A stretch of DNA of 62,622 bases, counting the filler. It is 19 parts of 19 records of this genome, joined end to end, with 100 filler letters (N's around TTAATTAATTAA, not from the genome) between each part and the next. Parts side by side here need not be neighbours in the genome. Positions count along the whole stretch, not along the records: positions 33,810 to 37,007 come from SRR16133337_2096; 18 more parts are not named here. One strand, 5' to 3'. A program made the position numbers and the translations under genes. Positions 1-62,622 of the stretch are shown here, one piece after another (position 1 is the first letter of the stretch; each line of letters begins with the position of its first letter). The notes under the pieces are model-generated. The model saw only the letters and a program-made list of their open reading frames with translations, was not told the DNA's origin and searched no databases.

Positions 1-1444
1 CCCACCCCAATTGGGATGATATATAAAACCCTGGCCAATGACGTGCTATTTCTCGTTTGGAATCTCACAAAAGCGAACAGGCAGAACATTTACGAGATTG
101 ATGCACAATTATTTTTCTTTTCATTTTTCAAATTATTCATGTAGTTTCAATTACATTTTCAATTTCGTGCGTATTTTGACAAAATTGTCGAATTCCGGGC
201 ATTTCGGTGGGTGTCATGTTTTTTTTTCTTTTGTTTTGTTCGATAACGTTCATTACCGAAGTTCTCACGAATGTTTAAGGGTGTGGGTGGAAGTTTTGCA
301 AAACAATTTTAAGGCACAATTGTTTTTATCAGACAACACACTCATTATGAAATTTGAGAAATTGAAAAGTTCATGAAATCACACCCACAACACCACCCTC
401 CACCACACTCTTTGGATTTAAGAAATGTAAGATTTTTGAGGGATTGTGAGTGTGGGTGTGGTGGTTTGTGTCGAGTTTATGTATGGATGTATTTCGGATC
501 CTGAAAGTTGATTTGTGTGTTTTGTGTGCAGCGGAAGAATCACCGAAAAAACAAGATGACAACAACTGGGGAGAACTTGGTCTACAACAATTTCGAGATA
601 TTTATAGCATGTCGAGAAATCCTTGAAACAGCGCGACATTTTTGGAGGATACAGCTCGAGGAATGTTTTGTGTTTTGCAACACTAAATATCAATTGGATT
701 TTCTAGCCAAAGAAGAACGAAAAATTGTGAGAGATGAGATATTTTACAATTATTGAGTACATTAAAACAACTTTTTTGTAATATATGTTTGTTGTGTCTC
801 TCCATGTGCAGCAGCACTTGGGAATCTTTCAAGTGAAATTATATTCCACATTTATTGGCTTCCAAATATAATGTTGAAATATGATACCCATTAAAAAATG
901 TTGTTGCAGACAAGATCCAAAAAAAGATAAGTCACTCTGCAAACTCATAAGTAAATTTGACGCAACTCTCGACAAACACGAGCAGTCAAAAGTAACCTTT
1001 CAAACAAAAAGAAAGTAACTTTTCTGATGGAAGACTTCGCCGACTACGTAAGGACGACAAAAACAGATTTTTCTGCTTCCAAAATGTTTTTTTTTTGCCG
1101 TGAAACCTTTCAAAAGACCGCATTTCGCTGAAATTTCACGCATATGATTTTTTTTTTCAGATGAAAATATTGTATGAAAAAACATATGAAGAATGTGAAA
1201 CGTGTGAATGGACGCATGTAAATGTGAGACGCTTTTCAGTTTTTATTTGTGGGTGAAAAGCAAGTACGAACTTTCCCCAAGAAAGTGAAATCGATTCCCT
1301 GAAATTTCGTTAACACTGCGTCCAAATTTGGTCACAACAAAAGGAAAATTCCCCCTTACCTGGTGGGCTTCTGCGTTTTGTTTTTTGCCCGAAAATTCAT
1401 ACATTCCTTGAAAATATTTTCAAACATTTTTTAATGTGTTTTAG

Positions 1445-1729
1445 GGGTACATTGAGGACTGCGTGAGCACAGACTTGTCATTTGAAAGCAACGATGGGTG
1501 CTCGACTCTTGAGTTCAACGAAAAACTGAAAAAAACAAACCCACAATTCTTTCAAAACATGGAATGTTCCTCTGACACAATAGAATCAGAAAGTTCTGTG
1601 AATATTTCACCCGTAAGCGTAAACTGCAAACCACAACATTCAAACACGCCTCAAGATGAAAGTGAAACTGTGTCTGTGCCTGTGGTTGTCAGTAAAGAAC
1701 ATTTTATGTCAGATCTTCCTGAAATGAAC
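1445..1729 (+). CDS. Putative internal exon of a eukaryotic gene (Ser/Glu-rich, function unknown)
   Basis: Open frame bounded by a ttag acceptor (ending 1444) and a GTAAGT donor (1730). No recognisable domain. Confidence 0.4.
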
Positions 1730-2313
1730 GTAAGTGTTAAAAATGAAATGAGAAAAAGTGAGAAAAAAAATTTCATTCTGGAAGTGTTATCCTTGTCAGT
1801 GATTTTTGCAAAGATTATTATGTCCCCAAAACGGAGTGTAAAAATAATGATGTGTTACACAAAAACGGAGAGCAATTGACTTTTCAAAAAAGTCTATTTT
1901 TGGGGAGAAAATGAAAATTTGGTGTTAAAATTTTGAGCTCAATTTCGCTTAGCACGTTTTGTTTTCAGTTGACTAAATTTAGCCCCGAAAACACACAACT
2001 CCTTATGAATGTGTGTGTTAACCCAATGCTAAGTTTTTTGCTGTTTCTATGAATTTGTTGGTGCATTTTAGTTAGTAGTTTGTCTGAATAAAATTAGCGT
2101 TTAGTTTCACTGTTTATATATATTTCCATGTTTTTTGTGACTCTCATTTTTCACGGGAATTTAAATCATATTTGCCAAATTTTTTGCACCGAACGCGCAA
2201 TTGTTCAGAACAAGTAAACATATGTACAAGCTTGTGGTTCAGTCTGTTTTGGCAAATGTACGGCAATTTGGCAGAAGTTTTTGCTTTTTCCTCTTTACAC
2301 AAAGTCTTCCAAA

Positions 2314-2413
2314 NNNNNNNNNNNNNNNNNNNNNNNNNNNNNNNNNNNNNNNNNNNNTTAATTAATTAANNNNNNNNNNNNNNNNNNNNNNNNNNNNNNN
2401 NNNNNNNNNNNNN
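2314..2413. other. Artificial contig spacer (first of 18)
   Basis: 44 N + TTAATTAATTAA (stop codons in all six frames) + 44 N. Identical spacers start at 2314, 4957, 8516, 10734, 12838, 15084, 21586, 25822, 28893, 31198, 33710, 37008, 39439, 42219, 44325, 53395, 56512 and 58649. Confidence 0.99.
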
Positions 2414-2656
2414 CTTTGAAAATTGAAAAATTAGACCCTTGGAAGTATGTGCGTTTATTCATTGATATACCTTGCATAAACTTGATTTATTTCGGTAGTG
2501 TTTGTGTAGACGACTTGGCCATGTAAACAGCCACATAATTATATGAAGCTTGGGCACACCACTAAATGGCCGGAATAGAATTTTGAAGAAATGCCTTCCA
2601 GAAATCACAAAAAAAAAACTATTTTCTATTTTTTCGCGCGTTAAATCTGTACATAC

Positions 2657-4952
2657 CTGATCTCGAGCATCTAAATTTGCGTTTAATTCGATAAGTCGTT
2701 TTACAATATCTCTACAACTTCTTCTCACGGCCTCATGTAGTAGAGACGATCTATCCTAAAAAGCAAAGTGTGTCAATCATAAAAAAATACTATTTATTGT
2801 GTCATTATTGAACGTTGTTCCTCATCATTTGTTTTCGAGTGGGCTCTTAGCTTACGAAACACATCCAAGCCTTCTTAATTCTCATGTTTTGTGCTAAAAC
2901 CTTTTCCGTTCTACTCTCAAGTATTTTTTCTATTTTATCCTGCATAAACCAAACAAATAAATTTTTGGGCTCGAATTTTTACAGTGCGTTTGACAACACT
3001 TTTGGGTTCACAAGACTTTTTTTTTAGGTTCAGAAAGTCAAGCGAAAAATCAAAAACAATTATGGCAAGAAACAATTAATAGCACTATAAGTGAATTCAG
3101 ACGTAATGTGTATGCAAAAATAAAATAAATGTGCTATGTTACAAATAACGGATAGTTTCAAGTTATTTCGTTTATTGAAGCCACAATTTTCTACGGAAAA
3201 GTAAGTCGCTGTGCTTTATTTTTCAGTGAAATATTTTTTAAAAGAATCACGAACAAATTATTTTTGTAAATGCTATCTGTTCTATTTTTCAATGTAAAAA
3301 GCGCTGTGTAGTTACTGCGAATTATTCTACAAATGTATTTGTGAGGCCAAAATATAATTGTGGTCCTTACCGCAGTTACAACAGTCAAGGAAGCTCCTCT
3401 TTCCACAAGAAAGTCAAACATTTTAATATCACAATTTAAAATGGAGAAATGAATGACATGTTCGTCCGAATTTGCCTTGTCGTTTATGTCGGCGTCTGCA
3501 TCTAATAAAGTCTCCGCGACAGATTGGCTATTCGATTTAGCTGCCATTAAAATTGAACTGGTACCAGCCTGAAAAAAAAGAAGAAAACAAAATTGTGAAA
3601 TGTGTTTTCGAGAAAATAAAATAAACACCACACACAAAATCGTGGCATACGCTAAACTTGAAAAGACAAAACAGTAAGGAATGTCAGCTGTGTTGTGTGA
3701 ATTTCGGGACTTTTAAAAAAATATTGTGATTTTTACAAAAGTTTCAGTTCCCAAAAATTCATATTGGCAGGTGTGATTCACTTGGATTGTTTATTCAAAA
3801 TTTGTACAATTTCTCCGTGAATGCGTGATACAGGGTGAATACGTACAAATATCTGCCAAAACGAAAACATTGTTTTGAATTAAGTACATTCAAATTCCGC
3901 AGGATAAAATAACGGCTTATAGCCTCATACAGTAGTTCATGCATTTTCTTTTTGGTGTATAAATACAGCAAAGCGAGAGCATGATGTCACCCAACTGTTT
4001 AAAATCCATTTGTTTTCAAAAGAAAAACTGATCTATTTTGGTAATTTTATTTAAAGAGAAGTAGTGTGCATGCAATTAAGCTCATCACAAGATTATCATT
4101 TTGTTTTGGCGAATTCAAAAGGACACTTTCTGGCTTCAGAACAAATAAAAACAAAAATTGTCTATCAACCACTAAACATAAACATTCAAATTTGTTGCCA
4201 TTTATAAAAATACGCTTTGCACATAGATGTATCCAATCAAACACTTAACATAGAAAAAATTGAAACTTTTGTTGAAATTACACATGTGTTATTTCTTACA
4301 CCGTCTCGTGCGTGTATATCAGCTCCGTGGTTTATTAATAATTCAACTATTTCTTTGTTTTTGGAAGTCACTGCCAGAATCAAAGGCGTTTCTTTGTGCT
4401 AAATAAAAGACAAAACAATAAGAAATAGTACAAAGTACAAACTATTTCTTGCTTTATTTAGAAAAAAAAACAAACCTACTTCAATCAATCTACATTATTT
4501 TTATTTCACTCTTTCCTACTTTAAAGTGAAATAATATGGCAAAAACTGAGTTTTTGCAGCAGCTAGTTAAAAAGAAATACAAACCCCAAACACATTGCAG
4601 GGAAGTAAAATATGTGCGTGTTATTTTACGTTTACATCAAACTTTTCAGACAAATTTTGATAAAGATGGCGCTATTCAACACTCTAAGTGAACGCTTCTT
4701 GAGAACCTTATTGAGAGTGGTAATAAAAATTAATCCAGTTTGAAATTCTTGCAGGGGACTGATAATTTTCGACCATATACATATATTATTTCACCTGCAG
4801 TACGTGAAATTATACAAATTACAATTCGTTTAGTCATATTCTTTTTTAACACCTACTTTTCCTCTCGCCTCGATATGAGCACCATTATCAATTAACAGCT
4901 CAGTCACGTCTTTGTTTCCACGTACAGAGTAAAGTAATGGCGTCATGCCATC
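2657..4952 (-). CDS. Eukaryotic ankyrin-repeat protein, partial, four exons (4857-4952, 4300-4398, 3371-3568, 2657-2755)
   Basis: All exons are AG/GT-bounded and in phase 0. They translate to DGMTPLLYSVRGNKDVTELLIDNGAHIEARGK; HKETPLILAVTSKNKEIVELLINHGADIHARDG; AGTSSILMAAK...LVERGASLTVVTA; DRSSLLHEAVRRSCRDIVKRLIELNANLDARDQ, each matching the ankyrin consensus. Confidence 0.9.
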
Positions 4953-5056
4953 CTATNNNNNNNNNNNNNNNNNNNNNNNNNNNNNNNNNNNNNNNNNNNN
5001 TTAATTAATTAANNNNNNNNNNNNNNNNNNNNNNNNNNNNNNNNNNNNNNNNNNNN

Positions 5057-5086
5057 CAACAATTCAACAATTCAACAATTCAACAA
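5057..5086. repeat. 8-bp tandem repeat (CAACAATT)n at contig end
   Basis: Almost four units. Related CCACAATT units occur at 21686-21717. Confidence 0.85.
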
Positions 5087-5091
5087 AGCTA

Positions 5092-6054
5092 TTAGGATGG
5101 AGTCTCTTTTAATAAGTCAATAATTTGAGTTGCCAATTCACCACCAATTCTATCTTGAGCCTCTTCTGTTGCCGCTCCAATATGAGGCGTTAAAGAGATT
5201 TTAGGATTCATCAATATTTGTACTGGAGGTCTGGGTTCTGTTTCGAATACATCCAAAGCAGCACCCCCCAATTTACCACTGTTTAAAGCAGTAATCAAAG
5301 CAACTTCATCAATTACACCACCACGAGCAGCATTCACAATAAAAGCCCCCTTTTTCATCGCCTCGATTTCTTTGGATCCAATTACATACGCATCTTGAGC
5401 AGGTACATGTAAAGTTAAGAAATCAGCTTTTTTCAACACTTCTTCTTTGGAAGTAGTCGTTACTTTCAGATCTATAGATTGACCATCAAAAAAATCTAAA
5501 GTAAGGGTAGCAGACTCCATAAAAGGGTCAAAAGCAACTACTCTCATTCCCAATCTTAAAGCAACAGTAGCAGTGGCTTGACCAATACGTCCAAAACCTA
5601 AAATACCTAGTGTTTTCCCTTTTAATTCAATACCTGCACCATATGTTTTTTTTAGGATTTTAAAGTTTGCTTCCCCTTCTAAAGGCATGCTTCTGTTGGA
5701 ATTATTTAAAAAGCGAACCAACCCCGATAAATGTGCAAAGACCAATTCAGCAACGGAATGTGAAGATGCTGCAGGGGTATTGATAACATGAACCCCTTTA
5801 TCTATAGCATATTGTACATCAATATTATCCATACCCACACCACCACGACCAATAATTTTGAGAGAAGGACAAGCATCAATTAGTTCTTGACGAACGGTTG
5901 TTGCACTTCTTACTAAAATGACATCAATATTTTCTTTATTGATGTAGTTTTCCAATTGTTCTTGGGCAACGGTCGTTAAAATTACTTCAAAACCAGCAGT
6001 CTCTAAAGCCGTTACACCACTTTGTGCCAATCCGTCATTTGCTAATACTTTCAT
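5092..6054 (-). CDS. serA: D-3-phosphoglycerate dehydrogenase (D-2-hydroxyacid dehydrogenase family)
   Basis: GRGGVGMDNID, GFGRIG (NAD binding), NAARGG and TPHIGAAT motifs; directly downstream of serC. Confidence 0.92.
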   Translation of the reverse strand: MKVLANDGLAQSGVTALETAGFEVILTTVAQEQLENYINKENIDVILVRSATTVRQELIDACPSLKIIGRGGVGMDNIDVQYAIDKGVHVINTPAASSHSVAELVFAHLSGLVRFLNNSNRSMPLEGEANFKILKKTYGAGIELKGKTLGILGFGRIGQATATVALRLGMRVVAFDPFMESATLTLDFFDGQSIDLKVTTTSKEEVLKKADFLTLHVPAQDAYVIGSKEIEAMKKGAFIVNAARGGVIDEVALITALNSGKLGGAALDVFETEPRPPVQILMNPKISLTPHIGAATEEAQDRIGGELATQIIDLLKETPS

Positions 6055-6111
6055 TGTGTTTGATTTTTATTGAAACTTTATATATCCAGCTCACCATCAA
6101 ATTCTCCATTC

Positions 6112-7173
6112 TTATTTGTTTAAATCTTGCATTGCTTTTACTAAAACTTGCACACTTTCTAGGGGTAATGCATTGTAAATACTTGCTCTATAGCCCCCCA
6201 CATCTCGATGCCCCTTTAAGGCACAGATCCCAGCTTCTAAACAGATTGTATCAAATTTTTCTTCTAACGATTGATCTGTTAAATTGAAGGTAACGTTCAT
6301 TTTAGAACGATCTTCTCTTGCGGCAAATCCTACGAAAAAGGGGTTGTTGTCAATTTCGTTGTACAATAAAGTTGCTTTTTCAGTATTTGCTTTTTCAATC
6401 GCTGTGATGCCTCCTTTTCCTTTTAACCATTCTAAGGTTAACATAGAAACGTATACGGCAAATACAGGAGGCGTATTAAACATACTCTCTTTGCTTGCAT
6501 GTACTTGGTAGTCTAACATAGAAGGGATTTTTCTTCCAGATTTCCCTAATACTTCCTCTTTTACAATGACTAAAGTAGTCCCTGCGGGTCCCATATTTTT
6601 TTGAGCACCTGCATAAACCACGTCAAATTGACGATAGTCTAATTTTCTTGAAAAAATATCAGAACTCATATCCACCACTTTTAAAAGTCCTTCCCCAGGG
6701 AATTCGTTCATCTGTGTTCCAAAAATGGTATTGTTAGAGGTGTAGTGAATATAATCTGCCTCCGAAGGAATTTCAAATCCTTTAGGAATGTAGTTGTATC
6801 CTTTATCTTTGGAAGAAGCGACCACCAAAGTTTCTCCAAAATTTTTAGCTTCTTTGATAGCTTTGGAACTCCAAGCACCAGTATCTAAATAAGCTGCTTT
6901 ACCCCCGACTTTTAACAAGTTGTAAGGAACCATTAAGAATTCTAAACTGGCACCCCCTTGTACAAATAATACCGAATATCCTTCAGGTAATTCTAACAAT
7001 TCTTTTACCAGTGCCTGTGCGTTATTCATGACAGCTATAAAATCTTTACTACGATGAGAAATTTCAAGAAGTGATAAATTTAAGTCATTAAAATTTACAA
7101 TGGCTTCACTTGCTTTCTGTAAAACTTCTTGAGGTAAAATGGAAGGTCCTGCACTAAAATTATGTTTTTTCAT
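6112..7173 (-). CDS. serC: Phosphoserine aminotransferase
   Basis: HNFSAGP, SHRS, AGAQKNMGPAG (PLP lysine), NTPP and GHRDVGGYRASIYNA motifs. Confidence 0.97.
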   Translation of the reverse strand: MKKHNFSAGPSILPQEVLQKASEAIVNFNDLNLSLLEISHRSKDFIAVMNNAQALVKELLELPEGYSVLFVQGGASLEFLMVPYNLLKVGGKAAYLDTGAWSSKAIKEAKNFGETLVVASSKDKGYNYIPKGFEIPSEADYIHYTSNNTIFGTQMNEFPGEGLLKVVDMSSDIFSRKLDYRQFDVVYAGAQKNMGPAGTTLVIVKEEVLGKSGRKIPSMLDYQVHASKESMFNTPPVFAVYVSMLTLEWLKGKGGITAIEKANTEKATLLYNEIDNNPFFVGFAAREDRSKMNVTFNLTDQSLEEKFDTICLEAGICALKGHRDVGGYRASIYNALPLESVQVLVKAMQDLNK

Positions 7174-7264
7174 TGAATCTGCTGTCTAAATTAGAACGTC
7201 TTAAAAAAGAAATGCAAATTTTAGATTTTTTTTTTGATAGACAATGAAAAAAACACGAATTTAT

Positions 7265-8326
7265 TTAGGATACTTTTAACAAAAATTGGAGGGTATCTAT
7301 AGCATCTGCATAATCCCACAAATGAGGTTTTTGAGTTTCTCCAAGAGCAATACTGCCAGACAAGTTTAGCTCACTGCTAACGCATTGAATTTTATCTGCA
7401 TCCTGTTTTAATTTTTCTTTTAAAGCCTCTAAGTCTTCGTAATATTCATAAAATAAGGAGGCAATAGGAGAAACATAACTAGAATCTTCTTTCAACATTA
7501 AAAACCCATTTTCTCGAATCGCAAACAAACTCATTAAATACACCGCTTTGTTGTATTCATAGTTATTGGCATAACGATCGTAGTTTAGAATGTCTTTGTG
7601 TTTAAAGACTGCCTTAAAAATTTTGTTTAAATCATATCCTTTAGGAAGAAAAATTTTAGAAATACTTCTGCATCCCAAACCAAAATACCTAAAAATAGCA
7701 TCCCCCATCTTTTCCAAAAGAAAGGAAGATTCCTCACCAGAAAGAACGGCAACAGTAGTCCTGTTTTGACGTATGATATGTGGATATTTTCCAAAATAAT
7801 AATCAAAATAACGAGCTGTATTATTACTGCCTGTAGCAATCACCGCATCAAAATTCTCCAATTTTTCTTCTGTAAATTTTATTTTTCCTTTGAATTGAGG
7901 TTCAAGATATTCCAAATATTTTGCGATTAAAGGAATAAAATATTTGTCTTTGGAAGACAATTTTACAAGAATACGATGTCCAGAAATCAAAACACTTAAA
8001 AAGTCATGAAACCCCACTAACGGGATGTTTCCTGCTAGAATAACAGCAACGGTTTTTGGAGTGTTTTGGTCAAAGGTATACGGATGCGTCCATTTGTCTA
8101 AATTTTCTTCCGTCAAAGCATGACTCCAGCTTTCCAAAGAAAACAATACATTGTCTTCTGTAAACCAACCATTGAATTCTTTTGCTCTATGGATTTGCTT
8201 TTGAAAAGCCTCTAAAAATAAATCGTTATAAGCAATGTTTTCTTTTTGTTGGATCCCCGCTGTTGTAAACTGACTTAAAAAGGTTCCTAAACGGACAAAA
8301 GCTTTTTTTCTTTCTTTTAAAAACAT
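7265..8326 (-). CDS. Acyl-CoA reductase (LuxC-like, Bacteroidota type)
   Basis: AGNIPLVGFHD, VIATGSNNTARYF and YFGLGCRS motifs. ATG at 8326 is preferred over the TTG at 8359 because a promoter element lies at 8347-8354. Confidence 0.88.
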   Translation of the reverse strand: MFLKERKKAFVRLGTFLSQFTTAGIQQKENIAYNDLFLEAFQKQIHRAKEFNGWFTEDNVLFSLESWSHALTEENLDKWTHPYTFDQNTPKTVAVILAGNIPLVGFHDFLSVLISGHRILVKLSSKDKYFIPLIAKYLEYLEPQFKGKIKFTEEKLENFDAVIATGSNNTARYFDYYFGKYPHIIRQNRTTVAVLSGEESSFLLEKMGDAIFRYFGLGCRSISKIFLPKGYDLNKIFKAVFKHKDILNYDRYANNYEYNKAVYLMSLFAIRENGFLMLKEDSSYVSPIASLFYEYYEDLEALKEKLKQDADKIQCVSSELNLSGSIALGETQKPHLWDYADAIDTLQFLLKVS

Positions 8327-8346
8327 CGGTTTTATTTTTACTCCTG

Positions 8347-8354
8347 CAAAAGTA
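8347..8354 (-). promoter_or_regulatory. Bacteroidota -7 promoter element (TAnnTTTG)
   Basis: TACTTTTG on the minus strand, about 20 bp upstream of the acyl-CoA reductase ATG. Confidence 0.6.
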
Positions 8355-8420
8355 ACCAATCTTAACAGAATCTAAAATGTATTTTTGGATTGATGTTTTA
8401 TCTTATCTGTTGTTTGTTGT

Positions 8421-8515
8421 GAGCGAAGTATACTCCATCCCCTTAAAAATTTAGCAGGTTTTCTAAACCTGCTAGGTTTGGATTGTATACTCCGCCCAGT
8501 TAGAAACAAAAATAG
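8421..8515. mobile_element. Cluster of MITE-like ends plus a REP-like hairpin
   Basis: TATACTCCATCCCCTTAAAAAT (8429) and TATACTCCGCCCAGTTAGAAAC (8486) resemble the ends at 28849 and 29040. Perfect hairpin TAGCAGGTTT-tct-AAACCTGCTA at 8452-8474. Confidence 0.6.
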
Positions 8516-8698
8516 NNNNNNNNNNNNNNNNNNNNNNNNNNNNNNNNNNNNNNNNNNNNTTAATTAATTAANNNNNNNNNNNNNNNNNNNNNNNNNNNNN
8601 NNNNNNNNNNNNNNNAAAGTGGTGTTTTGAAGAATTTTCATAACAAATCAGCGAAATAGAACAAAATAAAACAAAACACATAAAATATGTTATTTTAC

Positions 8699-8905
8699 CT
8701 TCGGAATTTCTCGCAAATTGCCGGCCTGTGTAGAGATCCAAATTGATGTACTCATACTATTGCAATGAATAAGAATATTGTTTTCCTCATCATCAAATTC
8801 GTTCACTGTCGTTTCACGCCAACCACAGACCGGATCTAGAAATTGAACTTTTGAGCCAACAACAAGCAAGTCACGCCATTTTTCATTTCCATTATCATGT
8901 TCGTC
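8699..8905 (-). CDS. Eukaryotic exon encoding a Tudor/Agenet/chromo-barrel-like domain
   Basis: 207-nt AG/GT-bounded exon: DEHDNGNEKWRDLLVVGSKVQFLDPVCGWRETTVNEFDDEENNILIHCNSMSTSIWISTQAGNLREIPK, resembling the royal-family pattern. Confidence 0.55.
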
Positions 8906-10325
8906 CTAATAAAGCAAGATACGAACAATTCGTTATAAAAACACGCACATCGTACAAAAATAGCAAAATTCGTGCAAGATCACAACAAAGTATGCATTTT
9001 GTCTAAAGCTGAAGTCTGAAAGACACGCACACATGGCAATGTTCGCATTATATTGTAACGTGTCACAATATATTACACATATAAAGGTTATATTTTCGTA
9101 TGCAGTTCCGTTGCACTATATTGTGCTGTTGCCAAAAGATATTGTTGTTTTTTTAGGGAAAAAACTGGGTAAGGAGTTTTGAAGTTGTGTGAAGTATTTG
9201 TGCCCGTTGTTCTTCAAAAATTGTTTTTGCAGCACAAACAATTTCTGCATTTTAGTTTCGGAGACGGATCAGGGTGTAGCAGCCTTTGTAAGCGAAATCC
9301 GGGCTCAGCTGCGTCAGGAGGTTTCCACCTTCCGAGAAGTGAGTAGCGTGTGCTCAACCACGTCAAATGTTGTTGGCTTTCAAGAAGGGAGTGATGCGGG
9401 TTCAGCCGAGTCAGGGGGTAGTGGCCTTTGCGGAGAAATTCGAGCAGGTTCAGCTACATTAGGATGCAGTTTTGGGCGGAATGGAGTGGAGTGCACTGCT
9501 CGAATTGTTTGTGCAAAAAAAACAAACGATTTTGGAACGACAAAAATCCCAAACACCAAAACATAACACTTCCAAAAATCCTTAGACAGTCTACCAATCA
9601 ACGGCCAATTATTCTAACGACGGACTATCAAATTAACGAGCCGTTTATCTCTTTTCAGTGAAGAAATTCTTGTATAAAATCAAAATTTACATTATATTAA
9701 TTAAATTAAAAGCTCTGCAAAGGTTCAAAGATTTTTACAGACCTACCTGAACAAAAATTCTGGGTGTATTAGGGCTCCGATCCTCTTGTGTCCAAAACAG
9801 CTTGGGAGCAAACCTAATCTTTTCGTCTGGTCACACCACACCTTCAACTCGCACAAACAAAATGATGTTCTTACTTTCATTATGTGGTACATCAAGGACT
9901 AAAGCCCACTCCCTACACCTCACCCCACCACACCTCCCACACACACCACCCCTACGCGCTATGTCCAAGTAAATGGTTTGCGACAAAAAGAAAACTGTGC
10001 TAAAACTCACAAAAACATAAAAATCAACGTGAATGTCTACAAAAATGCAAAAAAGAATGTTTTTTACTAAACAGAGGAGTGGTGCTACTTAGTGAACTTT
10101 CCAATTCTCCACCTTTCCAATTTTCGAGATGGATGTTTTATCGAAGCAGGTGGGAGTACGCCATCCATTGATATAAACCACACCACTATCGGATATCATA
10201 TAGTATTGTGATGTATAAATAATTGTTGTATACAAAATAAACAATTTAAATATTTTAAATTTGCACAATATATATGTACAGAGTTTATTAGTGTAGTAGT
10301 TATACATTAGACAATCGGATCAAAA

Positions 10326-10427
10326 TTAAATGTGGCTGACATGATTAATTGAATAACCCATTAGGTCAACAACACAATTGCGAGGTACCCACCCGTAAGA
10401 ACCTTCATCATTTTTAGCATAGATCCA
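10326..10427 (-). CDS. Terminal exon with the C-terminal half of an SH3-like domain
   Basis: After a ttttag acceptor: WIYAKNDEGSYGWVPRNCVVDL...stop, matching the SH3 pattern W...G..GW.P.N.V. Confidence 0.5.
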   Translation of the reverse strand, partial: WIYAKNDEGSYGWVPRNCVVDLMGYSINHVSHI

Positions 10428-11312
10428 CTAAAACAAAACAGTAGAAAAAATGAGTCTCTTTACTTTTGCTCTTCCCGATACACCACAGAAATGTGTTCGA
10501 TTTCTGTAAGAAAAAACAAATTTATGTGCAAATTCAAATAAGCTTTGCTGCGACACGGTAGTGAATTATGTTTAGTTAACATTCCTTTCGCAAGGTGTTA
10601 TGAGTGTTTGTTTTGAAATATTATAATTTTGGTTCAACTTCTGATGAGGCGCATATTCACGGCTTATTAAAAGTGCCTCATTTTCAAACATTTAAAAGAA
10701 ATACTTTTGGCAATCCGGGGAATTTGATTGTTTNNNNNNNNNNNNNNNNNNNNNNNNNNNNNNNNNNNNNNNNNNNNTTAATTAATTAANNNNNNNNNNN
10801 NNNNNNNNNNNNNNNNNNNNNNNNNNNNNNNNNGAGAAAAAATGTGTACAAAGTTGTACCCTTGTGCACATTTACAATATGACATAAACCAAAAAAAAAT
10901 TGTTTAAAAAAAGATCTTCGAAAATACTTTTTCTCATGTTATCAACTGGATCGTGCGAGAGAGATTTTTTTTTAAAAAAAATCTCAAACTTTTTTTGGGA
11001 CCTCGTAGTAAACAAAATGTCATGGCTCAGGTAGGAAAAATAAAACGGCCGTATATGTCGTAAAACGTACACAAATTTGGCAAACTCCGTAAAAACTGCG
11101 CATAATAACTTATTGTTTTTAATACCAAAAAACATATTTCGAAAATGGCAAGCCAGTAAAAGGTTTTTCCACACATTTCCAAAGTTTTTCGCAAACCCTT
11201 TCTTTTCGGTCGTAACTTCTTTATTAAAGTTTAAAAACGCGGGAAAAAAATTCCGCGAATCACCAAACAAAATTTTTTTAAATTCACATTTTTGTAAAAA
11301 AATTAATATAAT

Positions 11313-12732
11313 TCAAAGTTCATCATGAACATCCCCACCCCAATTTGTTTTTTCTCCCTCTCCCCCTTCATCTTCCTCCTCGTTTTGCTCTTCCTCCTCG
11401 CGTCCATGTTCCTCTTCCTTTAATTTTAATAATTGTTTCCTGTTTTTTTCCATAACATCACGCGATTTATGGATCTGTTCAACAACAATTTTCGCGAGAC
11501 AGTCGTGACAATATTTTTTTATCATGTCTCGTCTCGCTTGTTCACCGCGGCGTTTTGATTCTTTTCTGTCCGACCAAACTTCTCTCATTAAACTGCGAAG
11601 ATGCTCTATTGATGGGCGAGCCCATTTATGACCTACGTAAAAATATATTTTTAAAAATACTATTTTGCTATCACTAGCAAGAAAGTCATTTTTAGTTTTA
11701 GTTTTTTATTTTTTCAATCAAACAAAAGCACAGAAACGTAAGTGGCATATTTTTTTTTTGAAGTCAGGGTTAGGTTTAAGCACACAAGCTGAGAATTAAG
11801 TAGAATTTTATTTTAGGTTCTTATTTTTTTAGAATTTATTAATTTTCACTTTAGAAAAAACGTGAAAAATGTATTTTGTCCAATGAATAACCAACACCAC
11901 CCCTCCTCCACACACACACTCCACACCACTCCCCTACTCACCACTCACAACCTTTGGAAAATTGAAAACTAATTGTTTTTGATGAACGAACCACAAGCTC
12001 AAGCACTTGCTCTCCATATCAGCCAGCTAGGCGCCAGCTAGGCGTTAGGCCAACGGACTGGGCGTGGTTCGCGCACATTTCGAAAATCGTTGTGTGTTTG
12101 TTTTTTCATGAAAATCATGCTAAATCATTTTTTTTTTGATCGTTATAAAAAGAAAGAAAAAAGAAGAAGTTGAGAAATTACGCACGGATTCGAACACCAC
12201 TCACATCCACCACCGTCTCAACAAACATGAAAATCGAATATTTGTTTCACTTGGCCGCAAAGTCGAGAATATTTCCCAAAACAAATTTTGAAAGTCTTAA
12301 AATTTCGGAGTAAAAAAAATCAAGGAATGTAAAAAATTTTGAAAGAAAAAAAGTCAAATATTACAAAGTCAAATATTAGAAAAATGAAAACGTTTGAAAA
12401 GTACAAATTCGAAAAATACAAAAATTTCAAAAAAAATTCTTCAAATCGAAAAATTTTCAAGATAACAAAACGTCCAAAATTAAATATTTTGCCGTTTGTT
12501 TTTGCTAGAAAAGTAGAATTTTTACTGTGTTGATCTTATACACAATTTTAAAATTTCATATTGTTCAATCACTCACCTTTAAAAGCACCTTTTTTGATCT
12601 TATCAAATCCATCAATATTTAGTGGATATGAATTTTCTTCTGTCATGTATTCAGTTGGTCCACTCCAAAATGTTGCGATGACGGGCAATTCCATCGACAT
12701 TGCTTCAACGTGGGGTCTACCCCAACCCTCAC
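11313..12732 (-). CDS. Eukaryotic glycosyltransferase family 4 (GT-B) protein, last two exons (12577-12732, 11313-11632)
   Basis: EGWGRPHVEAMSMELPVIATFWSGPTEY contains the EX7E motif. Phase-compatible splicing to GHKWARPSIEHLRSLMREVW...RGEQAR, followed by an acidic tail. Confidence 0.85.
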
Positions 12733-15183
12733 CTAAATAAATAAATAAATAAATAAATACAGCAGTTGTGCGGCGGAGGAGGGGGTGTTGGGAGTGTGGA
12801 GGGTATTTAAAAATAATAATACAGACCATATCAATGANNNNNNNNNNNNNNNNNNNNNNNNNNNNNNNNNNNNNNNNNNNNTTAATTAATTAANNNNNNN
12901 NNNNNNNNNNNNNNNNNNNNNNNNNNNNNNNNNNNNNTGCACGTGGCGACTTCATGTATACATAGGTATCCAAACATTATACATGCTTTCGTATACACAT
13001 TTGAAGTGTTTGCGTAAAATATTAAAATAAAACACAACAAAATACAAAAAACGGATTTGTGTGAGGCAACTTTACCAATCAACAATACGAAACCCACAGT
13101 TCCATTGTACCCACTCTCACATTCGAGTAAAAACTTATATTCGTATGAAAATTGAAAAAAATTAGACGATGGAATGTTCACCAAGTAACTCTCCCCTCCA
13201 AGCTTAAAACGTTCGTGTTTTACCACTTTTCAGAGCAATTCAATTCCAAATGTTTTCACGTTCTCAAGAAATTCACATTGATTTTCGCGCTCACAGTTTC
13301 CGCGATACTCCTTCTCTACACCATCCGCCCCACAACCACCTGCCAACACTCCATTTACCCTCCAGACATCCTCTAAAATCCCGCTCCCTCATCAGTATTT
13401 TTTTTCGCATAATTTTGGTATTTCAAAAAATGACTTTCTACAGGATATACTAGTATTTCCATCGAGGAAATGATGAAATCACAGTGAAATGAAAGAAGAA
13501 TGTTATGAAATGTTATTTTTTTCAAACAAAGTCAAAATTGTCGAACAACGGAGCAAGGAGTAATTTTTGCAGGATTTTGGATGTTCAAATGTTCTTTTAT
13601 TTATTTCCTGCATTTGTAACAACATTGAATTAACAAAAGCAATATCGTGAAAATCAAATTATTTTCATATTTCTTGGAATTTTGAACACACGAAAAATAT
13701 TACATTCCACACAATGAATCCATAAAGTGTATCTTCAAAGAATCATTCATTCAAAATAATAATAATGAGTTTTTTTATTCTTCGTTACGTCACAAATCAT
13801 CCACACGGGCTTGTGCAATATTGATCCAACTACAAACGGTAGCCCTTTACAAGCTTTTTGAAAACAAATATAATTCTATACAATTTTGGCAACTCCGACT
13901 GCGTATCTTGGAATTGCTGACGGGCAAAGTCATACATTACATCCCAACTCTGACAACTTCAAGGGTTGCGGGCAACCCTTTTGTCAAATAAGAGAAAAAC
14001 ATTGAATTCAATCTGCAGAGTTCGTCATTTCTATTAAAGCATTTATAGCGTAAAGCCACAAACACTCATGCTTGAACGGAAACACACATTTTGAATAATG
14101 TGAAACCTCAAAAATATCAGTGATATTTTTTGCAAAAATAATACAAATCAGCAACCTTGCAGGAACTAAATAATTAATCGTTTTCCTCATGAAATTCACA
14201 ATAACCTGCAAAAATAAATATATCGTAAAACAAATACAAAAACTACTTGTATTTTCTTTCGAAAAAAAAGAACTTGTTACATTTACAACTGTTTGAATAA
14301 AAAATAAAAACACAAACCTGCATCAATCTGCATTTCAGAATGCCTTGCAACCGTGGAATCCATTTCTTTGTGTTTTTTTTCATCTATTGTTTCCTGGACA
14401 ATGTGAGATTCCACCGATTCAACAGCACTGATACTAGCAATATTACCACGATTTTTCGAAACATCTACACGAAATAAACGTATACCAAACACAAAAACAA
14501 ACACGAATATAAAAAAAAATGATAATTTTCAGCTTTAATTTTATATACCTTAAGGAATTGATATTTCTAAAAAATGTTTTTTGGATTTTTGTGTTGTTTG
14601 AATAAAATTTTGCGTGTCTACATGCGCAATTTCACAACATGTTGTCTCCAAGGCCGGATGGTACAGGATTCTTTACCTGTAAACCGAAAATTATCATGTT
14701 CTTGCCAAACTTTCTTAAAATATTCGAACCAGTTGATATGGCGACCGTTTTCCATTTTTTAAGAGCAAACAATGTAGAAAAGCAGTTTAAAAAATGATTT
14801 TTGTGAACTATAATGCTATAGATTTAATAATCTTTCCGAAGAATTTTTTGCAGGCCATTAAGTAATTTTAGATATAATAGATAATTATTTATTTCCTACA
14901 GTGGTGAGTTTTGCTGTGTATGAATTGTAACATTCTCAGTTGTCAGAAGTATTTCACCATTTGGCTTATACTTTTCACGACTCCCTCTCCTTACAATATC
15001 ATACGAACACATAAAGAAAAAACAAAGATAGCAACATTCAATTTCTGTGATTTGTTACATAATTTTCAAAAACAAACAACGTTNNNNNNNNNNNNNNNNN
15101 NNNNNNNNNNNNNNNNNNNNNNNNNNNTTAATTAATTAANNNNNNNNNNNNNNNNNNNNNNNNNNNNNNNNNNNNNNNNNNNN

Positions 15184-17762
15184 TCTGGAATTCCGGCAGG
15201 ATTTTTACCCCCCGCCGTTGCAAAAAATTTCTGACCCCCACCCCCACCTTGGATGAGTTTTCCCAATTCACGAACGATTTTCCTCGCATCCAAACCTTTT
15301 TCCTCCACTAAGTTTTTAGAAATATAAGAAGTCAACAACGCTTTTCCATTGAATACAGTACCTACAAAAAAGAACAAGCTGTCCATTTCGTTTCCTAACT
15401 CATAGGCCAAGTCTTTTAAAGTAGTCGCGTTTAAATCTAGTTGCGTAGCAATAAAATTGATGCCATTTATGACGGTGATTTCGCTTTTTAGTTGCACTTT
15501 TAGACTTTTTATTTTTTCTTTAACCAAAATATCTACTTGCCTCTTTAAGTCAGAATTTTCATCCTGTAAAGAAACAATCGCTTTAAGAGGATCTGGATTG
15601 TTTTTTAAAACCTTTTTTATTTCTAAAAATAAGGCATCCTGTTTTGTATAATATGCTTTTACAGCTTCCGAAGTAATGGCTTCAATTCTTCTAATTCCTG
15701 CGGCAACAGCTTCTTCAGAAACAATTTTTAATTGCCAAAGGGTACGGGTATTTTGAACATGAGTACCCCCACACAATTCTACAGATTCTCCAAACTGAAT
15801 CATCCTAACAACCTCCCCATATTTTTCACCAAACAAAGCCATAGCACCTTGGTCTAAGGCACTTTGCATAGAAATTTCTCTATGGTCTTTTAACGGAATG
15901 GCTTCCCCAATTTTAGCTTTTACAAAATCTTCTACTTGTTTTAATTCTTCCGAAGTAACTTTTGTAAAATGAGAAAAGTCAAAACGCAAGTTTTTCGCAG
16001 TTACCAAAGAACCTTTTTGTTCTACATGGGTTCCTAAAACCTGTCGCAACGCTTGGTGTAACAAATGCGTTGCAGAATGGTTACACGTTGTCAAAGCTCT
16101 ATTTTTTGCATCCACTATAGCTTTAAACCTTTCGGAAGGATGACGAGGTAATTTTTTTGTCAAATGAAGGATCAGGTTGTTTTCTTTTTTGGTATCTAAG
16201 ACGTTGATTTTATCAGTTCCATTAGTAAAATACCCTTTGTCACCCACTTGCCCTCCCCCTTCTGGATAAAAAGGAGTGCTGTCAAAAACGATTTGGTACA
16301 ATTCTCCCTCTTTTTTAGAAGAAACTTTCCGGTAACGTGTCATTATTACATCCGCTTCCAAAGTATCATAGCCTACAAATTCTTTGGGATCATGATCCAC
16401 TAAAACAGTCCAATCCTCTGTATCCATTTGAGCCGCAACCCTAGAACGTGTTTTTTGTTTGTTCAATTCTTCTTGGAATTCTTTTTCGTCTAAGGACAAG
16501 CCTTTTTCCGTCAAGATCAAAGCCGTCAAATCAATAGGGAATCCAAATGTATCATACAATTCAAAAGCTTTTACTCCAGAAATAAGGGTTCCGTTGGTTT
16601 CGTTGATAAGAGCATCCAATAAATTCAACCCCTGATCTAAAGTCCGTAAAAAAGAGTTTTCTTCTTCTTTGATGACTTTAGAAATCAATTCATATTGAGC
16701 TTTGATTTCTGGAAAATTATTCCCCATTTGATCCTTCAACACAACCACTAATTCATAAATAAAAGGTTCCTTTTTATTTAAGAAGGAAAACCCATAACGA
16801 ATGGCACGTCTTAATATTCTACGGATTACATAACCCGCTCCATGGTTTGCTGGTAACTGACCATCTGCAATAGAAAAAGCAACGGCACGAACATGATCTG
16901 CAATAACACGAATGGCAATATCTACTTCCTTATTTTTGCCGTAACGATGGTTTGTCAGCGTTTCAATTTTAGAAATCAGAGGGGTAAACACATCTGTATC
17001 GTAATTTGATTGTACGTTTTGCATCACCATACACAAACGCTCAAATCCCATTCCCGTATCGACATGGTTTGCTGGTAATTTTTCAAGAGAACCATCAGCC
17101 TTACGGTTGAATTGCATAAAAACCAAATTCCAAATTTCAACCACCTGAGGATGCTCTTTATTGACCAAATCACGTCCAGAAATTTTGACTTTTTCTTCCG
17201 CAGAACGAAGATCCACATGAATTTCAGAACACGGTCCACAAGGCCCTTGTACCCCCATTTCCCAAAAATTATCCTTTTTATTTCCTAGAATAATTTTAGC
17301 CTCAGGAAGAATGTTTTTCCACAAATCATACGATTCTTGATCTGGCGGTAGTCTGTCTAGATCTTTGCTACCTCCAAATACGCTTACATACAAAGAATCT
17401 TTGTCGATTTTTAAAGTCGCTACTAAAAATTCCCAAGCCCATTCAATGGCTTCCTTTTTAAAATAATCTCCAAAACTCCAGTTTCCCAACATTTCAAACA
17501 TGGTATGATGGTAAGTATCTTTACCTACTTCTTCCAGATCGTTATGTTTTCCAGATACCCGCAAACATTTTTGAGTATTTGCAATTCTAGAATTTGTAAC
17601 AGTACGTTGCCCTAAGAAATATTCTTTAAATGGATTCATTCCCGCATTGGTAAACATCAATGTAGGATCGTCTTTTAGAACGATTGGAGCAGAGGGAACA
17701 ATTTGATGTACCTTCTTTTTAAAGAAGTCTAAAAATTGCTGTCTTATTTCTTGTGATTTCAT
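15184..17762 (-). CDS. alaS: Alanine-tRNA ligase (3' end cut by the contig end)
   Basis: [55 protein letters not shown] and GGGGG motifs. Confidence 0.98.
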
Positions 17763-17840
17763 ACATTGATTTTTTTTTAATCGGAACTATTAAAAAAATA
17801 CTAAAAACGCTACTTTGATGAGCAATTCTAAAACATTTTG

Positions 17841-17848
17841 TAAATTTG
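17841..17848 (+). promoter_or_regulatory. Bacteroidota -7 promoter element
   Basis: TAAATTTG upstream of the M23 peptidase operon. Confidence 0.55.
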
Positions 17849-17922
17849 CACTCGTTAACGACTTGTAACACTCCTTTGAGAGTGTTTTAAATTAAGGATA
17901 TAAAAGTACTACATTTAGAAAT

Positions 17923-18894
17923 ATGGCAAAAGTAAAATTTTATTATGATTCTGAGACACTTTCTTATCAGAGAATCAAAGTAAAAAAGAGTACCAGAGTA
18001 AAGAAAACCCTACTTCTTATAGTTGCTTCTTTTTTGGTTGCTCTTTTAGGTTTTATAGGTTTTAGCTATCTTATCAAATCACCAAGTCAAATCAAACAAG
18101 AAAGTGAGTTAGAAAATTTGAAACTGCACTATCAATTATTGTCCAAGCGGGTTGATGAGGGAACGGGTATTTTAAAAGAAATTCAAGAACGAGACAACAA
18201 TATTTACCGTGTCTATTTTGAAGCCGAACCAATTTCTAAAGAGCAACGTATGGCTGGTTTTGGAGGCGTTAACCGTTACAAATCTTTAGAGGGGTTTGAA
18301 AATACGACGATGATTAAAGAGGTGACTAAGAAAATGGATATTTTATCAAAACAATTGGTAGTACAGTCCAAATCTTTAGATGAAATTGTAGAACTGGCAA
18401 AAAACAAAAAAGAAATGTTAGCTTCCATTCCTGCAATTCAACCTGTTGCCAATAAAAATTTAAAACGAATGGCATCGGGTTATGGATATAGAATTCACCC
18501 AATTTATAAAACCCGGAAATACCATTGGGGAATGGATTTTTCTGCCCCAAAAGAAACACCCGTTTATGCCACAGGAAATGGAATCATTGAAGTCGCAAAA
18601 AAATCCAAGCGAGGCTATGGAAATCATGTGAAAATAAATCATGGTTTTGGCTACAAAACATTTTATGCACATTTAGATAAATTTATTGTTCGAAAAAGGC
18701 AAAAAGTAAAAAGAGGTGATCTTATTGGTTTTGTGGGTACCTCTGGAATTTCTACAGCACCACATTTGCATTATGAAGTGATAAAAGGAGATCGAAAAGT
18801 AAATCCAGTGTATTATTATTTTAACGATTTGACACCTGAAGAATACGAAACTATGTTAGAAATGGCTTCTCAAGAAAATCAATCCTTTGATTAG
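17923..18894 (+). CDS. M23 family metallopeptidase
   Basis: HWGMD (HxxxD) and PHLHYEV (HxH) motifs; N-terminal membrane anchor and coiled coil. Confidence 0.93.
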   Translation: MAKVKFYYDSETLSYQRIKVKKSTRVKKTLLLIVASFLVALLGFIGFSYLIKSPSQIKQESELENLKLHYQLLSKRVDEGTGILKEIQERDNNIYRVYFEAEPISKEQRMAGFGGVNRYKSLEGFENTTMIKEVTKKMDILSKQLVVQSKSLDEIVELAKNKKEMLASIPAIQPVANKNLKRMASGYGYRIHPIYKTRKYHWGMDFSAPKETPVYATGNGIIEVAKKSKRGYGNHVKINHGFGYKTFYAHLDKFIVRKRQKVKRGDLIGFVGTSGISTAPHLHYEVIKGDRKVNPVYYYFNDLTPEEYETMLEMASQENQSFD

Positions 18895-19992
18895 ATGGAG
18901 GTTTTTAGGAGACATCAAACAGAAAAAAAATTAAAATCTATCCTTTTAAAGAGTAGCTGTATATTATTGTTGATGTTTGGTGAGCGTGTTGTTTCTCAAA
19001 CAAATATTTTAAAGCCACAGAAAGAATGGGTCTTAACAGCAGTAGGAGATATCATGATGGGAACCACTTTTCCAGATAGTAGTTATTTACCAGTACCCCC
19101 TGTAAATCCTTTTGAAAAAGTACTTTCGATACTGAAAAACACAACGCTCTTATTTGGTAATTTAGAAGGGACACTTACAGATACTGGAGAAAATGCTAAA
19201 AAATGCAAAGATCTTTCTAAATGCTATTCTTTTAAATCACCCGAAAAATTTGGAACCTATTTAAAAGAGGCAGGTTTTGATGTGATGAGTATCGCAAATA
19301 ATCATATAGGAGATTTTGGAAAGGAAGGAATCACCAATACAAAAAAGGTATTGGATGCCAATCGTATTGCCTATGCGGGTGTTTTTTCCAAAACCAAAAC
19401 AATTTTTGTAAAAGAGAATATTACCTATGGTTTTGCAGCATTTGCTCCCAATAAAGGCTGTTTATCAATTCATAATATGGAAAGAGCAAAAAAGATAGTT
19501 CAAGAGTTGGATGCAAAATGTGATGTGGTACTTATTTCTTTCCATGGAGGGGCAGAAGGTATAGAACACACTATAGTACCTAGAGAAGAAGAGTTTTATT
19601 ATGGAGAAAATAGGGGAAATGTATATCAATTTGCACATGCTCTCGTAGATGTTGGTGCAGATGTTATTTTAGGACATGGTCCTCATGTTTTAAGAGCGAT
19701 AGAGGTGTATAAAGGTAAATTTATAGCCTATAGTTTGGGGAATTTTTGCACGTATAAAAGATTCAATTTGACAGGAATAAGAGGCTATGCTCCTATTGTG
19801 CAAATAACCATGACTGCTGATGGAGACTTTATCGAAGGAACCATTCATTCTGCAAAACAAAGGGATGAGGTATATCCGTATATGGATAAAAACCAAAATG
19901 CTTTTAAAGAAATAAAAAAGTTGACAAATTCCAATTTTCCAGAAAGTGGAATTGTATTTAAAGACGATGGTACTTTTAAGGTGAAAAAATAA
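18895..19992 (+). CDS. CapA/PgsA family metallophosphoesterase-like protein
   Basis: VGDIM, GNLEG, ANNH, SFHGG, GHGPHV and YSLGNF motifs. Confidence 0.92.
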   Translation: MEVFRRHQTEKKLKSILLKSSCILLLMFGERVVSQTNILKPQKEWVLTAVGDIMMGTTFPDSSYLPVPPVNPFEKVLSILKNTTLLFGNLEGTLTDTGENAKKCKDLSKCYSFKSPEKFGTYLKEAGFDVMSIANNHIGDFGKEGITNTKKVLDANRIAYAGVFSKTKTIFVKENITYGFAAFAPNKGCLSIHNMERAKKIVQELDAKCDVVLISFHGGAEGIEHTIVPREEEFYYGENRGNVYQFAHALVDVGADVILGHGPHVLRAIEVYKGKFIAYSLGNFCTYKRFNLTGIRGYAPIVQITMTADGDFIEGTIHSAKQRDEVYPYMDKNQNAFKEIKKLTNSNFPESGIVFKDDGTFKVKK

Positions 19993-19995
19993 AAA

Positions 19996-20325
19996 ATGAA
20001 TGTAGAATTGCCTCAAAAAAGATATTATAAAATTGGAGAAATTGCCCAGGCATTTGCTGTGAATACCTCTTTGATTCGTTTTTGGGAAAAAGAGTTTGAC
20101 CTTATCAGACCCAAAAAAAATGCCAAGGGTGATCGAATGTTTACTCAAGAAGATGTAAAAAATTTCCAACTGATTTATCATTTAGTTAAAGAGAAATGCT
20201 TTACTTTGGAGGGAGCAAAAAATAAGTTAAAAACACAGCCCAAACAAACGGTTAACAATCATGAAATCATTACCCGTTTGCAAGCCGTAAAAACAGAATT
20301 GATAAAAATTAGAAATGAATTGTAA
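19996..20325 (+). CDS. MerR family transcriptional regulator
   Basis: YYKIGEIAQAFAVNTSLIRFWEKEF helix-turn-helix; KKNAKGDRMF wing. Confidence 0.92.
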   Translation: MNVELPQKRYYKIGEIAQAFAVNTSLIRFWEKEFDLIRPKKNAKGDRMFTQEDVKNFQLIYHLVKEKCFTLEGAKNKLKTQPKQTVNNHEIITRLQAVKTELIKIRNEL

Positions 20326-20330
20326 AACTC

Positions 20331-20410
20331 GTGAGACGGTGAAGCAGTGATGCGGTGATACGGTGAAGCAGTGAAACCGTTAAAAAGTGATGCGGTGAAA
20401 CGGTGAAATA
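20331..20410 (+). repeat. Degenerate 8-bp tandem repeat GTGAnRCn, ten units
   Basis: gtgagacg gtgaagca gtgatgcg gtgatacg gtgaagca gtgaaacc gttaaaaa gtgatgcg gtgaaacg gtgaaata. Confidence 0.9.
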
Positions 20411-20493
20411 GAATAGCCGTGAAATAGAATCGCTACATAAATCGCATATCACTCTGCATTACATTACCGTCTTACCAAATTAAAGATAGAATT

Positions 20494-21081
20494 ATGAAAA
20501 AATGGTTGCCCTTAATTATTGTGATTGTAATTGTCTTTTGGGCTTATACGATGACTAAAGGATTTAATAATACGGCGGTGAATTTTCAGGAAGATGCAAA
20601 AACGACTTGGTCAAATGTAGAAAGTTCCTACCAAAGAAGAGCAGATTTAATTCCAAATTTGGTCAATACTGTAAAAGGATATGCTGCTCATGAAAGTGAA
20701 ACTTTAGAAGCCGTGATCAAAGCACGTTCAGAAGCAACAAGTACCAAAATTGATGTCAATAATTTAACGCCTGAGAAAATGGCACAATTCCAAAAAGCAC
20801 AACAAGGACTATCAGGTGCTTTGGGAAGATTGATGGTTATTGCTGAAAAATATCCAGATTTAAAAGCGAATACTAATTTCTTAGAATTGCAAAGTCAGTT
20901 GGAAGGAACAGAAAACAGAATTAATGTGGAAAGAAACAGATTTAATATTTCGGTTAATACTTATAATAAACACATAAAGATTTTTCCAAACTCCATTTTT
21001 GCAGGTTGGTTTAATTTTGAAGAAATGAGTAGATACCAATCTACTGAAGGAAGTGAAAAAGCACCAGAGGTAAAATTTTAA
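20494..21081 (+). CDS. lemA: LemA family protein
   Basis: YQRRADLIPNLVNTVKGYAAHE, YPDLKAN and LEGTENRI motifs. Confidence 0.95.
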   Translation: MKKWLPLIIVIVIVFWAYTMTKGFNNTAVNFQEDAKTTWSNVESSYQRRADLIPNLVNTVKGYAAHESETLEAVIKARSEATSTKIDVNNLTPEKMAQFQKAQQGLSGALGRLMVIAEKYPDLKANTNFLELQSQLEGTENRINVERNRFNISVNTYNKHIKIFPNSIFAGWFNFEEMSRYQSTEGSEKAPEVKF

Positions 21082-21083
21082 GA

Positions 21084-21521
21084 ATGTCTACAAACAATTA
21101 TCATTTATCAAAAAAAGAAGAACAAGCGATTGTAAAAGCAATTCAGCAAGCAGAAACAAATACCTCGGGAGAAATTAGAGTTCATATAGAAGCTCGTTCT
21201 GATAAAGAACCGATGGAGCGTGCAAAAGAAGTTTTCTTTCAATTAAAAATGGAAGAAACGGCTGCTCAAAATGGAGTTTTGTTTTACTTAGCTATAGAAG
21301 ATCATACGTTTGCTATTTTAGGGGATATTGGGATTGATGCTGTTGTGCCTGATGATTTCTGGAACAGTACCAAAAATTTGGTCTTATCAGAATTTAAAAA
21401 AGGGAACTTTGCAAACGGATTGCAACTTGGAATTGCAGAAGCAGGAAAAAAACTAAAAGAATTTTTCCCTTATAAAACAAATGATACCAATGAATTATCA
21501 GATGAGATCTCAAAAGGATGA
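21084..21521 (+). CDS. TPM domain protein
   Basis: AETNTSGEIRVHIE, NGVLFY, GDIGID and NELSDEIS motifs; typical lemA partner. Confidence 0.9.
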   Translation: MSTNNYHLSKKEEQAIVKAIQQAETNTSGEIRVHIEARSDKEPMERAKEVFFQLKMEETAAQNGVLFYLAIEDHTFAILGDIGIDAVVPDDFWNSTKNLVLSEFKKGNFANGLQLGIAEAGKKLKEFFPYKTNDTNELSDEISKG

Positions 21522-21526
21522 ATAGG

Positions 21527-21585
21527 GTGATGCGGTGAGACGGTGAAGCCGTGAGACAGTGAAACAGTGAAACAGTGAAACAGTG
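21527..21585 (+). repeat. 8-bp tandem repeat (GTGAAACA type) at contig end
   Basis: Seven full units of the family seen at 20331. Confidence 0.9.
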
Positions 21586-21778
21586 NNNNNNNNNNNNNNN
21601 NNNNNNNNNNNNNNNNNNNNNNNNNNNNNTTAATTAATTAANNNNNNNNNNNNNNNNNNNNNNNNNNNNNNNNNNNNNNNNNNNNCCACAATTCCACAAT
21701 TCAACGATTCCACATAGATAGAGGAGGTACCGTTTATAAAAAAAAAGTATAAAATGTTGTATTTTAATTTTGGAATGT

Positions 21779-21786
21779 TAACTTTG
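21779..21786 (+). promoter_or_regulatory. Bacteroidota -7 promoter element
   Basis: TAACTTTG about 30 bp before the ATG at 21816. Confidence 0.55.
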
Positions 21787-21815
21787 TAGTCTATAGTTTT
21801 GAAGTTAAGAACCAT

Positions 21816-22106
21816 ATGAATGGTATTTTAAAGTCGGTTGGTTTACTAGAAGAGAAGTTGAAAAATCTTTTTGAAAGGTATGAGTTTCTAAAAGAGGAAA
21901 ATGATATTTTGTTAGCCAACATCGAGACATTGCAAAGTTTAGCCACGGGTTATGAGGAAGATTTAAACAAGGAAAAAGAGAAATACAGGTTGTTAAAAAT
22001 TGCAAAAACTATAGAAGGTAGTATGGGAAATAGTAGAGAAACAAAACAAAAAATAAACGCTTTGGTTCGAGAAATAGACAAATGTATTGTCCAATTGAGC
22101 CCGTAA
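21816..22106 (+). CDS. Coiled-coil protein upstream of zapA (ZapB-like)
   Basis: Coiled coil ending in KINALVREIDKCI; conserved position before zapA in Bacteroidota. Confidence 0.8.
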   Translation: MNGILKSVGLLEEKLKNLFERYEFLKEENDILLANIETLQSLATGYEEDLNKEKEKYRLLKIAKTIEGSMGNSRETKQKINALVREIDKCIVQLSP

Positions 22107-22120
22107 GTTTCTTTATAAAG

Positions 22121-22414
22121 ATGGCAGAAAAGGTCAAAATTAAAGTAGTGATTGGTGGAAGAACTTATCCTTTGCATGTTAAAAATGCAATTGAAGAGCA
22201 AGGAACACGAAAAGCGGCTGAGAAAATCAATAATTTGATTTCTAAATTTGAACAAAATTATGCGGTAAGCGATAAGCAAGATGTATTGGCAATGTGTACT
22301 TTACAATTTGCATCAAAGCTTGAAATTGAATCCATCTTTGAAAATGAAAACCTACAAAAAGCTGAAAATAAATTAGATCAAATACATCAAATACTTGATG
22401 AATATTTGAAATAA
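22121..22414 (+). CDS. zapA: Cell division protein ZapA
   Basis: IKVVIGGRTYPL...RKAAEKIN...DKQDVLAM; zapA-6S-rny synteny. Start set at MAEK. Confidence 0.88.
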   Translation: MAEKVKIKVVIGGRTYPLHVKNAIEEQGTRKAAEKINNLISKFEQNYAVSDKQDVLAMCTLQFASKLEIESIFENENLQKAENKLDQIHQILDEYLK

Positions 22415-22438
22415 TATTTTTTTATAAAAACAAAAAAT

Positions 22439-22598
22439 ACTGCCTACATTGGTTCCTGTTTGATAAACTCAATGCGATCCCATTAAAAAGGATGAGTCAT
22501 AGTTGTAAAAGCGCGCCGGCTTGATTCGGATACTTGAGCTACTAGTTAGTCCTAAACTTGTTATTTGGGAGTTTATACAAACCAAACTAATGTAGGTT
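22439..22598 (+). ncRNA. ssrS: 6S RNA (Flavobacteria type)
   Basis: Lies between zapA and rny. The ends pair as a long rod (CCTACATTGGTT...ATAAACTC with GAGTTTAT...AACTAATGTAGG). Boundaries are approximate. Confidence 0.8.
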
Positions 22599-22620
22599 TT
22601 TATATATATATAATTTAGAT

Positions 22621-24192
22621 ATGGATACAATCAATATAACAGGGGTATTAATAGGCTCAGCAATAGGTTTAGGAATAGGTTTCATCCTTACCAAAATAGT
22701 TGAAAAAAGTGGAGGTTCTAAGATCATTAAGAATGCTAAAAAAACGGCCTCTAGTAGGATAAAAGAAGCTCATAAAGAAGCAGAAGCAATAAAAAAAGAG
22801 AAAATATTACAAGCAAAGGAACGTTTTATAGAACTGAAATCAGAACATGAAAAAGTAATTTTTTCAAGAGAAAAAAAGGTTTTAGAAGTAGAAAAAAGAG
22901 GAAGAGATAAAGAATCTCAATTAGGAGCAGAGTTGGATAAGAATAAAAGGTTAAATAAAGAAATCGTCTCCAAAAAAGCAGATTATGATTATAAGGTTAC
23001 TCTTTTAGAAAAAAAACAACTAGAAGTTGATAAAATTCACAAAAGACAAGTAGAACAGTTAGAAGTAATCTCAGGTATTTCTGCAGAAGATGCAAAATCA
23101 GAATTGATAACCTCTTTAAAAGAAGAAGCAAAGTCTGATGCAATGTCTTATATACAAGATATTTTAGAGGAAGCAAAACTAACTGCTGAACAAGAGGCTA
23201 GAAAAATTATTTTAAACACAATTCAAAGAGTAGGTGTGGAACAATCTATCGAAAACTGTGTTTCTGTGTTTAATTTAGAATCAGATGATGTTAAAGGGCG
23301 TATTATTGGACGAGAAGGAAGAAATATTAGAGCTATTGAAGCGGCAACAGGTGTTGAGATTATAGTGGATGATACTCCAGAAGCTATTATACTCTCTTGT
23401 TTTGATCCTATTCGAAGAGAAGTAGCAAGATTGTCATTACACAATCTGGTAACGGATGGCCGAATTCACCCAGCAAGAATAGAAGAAATTGTTAAAAAAA
23501 CGGAAAAACAAATTCAACAAGAAATCGTTGAAGTAGGAAAACGTACGGTCATTGATTTGGGAATTCACGGTTTACATCCAGAACTAATTAAAACCATCGG
23601 CAGAATGAAGTTCCGTTCTTCTTATGGACAAAATTTGTTACAACATTCTAGAGAAGTTGCCAACTTATGTGCATTGATGGCGGTAGAATTAGGATTAAAT
23701 GTAAAAATTGCTAAAAGGGCAGGGCTTTTACATGATATAGGAAAAGTACCTGATACAGAAACAGAATTACCACATGCTTTGTTAGGAATGCAATGGGCTG
23801 AAAAATACGGAGAAAAATCAGATGTTTGCAATGCTATTGGTGCCCATCATGATGAAATTGAAATGAAAACTTTGTACGCACCAATCGTTCAGGTTTGTGA
23901 TGCAATTTCAGGGGCAAGACCAGGAGCAAGACGTCAAGTTTTAGATTCCTATATTCAACGTCTAAAAGATTTAGAAGAGTTGGCTTTTGGGTTTGCAGGA
24001 GTTCAAAAAGCATATGCCATACAAGCAGGTAGAGAATTACGAGTTCTTGTAGAAAGTACCAAAGTAACCGATGTTAATGCCGCTGAATTATCATTCAGTA
24101 TTTCACAAAAAATACAAAATGATATGACCTACCCAGGTCAAGTCAAAGTAACGGTAATTAGAGAAACTAGAGCTGTAAATGTAGCAAAGTAA
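22621..24192 (+). CDS. rny: Ribonuclease Y
   Basis: N-terminal TM helix, coiled coil, KH domain ([13 protein letters not shown]) and HD domain (GLLHDIGK). Confidence 0.98.
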
Positions 24193-24285
24193 CCCGATTA
24201 TTAAAATCGCTAAATCCTCGGAAAAGCTAATAAATTTCAAAAGTAAAAGGGGCTACTTATACTCAATAACTGATACTGAAAACAG

Positions 24286-24561
24286 ATGAGTCTTAAAAAG
24301 AAATCACAAGAAGAACTAAACATCTTGGAACTAGAGCTTCCTCTACATGAGATTATTTTACACAACGATGACGTAAATTCATTTGATTTTGTAATTAATT
24401 CTTTGATAGAAGTTTGTGAACATACTTTAGAGCAAGCAGAACAATGTACAATTTTAGTACACTACAAGGGAAAATGTACGGTGAAAACAGGTAAGTATGA
24501 CACGTTAAAATCCAAATGTTCCAAATTGCAACAATTGGGTTTATCAGCTGAGTTGATCTAG
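24286..24561 (+). CDS. clpS: ATP-dependent Clp protease adaptor ClpS
   Basis: ILHNDDVNSFDFVI...QAEQCTILVHYKGKCTV. Confidence 0.92.
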   Translation: MSLKKKSQEELNILELELPLHEIILHNDDVNSFDFVINSLIEVCEHTLEQAEQCTILVHYKGKCTVKTGKYDTLKSKCSKLQQLGLSAELI

Positions 24562-24748
24562 AGAAGGAAATAAAAGAAACTTGACTCTTTTTTGTCAAAT
24601 ACTAAATGAGATTTTTCTACATTCGAACCAAAGTTATATGTATTTTGAGTATATTTTTTGATAAAAAACGCTCACTAGGTGGTTGAATCTACCCTTAAAA
24701 AAGGGTATTAGCTAATTGAATCTAACATACTAAATTCCCCCAAATCCA

Positions 24749-25765
24749 ATGAAAAATTTCAAGGCATTCCTAATTTTGAGAACTGTATCCATATCTTTTT
24801 TAGCCATGACTAATGGGCTTTATGCTTCTGAAGGTCGTTTATCCATTTTTGATGCTACTGACAATCAACCGATGTCACTTGCCACAAAAGTTTATACATA
24901 TCTTGGGAAGATTAAAGGTACTCTAACACCACCACCACCTACTGATTTCACGGCAAGAAAAAACAGTGACGAGGAATTAATTTTATCTTGGAGAAAACCC
25001 GATTGCAGTCGAGGTAATTGTGATGAATCCGATTTGACTTACCATATTAAAGTAGGGGAGGAGGAATTAGAGCCGGTTAGAAACGAAGAATTGAAGTTGG
25101 AAATTTCAGATGATCCGCTTGTATACGTCACATTTCCTTTAACGGAGTGGCCTCTCAGTGAGGGATTGTCATGCACTTTATGGGTTACAGATTCACAAGG
25201 TGTAAGTTCTGATCTTGTACAAATAATATCTCCACCTTCCCCTATTCTCAAGGCTGAAGAAACGGTTGAAGGTCAGATAACATTAAGTTGGAATGATGTT
25301 GAAGATTGTGGCATCGGATGTGATGCAACCCAATTGACTTATCATATCAAAGTTGAAGGAAGAGAATTGGATGAGATCTCTGTAGGTCAACAACAAACAA
25401 TCTATCCTTATCTAACAGACTATACTTATCCTGAACCCATTGAATTCTATTTATGGGCTATGACTCCGAATGGAGGTACCTCTGCTCCAACAGATCAATC
25501 TGTTAAAATTGGAGGAACTAGTTCAATTACAATAACGGGTTCGCCTATTGGTGATGTCCTTCTTGCTCAGGGTATCACTGGTATCACTCTTCTTACAATA
25601 GGTGTTGTAGGTAAAATGATTATTGATTCGCGTAATATGAGATTGGCGATACAAAATGCTCGATTAGCGGCACAAAATACTAGATTCATACAAATAAGGA
25701 TAGAACAGGCTGCGGAATACGAAAGAGCGCGTTTGTTGGAGATGGGATGTCGCAATCGCTATTAG
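24749..25765 (+). CDS. Hypothetical protein with signal peptide, two fibronectin-III-like repeats and a C-terminal hydrophobic helix
   Basis: Internal repeat LILSW...C....C....LTYHIKV versus ITLSW...C...C....LTYHIKV; Pro-rich repeat starts; hydrophobic segment VLLAQGITGITLLTIGVVG. Confidence 0.7.
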   Translation: MKNFKAFLILRTVSISFLAMTNGLYASEGRLSIFDATDNQPMSLATKVYTYLGKIKGTLTPPPPTDFTARKNSDEELILSWRKPDCSRGNCDESDLTYHIKVGEEELEPVRNEELKLEISDDPLVYVTFPLTEWPLSEGLSCTLWVTDSQGVSSDLVQIISPPSPILKAEETVEGQITLSWNDVEDCGIGCDATQLTYHIKVEGRELDEISVGQQQTIYPYLTDYTYPEPIEFYLWAMTPNGGTSAPTDQSVKIGGTSSITITGSPIGDVLLAQGITGITLLTIGVVGKMIIDSRNMRLAIQNARLAAQNTRFIQIRIEQAAEYERARLLEMGCRNRY

Positions 25766-25921
25766 TCGTCGTTTGTTCTTTGAATACGAGTTGTCATGCA
25801 GTCTTGCAGATAGTGATGCGGNNNNNNNNNNNNNNNNNNNNNNNNNNNNNNNNNNNNNNNNNNNNTTAATTAATTAANNNNNNNNNNNNNNNNNNNNNNN
25901 NNNNNNNNNNNNNNNNNNNNN

Positions 25922-27286
25922 GAAGTGCTCCCTAAATTTTCTACGAAAATAAAAGGCGATGATTTATATGTTGATGAAACTGAAATAATGGAGTATTTAA
26001 AAAAGAATCCCCAGCCTTTTAATCGTAATGACTATTTAGGAGCTTATGCAGATACACATCCTGAAGATACAGAACCCTATACGGGTTATATTAAAGAACT
26101 GGCAAAAAATGGTTTAAAAAATTGGGGGCATCACGGTTTTTCAGCTTCAATGGGAGTTGATAGAAACACCTTACCAAAATGGAATGACATTCAATTTTTA
26201 CCCGCACAATTAGCTTCAAGACCTTTATTAGATCACGAAGAAGTGGCAACTAAAGTAGTGATAGGAGCAAAGGCTAAAAAACCATTACATTTAGAAATCC
26301 CCTTATTTGTAAGTGATATGAGCTTTGGAGCTTTGTCTCGTGAAGCTAAAATTGCCCTATCTAAAGGAGCGGAAATGGCGGGTACTGGAATTTGCTCTGG
26401 TGAAGGTGGAATGTTACCCGAAGAACAAGCAAATAATTCTAAATATTTTTACGAATTGGCCTCTGCTCAATTTGGATTTTCTTGGGATAAATTAGACCGT
26501 GTGCAAGCATTTCATTTTAAAGGAGGACAAGGTGCAAAAACAGGTACTGGAGGACATTTACCAGGAAATAAAGTAAGTGAAGAAATAGCTAAAGTAAGAG
26601 GCTTAAAAAAAGGAGAAACGGCGATTTCTCCTGCTACATTTCCAGATTTTCATGACCTACAAGATTTTAAAAATTTTGCCACAAAAGTTCGCGAAAAGAC
26701 AGGAGGTATTCCAATAGGTTTTAAAATAGCCGCAAGTCATATAGAAAAAGACATTCAGTTTGCTTTAGATATTGGTGTAGATTATATCATTCTTGATGGT
26801 CGTGGTGGTGGTACAGGTTCAGCTCCTACCATTTTAAGAGATAATATAAATGTACCAACAATTCCAGCTTTAGCAAGAGCACGACAGTATTTAGATAAAG
26901 TGGGTGCCACAGACGTTACACTTATTATTACAGGAGGTCTTCGTATAGCTGAAGATTTTGGGAAAGCATTAATGCTTGGAGCAGATGCCATTGCAGTATC
27001 AAATTCCGCCTTGCAAGCTATTGGTTGTTTAGGGATGCGTGCTTGTGGCAGTAATAACTGTCCTGTAGGAATTGCAACACAAAAAGAATCCTTACGAAGT
27101 AGATTAATTATCGATTCGTCTGCCAAGCAGTTACACAATTATTTGGAGGCTACCAACAATCTTATTAAAGTGATGGCAAGAGCTTGTGGTTACGATGATA
27201 TCTCAAAGTTTAATCAGGAGGATCTTTCTACATTCAACAGAGATATACAGCAACTTACAGGAATTAATTATGCAGGAGTAAAATAA
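25922..27286 (+). CDS. FMN-binding glutamate synthase family protein (5' end cut; probable N-terminal Rieske domain lost)
   Basis: MSFGALS, SGEGG, GQGAKTGTGGHLPG, DGRGGGTG and the cysteine cluster CLGMRACGSNNCPVGIATQ. Confidence 0.9.
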   Translation, partial: EVLPKFSTKIKGDDLYVDETEIMEYLKKNPQPFNRNDYLGAYADTHPEDTEPYTGYIKELAKNGLKNWGHHGFSASMGVDRNTLPKWNDIQFLPAQLASRPLLDHEEVATKVVIGAKAKKPLHLEIPLFVSDMSFGALSREAKIALSKGAEMAGTGICSGEGGMLPEEQANNSKYFYELASAQFGFSWDKLDRVQAFHFKGGQGAKTGTGGHLPGNKVSEEIAKVRGLKKGETAISPATFPDFHDLQDFKNFATKVREKTGGIPIGFKIAASHIEKDIQFALDIGVDYIILDGRGGGTGSAPTILRDNINVPTIPALARARQYLDKVGATDVTLIITGGLRIAEDFGKALMLGADAIAVSNSALQAIGCLGMRACGSNNCPVGIATQKESLRSRLIIDSSAKQLHNYLEATNNLIKVMARACGYDDISKFNQEDLSTFNRDIQQLTGINYAGVK

Positions 27287-27291
27287 AATAG

Positions 27292-28698
27292 ATGAATACA
27301 ATTGATTTATACGGAGCAGATTGGTGTCCAGATTGCCAACGAGCTAAAACTTATTTAAAAGAAAATAATATTGATTTTAATTTTATTGATGTTGATTTGG
27401 ACAAAGATGCTACAGCTAGAGTTGAGGAAATGAATCATGGAAAAAGGATCATCCCAACAATTATTATTAATGAAAAACCACATACCAATCCTGACAATAG
27501 CATTTTAGCAAATATACTAGGGATTAATCCTCAAGGAAGAATACTACTTTACGGAGCAGATTGGTGTCCAGATTGTCAGCGTGCAAAATCATATCTACAA
27601 GATAACCATATCAATTATCAGTATATAGAGGTTGATAAACATGCTTGGGCTGCTCAAAAAGTAGAAGAAATTAATAAAGGGAAACGTATTATTCCTACTA
27701 TTTTAGTGAATGCCAAAAGTTATACAAATCCTGACAATTCAATTTTAAAAGAGGTCTTAACCATCGGTAAAGAATCAAAAAAAACAGTTTATGATAGCAT
27801 TGTTGTAGGAGCAGGAGCTGCTGGCTTAACAGCATCCATCTACATTCAACGTGATCGTTTCAACTCCTTAATTCTTGAAAAGAAAAACATTGGAGGAAAT
27901 GCTTTTCTGACAGAAAAAATAGAGAACTATCCTGGTTTTACCAATATTTCTGGTCCCGATTTAATGAAAAAAATGGCAGAACAAGCCAAAGTATATGGAG
28001 CAATTATTGAAACAGGTGTAAATGTAAAGAACATTGGCAAAAAGGGGCATCTATTTACAGTTGACACCAATATGGGCGAATACCAAAGTAAAACAGTGGT
28101 ATTAGCTTTAGGTTCTACCTATAAAAAATTAGACATCCCCAACGAAGAAGACTTAATAGGTGCCGGTATTCATTTTTGTGCCACCTGTGATGGTGCTTTT
28201 TATAGAGATAGAGAGGTAATTGTCATTGGTGGTGGAAATAGTGCCTTAGAGGAAGGGATCTTTTTATCAAGCTTCTGTAAAAAAGTAACCTTTGTAAATC
28301 GTGGAGCCACTTTTTCTGCTTCTCAAACGTATATAGAAAAGATACCATCCATAAAAAATATAGCAACGTATATGAACAAAGAATCTCTGGAGTTTATTAA
28401 AGACGAAAAAGATAACTTTAAAGGCTTAAAAGTAAAAGATAGAAACACAAGAAAAGAACAAGAATTGTATGCAGATGGTGCTTTTATCTTTATTGGACTG
28501 ATACCAAATACGGATGCAGTAAAAAACCTTATAAAACTTGATGAAAGAGGTTTTATTCAAACCACTGGATTAGGTAAAACAAATATAGAAGGTGTTTTTG
28601 CTGCTGGAGATTGCCGTGAAGGTGCTATTGCACAAGTCGCTGCTGCAACTGGCGAAGGAGTTTTAGCAAGCTATGGAGTACGAGAACATCTTAAATAA
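27292..28698 (+). CDS. Thioredoxin reductase fused to two N-terminal glutaredoxin/NrdH-like domains
   Basis: Two YGADWCPDC domains, then GAGAAG, HFCATCDG, GGGNSA and FAAGD (TrxB motifs). Confidence 0.93.
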   Translation: MNTIDLYGADWCPDCQRAKTYLKENNIDFNFIDVDLDKDATARVEEMNHGKRIIPTIIINEKPHTNPDNSILANILGINPQGRILLYGADWCPDCQRAKSYLQDNHINYQYIEVDKHAWAAQKVEEINKGKRIIPTILVNAKSYTNPDNSILKEVLTIGKESKKTVYDSIVVGAGAAGLTASIYIQRDRFNSLILEKKNIGGNAFLTEKIENYPGFTNISGPDLMKKMAEQAKVYGAIIETGVNVKNIGKKGHLFTVDTNMGEYQSKTVVLALGSTYKKLDIPNEEDLIGAGIHFCATCDGAFYRDREVIVIGGGNSALEEGIFLSSFCKKVTFVNRGATFSASQTYIEKIPSIKNIATYMNKESLEFIKDEKDNFKGLKVKDRNTRKEQELYADGAFIFIGLIPNTDAVKNLIKLDERGFIQTTGLGKTNIEGVFAAGDCREGAIAQVAAATGEGVLASYGVREHLK

Positions 28699-28717
28699 AA
28701 ATAAAACCACTTAAATT

Positions 28718-28848
28718 ATGGAAATAACAGCAGAATTTTGGTATTTATGACCAATCTCTATTGCCATTGTAACAATTTTAATGTCCTCTAGTATTGGAGG
28801 ATCTATTTTTTTTACCTTTATTTATGGATAGGATTTAGTAAGTGTTTT
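28718..28848 (+). pseudogene. Remnant of a TauE/SafE-like membrane protein gene
   Basis: MEITAEFWYL*PISIAIVTILMSSSIGGSIFF resembles the TauE N-terminus (GIGG motif). In-frame TGA at 28748, TAG at 28829, then a MITE-like end. Confidence 0.55.
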
Positions 28849-28892
28849 TATACTCCGCCCGTTTAGAAACTCGAAAATTTTAGGCTTGCTAT
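28849..28892. mobile_element. Terminal inverted repeat of a MITE/IS-like element at contig end
   Basis: TATACTCCGCCCGTTTAGAAACTCGAAAATTTTAGGCTTGCTAT is nearly the reverse complement of 28993-29040. Confidence 0.7.
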
Positions 28893-28992
28893 NNNNNNNN
28901 NNNNNNNNNNNNNNNNNNNNNNNNNNNNNNNNNNNNTTAATTAATTAANNNNNNNNNNNNNNNNNNNNNNNNNNNNNNNNNNNNNNNNNNNN

Positions 28993-29040
28993 AAAAATAG
29001 CAAGCCTAAAATTTTCGAATTTTTAAGGGAGCGGAGTATA
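28993..29040. mobile_element. Terminal inverted repeat of a MITE/IS-like element at contig start
   Basis: ATAGCAAGCCTAAAATTTTCGAATTTTTAAGGGAGCGGAGTATA. Confidence 0.7.
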
Positions 29041-29141
29041 TCTTCAATAATCTTAGGAATAATTTCCTTTTTAAATTCACTTTAAACTTTATAAATTTTC
29101 AACTTTAAAAACTTATTTTTGCAGGGGTTAAAAGTACCAAA

Positions 29142-30458
29142 ATGAAGGCACATAAAAAAGTAGCTTTTTACACTTTAGGATGTAAATTGAATTTTTCTGA
29201 AACCTCTACCATCGCACGTAAATTTCAAGACCAAGGTTTTGATCGTGTCGGCTTTGATGAGAAGGCAGATATTTATGTGATCAATACTTGTTCTGTTACC
29301 GACAATGCTGACAAACGATTTCAAACAATTGTCAAAAGTGCTTTAAAAAAAAATGACAAGGCTTTTTTAATTGCTGTAGGTTGTTATGCACAATTGAAAC
29401 CTCAAGAATTAGCTTCCATAAACGGTGTGGATTTGGTTTTGGGTGCCACGGAAAAGTTTAAAGTAACAGACTATATCAACGATCTTTCTAAAAACGAGAT
29501 GGGTAAAATTCATTCTTGTGAAATTTCCGAAGCTGATTTTTATGTTGGTTCTTATTCTTTAAAAGATAGAACACGTGCTTTCTTAAAAGTTCAAGATGGT
29601 TGTGATTACAAATGTACCTATTGTACAATTCCTTTGGCAAGAGGGGTTTCTAGAAGTGATTCTTTGGAAAATGTTTTGAAAAACGCGAAAGAAATCTCCA
29701 AACAAGACATCAAAGAAATTGTGCTTACGGGAGTTAATATCGGGGATTATGGCAAAGGCGAATTGGGGACCAAAAAACACGAACATACTTTCTACGAATT
29801 GGTACAAAGTTTAGAGGAAATTGAAGGCATCCATCGATTGAGAATCTCTTCTATTGAACCCAATTTATTAAAAGATGAAATCATTGATTTTATTTCTAAA
29901 TCAAAAAAATTTGTACCTCATTTTCACATTCCCTTGCAAAGTGGTAGTGATCCCTTATTAAAATTGATGAAACGTCGCTATAAGCGTCAAGTATATACAG
30001 ATAAGGTGACTTCTATCAAAGAAAAAATGCCGAATGCTTGTATTGGTGTCGATGTAATGGTTGGTTTTCCTGGAGAAACAGACGAGCTTTTCTTAGAAAC
30101 CTACGAGTATTTGAATGAAATAGCTATTTCGTACTTACATGTATTTACTTATTCTGAAAGACCTCATACGGAGGCGGTAACTATGGAAGGTATTGTCCCT
30201 TTAAAAACGCGTCAAAAACGCAGTAAAATGTTACGGGGCTTATCTGTAAAAAAACGGAGAGCTTTTTATGAAAGTCAATTAAACACAACCCATACCGTTT
30301 TATTTGAAAGTGAAAATAAAGGGGGATACATACAAGGGTTCACGGAAAATTATGTAAAAGTAAAAACTCCTTGGAATCCAAGTTTTGTAAATACAATCCA
30401 TGAAATTTCATTGACAAAAATTGATGAAGATGGATTGGTACGATTTGATTGGATTTAA
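29142..30458 (+). CDS. mtaB: tRNA t6A37 methylthiotransferase MtaB
   Basis: TLGCKLNFSE, INTCSVT, radical SAM motif DGCDYKCTYC, LHVFTYSERP. TATTTTTG promoter element at 29114. Confidence 0.93.
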   Translation: MKAHKKVAFYTLGCKLNFSETSTIARKFQDQGFDRVGFDEKADIYVINTCSVTDNADKRFQTIVKSALKKNDKAFLIAVGCYAQLKPQELASINGVDLVLGATEKFKVTDYINDLSKNEMGKIHSCEISEADFYVGSYSLKDRTRAFLKVQDGCDYKCTYCTIPLARGVSRSDSLENVLKNAKEISKQDIKEIVLTGVNIGDYGKGELGTKKHEHTFYELVQSLEEIEGIHRLRISSIEPNLLKDEIIDFISKSKKFVPHFHIPLQSGSDPLLKLMKRRYKRQVYTDKVTSIKEKMPNACIGVDVMVGFPGETDELFLETYEYLNEIAISYLHVFTYSERPHTEAVTMEGIVPLKTRQKRSKMLRGLSVKKRRAFYESQLNTTHTVLFESENKGGYIQGFTENYVKVKTPWNPSFVNTIHEISLTKIDEDGLVRFDWI

Positions 30459-30490
30459 AAGACGAAACAAACAAAAGGCACCCCCAAAAA

Positions 30491-31144
30491 ATGAAAAAAC
30501 ACCTTTATTTTATTGCTGGAACTGCGGCAAATTCAAAAATATTTGATCGGATTGAACTTCCTGCTGAACAATTTGAATCGCATTTTCTAGAATGGATTCT
30601 TCCTGAATCTAAAGACGAGACTATTGAGCATTATGCGGGTCGTATGTGTAAAAAGGTAACACAGTCCAACCCTATTCTATTAGGTGTTTCATTTGGGGGG
30701 ATCATCGCTCAAGAAATGAGTAAAATTATTTCTTGTGAAAAAGTAGTTTTGATTTCTAGTATTAAAAGTAAATACGAACTTCCAAAACGTCTTCGATTGA
30801 TAAAAAGAATAAAAGCTTACAAACTTTTCCCAAGTAATTCCATTGATTCTATCGAAAATTTTATCGCTTTTGTTTTTGGAGCCAAATCAAAAAAAAAGAT
30901 TGATTTATACAAAAGCTATTTATCAGTTAGAAACCCTCTTTACCTCAACTGGGCTCTAAAACAAGTGTTTCTATGGAATCAAAAAAAAAACCTTCCCAAC
31001 CTACTTCATATCCATGGAGATAAAGATCTTATATTTCCTATAAAACATCTTAAAAACTGTGTTGTTATCAAAAATAGCTCTCATATAATGATCTTAACGA
31101 AAGCAAAAAAAATAAGTAGAATTCTACTCGAAAATCTTCTTTAA
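30491..31144 (+). CDS. Alpha/beta hydrolase
   Basis: GVSFGG nucleophile elbow, HIHGDKD and SHIM motifs. Start set at MKKH. Confidence 0.88.
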   Translation: MKKHLYFIAGTAANSKIFDRIELPAEQFESHFLEWILPESKDETIEHYAGRMCKKVTQSNPILLGVSFGGIIAQEMSKIISCEKVVLISSIKSKYELPKRLRLIKRIKAYKLFPSNSIDSIENFIAFVFGAKSKKKIDLYKSYLSVRNPLYLNWALKQVFLWNQKKNLPNLLHIHGDKDLIFPIKHLKNCVVIKNSSHIMILTKAKKISRILLENLL

Positions 31145-31167
31145 TCACTTAAAATTTGTAACTTTAT

Positions 31168-31197
31168 ATGCAGTGATGCAGTGATGCAGTGATGCAG
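31168..31197 (+). repeat. 8-bp tandem repeat (ATGCAGTG)n at contig end
   Basis: Same family as 20331 and 21527. Confidence 0.85.
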
Positions 31198-31954
31198 NNN
31201 NNNNNNNNNNNNNNNNNNNNNNNNNNNNNNNNNNNNNNNNNTTAATTAATTAANNNNNNNNNNNNNNNNNNNNNNNNNNNNNNNNNNNNNNNNNNNNAAA
31301 TAACTTGAGATGTGTTGTGAACGCCCCTTCGTTGCCAAAAGGTTGGAAAAGAATTTCTCGAATAAATATCCCATATGTTGATTGAAATACAAAACTCGGA
31401 TATAAATACAAAACCTGCTATAATTTGCGCAGCCGAAATAATAACGAATCTCAAAGGTGAAAAGCTGCTATAGAAAAAGTGTAATGAATGTTCCTGAAAA
31501 CTGTTGTGGAATTATTGCAAATCACTTATATTTGAATGATATATAGTCATGAAGTCTATTTCACTTTTCATATTATTTCACAAGATTTCACAGAAATATT
31601 TTTTTATACCCAATTTGAAGAAAACACTTTCATCAGTAAACACCCTCCACCCACATTCCACCTTTCCCTATAAAAAATGGATTAAAATGTATTCATCAAC
31701 TAAAACTCACCACTCACAAGCACTCCAATCCAATCCCTCTCGAATTTCAAAAATTTAGACACCTGAAGAGTCACATCTAAGAAAATTGTCATGTTTTGAA
31801 AAAATCATGGCTAGGAAGTAATGCCTTAGGGTGTTTTCAAAAACGTCAATTTTTTCAAAATCATCAAACACATGTCTATGTGTGCTGGAGTTTCTTGATG
31901 CATCACACCTTCTTATACCAATAAAAATATTTGCAATATACATTATGTATTTAG

Positions 31955-33266
31955 ACTCAAAAGTATCTACACTCAATGAACTCGAAACTTACATCGCTAA
32001 AAACGAAATTAACATCACGTTCAAGCCTTATATATTCAAAATATGCAAAGGAGAGCTCACACATTTCTGGATTGGTACAAAACACAAATTCTCGTCCATT
32101 GGTCATGATTTATTACATTCAAGATTTACGAAACTTCTTGCAGAATATTATGTTTCACAAATTCCAAACACTCATCCATCATTTAATTTTGAAGGTTTGT
32201 GGCCCGAAACTTTTGCCATGGATAAAAGTTTGGATATTCTTGATGAAGTCTTTCTTTGGGAAATGAATGAAAAATATGGAAATGAAATAAGTGAAAAAGG
32301 CGTCGCACTCAGAAAACTTGATGAACATCTCGAAGTCTTGAACAATGAAATTGGTGAAATTGACAAAATGTTCCAAGAGGTAAAGTTTGTTCATTTTTCG
32401 GTTTTTGTTGGAATCTATTATTATCTCCAAATTCGAGCAAAAGGCCAATCCCCACTCACAATAATAAAACCCACTCCAAATAATAATTCAATACAAACAT
32501 ACAGCCATTCAAATAACTTTTCTATATTTTTTTCCAAAGTTAGGAGAGTGGGTATGGTGGCTGCGACACGGATTTTTTTAAGAAAAAAAACACCCACTGA
32601 AGCTCTGGTATAAATTTTTCAATCAGATACTTTCAGCCAGTTTTCTGACATGATGCCTAGCGTTACTACAAAGTAATAACTAAAGGCGTGGAGGGTGGTG
32701 TGTGGAAGGGTGGATGCCTATGAATCAACCTTTACATTATAAGAATTTTGAAGATACAACAATGTTTAGGTCTATTAAGTTTTTTTTATGTTTTGCCTAG
32801 AATACGTTGAAAAGTCAGTTATTTTAGACACTCTTTACGCCACGCCGATCAGTGGTATGATGTAAAAACATGCATATCAAAATAGGTTTTGCAAACTTAA
32901 TTGCCAAACTCCAAACAATCTTTCTTATCTTACGTATGTTTATTTCATAGAAATTACTGGAAGTCATCGAAAACATTGAAAACACGTTGTATAAGTTTTA
33001 TCCGAAACTTTTTGACACATGGGTATCATCTCAAAATATTCTCGAGAAGTTAGTTGAACTGACTTTCCTGAGTAGTGATGTAGAACTTGCAAAAATTTTG
33101 GATTCACAAGTAGACCAAGAAGTGATTGGTATTTTATCAGTTGAAAATAATTTTGAAATGATCGAAATCTACAAACAAATGCGAATGAATTTGATTTTAA
33201 AAAAGAGAAATAGAGAGTGGATCACACAAATCAAGTCAACGAACAAACCACAATTGATTATATCAG
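31955..33266 (+). CDS. Intron-containing TraB/GumN (Tiki-like) family gene, partial
   Basis: Exon 31955-32379 has YIFKICKGELTHFWIGTKH (family lw.i......yl.GTiH). Exon 32951-33266 has LKKRNREWITQI...LIISG (family RN..W...I...vvVG). GT-AG boundaries; small exons probably lie between. Confidence 0.55.
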
Positions 33267-33809
33267 GTACATTACGACATATACTATTTTTTGTATTGTG
33301 GGGACAAACATTGTACTTTTGTTTTATGATTTTTAAATGTGAGAGGCTCCTAGTTTTATACCGAAACAAATCAAAATATATAAATGTGGATTTCAAAATT
33401 GTATACTTTTCAAAACATAAAAATTGTTATTAAAAAACAAAAAACATCTTACAGGAAAGTTGAACTGAAAATTCACGTTGTTTGCTACAAGTAACGTATA
33501 TTTTCAACAAAACGGAGCTCCAAATTGCAATTAGTGCAGCTCTTCTAAAAAGAAAGTTTTTTGCTAAGAATATAAAAAAATGAGGGATTTTAATGTTTTT
33601 CTTTTCAAAATAAATTGTGAGAGTGAACTTACGTCAATACGTGTGAATTTTATTTCACAAAGAGCTTCTTACACGCTGTTTTCGAACATGTAAAATTTAT
33701 TTATTTATTNNNNNNNNNNNNNNNNNNNNNNNNNNNNNNNNNNNNNNNNNNNNTTAATTAATTAANNNNNNNNNNNNNNNNNNNNNNNNNNNNNNNNNNN
33801 NNNNNNNNN

Positions 33810-34189
33810 TAATCGGCAAAGAAGTAGAACAAGCTTTAAGAGACGCTATAGAAGGAACAAATGTCGTCATCAATGAATTTACCGTTACCACTCAAATAAC
33901 TCCGAAAAAAGGATTGCCCTACCATCAATGGTTTATTGAGTTTGAAAACGAACCCGAAGATATGGATGCTTTTGCAACAAAAATTGACCTCTCAATGCAA
34001 GATCAAAACATTAATTATTTCGATTTAATTAAAGGAAAAGTATTGAGACCTCTTATTATTTATAAAGTGAACAAAGGAGGTTTTCATACGTATATGAAAT
34101 CAATTGGGAAGTTTGGAGGTCAAAATAAAATTCCGAAATTGTCTGACAGTCGTGAAATTGCAGAGGTATTAGAAGGGTTTATGATTTAA
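33810..34189 (+). CDS. GH3 (auxin-responsive promoter) family acyl-adenylate-forming protein, 3' part
   Basis: IGKEVEQAL...EFTV...GLPYHQWFIEF...YMKSIGKFGGQNKIPKLSDSR; 5' part cut by the contig start. Confidence 0.88.
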
Positions 34190-34352
34190 TAATTTTAGCT
34201 AATTTATTTTTGTTTGTAACAAGCCCCTATTTTCAAGCATCACATCGCTAGGGTTTTAAATAAAAAGTGAAAAATTAATAAAAAAGGTCAACCCTAATCA
34301 GAGAAGTACACAAAATGAAAAGTGAAAAGACTGCAAGATAACCAAACAGATA

Positions 34353-34390
34353 GGCAATAAGTAAAAGCTTATAGCCCATAGTTGTGTAAC
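34353..34390 (+). other. Putative left recombination site of a cassette
   Basis: Imperfect inverted repeat GGCAATAAG-taaaag-CTTATAGCC followed by the core GTTGTGTAAC, 16 bp before the first ATG. Confidence 0.4.
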
Positions 34391-34406
34391 ATACCGACCA
34401 AAACTT

Positions 34407-34943
34407 ATGAACGATAGAAAAATAATATTTGTTGGAGGAATTCATGGAGTTGGAAAAGGAACTGTTTGTAAGGAAATAGCCGACAAATTTGGTTTCCAGC
34501 ATCTATCTGCAAGTGAGGTATTAAAATGGAATGAAATAAGTGATTTAAAAAATAAAAAAGTACAGAATTTTGCAACTACCCAAGATAGATTACTTAACAA
34601 TCTGAATCAAATAATAGAACCAAACAAAATGTATTTGCTTGATGGACATTTTACATTATTGAATTCAATTGGAGAGCCTGAAAAAATCGATGAATCGACT
34701 TTTGTAGGAATTCAACCAAATTCAATAATACTTCTGACTTGCGAACCTAAAATTATTTATGAAAGACTGAATCAAAGAGATAACTCGGTTTACGATTTAG
34801 ATATTCTCAAAAAAATGCAACAAATAGAGATTGAACACGCCAATCATATTTCACATAAATTAAAGATCCCTTTATTTACAGTTGTAAATGGCGATACAAT
34901 TTCAATACTTGACCATTTAAAAAATTATGAGAATATTAATTGA
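34407..34943 (+). CDS. P-loop nucleotide kinase (adenylate-kinase-like, AAA_17/18 type)
   Basis: Walker A GGIHGVGKGT, HLSASE, LLDGHF and lid region ERLNQRD. Confidence 0.85.
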   Translation: MNDRKIIFVGGIHGVGKGTVCKEIADKFGFQHLSASEVLKWNEISDLKNKKVQNFATTQDRLLNNLNQIIEPNKMYLLDGHFTLLNSIGEPEKIDESTFVGIQPNSIILLTCEPKIIYERLNQRDNSVYDLDILKKMQQIEIEHANHISHKLKIPLFTVVNGDTISILDHLKNYENIN

Positions 34944-36429
34944 TACAAACATAGTTATTCATCGTGAAGCAAGCCGAGTTGTAAACGAGGATATTGGATT
35001 GCTTTTCAACTGGCTTGACAGATTAAAATATGAGAAATGTATTCATCCACTTTCAATTGAAGAAATTTCTGGTCATCAAGATGAACAAGTTGTAAAAACA
35101 ATGAAAATTAAGATTGCCAACTACAATCTTTTGAAAACAGAATCGCCAGATGACCAATTAATTGCTCAAATAAGACAATCTGATAACTCACGTAATGACT
35201 TCATCGATACGAGTATTGTAAAAGAGGTTTACAATAACCGGATGGACTATTTGATAACTGAAGACAGAGGAATACACAGAAAAGCGAAATTTCTTAGTTG
35301 TGCTGAAAAAGTATTTAAAATAGATGCATTTTTAGAAAAATGTATTGCAGAAAATCCTGACTTAAAAAATTATCAAGTATTAGCTGTTAAGAAAGAATAT
35401 TTTGGCAACATCAATCTTGACGATAAATTTTTTAATTCATTCAAGCAAGACTACAAAGAGTTTGGAGATTGGTTTAATAGAAAAGCAGACAATGTCTCAT
35501 ACGTATGTATTACAGATGGAGATGTGAAAGCTTTTCTATATTTAAAACAAGAAGGTACTAATGAGATTTATAATGATATACAGCCTGTTTTTCCTCAAAA
35601 GAAAAGGTTAAAAATTGGCACTTTCAAGGTAACTTCAACGGGCTTTAAATTAGGAGAACGATTTCTAAAAGTAATTTTTGACAATGCACTTCAATATGAC
35701 GTAGAGGAAATTTATGTAACCATATTCGATAAAAGAGATGAACAATTAAGACTAATTTATTTACTCAAAGATTGGAGTTTTAAATATTGGGGAGAAAAAA
35801 CAACTGATGATGGCATTGAACAGGTCTTTGTTCGGGAATGTAAGCCAACACCCAATTTACAACAACCAAAACTGTCTTTTCCAGCTGTATCAAAAAATAC
35901 GTCAAAATGGATAGTTCCTATTTATCCCGAATATCATACGGAATTATTTCCTGATTCAATACTAAATAATGAGTCGCCACAAGATTTCATAGAGAATGAA
36001 CCATACCGAAATGCTATTAAAAAAGTGTATATCTCACGCTCCTACAATAGAGGTTTGAAAGGAGGAGATTTAGTACTGTTTTACAGAACCGGCGGTCATT
36101 ACGCTGGCGTAGTGTCAACCATCGGAGTAGTGGAAAACATTGTTACCGATATTCGAGATGAAAATCATTTCATTGAACTTTGTCGCAAAAGAAGTGTCTT
36201 TGATAATACAGAGCTAAAAAAATATTGGAATTGGAATAAAAATAATAGACCTTTTATCGTTAATTTTTTATACATTGACTCATTCCCAATGCCAAAAGTT
36301 AACTTAAAGAGATTGAGGGAATTAAATATAATACAAAATGCTCCACGAGGTTTTGAACCTTTGAGCAACGACAAATTTGAACAAATTTTAAAAGAAGCAA
36401 GAGCTAATGAAAGTTATATTATCGATTAA
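34927..36429 (+). CDS. PIN nuclease - GNAT acetyltransferase - PUA-like (EVE/ASCH) fusion protein
   Basis: PIN: ILIDTNIVI, DFIDTSI, YLITEDRGI. GNAT-like: LKIGTFKV...GFKLGERFLKVIFDNA...IYVTIF. PUA-like: IVPIYPEYH...KKVYIS...LKGGDLVLFY...TIGVVE. Confidence 0.8.
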   Translation: MRILIDTNIVIHREASRVVNEDIGLLFNWLDRLKYEKCIHPLSIEEISGHQDEQVVKTMKIKIANYNLLKTESPDDQLIAQIRQSDNSRNDFIDTSIVKEVYNNRMDYLITEDRGIHRKAKFLSCAEKVFKIDAFLEKCIAENPDLKNYQVLAVKKEYFGNINLDDKFFNSFKQDYKEFGDWFNRKADNVSYVCITDGDVKAFLYLKQEGTNEIYNDIQPVFPQKKRLKIGTFKVTSTGFKLGERFLKVIFDNALQYDVEEIYVTIFDKRDEQLRLIYLLKDWSFKYWGEKTTDDGIEQVFVRECKPTPNLQQPKLSFPAVSKNTSKWIVPIYPEYHTELFPDSILNNESPQDFIENEPYRNAIKKVYISRSYNRGLKGGDLVLFYRTGGHYAGVVSTIGVVENIVTDIRDENHFIELCRKRSVFDNTELKKYWNWNKNNRPFIVNFLYIDSFPMPKVNLKRLRELNIIQNAPRGFEPLSNDKFEQILKEARANESYIID

Positions 36430-36778
36430 ACCAGAGTTTGCAAACAAGATATTTAATGGAACAAAAAAGTTTGAATTTCGAAGAACGTTATTCAAAAACA
36501 AGGAAGTAAAAAACATAGTAGTTTATGCATCTGCACCAATTAGCAAAATAATCGGAGAATTCGAGATTGATAGTATTTTTCACGAAAATTTAAATATTCT
36601 TTGGAATCAAACATCAAAATTCTCTGGAATTTCTGAAGATTACTATACACAATATTTCCAAGGTAAAGATAGTGGTTATGCTATTAAAGTGAAGAATCCG
36701 AAAAAGTACGAAAAGGAACTTTGTATTAAACAGAATTTCGGCATCAATCCGCCACAGTCATTTGCTTATTTACGCTAA
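36407..36778 (+). CDS. Stand-alone ASCH domain protein
   Basis: ILSIKPEFANKIFNGTKKFEFRR (GxKxxExR signature), VVYASAP and PPQSFAYL. Confidence 0.9.
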   Translation: MKVILSIKPEFANKIFNGTKKFEFRRTLFKNKEVKNIVVYASAPISKIIGEFEIDSIFHENLNILWNQTSKFSGISEDYYTQYFQGKDSGYAIKVKNPKKYEKELCIKQNFGINPPQSFAYLR

Positions 36779-36783
36779 AGTAC

Positions 36784-36913
36784 GTTGTACAACGTATATA
36801 AAAAATAGCGGTTTTAAGTGCTTAAACGAATATGAGTTTTTATAAATTTAAAGTCTGTGTTTAACTGAAAAGTTAGTGCGTAAAATCCGCTACTTTTCAT
36901 ATACAAAGCCGTT
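36784..36913. repeat. attC-like imperfect palindrome (about 130 bp)
   Basis: Left arm AAC-GTATATAAAAAATAGCGGTTTTA pairs with right arm TAAAATCCGCTACTTTTCATATAC...GTT. It starts 5 bp after the ASCH stop codon. Confidence 0.7.
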
Positions 36914-36972
36914 TAAAACAAAAAATTTGAAAAGCTATTAAGATGAAATAGCTGTTTTATTAAATTTGAACA

Positions 36973-37007
36973 ATGAGTATAAAAGAAGTTCTTGCAATTC
37001 CATTTGC
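36973..37007 (+). CDS. Start of a probable second GH3-family gene (cut by the contig end)
   Basis: MSIKEVLAIPF resembles flavobacterial GH3 N-termini as I recall them; TAAATTTG element at 36961-36968. Only 11 codons are visible. Confidence 0.45.
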
Positions 37008-39126
37008 NNNNNNNNNNNNNNNNNNNNNNNNNNNNNNNNNNNNNNNNNNNNTTAATTAATTAANNNNNNNNNNNNNNNNNNNNNNNNNNNNNNNNNNNNN
37101 NNNNNNNGCTGTTTTTTTCTACCGGAACTTTGAATCTCCTCTTTCATTTCCACTCAACATATCCTGATGAAGTTTTAGAAGAGGGATATCATATTCAGAA
37201 CTGATTTCACTTGAATATTTGTTTTCAAAAGTTCATTTAATTCAAACTTTAGAACTAAATCGGTGATCAAAGAAAAAGTATTTGTTGCAAAATTTTTTTG
37301 GCAAATTCGTTCCCTAGCTTTTATGAAAATAATAACACAGTTTTTCTTCGCCGGACAAATTTGCTAATGCACCAAATTTGTTTTACTCCAACATATAGGG
37401 TGGCAGGGTATGAACCCTATCATGATTTACACGTCTCAGTGGTGGTTTCAAATGATTTTTTTTGTACATTTCAATTTCATTTTTCACTTTTCGTTTTTCA
37501 TTTGCCCACATTCTGGAGTTTCAGTTGTGTGATACCTTGAATTTTCAATTTTGGGTGGTAAAAGTACAACACAAATTAAAAGTATGGTAAAAATATACTG
37601 TTACACGTGCGAAAAAGCGTGAAAAAAGATGCAAAATTAATTTGACGCGAAAAGAATTTCACGTTTTCATTAAAATATTCAATATTTTCATCCATGTTTC
37701 CGTTACTGATTACACAGCCATGAAAAACATGAAGTGGTGGAGGTGATGTGGGAGTGGTATCAAGCATTTCGTTTTCACACGTTACTTGTGTAGGGAGGGT
37801 GTGTGGTGGAGTGGAAAGGGTGTAGTGTGGGAGGGATGGCCCCCGTAAGTTGATGAGCCATCTGATAAAAAAAAGTCGGTGTCACAAAATATTCTTTTGC
37901 AAGAAATTAATACTTTTGCAATTGAATGTGTCGAAAAGAGTTGAATAAATGTTTACCAAGAAAATAAAAAATAATCGCAAAATTATGTTTTTGTTTTTCA
38001 AAATGAACTTTGGGCTTGAATTTCATTTCAAAGGTCAAAATTATGAAACAAGTGCAATTGGTTACAGTTTTGAGTGTCTTGGCTTTGAACTAATAGTTAT
38101 TATTGTTGTGTGTGTTTTAGAGATCTTTGGCGTGAATGGTCTGTTTTGCTCATTGTCCTTGTGCTGTTTCTAATAACTGACTTTATGTTTTTGGGAGAGA
38201 CAACGTTTGTTTTTGATCCTTCATTGAAATCGTGGTCCGCAAAGACAGGCGTTAATAAGGTTGACTAGTGGCAGTGGATTGAGTTAATGGAGTGTGTTTT
38301 GCAAGATACCGGGGGAAAGAAGGCGCCTTTTTTTAATGTGAAGTTTGAGCAAAAACTCCTGTGTTCCGATTGTTGGACAAAACCTGAATATTTTCATTCT
38401 ATAAAAAGGATACATATATAAACGACAGTGTAATTAATTTTTGTTGTGTTGTTTTTAAGTTTTAACCGCGGGATTGAAATGAGTTTTCAACACACTAATT
38501 TTGGAAATTTTATAATTTTGCCGCAGTTGTTAAAATTTCGGGAGAACATAAAATTAGGGGTTTGTAGAAATAAAAGACTTCATGGTGCCACTCACAGCGA
38601 ACCCAAACCAAGTTCACCCGTGAAAGCTTCGTTCGGGTTCGCTGCATGTGACTAGCAATAATTTTTGCTATAGGTTTCCACCGTTCTATCCTCACACTAG
38701 GAAAAGCTGCTAGGGAAGAGAAAATTACAGAACTTATGGAAAATTTACTAAAAATACATCATTTTGAAATTGCATAAAGCTATTTTAGTGGAAATTCCAT
38801 GTTTTCACAATTCCTCAAGCTGTGAAACTTTAATTGGCAATTCAAAAAATCAAAGAAAATGTAACAAGTACGAACTAGAAACTTTAGAACGCGATTCTAA
38901 TTTTTTTGCTGAAATTCGTCAGCAGTGCATTTTTATGCAACATAAATCTCCTCCTACATACTATCACAATATTGTTGTGTCTTCAACAACTAGATCCAAA
39001 AATTATTCTAGATCTGTAGCTCAATAGTGTTGAGATTTTACAAACACATGTTTAATTCTAACTGTTACAAGCAGAAAACACAACAACGAAACGCAAACAC
39101 AATTTTTTATAAAAAAAGACACGTGT

Positions 39127-39423
39127 TTATTGTCTTCTGAAAATAAAAGCTTCAACAGAAGTCCCAGAACTCGTGACTAGCTCGTATCCGTGTTCGTGCA
39201 TATAATTCAAGATTTTCATGACACTTTTGGATCTATTTTGAACTGTAAACAAATCGCCCCGCATGTGATATGTTGTTTCGTTTTGAAGATGGTAGGATCT
39301 AATTGCACCAGTGAAAACTTCCAACAATCCATCGCCTAATTTGTCGTCATCAGCTCCAAGCATAGTAATCCAGTCTTTGTTTGAAAATTCAACGATAACA
39401 TAAGGTGTAGGAGAGGACGACAT
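39127..39423 (-). CDS. Small eukaryotic protein, GFRP/KCTD-C-terminal-like fold
   Basis: Clean 98-aa ATG-to-TAA ORF; PYVIV at the N-terminus and ILNYMHEHGYELVTSSG...FIFRR at the C-terminus. Confidence 0.6.
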   Translation of the reverse strand: MSSSPTPYVIVEFSNKDWITMLGADDDKLGDGLLEVFTGAIRSYHLQNETTYHMRGDLFTVQNRSKSVMKILNYMHEHGYELVTSSGTSVEAFIFRRQ

Positions 39424-39538
39424 TTCTAATTTCTATAANNNNNNNNNNNNNNNNNNNNNNNNNNNNNNNNNNNNNNNNNNNNTTAATTAATTAANNNNNN
39501 NNNNNNNNNNNNNNNNNNNNNNNNNNNNNNNNNNNNNN

Positions 39539-39555
39539 CGACGCTCTTCCGATCT
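39539..39555 (+). other. Illumina adapter remnant
   Basis: CGACGCTCTTCCGATCT is the 3' end of the TruSeq read-1 adapter. Confidence 0.97.
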
Positions 39556-39597
39556 TTATAATAATATAGTATATTTATATTTTTATAACAATAAAAC

Positions 39598-39668
39598 CAG
39601 TTAATGATTTAATGGTAAAATAATTACCTGATAAGTAATTTATAAAGGTTCGACTCCCTTTTAACTGA
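39598..39668 (+). tRNA. trnI: Mitochondrial tRNA-Ile (GAU)
   Basis: Acceptor stem CAGTTAA/TTAACTG; anticodon arm ATTAC-CTGATAA-GTAAT; T loop TTCGACT. Confidence 0.9.
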
Positions 39669-39669
39669 T

Positions 39670-41499
39670 ATATATATATATATATGAAATTCAATATGAT
39701 TATATATAATAATATTGTTAAGTATTATTATTATTTTAAGTTTAGTTAATAGTTTAAATACTAAATTTATGCTTTGACTTTTTTTAATTTCCTTCAACTT
39801 CCTTTTTATTTTAATTTTATGAAATTATTATATTACTTTTTGAACTGCTACTGTTACTATTAATAATACTATTAGTAATACTCAGCTATATTGAATATTT
39901 TTAAATACTCAATTTTATTATTGTTACTACTATATTTTATATTTTTTATTTTATTTTATTTTATTTGTTAATAAATTTTATTTAATAACTGCTATAGCTT
40001 ATCAACAACTAAGTTTATTAAAAATATTAATTTGAGTACAACTATATATATATTGACATTTTTTAATACTATTTCAATTTATTATGTATGCTATATATTT
40101 TTTATTAATTTTGAGCAATGCGCTATTTAGCTACAATACTTGAGAAATTACATCTTGAGGATTTAATCAAAACTTTTATACTATATCTACTAAACTAACT
40201 TATATAACTTCATTGCAATATTTATTTATTTTATTATCAATTTTTTTAACCCCTTTATCATTATTTAGTAATTGAAATGACTTAAAATTTAAAACGCTAA
40301 ATATTAAATTATTTTTATTAACTCTAACTACTTTAATTTTATTTTTAATTATAAGTTTTTCAACCTTTAATTTATTTATATTTATTATTATGTTTGAAAG
40401 TACCACACTCCCTTTATTTTTTTTAATTAACCTATTTGGTCATAGAGCTAAAAAATATCGAGCAGCCTGGTATCTATTCATTTATACACTTCTGGGTTCA
40501 ATTTTTTTACTAGGTAGTGTTATTTTAATTTATTATCAATATAAAACAGTAAATTTATTTGAAATTTTATTTAATTACCAATTTAATAATATTTCTTTTG
40601 AAAGATTTAAACTAATTTGACTTGGTTTATTCTTGGGTTTTGCTATAAAAATACCCATCGCCCCCTTCCATATGTGACTACCTGAAGCACACGTTGAAGC
40701 CCCTACAGCAGGCTCTATTTTACTAGCAGGGATTTTACTAAAATTAGGGGGCTACGGTATTATTTTTTTTATGCTACCCTTTTTCAATAATAATTATTTT
40801 TTACCTTTTATATTTACACTAACCATAGTTAGTATGGTATACTCTTCATTTTTACTGTTTAGGGAAACCCATTTAAAAAAAATTATCGCTTACTCCTCTA
40901 TAGTACATATGAATATAGGAGTTTTAGGCTTATTTTCAAATGCTACTGTAGGAATTTTAGGCGGAATTTTTATGATGTTTAGTCACGGTTTTATATCTGC
41001 CGGCCTATTTTATTGCGGAGGGGTGTTATTTAATAGATTTAAAAGCTATGACATTACTATTATTAAAAATTTAAGTAAGTCTATGCCTAAATTTGCATTT
41101 TTTTTTATTTTACTTATTTTTAGCAATATGGGGCTACCCTTAACTTCGGGATTTATTGGAGAATTTTTAATTTTAATAAGTTTTATTAAACAAACATATT
41201 TTATAACTTTAACATTATTAGGTGTTCTTTTACTAAATACTATTTATAATATCTTATTAGTATCTCGTATTCTATACGGCTATTTATTTTGGCCTACGGC
41301 TTTTAAATTTATTAAATTTCATAGATTAATTAGCAAAGTTTCTAATACTCCATGAATACCCTATAGTATTACCCAAGATATCAGTAGACTAGATTTTTTT
41401 TCCTTGAGTGTTCTGGGATTTTATTCTATTATATTTGGTATAATTCCTAATTTTTTATTAAATAGTTTTTATTTAGATTATTATTATAAATTGTTTTAA
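39670..41499 (+). CDS. nad4: Mitochondrial NADH dehydrogenase subunit 4 (TGA=Trp; start uncertain, ATA 39670 or ATG 39769)
   Basis: One continuous frame when TGA is read as Trp. Motifs [56 protein letters not shown], SHG and GLPLTSGFIGE; TAA at 41497-41499. Confidence 0.93.
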
Positions 41500-42218
41500 T
41501 TAATTATATAAATATATCTTTATATTATTTTTGTTATTTAACAAAATTAACTATTTTTACAACATTTTTTGTAGTTTTATTACATTTTTTAGTACCTCAA
41601 CTATTCTCACAGTTTACCTTTTACTATAACTATTATAATTACCATTTAAATTATTTAATTGAATTTAATATTACATATATAGCTAAAACAATGGGTATAC
41701 TGCACTTTACCTCTATGATACTCAAAGGGCATAAATTATTTTTATTTATTTGAATTTTTGGAAATTTTGGTGCTTATGTAGGTTTTATTACATCTTTTAA
41801 CGCTGATTGGGAAATATTATTTATTTGATCTTTTGCTATTTGTTTTTTAATTTACATATACTGAATTTCATTTTTTTTTGGCCAGCTATTTAATAAATGA
41901 ATTAATGACTATAAAATTCCCCTAACTGTAGGATTTATTTTAATTTTTTTTATTGAGCTTTTATCAATTATTATCCGAACATTTAGTTTAACCACAAGGT
42001 TAGCTATTAATACTTTTGCAGGAGCTCTATATCTAATTATTTTAAATAAACTAATCTTCGCAACAGCATTTTTTTCTCATTCTTTTTTTTTTAATTTGTT
42101 TGGGTATTTTATTATTAATTATTTAATTATTGTTATTATTTCTGAATTAATAAAAATTTCAGGGCAATGTTTATTATTTCTTGCTTTGTCTTTTTATTAT
42201 TTATCTGAATCAGAATGT
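41499..42218 (+). CDS. atp6: Mitochondrial ATP synthase subunit a, divergent, stop codon not reached
   Basis: Open with TGA=Trp; IELLSIIIRTFSLTTRLAINTFAG and SELIKISGQCLLF..LS..Y match Atp6. Start probably ATT or ATA. Missed by the ORF track. Confidence 0.85.
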
Positions 42219-43472
42219 NNNNNNNNNNNNNNNNNNNNNNNNNNNNNNNNNNNNNNNNNNNNTTAATTAATTAANNNNNNNNNNNNNNNNNNNNNNNNNN
42301 NNNNNNNNNNNNNNNNNNTGTTGAGGAGTTAACCTTTTTTTTATTCTAATTTAGGTGTTTTTCGAGTTACTTTTTTTCTTTTTTTTGACTCGTCATTTGT
42401 GATGATAAGAGTACCCGTGGTACAAGTGCAGTGGAAACTAAGTTGTTGTGATGAACTAGGATGGAAGGTATATACTGTACCGTGGAATTATGTTCGGTTT
42501 TTGGTCCCCAACAAAATTGAACTAACTTGTCATTTTGATTTGCAGGAACTATGAGGCATATGTACGATTATGGGAAATTTTACCTGCAATGCGCGGAATT
42601 GCATTTTGTTAAAATGTGCTTCTTTTTGAATATACAAACTCAAAAAAATATAGTTTCTTTGTCGAGACAAGTGATCGCAAGTGAACTTATTGCGGTCTAC
42701 AGCCATTGTTTTAAAAAAACTGCCAAATTTGTAACTCTCTTTTTTCATTTCGAAAAATCATTTATAATTATACAGGATGTTTATTGCAGTATGAGTTTCT
42801 TAACTTTACTTTGTCTGTTCAATAATGTACGGGTTTTGGTGGCGAAATAGCAAATGACTTGATGGTTACTTTAAATTGGTGAGATGGAGATGTGTGGTGA
42901 CTGTAGTTGTGAAGGAGGGAGAGAAGGGATCTGTGGAAAATTTTTTTTTTATTTTCAAAGTTTTTACAAATCATAATGTTTGGTCATAGTTTGAAAATGT
43001 ACAAAAAATGTGAAAACTGAAACAAGCTTCAAACATATACATTTCGTGAATCCCAAAAAACAATTTATTTATTATTTTTTTTTGAGAAAATTCATATGTT
43101 GGAAATACTGCTTTTTGGTACTTGTCATATGACGAGTTCCATAAAATATTGTGTTCCAGCATGTATGATTTTCCAAAAAAAACAACCGAGATATTTTTTA
43201 AAAGGATTTTTGTCGCTCACAAAACATTCAACAATATTTCTAAAGATACCTTATTGAAGAAAAAAGCTCGTGAACACATCTAATACATTCAAAAGTGGAT
43301 AAACTCTAAGATATTCGTTTTCATTTCGGAAAATAAATTACATATCCTTTTTGCCAGGATATTAAATTTCACTGTAGAATTGTACGTAAAATTTTACAGT
43401 CAAGTGTATTGTATGTAAAAGTGTGTATTAACAAAATCAGAGGTGATATTTTTGTAATTTATTTGCTCCGTA

Positions 43473-43607
43473 GGTTTTTTTGTTCCACAAGAAACAACAA
43501 CTCCATCACCCGAAATGACAACGGCCCCAACTCTTCATCCAACTAGAAATGGAGACACAGATGGAGGTAACATCGATGATGGCGCACAAGTACAAAACTC
43601 TCAAAAG
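43473..43607 (+). CDS. Putative eukaryotic exon, Thr/Pro-rich
   Basis: AG/GT-bounded; GFFVPQETTTPSPEMTTAPTLHPTRNGDTDGG. Confidence 0.35.
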
Positions 43608-44424
43608 GTATGACAATATTCTCAAAGTGACCTCAAAAAAAAAACAGTAAAGATATTGTGGATAGAAGAATTTCTTTATGTCAACCTGAAATCTTTCAAA
43701 AGAATTTTTGATGTGAAAAACATTAATAAGATTTGTATTTTCACAAGATTTTTCTTTAGAATTATGAAACTACCGGTGTGTCAGGAAAAAAAACAACTTT
43801 ATGGATACCCAATTTTGTTTTTAAAAAAGACAACGAAATGTCTGCACAACTCGTACACCCAAAATTTTGGCGAAGCGTCACGGAAATGTTGGGGTGCACC
43901 CCAACGATGAGAATTTACAGCAAAAAGTGTGAATGCTGTGGTGAATGTGTTCTGGAGTGTGTGGAGTGGGTGGTATAAAATCGCTGTGATGTGTGGTAAG
44001 TTTGCAGGATATTGGATGTGCTCTTTGTGAAAGCTTGAATTGTTTTATTCTTTCCTGCAATATTTATAATTATCTAATACCCTTATCATATCGTACTGCC
44101 GTGGTAGTACAATAAGGATATTTGCAGAGCAAACTATTTCACATAAATGTAGTTCTTTTCGCTATAAATAGCAAGAACATTGAAGTACATTATATTAAAA
44201 AGTGTCTGTTAAATTTGGAGGATATCATTGTACTGTCAAAACGAAGTTGAAAGTGTTTATCACGTGTTTGGATGTGCTCACTGGCGCAGATTTAAGAAAA
44301 AACGCTTTCAAAGTAGCGATACTGNNNNNNNNNNNNNNNNNNNNNNNNNNNNNNNNNNNNNNNNNNNNTTAATTAATTAANNNNNNNNNNNNNNNNNNNN
44401 NNNNNNNNNNNNNNNNNNNNNNNN

Positions 44425-45144
44425 AAATCCTTCAATAGCAGAAGGATGATTTAATAAAGACGCTACAGAAACTTCAGGTATTAGAGTGTCAGCAAGTCCA
44501 TTTTTAACAAAAATAAAATTGAACCCTAATTCATTTGCTCCAACCAATCTATAATCTTTCCTGTTTGCTAATTTTTGCATGGCAACAGGTGATGCACCGT
44601 GATAAACAGGATGTTTACCTGGAAATGAATATTCAGAATCATAGGGCACTACGATATTTTTTAAACCGAATTCAATATGAGTTTCTATGATGACTACTTT
44701 AGGGTTGATTGTATTTATTGCGTCCCATATCCAATAATCATTACCATCAATATCAATAGATAACAATCCAATCTCTCCTTTTAATCCAGAGGTATCAATC
44801 AGGTCATTAATGTTTTCTCGTGTTACTTTCGCACAAATAAACTTCGGTTTATAGAAATAAGGGTGAGGATATTTACTAAAGAATTTTTTACCACGGTTAA
44901 TACTCTTTTGATTGCTATCCATAAAGAGTCCATGCCATCCAAAATTAAAATATAAGTTAGCGGAGTTACTGTTGATCCCATCATCTGATCCAATTTCAAC
45001 AAATGTTTTGTTCTCCATCCCAATTACTGAAAATATAAAAAGCAGTTTCCCATCTTCTTCGAATTGAGAGAACACTCTGAATCCTGTTTCAGAAATTTGA
45101 GGAAGTTTATTTTTTTTAGAAAGTTCTTGATACCTAAGATACAT
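44425..45144 (-). CDS. FkbM-like SAM-dependent methyltransferase (3' end cut; 5' end possibly frameshifted)
   Basis: FSQFEEDG, FVEIGSDDG, LLSIDIDGNDYWIW, GAS and NFIFV motifs. Confidence 0.8.
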
Positions 45145-45528
45145 CTGTCTCTGAGTAATTTGAACGGATGGAATAAATCTATTTCTGATTTTTGTTATTA
45201 AAAATTTATCTTTCAGAAAGTTTTAATCATGTTATTATTTGTTAAATTAATGAGGCTTCTATAATTTTTTAGAAGCTTTTGTATAAAAGTATCCGAAGAA
45301 AATTCAAACACAATAAATAAAATGAACTCTTTAATTGAATTTACGCTGTTGGTGTGTTTTCATAAAAATCAATTAGATTTTTTTTACGATGTTTCGATTA
45401 AAATGGAATACAAGAACTTATGTGACAGCAAATATAACGGTTTATTATTTTTATTAAAACATTGTTTTAGTACCTGACCATTTTTTATAAGATACCTATA
45501 ATCAATCTGATAAATAATTTAAGATTTG

Positions 45529-45561
45529 CAGACCTCATCCGTTTTTAAAACAGGTGAGATC
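45529..45561. repeat. Degenerate REP-like palindrome
   Basis: AGACCTCATCCGTTTTTAAAACAGGTGAGATCT is an imperfect hairpin similar to the one at 8452. Confidence 0.5.
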
Positions 45562-45592
45562 TTGATGGGAAGGTAGATACTTCAGTTTCTTA

Positions 45593-46141
45593 TTGCTGTT
45601 TTTTGTAATAGTAGGGCTAGTCCTGCCAAAAATATTTCAGATAAAATATGTTTGGAGCGTTGATGTTGCTCTTGTTTCAATTGTGTTTTATGCTTTTGGT
45701 TTTTATTTTAGAGAAGGAATCCTAAATTTAAACAAATATAGTAATTGGATCGTCTTTTTGGTAACAGGTTTTTTCCATTTTGTCTTTTATGATGAAAACA
45801 TAAAAGTAGATATGTATCGTTCTTTGTATGGAAATGAATTGATTTTCATTTTAAATGGTTTAACGGGAACTCTTTTTTATCTTTTGTTTTTTAGAATTTT
45901 TCCGTTTTTTGTGTTTTTAGAATCTTTAGGAAAGCTTACAATTCCAATATTGGCAATGCAATTAAGAGCGATGACTTTTGTCAAATTAGTACTTTTAGTT
46001 TTTTTAGGAATTCAGGTTTTTGATTTTTCTAAAAAAGAAAAATTAGCATTATCAGTAATTCAAATTTGCTTAATTTTGCCCGTGGCATTGCTTGTTAATA
46101 AGTACCTACCCCTGTTAAATGGAAGTCATAAAAAAATATAA
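45593..46141 (+). pseudogene. C-terminal half of an acyltransferase-3 family membrane protein
   Basis: WSVDVALVSIVFYAFG, VDMY and LGKLTIPILAMQ motifs. No ATG start, and about half the usual family length. Confidence 0.55.
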
Positions 46142-47651
46142 AAGACAAATTTACTTTCACTTATATTTGAATCTTTGTATCGCTATATTTATTACATTTT
46201 CATCCTATTATCACCTACCACTAAACTATCTTAATGATTATTTGATGTATTCCGTTCATTTCTGTATTCTTCAATTTACAGTGTTTGGTTTCTTATGTTT
46301 TGTTACGTTAAATAAATATATTTTCTACAGTGTTTTCCCTCTATTATTTGTGTTGTTATCCATGTTTTCGTATTGGGTCTACGTACTTGATATTTCCATG
46401 TCTAATTCACTTATACAAGTACTTATTGAGACCCAGTTAGAGATTGCTTTAGATTTTTTGACTTTTCCTTTTGTTCTGCACTTCTTCCTAATAGTATTTG
46501 TTTTGATTACCATCGTTAAATTTTATGACAAAGTTTATCAAAAATTGTTTGTTTTTCCAATCGTTTTTATGGCTGTTTTTGGGATTGTTGTATTTTATTT
46601 AGTGGAAGATCTAAGATATGGAACTTTGAAGAGAAGAATGCCTTATAGTGTTTGTTATGGGCTTTTAGAATACTCGAAAAAATCAGCATTACATTTAGAA
46701 AAAATAAACACCCCCAAATTGTTGACGGATGCTAAAATTAACATTGTTTTCGTTTTAGGAGAATCTGTGAGGGCAGATCATTTACAAATAAATGGTTATC
46801 GTCGAGAAACCACTCCTCTTTTGAGTAAAAGAAAAAACCTTATTAGTTTTCCAAAGGTGTATACTCCTTTGACTTACACTGCAATCAGTGTTCCCCAAAT
46901 TCTTACCAATCTTTCTGTAGATAGAATTATCCCGAAAAAAGTGTACTCCATTTATTCCATTCTTAATAAAACAAATTACGAAACGATATGGATCGGGAAT
47001 CAAACTCCAGAAAAAAGTTATATTCCTTTTATTGAACAAAATGAAATGATTAAGTTGATAGACCCACTTCATTCCGTTTTAAGTTTTAATAAAGTACTTG
47101 ATGAAGAGCTGATTTCCCCTTTTAAGAATGCTTATAAAAGTTCAACACAACAATTCATGACACTACATATGATAGGGAGTCATTGGTGGTATGAAAATAG
47201 ATATTCAAAAGAATTTAGAAAGTTTAAACCGATCATAAAAAGCAAACACATTCCCTCCTCTTCCTCTGAAGAACTGATTAATTCTTACGATAATACAATT
47301 CTATATTTAGATTATTTTTTAAACGAAATCATCTCAATAATAGAAAAATCTTCCACAAAAACAGTATTGATCTATTTATCAGACCACGGAGAAATTTTAG
47401 GCGAAAATGGAAAATGGCTTCATGCTCAAGATAATAAATCTAGCAAAAACCCTGCTATGATTATATGGTTTTCAGAAGAATATTTAAAATCTTTTCCAAA
47501 GAAGATCTCTCATTTAAAGGCGAATTATTCTAAAAACATTTCTACAGACTTTTTGTTTCCCAGTGTTCTAGATTTGATTGAGGTTAAGAATTTTAAATAC
47601 AATCAAGCACAAAGTATCTTTACGAATAGGAAAGATCCTCTAAATAACTAA
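46119..47651 (+). CDS. Phosphoethanolamine transferase (EptA/CptA family)
   Basis: N-terminal TM helices; VLGESVRADH, catalytic Thr in TYTAISVP, HMIGSH, YDNTILYLD and SDHGE motifs. Confidence 0.92.
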   Translation: MEVIKKYKRQIYFHLYLNLCIAIFITFSSYYHLPLNYLNDYLMYSVHFCILQFTVFGFLCFVTLNKYIFYSVFPLLFVLLSMFSYWVYVLDISMSNSLIQVLIETQLEIALDFLTFPFVLHFFLIVFVLITIVKFYDKVYQKLFVFPIVFMAVFGIVVFYLVEDLRYGTLKRRMPYSVCYGLLEYSKKSALHLEKINTPKLLTDAKINIVFVLGESVRADHLQINGYRRETTPLLSKRKNLISFPKVYTPLTYTAISVPQILTNLSVDRIIPKKVYSIYSILNKTNYETIWIGNQTPEKSYIPFIEQNEMIKLIDPLHSVLSFNKVLDEELISPFKNAYKSSTQQFMTLHMIGSHWWYENRYSKEFRKFKPIIKSKHIPSSSSEELINSYDNTILYLDYFLNEIISIIEKSSTKTVLIYLSDHGEILGENGKWLHAQDNKSSKNPAMIIWFSEEYLKSFPKKISHLKANYSKNISTDFLFPSVLDLIEVKNFKYNQAQSIFTNRKDPLNN

Positions 47652-47760
47652 GTTTTCAGAGAATTGAAACGAAGTTAGAAATCAAAAGGAACAGATAAAA
47701 ATTTGGAAAACGAGTTGTTCTGAGGATATTAGATATCTTTGACATTTAAAACTGTTTAAA

Positions 47761-50118
47761 ATGAAGCCTCTTTTTTTAATATTATTTTTCTTATTGGTTA
47801 CAAATTCCTGGTCTCAGATTGATTATAGTCAAAATTGGGAAGATTTTTTCTCTTATGTAGATGTCAAAGATTTTGTAAAAAATGAAAACACTTTTTATGC
47901 AATTGTAGAGAATGCTGTATTTACTTATAATGATATTTCTGAGGAAATAAATAAACTATCTTCCATTAACGGACTTTCTGGTGAAACAACCTCTGCGATA
48001 TATTATAGCACCTCAACGATGAGTTTGGTGATTGGATATGAGAATGGCTTGCTAGAGATCGTTGATAAAAATGGAAAAATTAAAAAAATAGTCGATATTT
48101 CAATAGCGGATGTTTTTCCTGAAAAACAAATCAATTCAATGGAGGAACATGATCATAAATTGTATTTGTCCATGCCGTTTGGAGTGATTGTTTACGATTT
48201 GGTAAAGTTAGAGTTTGTAGATACTTGTTTTATAGGAGTAAACTCTTCAAATGTTTTTGTGAATGATATTTTAATTTCAGGAGGGTTTTTATATGCCGCC
48301 TCTGAAGATGGAGTTTATATTGCCGATATGACAACAAATTTAAACAACTTCGAGAATTGGGTAAAACAATTTTCTGGAGATTTTTCAATGCTTAAATATT
48401 TTAATGATGAAGTAGTAGCGGTCAAAGGAAAAGAGGTTTATACGATCACAAATCAATCAAACTTGGAATTAAAAACAACCCTTTCTTCAACAATTGTAGC
48501 TGTATCTGTGGCTACTAATACTTTAACAGTTGCTTCGTCAAAACAAGGATTTATTTATGATACTTCCTATCAGTTACAGACCTCTACAACTTCTTCTACG
48601 CATACAATATCCTCTATTTATTCTGAAAGTGGAACTCTTTATTTGGGAACCAAAGAACAAGGGATTCTAAAAAGTTTAGGAACTTCTCCAGATGAATTCG
48701 AAGAAATACATCCTGAAGGTCCTTTATTAAATGATGTATTTTCAATTACGGTTAAGGACAATCATTTATGGTGTGTTTATGGTGGACATAGTAGTTATAC
48801 TCCAAAAGGGATTCAGAAAGGATATAGTCATTACAATGGAGATATTTGGGTAGCTGTACCTTATGAATCATTTAATGCCAAAGATTTGGTTCATGTAACA
48901 GTGGATCCTTCCAATAGCTCTAAAGTATATATAAGTTCTTATGCTCAAGGCACAGGAGAAGTAGGGTCAACGCACTACGGAGGTATTTTAATTGTTGAAA
49001 ATGATAAAGTGTTTGATTTTTGGCATCCCCTAAATAGTGGTCTAACAAATTTCCCCCCCACCAATATAACTTCAGGTTACACTACCACAAGAATTATTGG
49101 AACTGTTTTTGATGCTAACGGAAATTTATGGATTGCCAATTCTATTGTATCAGATGGATCTGGCTCATTAAAGAAGTATTCTGCAGAGGGTGAATGGAGT
49201 GGTCATTCTTTAGCTTTGGAAGAAGCATACATAAATCAAGTGGTTATTGATAAATCAAACAACATATGGATTGGTTCACGAGAGGAAGGGCTGTTTGTAT
49301 ATAATGAACAAGACCCAGAAAAAGAGGATGACAGCAAAAAAGCAAGGTTAACTAGTGAACTTTCTAAAGGGAACTACTTACCAGACCTAAACGTCAGAAG
49401 TATAGCCGTAGACAAAGACAACAAAATTTGGATAGGTACTGCTAGAGGGTTGGTTGTTTTTGACGACGTAGAAAACGTTTTTGATACTTCATTTGAAGAG
49501 GCAGCATCCATTAGTATTTTAGATGATGAAACTCCAAAAAATTTACTAGGGACTTCCGTTATTTTACTAGGGACTTCCGTTATTAATGATATATACATTG
49601 ATGGAGTAGATACCAAGTGGTTTGCCACAGAGTCTGGAGGGGTACTTCAAACAAATTCTACAGGGGAAACAACCCTTTCAAGTTTTAATACAGAGAATTC
49701 ACCATTGCCTTCAAATAAGGTTCTTAAAATTCAAATGGACGAATCTACAGGGAAAGTTTTTTTTGCAACTCCCAAAGGAATTGTAGCTTATAAAAGTGGG
49801 ATTGCTCCTTATGGTGAGGAACTGAAAGAAGTTTATGGATATCCCAATCCTGCTTTAAAACAACATCATGAGATTTCTATTGTGGGCAAAGAAGGGATGA
49901 ATTTACCCTTAGGAACCAATGTAAAAATAATAGATGTCGCTGGAAATTTGGTATATGAATCAAATGCCGTTGAAAGTCAGTCAAGTTATGGAGGAAAAAT
50001 AGTTTGGGATAAAACAAATTTGGCGGGTACTAAGGTCGCTTCTGGAGTCTATATTGTTTTGTTGTTTAATAAAGAAGGTGCTCAAACTTCTTCTACCAAA
50101 ATTGCAATTATCAATTAA
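47761..50118 (+). CDS. porZ: Type IX secretion system component PorZ
   Basis: Signal peptide, NKLSSINGLS, beta-propeller repeats (IWIGT, KWFAT, NSPLPSN), C-terminal YPNP...VASGVYIV...KIAIIN; adjacent to recO. TATCTTTG promoter element at 47734. Confidence 0.88.
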   Translation: MKPLFLILFFLLVTNSWSQIDYSQNWEDFFSYVDVKDFVKNENTFYAIVENAVFTYNDISEEINKLSSINGLSGETTSAIYYSTSTMSLVIGYENGLLEIVDKNGKIKKIVDISIADVFPEKQINSMEEHDHKLYLSMPFGVIVYDLVKLEFVDTCFIGVNSSNVFVNDILISGGFLYAASEDGVYIADMTTNLNNFENWVKQFSGDFSMLKYFNDEVVAVKGKEVYTITNQSNLELKTTLSSTIVAVSVATNTLTVASSKQGFIYDTSYQLQTSTTSSTHTISSIYSESGTLYLGTKEQGILKSLGTSPDEFEEIHPEGPLLNDVFSITVKDNHLWCVYGGHSSYTPKGIQKGYSHYNGDIWVAVPYESFNAKDLVHVTVDPSNSSKVYISSYAQGTGEVGSTHYGGILIVENDKVFDFWHPLNSGLTNFPPTNITSGYTTTRIIGTVFDANGNLWIANSIVSDGSGSLKKYSAEGEWSGHSLALEEAYINQVVIDKSNNIWIGSREEGLFVYNEQDPEKEDDSKKARLTSELSKGNYLPDLNVRSIAVDKDNKIWIGTARGLVVFDDVENVFDTSFEEAASISILDDETPKNLLGTSVILLGTSVINDIYIDGVDTKWFATESGGVLQTNSTGETTLSSFNTENSPLPSNKVLKIQMDESTGKVFFATPKGIVAYKSGIAPYGEELKEVYGYPNPALKQHHEISIVGKEGMNLPLGTNVKIIDVAGNLVYESNAVESQSSYGGKIVWDKTNLAGTKVASGVYIVLLFNKEGAQTSSTKIAIIN
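49543..49584 (+). repeat. Perfect in-frame 21-bp tandem duplication inside porZ
   Basis: TTACTAGGGACTTCCGTTATT twice, encoding LLGTSVI twice. Confidence 0.95.
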
Positions 50119-50840
50119 TGCAAATCAGTACCAAAGCAATTGTTTTAAGAACCATTAAGTATGGAGATTCTAGTCTTATCGTTCGTTGTTACACAGAAAA
50201 AGGGGGTATAAAAAGCTATCTGCTCAGAGGAGTACTTAAAAGTCGAAAAGGAAAATTAAAATCGGCGTACTTTCAACCTTTACATCAATTAGAGATCATA
50301 GCAAGCCACCCCTATAAAGGAACCTTAAATTCTATAAAAGAAGTGAGGCTTGTATATGCCTATAAAACGCTTTATACAGACATCGTCAAACAGTCCATTA
50401 CTTTTTTTTTAGCAGAAATGCTAACCAATTCTGTTCGAGAGGAAGAAAGTAATAAAGCACTCTTTTCTTATATAGAAACCTCTTTAAAATGGTTAGATGT
50501 TCATGAAAATGCCACTAATTTTCATCTTGTTTTTTTAATAAATTTAACGAAATATTTAGGATTTTATCCAGATGAATCTAAGCAACACCATCCTTACTTT
50601 AACTTAGTCGAAGGAAGTTTTACAGAAGAAGCTCTCTCTGGAATCTCTCTTTTAGGAAATGATTTAGACCTTTTTAAATCGTTGTTAGGCATAAATTTTG
50701 ATACCCTTGAAAAACTGTCTTTTAACATAGAGGCTAGACAACGTTTGTTAGAAATTATAGTCACCTATTTTGAATTACATTTAACGGGTTTTAAAAAGCC
50801 AAAGTCAATACAAATATTAAAAGAGTTATTTAGTGGATGA
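50118..50840 (+). CDS. recO: DNA repair protein RecO
   Basis: TKAIVLRTIKYGDSSLIV, FQPL, YLGFYP and KSIQILKELF motifs. Confidence 0.93.
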   Translation: MQISTKAIVLRTIKYGDSSLIVRCYTEKGGIKSYLLRGVLKSRKGKLKSAYFQPLHQLEIIASHPYKGTLNSIKEVRLVYAYKTLYTDIVKQSITFFLAEMLTNSVREEESNKALFSYIETSLKWLDVHENATNFHLVFLINLTKYLGFYPDESKQHHPYFNLVEGSFTEEALSGISLLGNDLDLFKSLLGINFDTLEKLSFNIEARQRLLEIIVTYFELHLTGFKKPKSIQILKELFSG

Positions 50841-53320
50841 GTAGATTTTTATTGGTTTTTATCTTTCTTTTATCTGGAATCCATACGTATTCTCAGAGGT
50901 TGACAATTATAGGAAGTGATTCAGGATTTCCTATAAAAGGAGTATCCGCTTCCAATAAAAATAAATCCATCGTTACTTATTCAAATAACAAAGGAATTAT
51001 TGATCTTTCCGTTTTTAATACAAACACTCCAATTTTTATAAATCACTATCTATATTTGAAAAAAAAATATTGGATTCCAAGTTTCGTTCAGAAAAACAAT
51101 ACGATTACTTTAGAAAAAATTACCGAAATATTGGATGAGGTAGTGCTATCTGTTACCCGAGGAAAAGAAAAACGAAATAGAATTGCAGAACAAATAGAAG
51201 TTTTTACCACAAAAGAAATCAAAAAAATAGCTCCACAAACTACCGCAGATTTATTAGCAGCAAGTCCAGGTGTTAAAGTACAAAAATCTCAGTTAGGAGG
51301 AGGAAGTCCTGTACTAAGAGGAATGGAGGCAAACAGAGTTTTGTTGGTCGTAGATGGCATACGAATGAACAATGCTATTTACAGAAAAGGACATCTACAA
51401 AATACAATTACCATATCTCCATCTATTTTAGAGAGAGTAGAAATCCTTTTTGGACCCTCATCGGTTATTTATGGATCTGATGCTTTGGGAGGCGTTATTC
51501 ATTATTATACAAAAACATTAAAGACGGCTACGTCCAAACAGGTAAATTCTTCATTTTTTTCTAGAGTTAGCTCCATAAATAATGAAATTACAACCCAATT
51601 TGACACAGAGTTAAGTTTCCAGAAATGGGCTTCCTATACAAGTCTTTCCTACAGCAATTTTGGAGATCTTAAAATGGGAAAAAACAGATCTCATGGCTTT
51701 CAAGATTGGGGAAAAGTATTTGAATATTCAAAGGATTCTAAAAGTGTGTTTTATGAGAATCCTGTAGATAACACCGATACATCCGTTCAAAAAAATACAG
51801 GGTATTCTCAAAAAGATTTTCTTCAAAAAATTTATTTACCCGTGGCTAACGATACCGAGTTGTTCTTTAATTTTCAATATTCAGCATCTTCAGACATTCC
51901 AAGATTTGATAAATTGACAGAAAAAAAGGACGGGAAACTGAAATTTGCAGAATGGTATTACGGTCCACAAAAGCGATTGTTATTTTCAACACAACTACAA
52001 TGGAATGAGGTTTATAATTGGATTGATAAAGGAGCCATTACAATTGCCTATCAAGACATTGATGAATCTAGAATTCAAAGAAAATTTGGAAGTCTTGAAA
52101 GGTCATATCGCAAAGAAAATGTAAATGTATTTAGTTTGAATGGTGATTTTTCAGTTGCCTTAACAACACAAAAGAATAGAAAATTATCTTATGGATTCGA
52201 AGTTGTATACAATAAAGTGAACTCCAATTCCTATGGAGAAAACCTAGAATTGAATGCTTCAAAATTTTTTTTTATGGGGGTTCTTAATAATTTTAAGGTG
52301 CCATCGAGATATCCAGATGGAGGAAGTGATTACTTTACCCAAGCAATGTATGTAGGATATCGTCAAGATTTGAACAAAAAAAACCTTCTAAATACGGGAA
52401 TCCGTTTTACCAATACCCAATTGAATGCAACTTGGGTAGACCAATCATTTATCAAATTACCAGACCCCATAATTTCTTTAAAAAATGCAGCAGTAACCGC
52501 AACGATTGGTTATATTTACAAGCCACATAAATCTCGTAAAATTAGTGTCGTATTGTCATCAGGATTTCGATCACCAAATATTGATGACATTGGAAAAATT
52601 AGAGAAAAAAATGGAAAAGTATCTGTGCCAAATTCAATGCTAAAACCAGAATATGCTTACAATTCAGAAGTAGGAGTTTTGCAATATTTTAACAATAGAA
52701 TGTTTAGGATTGGGATTAATATATATTATACATTGATAAAAAACTATATGATGAGAGTCCCTTTTGATATTGAGAACCAGAAGCAAGGAAGTCCAACGTA
52801 TGAAGGAGAGCTTGTTGATATCGTGGCAAATGTCAACAGAGGAAATGCTTTTGTGAAGGGAGGAACTTTTAGTTTTCAGGGGGAAATAAATGAACATTGG
52901 TTTGTGAAAGGAGCGGTTACCTATACCAAAGGCAAAACTTATGACACCAAAAAACCCTTATCTTCAATTCCACCACTTTTTGGAAATGTATCATTAGGGT
53001 ATAAGAGGAACAAAATGGAAGTCTATCTAAATTATGAATTCAATATAGAAAAACTCCCAGAAGATTACAATATAGAAGAAGGGATTGACAATATTGAACA
53101 AACCCCAATTGTAGATGAAAATGCCATTTTAGAGGTTGATAAATATGCAGGAACCCCAAACTGGGACATTTTTAATTTTTCAACCCACTACGAATGGTCT
53201 CAAAATATAGAATTACAATTTCAAATAGACAATATTTTTGATAGGCATTACAAAGAATTTGCTTCAGGAATTAGTGCTCCCGGAAGAAATTTATCCGCCT
53301 CAGTAAGATATCTTTTTTAA
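50837..53320 (+). CDS. TonB-dependent receptor
   Basis: LDEVVLS, GGGSPVLRG, VDGIR, ERVEILFGPSSVIYGSDALGGVI plug motifs; C-terminal PGRN...RYLF. Confidence 0.95.
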   Translation: MSRFLLVFIFLLSGIHTYSQRLTIIGSDSGFPIKGVSASNKNKSIVTYSNNKGIIDLSVFNTNTPIFINHYLYLKKKYWIPSFVQKNNTITLEKITEILDEVVLSVTRGKEKRNRIAEQIEVFTTKEIKKIAPQTTADLLAASPGVKVQKSQLGGGSPVLRGMEANRVLLVVDGIRMNNAIYRKGHLQNTITISPSILERVEILFGPSSVIYGSDALGGVIHYYTKTLKTATSKQVNSSFFSRVSSINNEITTQFDTELSFQKWASYTSLSYSNFGDLKMGKNRSHGFQDWGKVFEYSKDSKSVFYENPVDNTDTSVQKNTGYSQKDFLQKIYLPVANDTELFFNFQYSASSDIPRFDKLTEKKDGKLKFAEWYYGPQKRLLFSTQLQWNEVYNWIDKGAITIAYQDIDESRIQRKFGSLERSYRKENVNVFSLNGDFSVALTTQKNRKLSYGFEVVYNKVNSNSYGENLELNASKFFFMGVLNNFKVPSRYPDGGSDYFTQAMYVGYRQDLNKKNLLNTGIRFTNTQLNATWVDQSFIKLPDPIISLKNAAVTATIGYIYKPHKSRKISVVLSSGFRSPNIDDIGKIREKNGKVSVPNSMLKPEYAYNSEVGVLQYFNNRMFRIGINIYYTLIKNYMMRVPFDIENQKQGSPTYEGELVDIVANVNRGNAFVKGGTFSFQGEINEHWFVKGAVTYTKGKTYDTKKPLSSIPPLFGNVSLGYKRNKMEVYLNYEFNIEKLPEDYNIEEGIDNIEQTPIVDENAILEVDKYAGTPNWDIFNFSTHYEWSQNIELQFQIDNIFDRHYKEFASGISAPGRNLSASVRYLF

Positions 53321-53369
53321 GAGTTTGTTTTGACCATCGAAAAGTGAAAAATGTGGAATTGTTGATTAG

Positions 53370-53394
53370 CCTGTCCTGAGCCTTTCGACAAGCT
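53370..53394. repeat. REP-like element fragment at contig end
   Basis: CCTGTCCTGAGCCTTTCGACAAGCT resembles Bacteroidota CTGAGC..GTCGAA / TTCGACAAGCTCAG repeats. Confidence 0.5.
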
Positions 53395-54206
53395 NNNNNN
53401 NNNNNNNNNNNNNNNNNNNNNNNNNNNNNNNNNNNNNNTTAATTAATTAANNNNNNNNNNNNNNNNNNNNNNNNNNNNNNNNNNNNNNNNNNNNAATAAT
53501 TTTTCATATCAATAATATTTGTCACTGTTTATTTTAAAAATTCATATTTTTTTTCATATTTCTTGATGGCTTCACTCGTATGTTGTGGTTATTTATTTAG
53601 CGTGATGAAATTATTTCTTTTTTCACTACGTGGGGGAAAATTTATTCTACGAAGTAATTTTTTGATGACAAACCCTCGATTGAAGAAGCAATTGAAATCG
53701 GTCGAGAAAATACAAAAAAGTTATACAATTATGGGACAGGAATTGATACGCTTGAAGAAACACAAGTTGGACCACAAAAACGTAACCAATCCTTCAAATA
53801 TCTTCAATCTGCGGCACGGGATATACCACTTGAATTAATCGTCCACCGCATAACGGGTTAGTTTCGGTTTAAGTTTCAATATTTTTATTTGTTTGGGGGC
53901 AACAAAATGAGGTAAAATTATTTTTTGTCTGTAATGATTCTATTTCTGAGAAAAACTCTGTTTTCGCCAACGAAAATACAAACAAATATATCGGAATTGG
54001 GAAAAATGAATAAATAAAAATACGTTTCGCAAAAATTGGATGTGTTAGGATAAAGTGTAGCATGAACAAATTTGCATTTTTTTCCAAATTTGTGACACGA
54101 AAAATTTGTAACTAACGTGACATACAACTGCACATATTGAGAGAACTTAAAATTTAACTTTTTATTTATTGTTTCATTATTATATTGTTTCTGGTTTTCA
54201 TTTTAG

Positions 54207-55840
54207 ATGAAATCGTGAAAGAGGAAACGCAAAAAACCGGTAGAGTTATTTGCATCGATCCTCAAAACTTTTTGGAACGAGTCGCAACGCATCCAACAAT
54301 TACTGCTTTTGTGCGAAATAAGGTAATTTCTACAACACAATCTTTCATCTTTTGTATGAAAATTTCGGCAAAAACAATTTCAAATAATTTGAACTGCAAA
54401 ATATCGATCAAATATCATTCAAAATAAATCTGTTTGTTCAGGATCCATGAAACACATTATAACTGCACTTAACATTTTTGGATAATCATGGAAATTATTT
54501 TTATCAACGCTTTATAATTGTTCATTTTTTTTGGGACAGAGTTATATTTTCTTGAAAAATCCATATATTTATAACAAGATGTATTCTCAAAAAATATATT
54601 GTTGGAGAATCGAATCAATAAACATTTTCTTTTCGTGTATATTTTAGTTATTGGGCACTAAACCTGGTAAATTGAGGAACAAGTATTTACGAGATACTCT
54701 CCACTTCACATCTGGGAACAATAACAAATGGACAGGGCCCGTGGATGGGTATCTGATTTCTCAGCCTGATAAAGATGATACAAAAGGTGAGTTTCGAAAT
54801 AGAATTGATTACTTTCCCGAGAAATAAAAAACGATTTTGTGGGTTAAGGGTTTTTTGAATCGTTCGAAAGGGTGACAGTTTTTGTAATTTTCTGTATCTT
54901 CAAATATGAATTTCGATTATTAAACCAAACATTTTGTTTTGGCGTCTTCAAGGAAAATACAAATGTGCCTGTTTCTTGGACTGGTGTTTGTTGCACTTAG
55001 AATCTCTCACACATAAGCCATATATATTTGTCTGTAAACTTTGCTTGATTTTGGGTGTTCTGCTGTTAGACTTATATTTTCCTAAAATAAAAGCAAAGTG
55101 TTTTTGTATTTTAAAAGTGCATCTGAATTGAAATTTGCTTTTTCCACTTTTTTTGCATAGATGATGATGAGTCAAGTGCCGCTGGTGAGGATAATGTACC
55201 ACGTGTTGAAGTGCGTGCGTTGGGAGATCCTGACCCAAATTCAAAAGGCGAAAATGCAATTTCACTTTCGGAACTATCACAACTCAGTATCGAACTCTCA
55301 CAGAATATGAATCCCAATGTGGGGAAAAGAAAACGTATGTATAAAAACACAAACCGTGCAAAAAAGAGGTATATTAGAAAATTTAACAGTTTTTTCATTT
55401 AATCGTTTTAAATATTTTGGGAACAAAATAATTTTTTGTCTTGGACGTGGTAGTTAGATCAGTGCTCGATATTTGTTAGTGTGGTACCACAATTTTTCAT
55501 GCTTTTTGAAAATAAAATTAGAAAAACGATATTTGTTTTTGAACACTTACAATCTTGGTGCGGATAATGCGACATTCTGAATTCAAATTGCAGTAAATAA
55601 AGTTTTGACTTTCGTGATTAGGGTTCGGGTGGATGGGGTGTGGTACCACTTGTTGTTTTATATATTTTTGTGACTGCAGTCAAGCGTTTTTATTTCCATG
55701 TTTTAGACGACAAGGATTCATCATCGCATTGTTCTCCACGTAAACACAAACGTATTTGTTTGGATGCTAGAAGTGAAAATTCATCCCAATCAAGGCGATG
55801 TTCCCCTCGTTTGAAAAATAAGAAGGGCCAAAAAGGCTGA
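54207..55840 (+). CDS. Eukaryotic multi-exon gene of unknown function, 3' part (54207-54322, 54648-54786, 55161-55334, 55707-55840)
   Basis: Four AG/GT-bounded exons join in compatible phases into one frame ending in a basic Ser/Arg/Lys-rich tail. Confidence 0.55.
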
Positions 55841-57424
55841 ATAATAATTTTTGAGTATTCATTTGATGGAGGTGGTGTCATATTTGTGGTTGGTTTGTTG
55901 TTGCAATTATTCATCATAAAGATCCCTCAATATCGTATATTTATATTTGATTTTTGTTTTTCTTCATTCGCTTTCATAAAAATATTTTGAAACGTTTTTT
56001 TCACATTTTCAATTCCATTCGTCATGGCGCATGATAATATTCACATAATTTTTCACCAAAAAAATGAATAATGAATTTTTTCGGGAAAAAGGATTGGTGT
56101 TTTATGTTTGAAATACTAGTTTCTCTAAAATAAATATCTATAGTTTAAGCCGCTGGACGATACGAGGCATTCAAATAAATAAAAGAAAAAGAATGTATAA
56201 ATAACTTTTTTCAAACCACACTCAATTATGGGATTTTTTGGATTCCAAATTAAAAACAAAAATTTCAACAAAAAAATGAGGCAATGTTATGACATGTAGA
56301 ATGTATATAACAAGTAAATCACAGCATCCCGATCCTCAAAAACACGTAGAAAAAAGCCGAGTAAATTGCTGTGCAAAGAAGTCATTAAGGTGGTGGCACG
56401 TTTATTTTTCTCCCCAACCTAAAACAAAGAAATACAAATTGGGTGTGGGATTTTGCCATGAAATATTTTTGAAAAGTTTCTTTTTCATTACAGTTGTTGA
56501 AAATCTAAAAANNNNNNNNNNNNNNNNNNNNNNNNNNNNNNNNNNNNNNNNNNNNTTAATTAATTAANNNNNNNNNNNNNNNNNNNNNNNNNNNNNNNNN
56601 NNNNNNNNNNNTTTTGAAAGAAAAACTTCATGTGAAAAACGGGTCACGGTCTAGTACCTTAAAACCAGAATATTTTGATATCGAAGCAGCATTTTCTAGG
56701 CAGGCAATCCCACACATGAGGAAATTAGTCCGTTAATTTCAATGATTTGAATATCCTGTAAACTTTTTCACTTCTCTTCGTCATTTAAGATGCTGTAATT
56801 AATATTTCGTCTAAAAAATTACGTTTTACGAAAAGCGTGAAAAATAACACACTCTAAAGTGTTCAAAAATTTCTCACATTCACATTTCTTGCTTGAATAC
56901 AAATAATTTTGGACTTTGTTATCACTTCGATTTGTGTTCCTACTTCCGGATACGTACGGTCGCTCTCAGGTACGACTCCATCCCTTTGAGGCCCATTGTT
57001 GTCGCTTTTTTCTGATTGACTGTCAGGAGCGGGTGGAGGGGAGCGCTCTGTCGCCGCTATAAGTAAAAGACAAAATTATTATAATTGCCACACTAAAAAA
57101 AGTTTGAATCAGTATCCAGTGTACATGTCACACCCTTTCTTGATTCAAAACTTCTTTTGGATTCAAACATGTAAACCCCTAAACTCCCAAAGGATGGACA
57201 ATTGTTTCATATTTTTGAAAAAATACACAGTGTTCAAGTTGCATTATATTTCCATTATAGTTTCATCTTTTTTTGAAAATACGCGAAAATACGATTTGCT
57301 ACAAATTTTAGTCAAACCACTCTTCCAACTCCAACTTTTAAAAGTGTAAATGTTGCATTTTCTCGTCAAATAACCCCCTGAGGTGGGTGTGGTGCGTGTA
57401 TGTATGCACGTGGGAGGAGATGTT

Positions 57425-57729
57425 CTATTCATTGATTCTCCCCAAGCCCAAAAAAGATTGAGGACTGATGAAATTTGTATGAATTATTAGCGACCAGAAA
57501 TTTTGGTATTTTTGGCGTAGTGTTTCTCTTTTCTTACGTGACAGTGATCTTCCCGCATTTTTAAAAGCGATACATTCCGAACAAAAATGAGATTCTTTAA
57601 TTTGTGCAGAAGGCTCCGCGTTTGGACACGTCGATGAACAGTAACACCATTCGTCGTCGTCGTTGTCCCATTTGTCACAAAACGATCCTTCTCCGCGACT
57701 GTTTGATTCACCCGTACATTTGCACGTGC
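57425..57729 (-). CDS. Eukaryotic exon with a Cys-rich kringle/FN2-like module
   Basis: After a ttag acceptor: TCKCTGESNSRGEGSFCDKWDNDDDEWCYCSSTCPNAEPS...C. The 3' boundary is uncertain. Confidence 0.5.
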
Positions 57730-58779
57730 CTAAAATGCGAAAAAGAAAACACAAAAATGTAAAGTGTCATTTTATACCACGCAATTGAATATTATTCATG
57801 TGTATTATTTTTCATTGCTAAAATAGAGTGTATGTATTGTTATTTATGTGTGTAAACGCAAAATGTGATTTACATGTCAACTGCGAGGAAAATTATTTAA
57901 ATTGTATGAGATTTGTGCACAATTACCATAATTCATATTTTTCAACTTCTAGAAATTAGGTTCTATTCAAGGGTGAGCTATTGACCTACACCTTTGAATA
58001 AGTATTAACCACGTGAATCAATATTGTGAATTACTTGTACTTGTAGCGTATGAATTAATCTATTTTGTGCAATTACTTGAGCAGTGAACAACTGAAAAAA
58101 ACCTTGAATATCAGCATACAATTTTGAAAATTTATATGACGAAAGACTTAACTGTCTCCACACGAAGCAAATAAGTTTCGAAAAACAAGGACAAGCGTGA
58201 AATTCCACATTTGCTTTATGTACAACTTAAAACCACATTCCACCTCGAATTATCACTCCAAAATATCATCAAGAGCCGTCTCTAAAACGTAGTAAAACAA
58301 ATTCTTGTAAAACTCTTTCAAAATCTCAATGTCACTCGTGCACCTCTAATTTTTCTAGACCCAATAAAAAGTTTTATTGGGATGTCAATTTCTTAACTGT
58401 ATTTTTCCTGATTACTTCTACGGGAATTTGAGCAAGAATTAACAAATTATTCGAAAAATATTTCTAATTTGGGGGAAAAATCTTGTTATCATTTTCAATG
58501 GTTTTCACTAAAAAAATCTTTAGTCGCAAATTCAGTTTTAAAATTCAAAAATACGAAAAAATGTGAAAAATGTAAAATTTTCCAACCCGACAAAACTCCT
58601 GAGTCCCCAAACAAAAATTTTCACGTGCCGACTCGACTTGTCGTTTTCNNNNNNNNNNNNNNNNNNNNNNNNNNNNNNNNNNNNNNNNNNNNTTAATTAA
58701 TTAANNNNNNNNNNNNNNNNNNNNNNNNNNNNNNNNNNNNNNNNNNNNGCATGACATCCAGACTGCATGACAAAAAAAC

Positions 58780-58819
58780 CGTTTCACTGTATCACTGTAT
58801 CACCGCATCACCATTTCAC
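58780..58819 (-). repeat. 8-bp tandem repeat (GTGATACA type) overlapping the 3' end of thiH
   Basis: Five units of the family seen at 20331. Confidence 0.85.
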
Positions 58820-59939
58820 CCTCTACAAGATTATAACTTCTGTCCCAATCTTTCCAAACGACTTCATAACCTTTTGATTGAATCATCTGCTTGATTTCAG
58901 CGGTAGATCTTTCGTCCGAAATTTCAAATTGTTCTAAGGATTGTGGATCCACAACATAACCTCCGGGGTTTGTTTTTGATGCGGCACTGATAGACGTAAT
59001 TCCTAAAGAGATACTATGGTTTCTAAAAACTTCATTCTCTCTGGTAGACATGGAAAGTTCAACATCTTCATCTAACAATCGATACGCACAAATTAATTGT
59101 ACTAAATCGGCATCTGTCATTTCAACTTTAGGTTGTACGTCTCCTTGATGCGGTCTTAACCTTGGAAATGAAATAGAGTATTTTGTTTTCCAATAGGTTT
59201 TTTGTAAATATTTGAGATGTAAGGCTGTAAAAAAACTATCGATTCTCCAATCTTCTAAACCGAATAAGACTCCCAATCCAATTTTATGAATCTCTGCTTT
59301 TCCCAATCTGTCTGGAGTCTCCAATCGATATTCAAAATTGGATTTTTTTCCTTTAGGATGATGTGTTTTATAAGCGGCTTTATGATATGTTTCTTGATAT
59401 ACTAATACAGAATACAAACCAGCTTCAATCAATTCTTCATATTCATTTTGGTCTAGAGGTTGTACTTCTATTGTAATATTCGAAAATTGAGAACGGATTA
59501 ATTCGATCGCATGTTTTAAATAAGACACTCCAACAGTTCTGTTAGCTTCACCTGTTACTAAAAGAATATGGTCGTAACCTAATTCTTTGATATGAGTTAC
59601 TTCTTTTAAAATCTCAGCATCGCTTAAGGTTTTTCTTTTGATTTTGTTGGTCATACTAAAACCACAATACGTACAAATGTTTTGACATTCATTAGATAAG
59701 TACATCGGAATATACATCTGAATTGTATTTCCAAATCTCTTTTTTGTCAAAGCATGACTTCTTTGAGCCATTTCTTCTAAAAAAGGTTTTGCAGCAGGAG
59801 AAATCAATACTTTGAAATCTTCCAAATCTATTTTTTCTTTTTGAAGTGCCGTTTCTACCTCTTCCGAAGAAATTGCATAGATCTCTTTTTGGAGTGTTTC
59901 CCAATCGTATTTTTCAAACGTATTTTTAAAGGAGCTCAT
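58800..59939 (-). CDS. thiH: 2-iminoacetate synthase ThiH
   Basis: PMYLSNECQNICTYCGF radical SAM motif, YQETY, SFPRLRP and SKTNPGGY. Start at 59939 (ATG) or 59966. Confidence 0.96.
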   Translation of the reverse strand: MSSFKNTFEKYDWETLQKEIYAISSEEVETALQKEKIDLEDFKVLISPAAKPFLEEMAQRSHALTKKRFGNTIQMYIPMYLSNECQNICTYCGFSMTNKIKRKTLSDAEILKEVTHIKELGYDHILLVTGEANRTVGVSYLKHAIELIRSQFSNITIEVQPLDQNEYEELIEAGLYSVLVYQETYHKAAYKTHHPKGKKSNFEYRLETPDRLGKAEIHKIGLGVLFGLEDWRIDSFFTALHLKYLQKTYWKTKYSISFPRLRPHQGDVQPKVEMTDADLVQLICAYRLLDEDVELSMSTRENEVFRNHSISLGITSISAASKTNPGGYVVDPQSLEQFEISDERSTAEIKQMIQSKGYEVVWKDWDRSYNLVEGEMVMR

Positions 59940-59973
59940 TTTTTTAGTTTTGCTATTTTTCGTCACTTGTTTA

Positions 59974-60750
59974 TTACTTTGTCAGAAAAGAGGTAAAAGG
60001 GCTACTCGCTTCCGCCTGTTTTTTAACGGGTGCTAACTTTGCCTGGTAAGCCATTCTACCTGATTCGACGGCCATTTTAAAAGAAATTCCCATGGCTATT
60101 GGGTCTTTGGAAACCGCAATTGCTGTATTTACCAATACGGCATCAGCTCCTAATTCCATCGCAAGAGCAGCATGAGAGGGAGCTCCAATACCTGCATCGA
60201 CAATTACAGGAACTGTACTTTGCTCCAAGATAATTTCTAAAAAATCCAAGGTTTTAATTCCTTTGTTACTTCCAATAGGAGCTCCTAAAGGCATCACACA
60301 TTGTGTACCTACTTCTTCCAAACGCTTGCATAAAACAGGGTCTGCATGTACATAAGGCATCACTACAAAACCAAGTTTTACCAATTCCTCAGCAGCCTTT
60401 AAGGTTTCGATCGGATCTGGCAATAAGTATTTAGGATCGGGATGAATTTCCAATTTAATCCAGTGGGTTTGTAAAGCTTCACGAGCTAATTGGGCCGCAA
60501 AAATAGCTTCTTTTGCCGTTCTAACACCAGAGGTATTGGGCAGTAAGTTGAGATGACTTGCTTTTAAATGTTTCAGTAAATCGTCTGATTTATTTTGTAG
60601 ATCTACTCTTTTTAAAGCCACGGTTACCAATTCGCTTTTAGAGGCAAGTATTGTATCTCTCATTATTTTGGTACTGTTAAATTTACCCGTACCCGTAAAT
60701 AATCTTGAATTAAAAGTTTTGTCTGCTATTTTTAAAACGTCGTTCATCAT
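59974..60750 (-). CDS. thiG: Thiazole synthase
   Basis: [31 protein letters not shown] and DAGIG motifs. Confidence 0.97.
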
Positions 60751-60758
60751 CCTATTTT

Positions 60759-61439
60759 TTAGAAAACATTTCTTTGTTGAGAAATGGGAGTTGTTTTGTT
60801 CATTATTTGGAGAATTTCAGGAATCCCTGTTTTTTTAAGAGTCCTGTTTGTAAGCAGTCCAGATACCGCAATTCCATGTACCCCTGTACTTAAAATTTCT
60901 AAAATATCTTTTAAGGTAATGCCTCCGATAGCAATTATAGGGATGTCAATATTTTCATCCTTTAGAGTTGAAATTGCTTGATAATACCCTTTCAATCCTA
61001 AAATAGGACTTAAATTTTTTTTAGTTTTTGTAAACCGAAACGGGCCGAGTCCTATATAATCAACCTTGGATTTTGCGTGTTTTCTTAGGTCTTCTATTGT
61101 ATTGGCCGTAGCTCCAATAATAAATTTAGATCCTAAAATAGAACGGGCTTCCAAAGGGTGCATATCATTTGCTCCAAGATGAACCCCATAAGCATTTATT
61201 TGTTTCGCTATGAGAACCTCATCATTGAGGATGAGTTTCGCCTTGTACAAGTCGCAAATCTTTTTAGTTTTTTTTGCTGTGGCTAAAACCGTAGAGGCGG
61301 TTTCGTTTTTTAAACGAAGTTGAATCCAATCAGCACCCTTTACACAAACTTCTTCTATATGCTGTAAATGTACTTCTGGACTTGCTCCTTGAGAGATGTA
61401 CTGTAAATTGGATATTTTCATCTGTTTATCATTGATCAA
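60759..61439 (-). CDS. thiE: Thiamine-phosphate synthase
   Basis: [26 protein letters not shown] and AIGGI motifs. Start may be 61421. Confidence 0.93.
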
Positions 61440-61463
61440 TTATCTAAAAAACAATAGATTAAA

Positions 61464-62267
61464 TTAACAATCATTCTCCTGAGTGTTTAAAAATGAATCC
61501 TGAAGGTTTTGTTTTAAGGTAGCTTGTTTTCCTAGCCATGTTTTTGTAGAATTCAAAAACTGTTCTGTATAGGTCTTACTCCTTCTACAAGCCTCCTCTA
61601 GGGAATGTCCCAAAGCCAAATTACTGGTAATACTAGAAGCCAATACACAGCCACTTCCATGTTTAGGATGTACTTCTGAAACTCCAGGTTCTATGCTTAT
61701 CTGAATTGTTTTATCATAGTACAAATCGTCCCAACCTTTCTTCTCCGTTCGATGCCCCCCTTTTACATAGAGGTTTGTTTTAGTACGAATAAAATCAATC
61801 GTTTCTTCAGTCGATTTAGAAGGAATTAACATTGCAATTTCTATGTAATTCGGCGTAATTAGATAACAATGTTCCAAGACTCTTTCAAAAAACAATTCCT
61901 TCTCATGGGAATGAAAAAGATAGGAGGCACTCGCTTTTAAAATCGGATCTAGAATAATTTTAATGGCTGGATTTTTTTCTTTTAAAAGAGAGGTGATTGC
62001 CAACAAACTTTCCCAACTTTGAACGATTCCTATTTTTACAAAATCCATTGGAAATCGATCGAAAAGAATTTCTATCTGACTCAATATCGTAGTGCTATTT
62101 AACCATTCACAGGTTTTAAATGTGATGTCATTTTGTATGGTAATTGCCGTGCATACAGACAGTCCGTAAAGTCCGTGAGCTTCAAATGTTTTTATATCTG
62201 AAGTCAAACCGGCACCGCTAGAGGGATCAAGACCTGCAATCGAGAGTATATAAATTGTGTTTGCCAT
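61464..62267 (-). CDS. thiD: Hydroxymethylpyrimidine/phosphomethylpyrimidine kinase
   Basis: SIAGLDPSSGAGLTSDIKT, ITPN, KGGH and HGSGC motifs. Confidence 0.93.
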   Translation of the reverse strand: MANTIYILSIAGLDPSSGAGLTSDIKTFEAHGLYGLSVCTAITIQNDITFKTCEWLNSTTILSQIEILFDRFPMDFVKIGIVQSWESLLAITSLLKEKNPAIKIILDPILKASASYLFHSHEKELFFERVLEHCYLITPNYIEIAMLIPSKSTEETIDFIRTKTNLYVKGGHRTEKKGWDDLYYDKTIQISIEPGVSEVHPKHGSGCVLASSITSNLALGHSLEEACRRSKTYTEQFLNSTKTWLGKQATLKQNLQDSFLNTQENDC

Positions 62268-62622
62268 TTATTTTTTATAGTAATTAAGCATTAATTTAAA
62301 ATCTTCAACAGGTGTTTTGCTATTCCAAATTCCTCCTAATACACCGACGCCTTGGTAACCCATTTTTTCAATTTTATGTAGATTAGATAGGGTAATACCT
62401 CCCATGCCTATTACTGTTTTAGGGATATGATTTACCGTATACTTTTTTCCTTCGTATCCTTTTTTTGAGATGGAAGAAAACACGGGGCTTAACAAATGAT
62501 AGTCAAAAAAGGTTTCACAAATAAAAAGTTCTTCAGGTGTATGAAAAGAACTGCTTACCGTTATTTCGTGTTTTCTTTTGAATTCTGCTATTTGTTGTGC
62601 GATCCCATCTTTTCCGAGATCT
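62268..62622 (-). CDS. ThiE/TenI-like protein, 3' part (5' end outside the window)
   Basis: SSSFH, LSPVFSSISKKGY, GMGGI and GVGVLGGIW motifs. Confidence 0.8.
   Translation of the reverse strand, partial: DLGKDGIAQQIAEFKRKHEITVSSSFHTPEELFICETFFDYHLLSPVFSSISKKGYEGKKYTVNHIPKTVIGMGGITLSNLHKIEKMGYQGVGVLGGIWNSKTPVEDFKLMLNYYKK

Follow-up and report, generated by a model that had tools for sequence, protein, structure and literature searches.

An intact (PIN)-GNAT-EVE and ASCH gene set with a kinase-like gene on a 3198-bp contig, a known candidate conflict module

The window, by which we mean the whole stretch of 62,622 nucleotides that was analysed, contains three overlapping genes on one strand. 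They encode a kinase-like protein, a 500-residue protein with PIN, GNAT and PUA-like domains, and a small ASCH protein. The features of this trio and of the contig that carries it are as follows.

33710..33809, no strand: artificial joint (N44, 12-base stop spacer, N44) closing the preceding contig (N-run and joint reading).
33810..37007, no strand: true contig with the trio, 3198 bp, bounded by N-spacer joints.
33812..34189, + strand: 3′ part of a GH3-family gene, truncated where the contig starts (Pfam GH3_C, 2e-16).
34379..36793, + strand: DNA block kept between genera, a mobile unit (blastn, 79–81 per cent identity to loci L001–L007).
34407..34943, + strand: P-loop NMP-kinase-like protein, 178 aa (AAA_17, 1.6e-19; ADK, 1.9e-8).
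34927..34943, + strand: 17-bp overlap of the kinase and PIN-GNAT-PUA genes (ORF coordinates).
34927..36429, + strand: PIN-GNAT-PUA(EVE/ASCH-like) protein, 500 aa, PDC-M11A (PADLOC PDLC04422; AF2).
34927..35370, + strand: PIN domain, residues 1–148 (PIN-only model against VapC toxins; acidic residues).
35374..35847, + strand: GNAT acetyltransferase domain, residues 150–307 (fold match; glycine loop G239, G243).
35890..36411, + strand: PUA-like domain, EVE/ASCH-like, residues 322–495 (fold match to ZmASCH and THYN1 EVE).
36407..36429, + strand: 23-bp overlap of the PIN-GNAT-PUA and ASCH genes (ORF coordinates).
36407..36778, + strand: ASCH protein, 123 aa, PDC-M11B, of the Glu-type octapeptide group (PADLOC PDLC04425; ZmASCH profile).
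37008..37107, no strand: artificial joint closing the trio contig (N-run and joint reading).

The window is made of nineteen pieces, one of which looks mitochondrial. It includes thirty-six runs of 44 N that pair into eighteen joints, each with the form N44-12mer-N44. The joints at both ends of the trio contig read N44-TTAATTAATTAA-N44, where TTAATTAATTAA is an artificial 12-base all-frame stop spacer, and the remaining sixteen have the same geometry. An earlier note on this DNA described the trio as inserted in a housekeeping context with cassette-like ends. This context is an artefact, because the apparent neighbours sit on separate contigs joined by N spacers; all sequence past 33810–37007 comes from other contigs. 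Windows of spacer-joined contigs can yield false ‘genomic context’ in this way. The sole true neighbour of the trio on its contig is the 3′ end of the GH3-family gene, for which tblastn found no match at E ≤ 1e-5 in related loci L001–L009. A scan of the contig found no terminal repeats flanking the trio, and neither promoter-like sites (10 vs 14.7 expected) nor terminator-like sites (1 vs 1.2 expected) were above chance.

The first gene product had been called a nucleotide kinase, and both Pfam and PDB profile matches bear this out. In addition to the two Pfam families listed above it matched AAA_18 (6.5e-14), all three above cut-offs, and its PDB profile matches included AK5 (9e-8), AK1 (E about 1e-7), and UMP/CMP kinase (2.5e-6). 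Among forty homologues, G16-K17-G18 of the Walker A motif are invariant, T19 is kept in at least 90 per cent, and D79-G80-H81 and R120/R124 are conserved. NCBIfam equivalog scores are all far under cut-off, and the protein is therefore not an orthologue of housekeeping adk or cmk. A search against PADLOC gave weak matches only (VakA, 2.1e-8; PDC-M51B, 4.2e-6). The kinase is an optional third component of the gene set. It was seen in two of eight Flavobacteriaceae family loci, and a kinase homologue (32 per cent identity, E = 7e-24) is part of a trio on a Pseudomonas plasmid.

The AF2 model of the 500-aa protein has a mean pLDDT of 91.2 and runs, within one polypeptide, from a PIN through a GNAT to an EVE/PUA-like domain. 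Fold and profile searches agree with the original domain call. For the N-terminal part we used a PIN-only AF2 model (pLDDT 81.9), which aligned with VapC11 in VIA at Z 10.0 (rmsd 3.5, 126 aligned). VapC, FitB, and HARP proteins filled ranks 1–12 (Z 8.9–10.0, 121–136 aligned), and nearly all of the best fifty VIA matches were PIN proteins. We call this domain PIN because of these Z-scores and the uniform identity of the VIA matches. Foldseek with the same model returned no match at E ≤ 0.001, and Pfam PIN_3 was under threshold in the window’s protein (E 0.0062, 17.8 vs 27 bits), being matched in 21 of 80 family members. The residues D6-T7-N8, D94, and T111-E112-D113 are all present. Of the 60 PIN-bearing rows of the family alignment, 51 keep D6, and the same number keeps D94 and D113, and position 46, a glutamate here, is acidic (E or D) in 50 of the 60.

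The GNAT domain aligned best in VIA with Naa60 (5icv; Z 14.4, rmsd 2.9, 152 aligned), and about forty-five more GNAT entries at Z of at least 12.9 were among the VIA matches listed. In structure it is nearest to enzymes that acetylate protein N-termini, and not to those that acetylate nucleic acids. In the family of the 500-aa protein, G239 is kept in 75 of 80 rows and G243 in as many; a profile alignment places the two glycines on the G-x-G of NAA50 motif A, the acetyl-CoA pyrophosphate-binding loop. Profile evidence is sparser: Pfam Acetyltransf_1 was matched in 11 of 80 family members, not including the window’s protein, and a PDB profile search with the whole family gave marginal matches only (NAA50, E 0.034; 2ar1, E 0.26). 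The four acidic residues of the PIN domain and the glycine loop of the GNAT domain, intact and conserved, support an active effector.

The C-terminal PUA-like domain aligned with ZmASCH in VIA at Z 14.9 (rmsd 2.3, 139 aligned) and with the THYN1 EVE domain (5j3e) in Foldseek (E 3.1e-4). Pfam EVE was under threshold (18.2 vs 23 bits) in the window’s protein and was matched in 22 of 80 family members. The domain is probably a reader. When the ASCH family was aligned to the 500-aa family with hhalign, the probability was 3.9 per cent, and this low-confidence alignment gives a weak hint that the PUA-like domain may have no equivalent of the ASCH motif G-x-K-x-x-E-x-R.

That motif belongs to the third gene product, whose family profile matched ZmASCH (5gus) at E 2.5e-16 over its full length (residues 4–122), with Pfam ASCH slightly under threshold for the window’s protein (19.2 vs 21.2 bits). 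The octapeptide G18-x-K20-x-x-E23-x-R25 is invariant in 46 of 46 ASCH sequences, as are Y40 and S118. The profile match and this invariance confirm the ASCH call and the motif reported with it. Position 23 is an invariant Glu, and the octapeptide is thus not of the YqfB-type Thr form (GKTR). Each of the kinase, PIN, GNAT-core, and ASCH motifs that had been named as intact is indeed present, with its residues conserved in the homologue alignments.

The three ORFs, of 178, 500, and 123 aa, have exact coordinates that agree with the reported arrangement of same-strand genes overlapping by 17 and 23 bp. The order of kinase, 500-aa protein, and ASCH was repeated in all seven complete close loci, and the truncated locus L008 has the same order as far as it reaches; the trio is not a product of chance. 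L001 has only 4 bp of overlap between the kinase gene and the next gene, and L002 has 17 bp. The 23-bp overlap at the other junction is common to Flavobacteriaceae, an E. coli phage, and a Pseudomonas plasmid, and the ASCH gene follows the 500-aa gene in all eight Flavobacteriaceae family loci.

Comparisons between genomes show that the cassette is a discrete 2.4-kb unit moving between Flavobacteriaceae genera. By blastn, the flanks outside about 34379–36793 are unrelated in all loci compared. Over 2416 bp, the DNA of a Nonlabens MAG is 94 per cent identical to that of an Algibacter genome, and the 500-aa protein is 86–90 per cent identical in records named for eight genera. The cassette boundary is real, but it is visible only by comparison with other genomes. 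Homologues of the 500-aa protein occur at E ≤ 1e-20 in eight of 301 sampled Flavobacteriaceae family genomes (identities 27–89 per cent). Homologues are also present in thirty-three plasmid records, conjugative plasmids included, and sixteen phage records. PHROG families exist for both the 500-aa and the ASCH protein. Among 8000 candidates scored, 5801 proteins belong to the family at E ≤ 0.001. There are 1869 representative clusters, and the family spans bacteria, archaea, plasmids, and phages. This size and span make the family matter as a target.

We considered whether the genes might instead form an accessory module outside any conflict, serving the cell’s own tRNA or rRNA modification and turnover (acetylation homeostasis) with the kinase in nucleotide salvage. 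The kinase does resemble adenylate and UMP-CMP kinases, and most Flavobacteriaceae copies are surrounded by ordinary genes of the chromosome, without a surplus of defence genes. ASCH proteins of the YqfB kind hydrolyse N4-acetylcytidine (ac4C) and act in its catabolism. However, a presence in just eight of the 301 genomes, unrelated flanks in every locus, and near-identical DNA across genera all speak against a housekeeping role, as do copies in phages and on conjugative plasmids and a homologue pair sited next to cI in a lambdoid phage. We regard such a role as very improbable, and consider it likely that the family serves conflict or addiction and not housekeeping.

The earlier note had proposed looking for defence-island enrichment, which we did with PADLOC at E ≤ 1e-10 in ten genomes, taking control regions 60 kb away. 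The 114 ORFs within 7 kb of the system matched 10 families and the 124 control ORFs matched 26; the excess of defence genes that we had expected did not show in this comparison. By eye, ten defence-like proteins could be picked from all flank ORFs of loci L001, L002, L003, L005, and L009; the flanks of L006 and L007 were judged, also by eye, to look ordinary. The L002 cassette lies between an OLD-family nuclease on one side and an HNH nuclease on the other.

The setting of L002 is one of several observations that would suit a DNA-directed system, in which a base in DNA is the target of GNAT acetylation, with the PUA-like domain and ASCH protein reading the modified DNA, in a manner like or linked to restriction-modification (R-M). 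DNA base acetylation was proposed by Iyer et al. (2013), as cited by Bell et al. (PMC7641849), who also report that PIN-GNAT-EVE genes are often linked to type I R-M and describe an ASCH-HsdS fusion. The THYN1 EVE domain among our fold matches was bound to 5mC DNA. Against this, PIN domains that are intact typically serve as RNase modules, and ZmASCH, the solved relative, acted on ssRNA and tRNA with no DNA cleavage. Furthermore, with the exception of the L002 HNH gene, no R-M gene adjoins the cassette in the Flavobacteriaceae loci scanned. Action on DNA is thus an improbable reading.

Several results favour a toxin-antitoxin reading, namely an ASCH gene after the 500-aa gene in eight of eight loci, the kept 23-bp overlap, and the labels GevT toxin and GevA antitoxin on the phage homologues. 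These labels come from the annotation of one GenBank phage record. The role of the ASCH partner in such a system can be read in two ways. It might be no eraser at all, with the system working in toxin-antitoxin or abortive-infection fashion through an ASCH protein that binds the effector (type II style) or regulates the operon via nucleic acid. The name ‘GevA antitoxin’ and the tight translational coupling, typical of type II pairs, would suit binding. Bell et al. (PMC7641849) raise the possibility that ASCH controls expression by binding to DNA, and report HTH-ASCH fusions in alphaproteobacteria. Homologues are labelled ‘predicted transcriptional regulator’ by several sources, and the PDB entry for ZmASCH is titled ‘Helix-turn-helix domain-containing protein’.

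Two findings weigh on the other side. The catalytic-type residues K20, E23, R25, Y40, and S118 are invariant, which suggests that the ASCH partner is an enzyme. In addition, ASCH partners have been exchanged between 500-aa-protein lineages only 50 per cent identical to each other. The 500-aa protein of L012 is 89 per cent identical to that of the window, but its ASCH protein is only 61 per cent identical to the window’s and is 90 per cent identical to that of L015. Such a swap is unusual for a co-evolving cognate interface, and is easier to reconcile with a substrate common to the lineages, on which the partner acts, than with a protein interface specific to one lineage. A complex prediction for the 500-aa and ASCH proteins, run without supplied alignments, scored 0.11 (mark 0.34) and gave no call, speaking neither for nor against binding. 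On balance we think a non-eraser ASCH unlikely, though a serious contender.

What an enzymatic ASCH partner might do is suggested by recent work. An unreviewed 2026 preprint reports that nineteen of nineteen ASCH proteins tested, including ZmASCH, strip ac4C from tRNA in vitro. The same preprint is the source of the split into Thr and Glu octapeptide subgroups, and finds that proteins with the Glu-type motif (TthASCH, EOLA1, TRIP4) cannot do without the Lys/Glu dyad. When ZmASCH was expressed in E. coli, ac4C was not lowered, and the effect was seen in vitro only. ZmASCH has also been described as a weak Mg-dependent ssRNA nuclease with no DNA cleavage (Kim et al. 2017, PMC5615036), and the ASCH partner could therefore itself be a nuclease. 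Taken together, the reports of ac4C-erasing ASCH proteins and the interchangeable ASCH partners lead to a testable idea, that an acetyl writer is the toxin and an ASCH eraser the antitoxin.

The cassette would then be a toxin-antitoxin-like conflict module with the 500-aa protein as its effector. The effector’s PUA-like domain may dock on an RNA, for which tRNA is the likeliest candidate, and may do so by way of a modified base. Using acetyl-CoA, the GNAT domain would place an acyl mark on that RNA, with cytidine N4 or an aminoacyl group as the most plausible sites, and the intact PIN domain would cut RNA. The overlapping, translationally coupled ASCH protein would counter the effector as an N-deacetylase eraser acting via Lys20/Glu23, and not by sequestering the toxin. 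The NMP-kinase-like protein would be a dispensable accessory, perhaps a nucleotide-dependent regulator. We hold this mechanism, an acetyl-writing RNA effector countered by an ASCH deacetylase, to be possible, at somewhat less than an even chance. The writer/reader/eraser conflict module put forward in the earlier note is supported in part. It agrees with the reading by Bell et al. and with the 2026 preprint on ac4C; the part of the argument drawn from context fell away, since that context was an artefact and no excess of defence genes was found.

A more specific version is a reversible RNA-acetylation toxin-antitoxin. The PUA-like reader would steer the GNAT domain, which would write ac4C or a related acyl mark at non-native tRNA positions; PIN would then cut the marked RNA, and ASCH would erase the mark. 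The kinase would tie the switch to the nucleotide pool, so that phage-induced changes in nucleotides or acetyl-CoA could trip it. This full scheme is speculative and, in our estimate, unlikely to hold in every part. If true, it would be a first among toxin-antitoxin pairs, setting a writer of RNA acetylation against an eraser.

The gene set itself is not new. In the PADLOC check suggested beforehand, the 500-aa protein matched PDLC04422 (E 3.5e-217, residues 1–499 on profile positions 1–500 of 501) and the ASCH protein matched PDLC04425 (E 2.7e-51, residues 1–122), which together are catalogued as candidate PDC-M11 (M11A and M11B). PADLOC PDC entries are untested candidates. Bell et al. (2020, PMC7641849), following Iyer et al. 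(2013), had already described the architecture of (PIN)-GNAT-EVE, ASCH, and AAA_17. Their paper reads the set as a putative toxin-antitoxin or virus-host conflict module and states that, as of 2020, none of these modules had been characterised. Similar neighbourhoods had, as the earlier note says, been noted computationally, and by that note’s own test any novelty of the system is refuted, given the PADLOC candidate, the trio in print, and the GevT/GevA labels on phage homologues.

That no experimental characterisation was known also agrees with our search. In the literature covered, in which subscription journals are thinly represented, we found no experiment on (PIN)-GNAT-EVE proteins, and GNAT-EVE appeared in Bell et al. 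(2020) and its preprint only; the name PDC-M11 occurs in three papers. No paper behind the GevT/GevA names was found in the same literature; a preprint on sister phages of PhiR47 does not include Gev. The window’s genes almost certainly belong to the (PIN)-GNAT-EVE and ASCH family, a known set that may include an AAA_17 kinase, and the copy in the window is intact and ordinary for that set. As the set is already printed and catalogued, this copy adds little as a discovery.

GNAT toxins such as AtaT and TacT acetylate aminoacyl-tRNA. By analogy, the window’s system may work like these and like TmcA and YqfB, which write and erase ac4C, the likeness being a GNAT fold linked to an RNA-binding module, plus an ASCH protein. 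Our searches did not tie the system specifically to AtaT, TacT, or TmcA by either sequence or fold, TmcA appearing as a low-TM Foldseek row only, and the octapeptide of YqfB is of the Thr type whereas that of the window’s ASCH protein is of the Glu type. The VapC-type PIN toxins of VapBC and FitAB share the PIN fold and four acidic residues with the N-terminus of the 500-aa protein. In the window, however, PIN is fused to GNAT and PUA-like domains, and an ASCH gene stands where VapBC would have its VapB-like antitoxin.

Among proteins of solved structure, ZmASCH (PDB 5GUQ/5GUS; PMC5615036) is nearest to the ASCH partner. Its Tyr47 and Ser128, involved in RNA binding and cleavage (PMC5615036), align with the invariant Y40 and S118, while its Lys53 aligns one position off (S46-K47 in the window’s ASCH). 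The activities of ZmASCH, weak ssRNA cleavage and in-vitro ac4C removal, were measured without a GNAT-EVE partner. PADLOC PDC-M11 gives full-length matches for both the 500-aa and ASCH proteins, but is a two-gene model, whereas the window has an overlapping kinase gene ahead of the pair. The operons of Bell et al. (PMC7641849) agree with the window’s genes in domain order, in the ASCH partner, and in the optional AAA_17 protein; PIN forms are reported there near type I R-M and CRISPR, whereas the Flavobacteriaceae copies we examined mostly stand alone. Last, GevT/GevA of Escherichia phage PhiR47_2 (PV340567.1) comprise a homologous GNAT-EVE protein (37 per cent identity over residues 153–499) and ASCH protein (46 per cent). 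The phage pair is without a PIN domain or kinase and lies on the same strand as, and directly after, the cI repressor gene, yet it has the same 23-bp gene overlap as the pair in the window.

We recovered three overlapping open reading frames on the plus strand of the window, encoding an NMP-kinase-like protein (gene 1), a 500-aa protein (gene 2, hereafter A), and an ASCH protein (gene 3):

34407-34943, plus strand, gene 1, ORF of 178 aa
34927-36429, plus strand, gene 2, ORF of 500 aa
36407-36778, plus strand, gene 3, ORF of 123 aa

The genes are coupled, with overlaps of 17 and 23 bp, as the earlier note had read them. Its sequence-level observation was confirmed, but the genomic context was not. 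The window holds 36 runs of N, each of 44 N and arranged in eighteen pairs, and both joints flanking the cassette genes read N44-TTAATTAATTAA-N44. This is an artificial all-frame stop spacer joining concatenated contigs. In total, the window is composed of nineteen pieces and eighteen artificial spacers (each with 12 bases between two runs of 44 N), examples of which, from the first three to one much further along, are as follows:

2314-2413, artificial joint
4957-5056, artificial joint
8516-8615, artificial joint
58649-58748, artificial joint

Because spacers flank the cassette genes, these genes sit on a 3198-bp contig (33810-37007), and the 'housekeeping context' with 'cassette-like ends' described previously is a product of the concatenation. 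Gene order across the joints carries no meaning, and ORFs that span them are artefacts, including one at 31242-31454 whose translation has a run of X. The cassette has only one true neighbour, a GH3-family gene (GH3_C, 2e-16) represented by its 3' end.

Another piece of the window (39539-42218) is very AT-rich (GC 0.16-0.25) and carries one tRNA gene:

39598-39668, tRNA-Ile(GAT), on the AT-rich piece

It also carries a 594-aa NADH-dehydrogenase-type ORF (Proton_antipo_M-type, 39715-41499) that is open only with twelve TGA codons read as Trp, so the source record is mixed. This piece appears to be mitochondrial, or from another source in which TGA encodes Trp, within an otherwise Flavobacteriaceae-like record. 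A 6S-Flavo RNA (Rfam RF01685, 91 bits) at 22467-22574, on a separate piece, is consistent with most of the record having come from Flavobacteriia.

All Pfam matches to A were sub-threshold (EVE 0.0026, PIN_3 0.0062); among eighty members of the A family scanned singly against Pfam, EVE was matched by twenty-two, PIN_3 by twenty-one, and Acetyltransf_1 by eleven. An AlphaFold2 model of A, built on an alignment of eighty family members, had a mean pLDDT of 91.2 and resolved three domains. Residues 150-307 resemble N-terminal acetyltransferases (Naa60, Z 14.4, rmsd 2.9, 152 residues). Residues 322-495 resemble the solved ASCH protein of Zymomonas (Z 14.9, rmsd 2.3, 139 residues), and Foldseek additionally matched the EVE protein THYN1. 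Residues 1-148, modelled on their own (pLDDT 81.9), aligned with VapC toxins (Z 10.0, 126 residues), and PIN proteins made up nearly all of the fifty structural matches listed. Structure prediction and fold comparison thus uphold the PIN-GNAT-PUA(EVE-like) architecture called earlier. The PIN acidic residues and GNAT core are likewise intact, as had been claimed: D6, E46, D94, and D113 are present (and kept in 50-51 of the 60 PIN-bearing rows), and the glycine loop G239/G243 aligns with motif A of NAA50.

The kinase call for gene 1 was also borne out. Its product matches AAA_17 (1.6e-19) and ADK (1.9e-8) in Pfam, its family profile matches structures of AK5, AK1, and UMP/CMP kinase (E about 1e-7), and conservation across forty homologues extends to the Walker A motif, D79-G80-H81, and R120/R124. 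NCBIfam models of housekeeping kinases all scored far under their cut-offs against this product. For gene 3, the family profile matches ZmASCH, the Zymomonas mobilis ASCH protein and its closest solved relative, over the full length (E 2.5e-16). In all 46 sequences, G18, K20, E23, and R25 of the GxKxxExR motif reported earlier are invariant, and the same holds for Y40 and S118, which align with ZmASCH Tyr47 and Ser128.

Homologue searches showed that A belongs to a very large family, with 5801 matches among 8000 scored candidates (1869 representative clusters at E<=0.001); they also returned 2388 ASCH matches and 531 kinase matches. We compared nine related loci from other genomes (L001-L009), one of them, L008, incomplete. 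The order kinase, A, ASCH is the same in seven of seven complete close loci. In L009 (59% identity), only ASCH and an A without the PIN domain are present. The cassette is mobile: DNA similarity between loci is limited to about 34379-36793 of the window, the flanks are unrelated, and the conserved block of a Nonlabens MAG is 94% identical to that of an Algibacter genome and 98% identical to that of an unclassified Flavobacteriaceae MAG. A homologues were found in 8 of 301 genomes sampled from one host's taxonomic family (E<=1e-20, 27-89% identity). ASCH follows A in all eight of these loci, and the kinase, detected within 1.5-kb flanks in two of the eight, is dispensable to the A family. One of the sampled loci, L013 (G250:C3, 1-4475), has the two-gene form between two large genes whose N-terminal sequences look topoisomerase subunit-like by eye.

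A homologues also occur in thirty-three plasmid and sixteen phage records, all below 60% identity. A conjugative Pseudomonas plasmid has the order ATP-binding protein, GNAT-EVE, ASCH, and the first of these is genuinely homologous to the window kinase (32% identity, E 7e-24). The A and ASCH genes overlap by the same 23 bp in Flavobacteriaceae, in an E. coli phage, and on the Pseudomonas plasmid. Two loci of one Flavobacteriaceae subfamily have a 3-nt spacer instead (L014, 3018-3022; L015, 3021-3025), and the overlap is therefore not obligatory.

One further locus from the sampled family genomes is chimeric:

G203:C36, 1149-3521, L012 chimeric cassette

Its kinase and A match those of the window in type (80% and 89% identity), and its A is 50% identical to that of L015. 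Its ASCH protein belongs to another subfamily, with 90% identity to L015's and 61% to the window's. ASCH modules have thus been exchanged between A lineages that are only 50% identical. If A is the effector and the ASCH protein its antidote, as we infer, such exchange would be more easily explained by a partner acting on a shared substrate than by protein-protein binding peculiar to each lineage.

This exchange is one of two points favouring an antidote that acts enzymatically. The other comes from a 2026 preprint (10.64898/2026.02.27.708502) reporting that 19/19 tested ASCH proteins, including ZmASCH, strip N4-acetylcytidine (ac4C) from tRNA in vitro, and that in the Glu-type octapeptide both Lys and Glu are essential; K20 and E23 of gene 3 are their counterparts. 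Against an enzymatic antidote, the same preprint reports that ac4C was not lowered by ZmASCH in vivo, and Kim et al. (2017; PMC5615036) report only weak Mg-dependent cleavage of ssRNA by this protein. In addition, the GNAT structures nearest to A are protein acetyltransferases. An alignment of the profiles, itself of low confidence (probability 3.9%), showed no counterpart of the ASCH octapeptide in the C-terminal PUA-like domain of A, which would be more in keeping with a role for this domain as a reader than as another eraser.

Ten neighbours, chosen by eye from all flank ORFs, were scanned for defence families. In L002, an OLD-family ATPase-nuclease lies directly upstream of the cassette and an HNH nuclease and a PDC-S07 NUDIX protein directly downstream. 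A SLATT_5 effector is directly upstream in L005, and PDC-M49A (a PHP-domain protein, 4158-6221, E 4.6e-288) is 3.3 kb upstream in L001. Neighbours in L003 and L009 include a PD-Lambda-2_B-like protein and an HNH_5 nuclease, respectively.

We then compared ORFs of at least 100 aa in ten genomes (PADLOC, E<=1e-10, system genes excluded), taking 114 ORFs within 7 kb of the system and 124 control ORFs from same-size regions 60 kb away. The near set matched ten PADLOC families, tallied by members rather than as protein counts. Mad3 (five members) and subtilase (two) are probably generic matches, and the specific ones are those found around the cassette in the L002 genome. The control set matched twenty-six families, including PDC-M49A/B and reverse-transcriptase-type models. 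These tallies show no enrichment of defence genes near the system in the ten genomes, and the defence-island enrichment raised in the earlier note did not appear. In the Flavobacteriaceae clade, the cassette is mostly alone among ordinary genes. A PDC-M49A/B pair of near-identical score was matched in one of the control regions (L030-L039), at 60 kb from the cassette. With PDC-M49A both near the L001 cassette and in a control region, the candidate system PDC-M49 is common in these Flavobacteriaceae.

The cassette matches a system that already has a name, and the suggestion that it is new does not hold. PADLOC's phage-defence candidate PDC-M11 matches two of its genes end to end (PDC-M11A to gene 2, 3.5e-217; PDC-M11B to gene 3, 2.7e-51). 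Bell et al. (2020; PMC7641849) describe the same architecture, (PIN)-GNAT-EVE with ASCH and AAA_17. They regard such modules as putative systems of toxin-antitoxin or virus-host conflict, attribute the first description to Iyer et al. (2013), and by their account none had been experimentally characterised at the time. The conflict-module interpretation of the earlier note is therefore reasonable but not new. In Escherichia phage PhiR47_2, PIN-less homologues directly after cI are annotated as GevT toxin and GevA antitoxin; a literature search found no publication behind these names. This family is already described and catalogued, and the cassette is an ordinary member of it.
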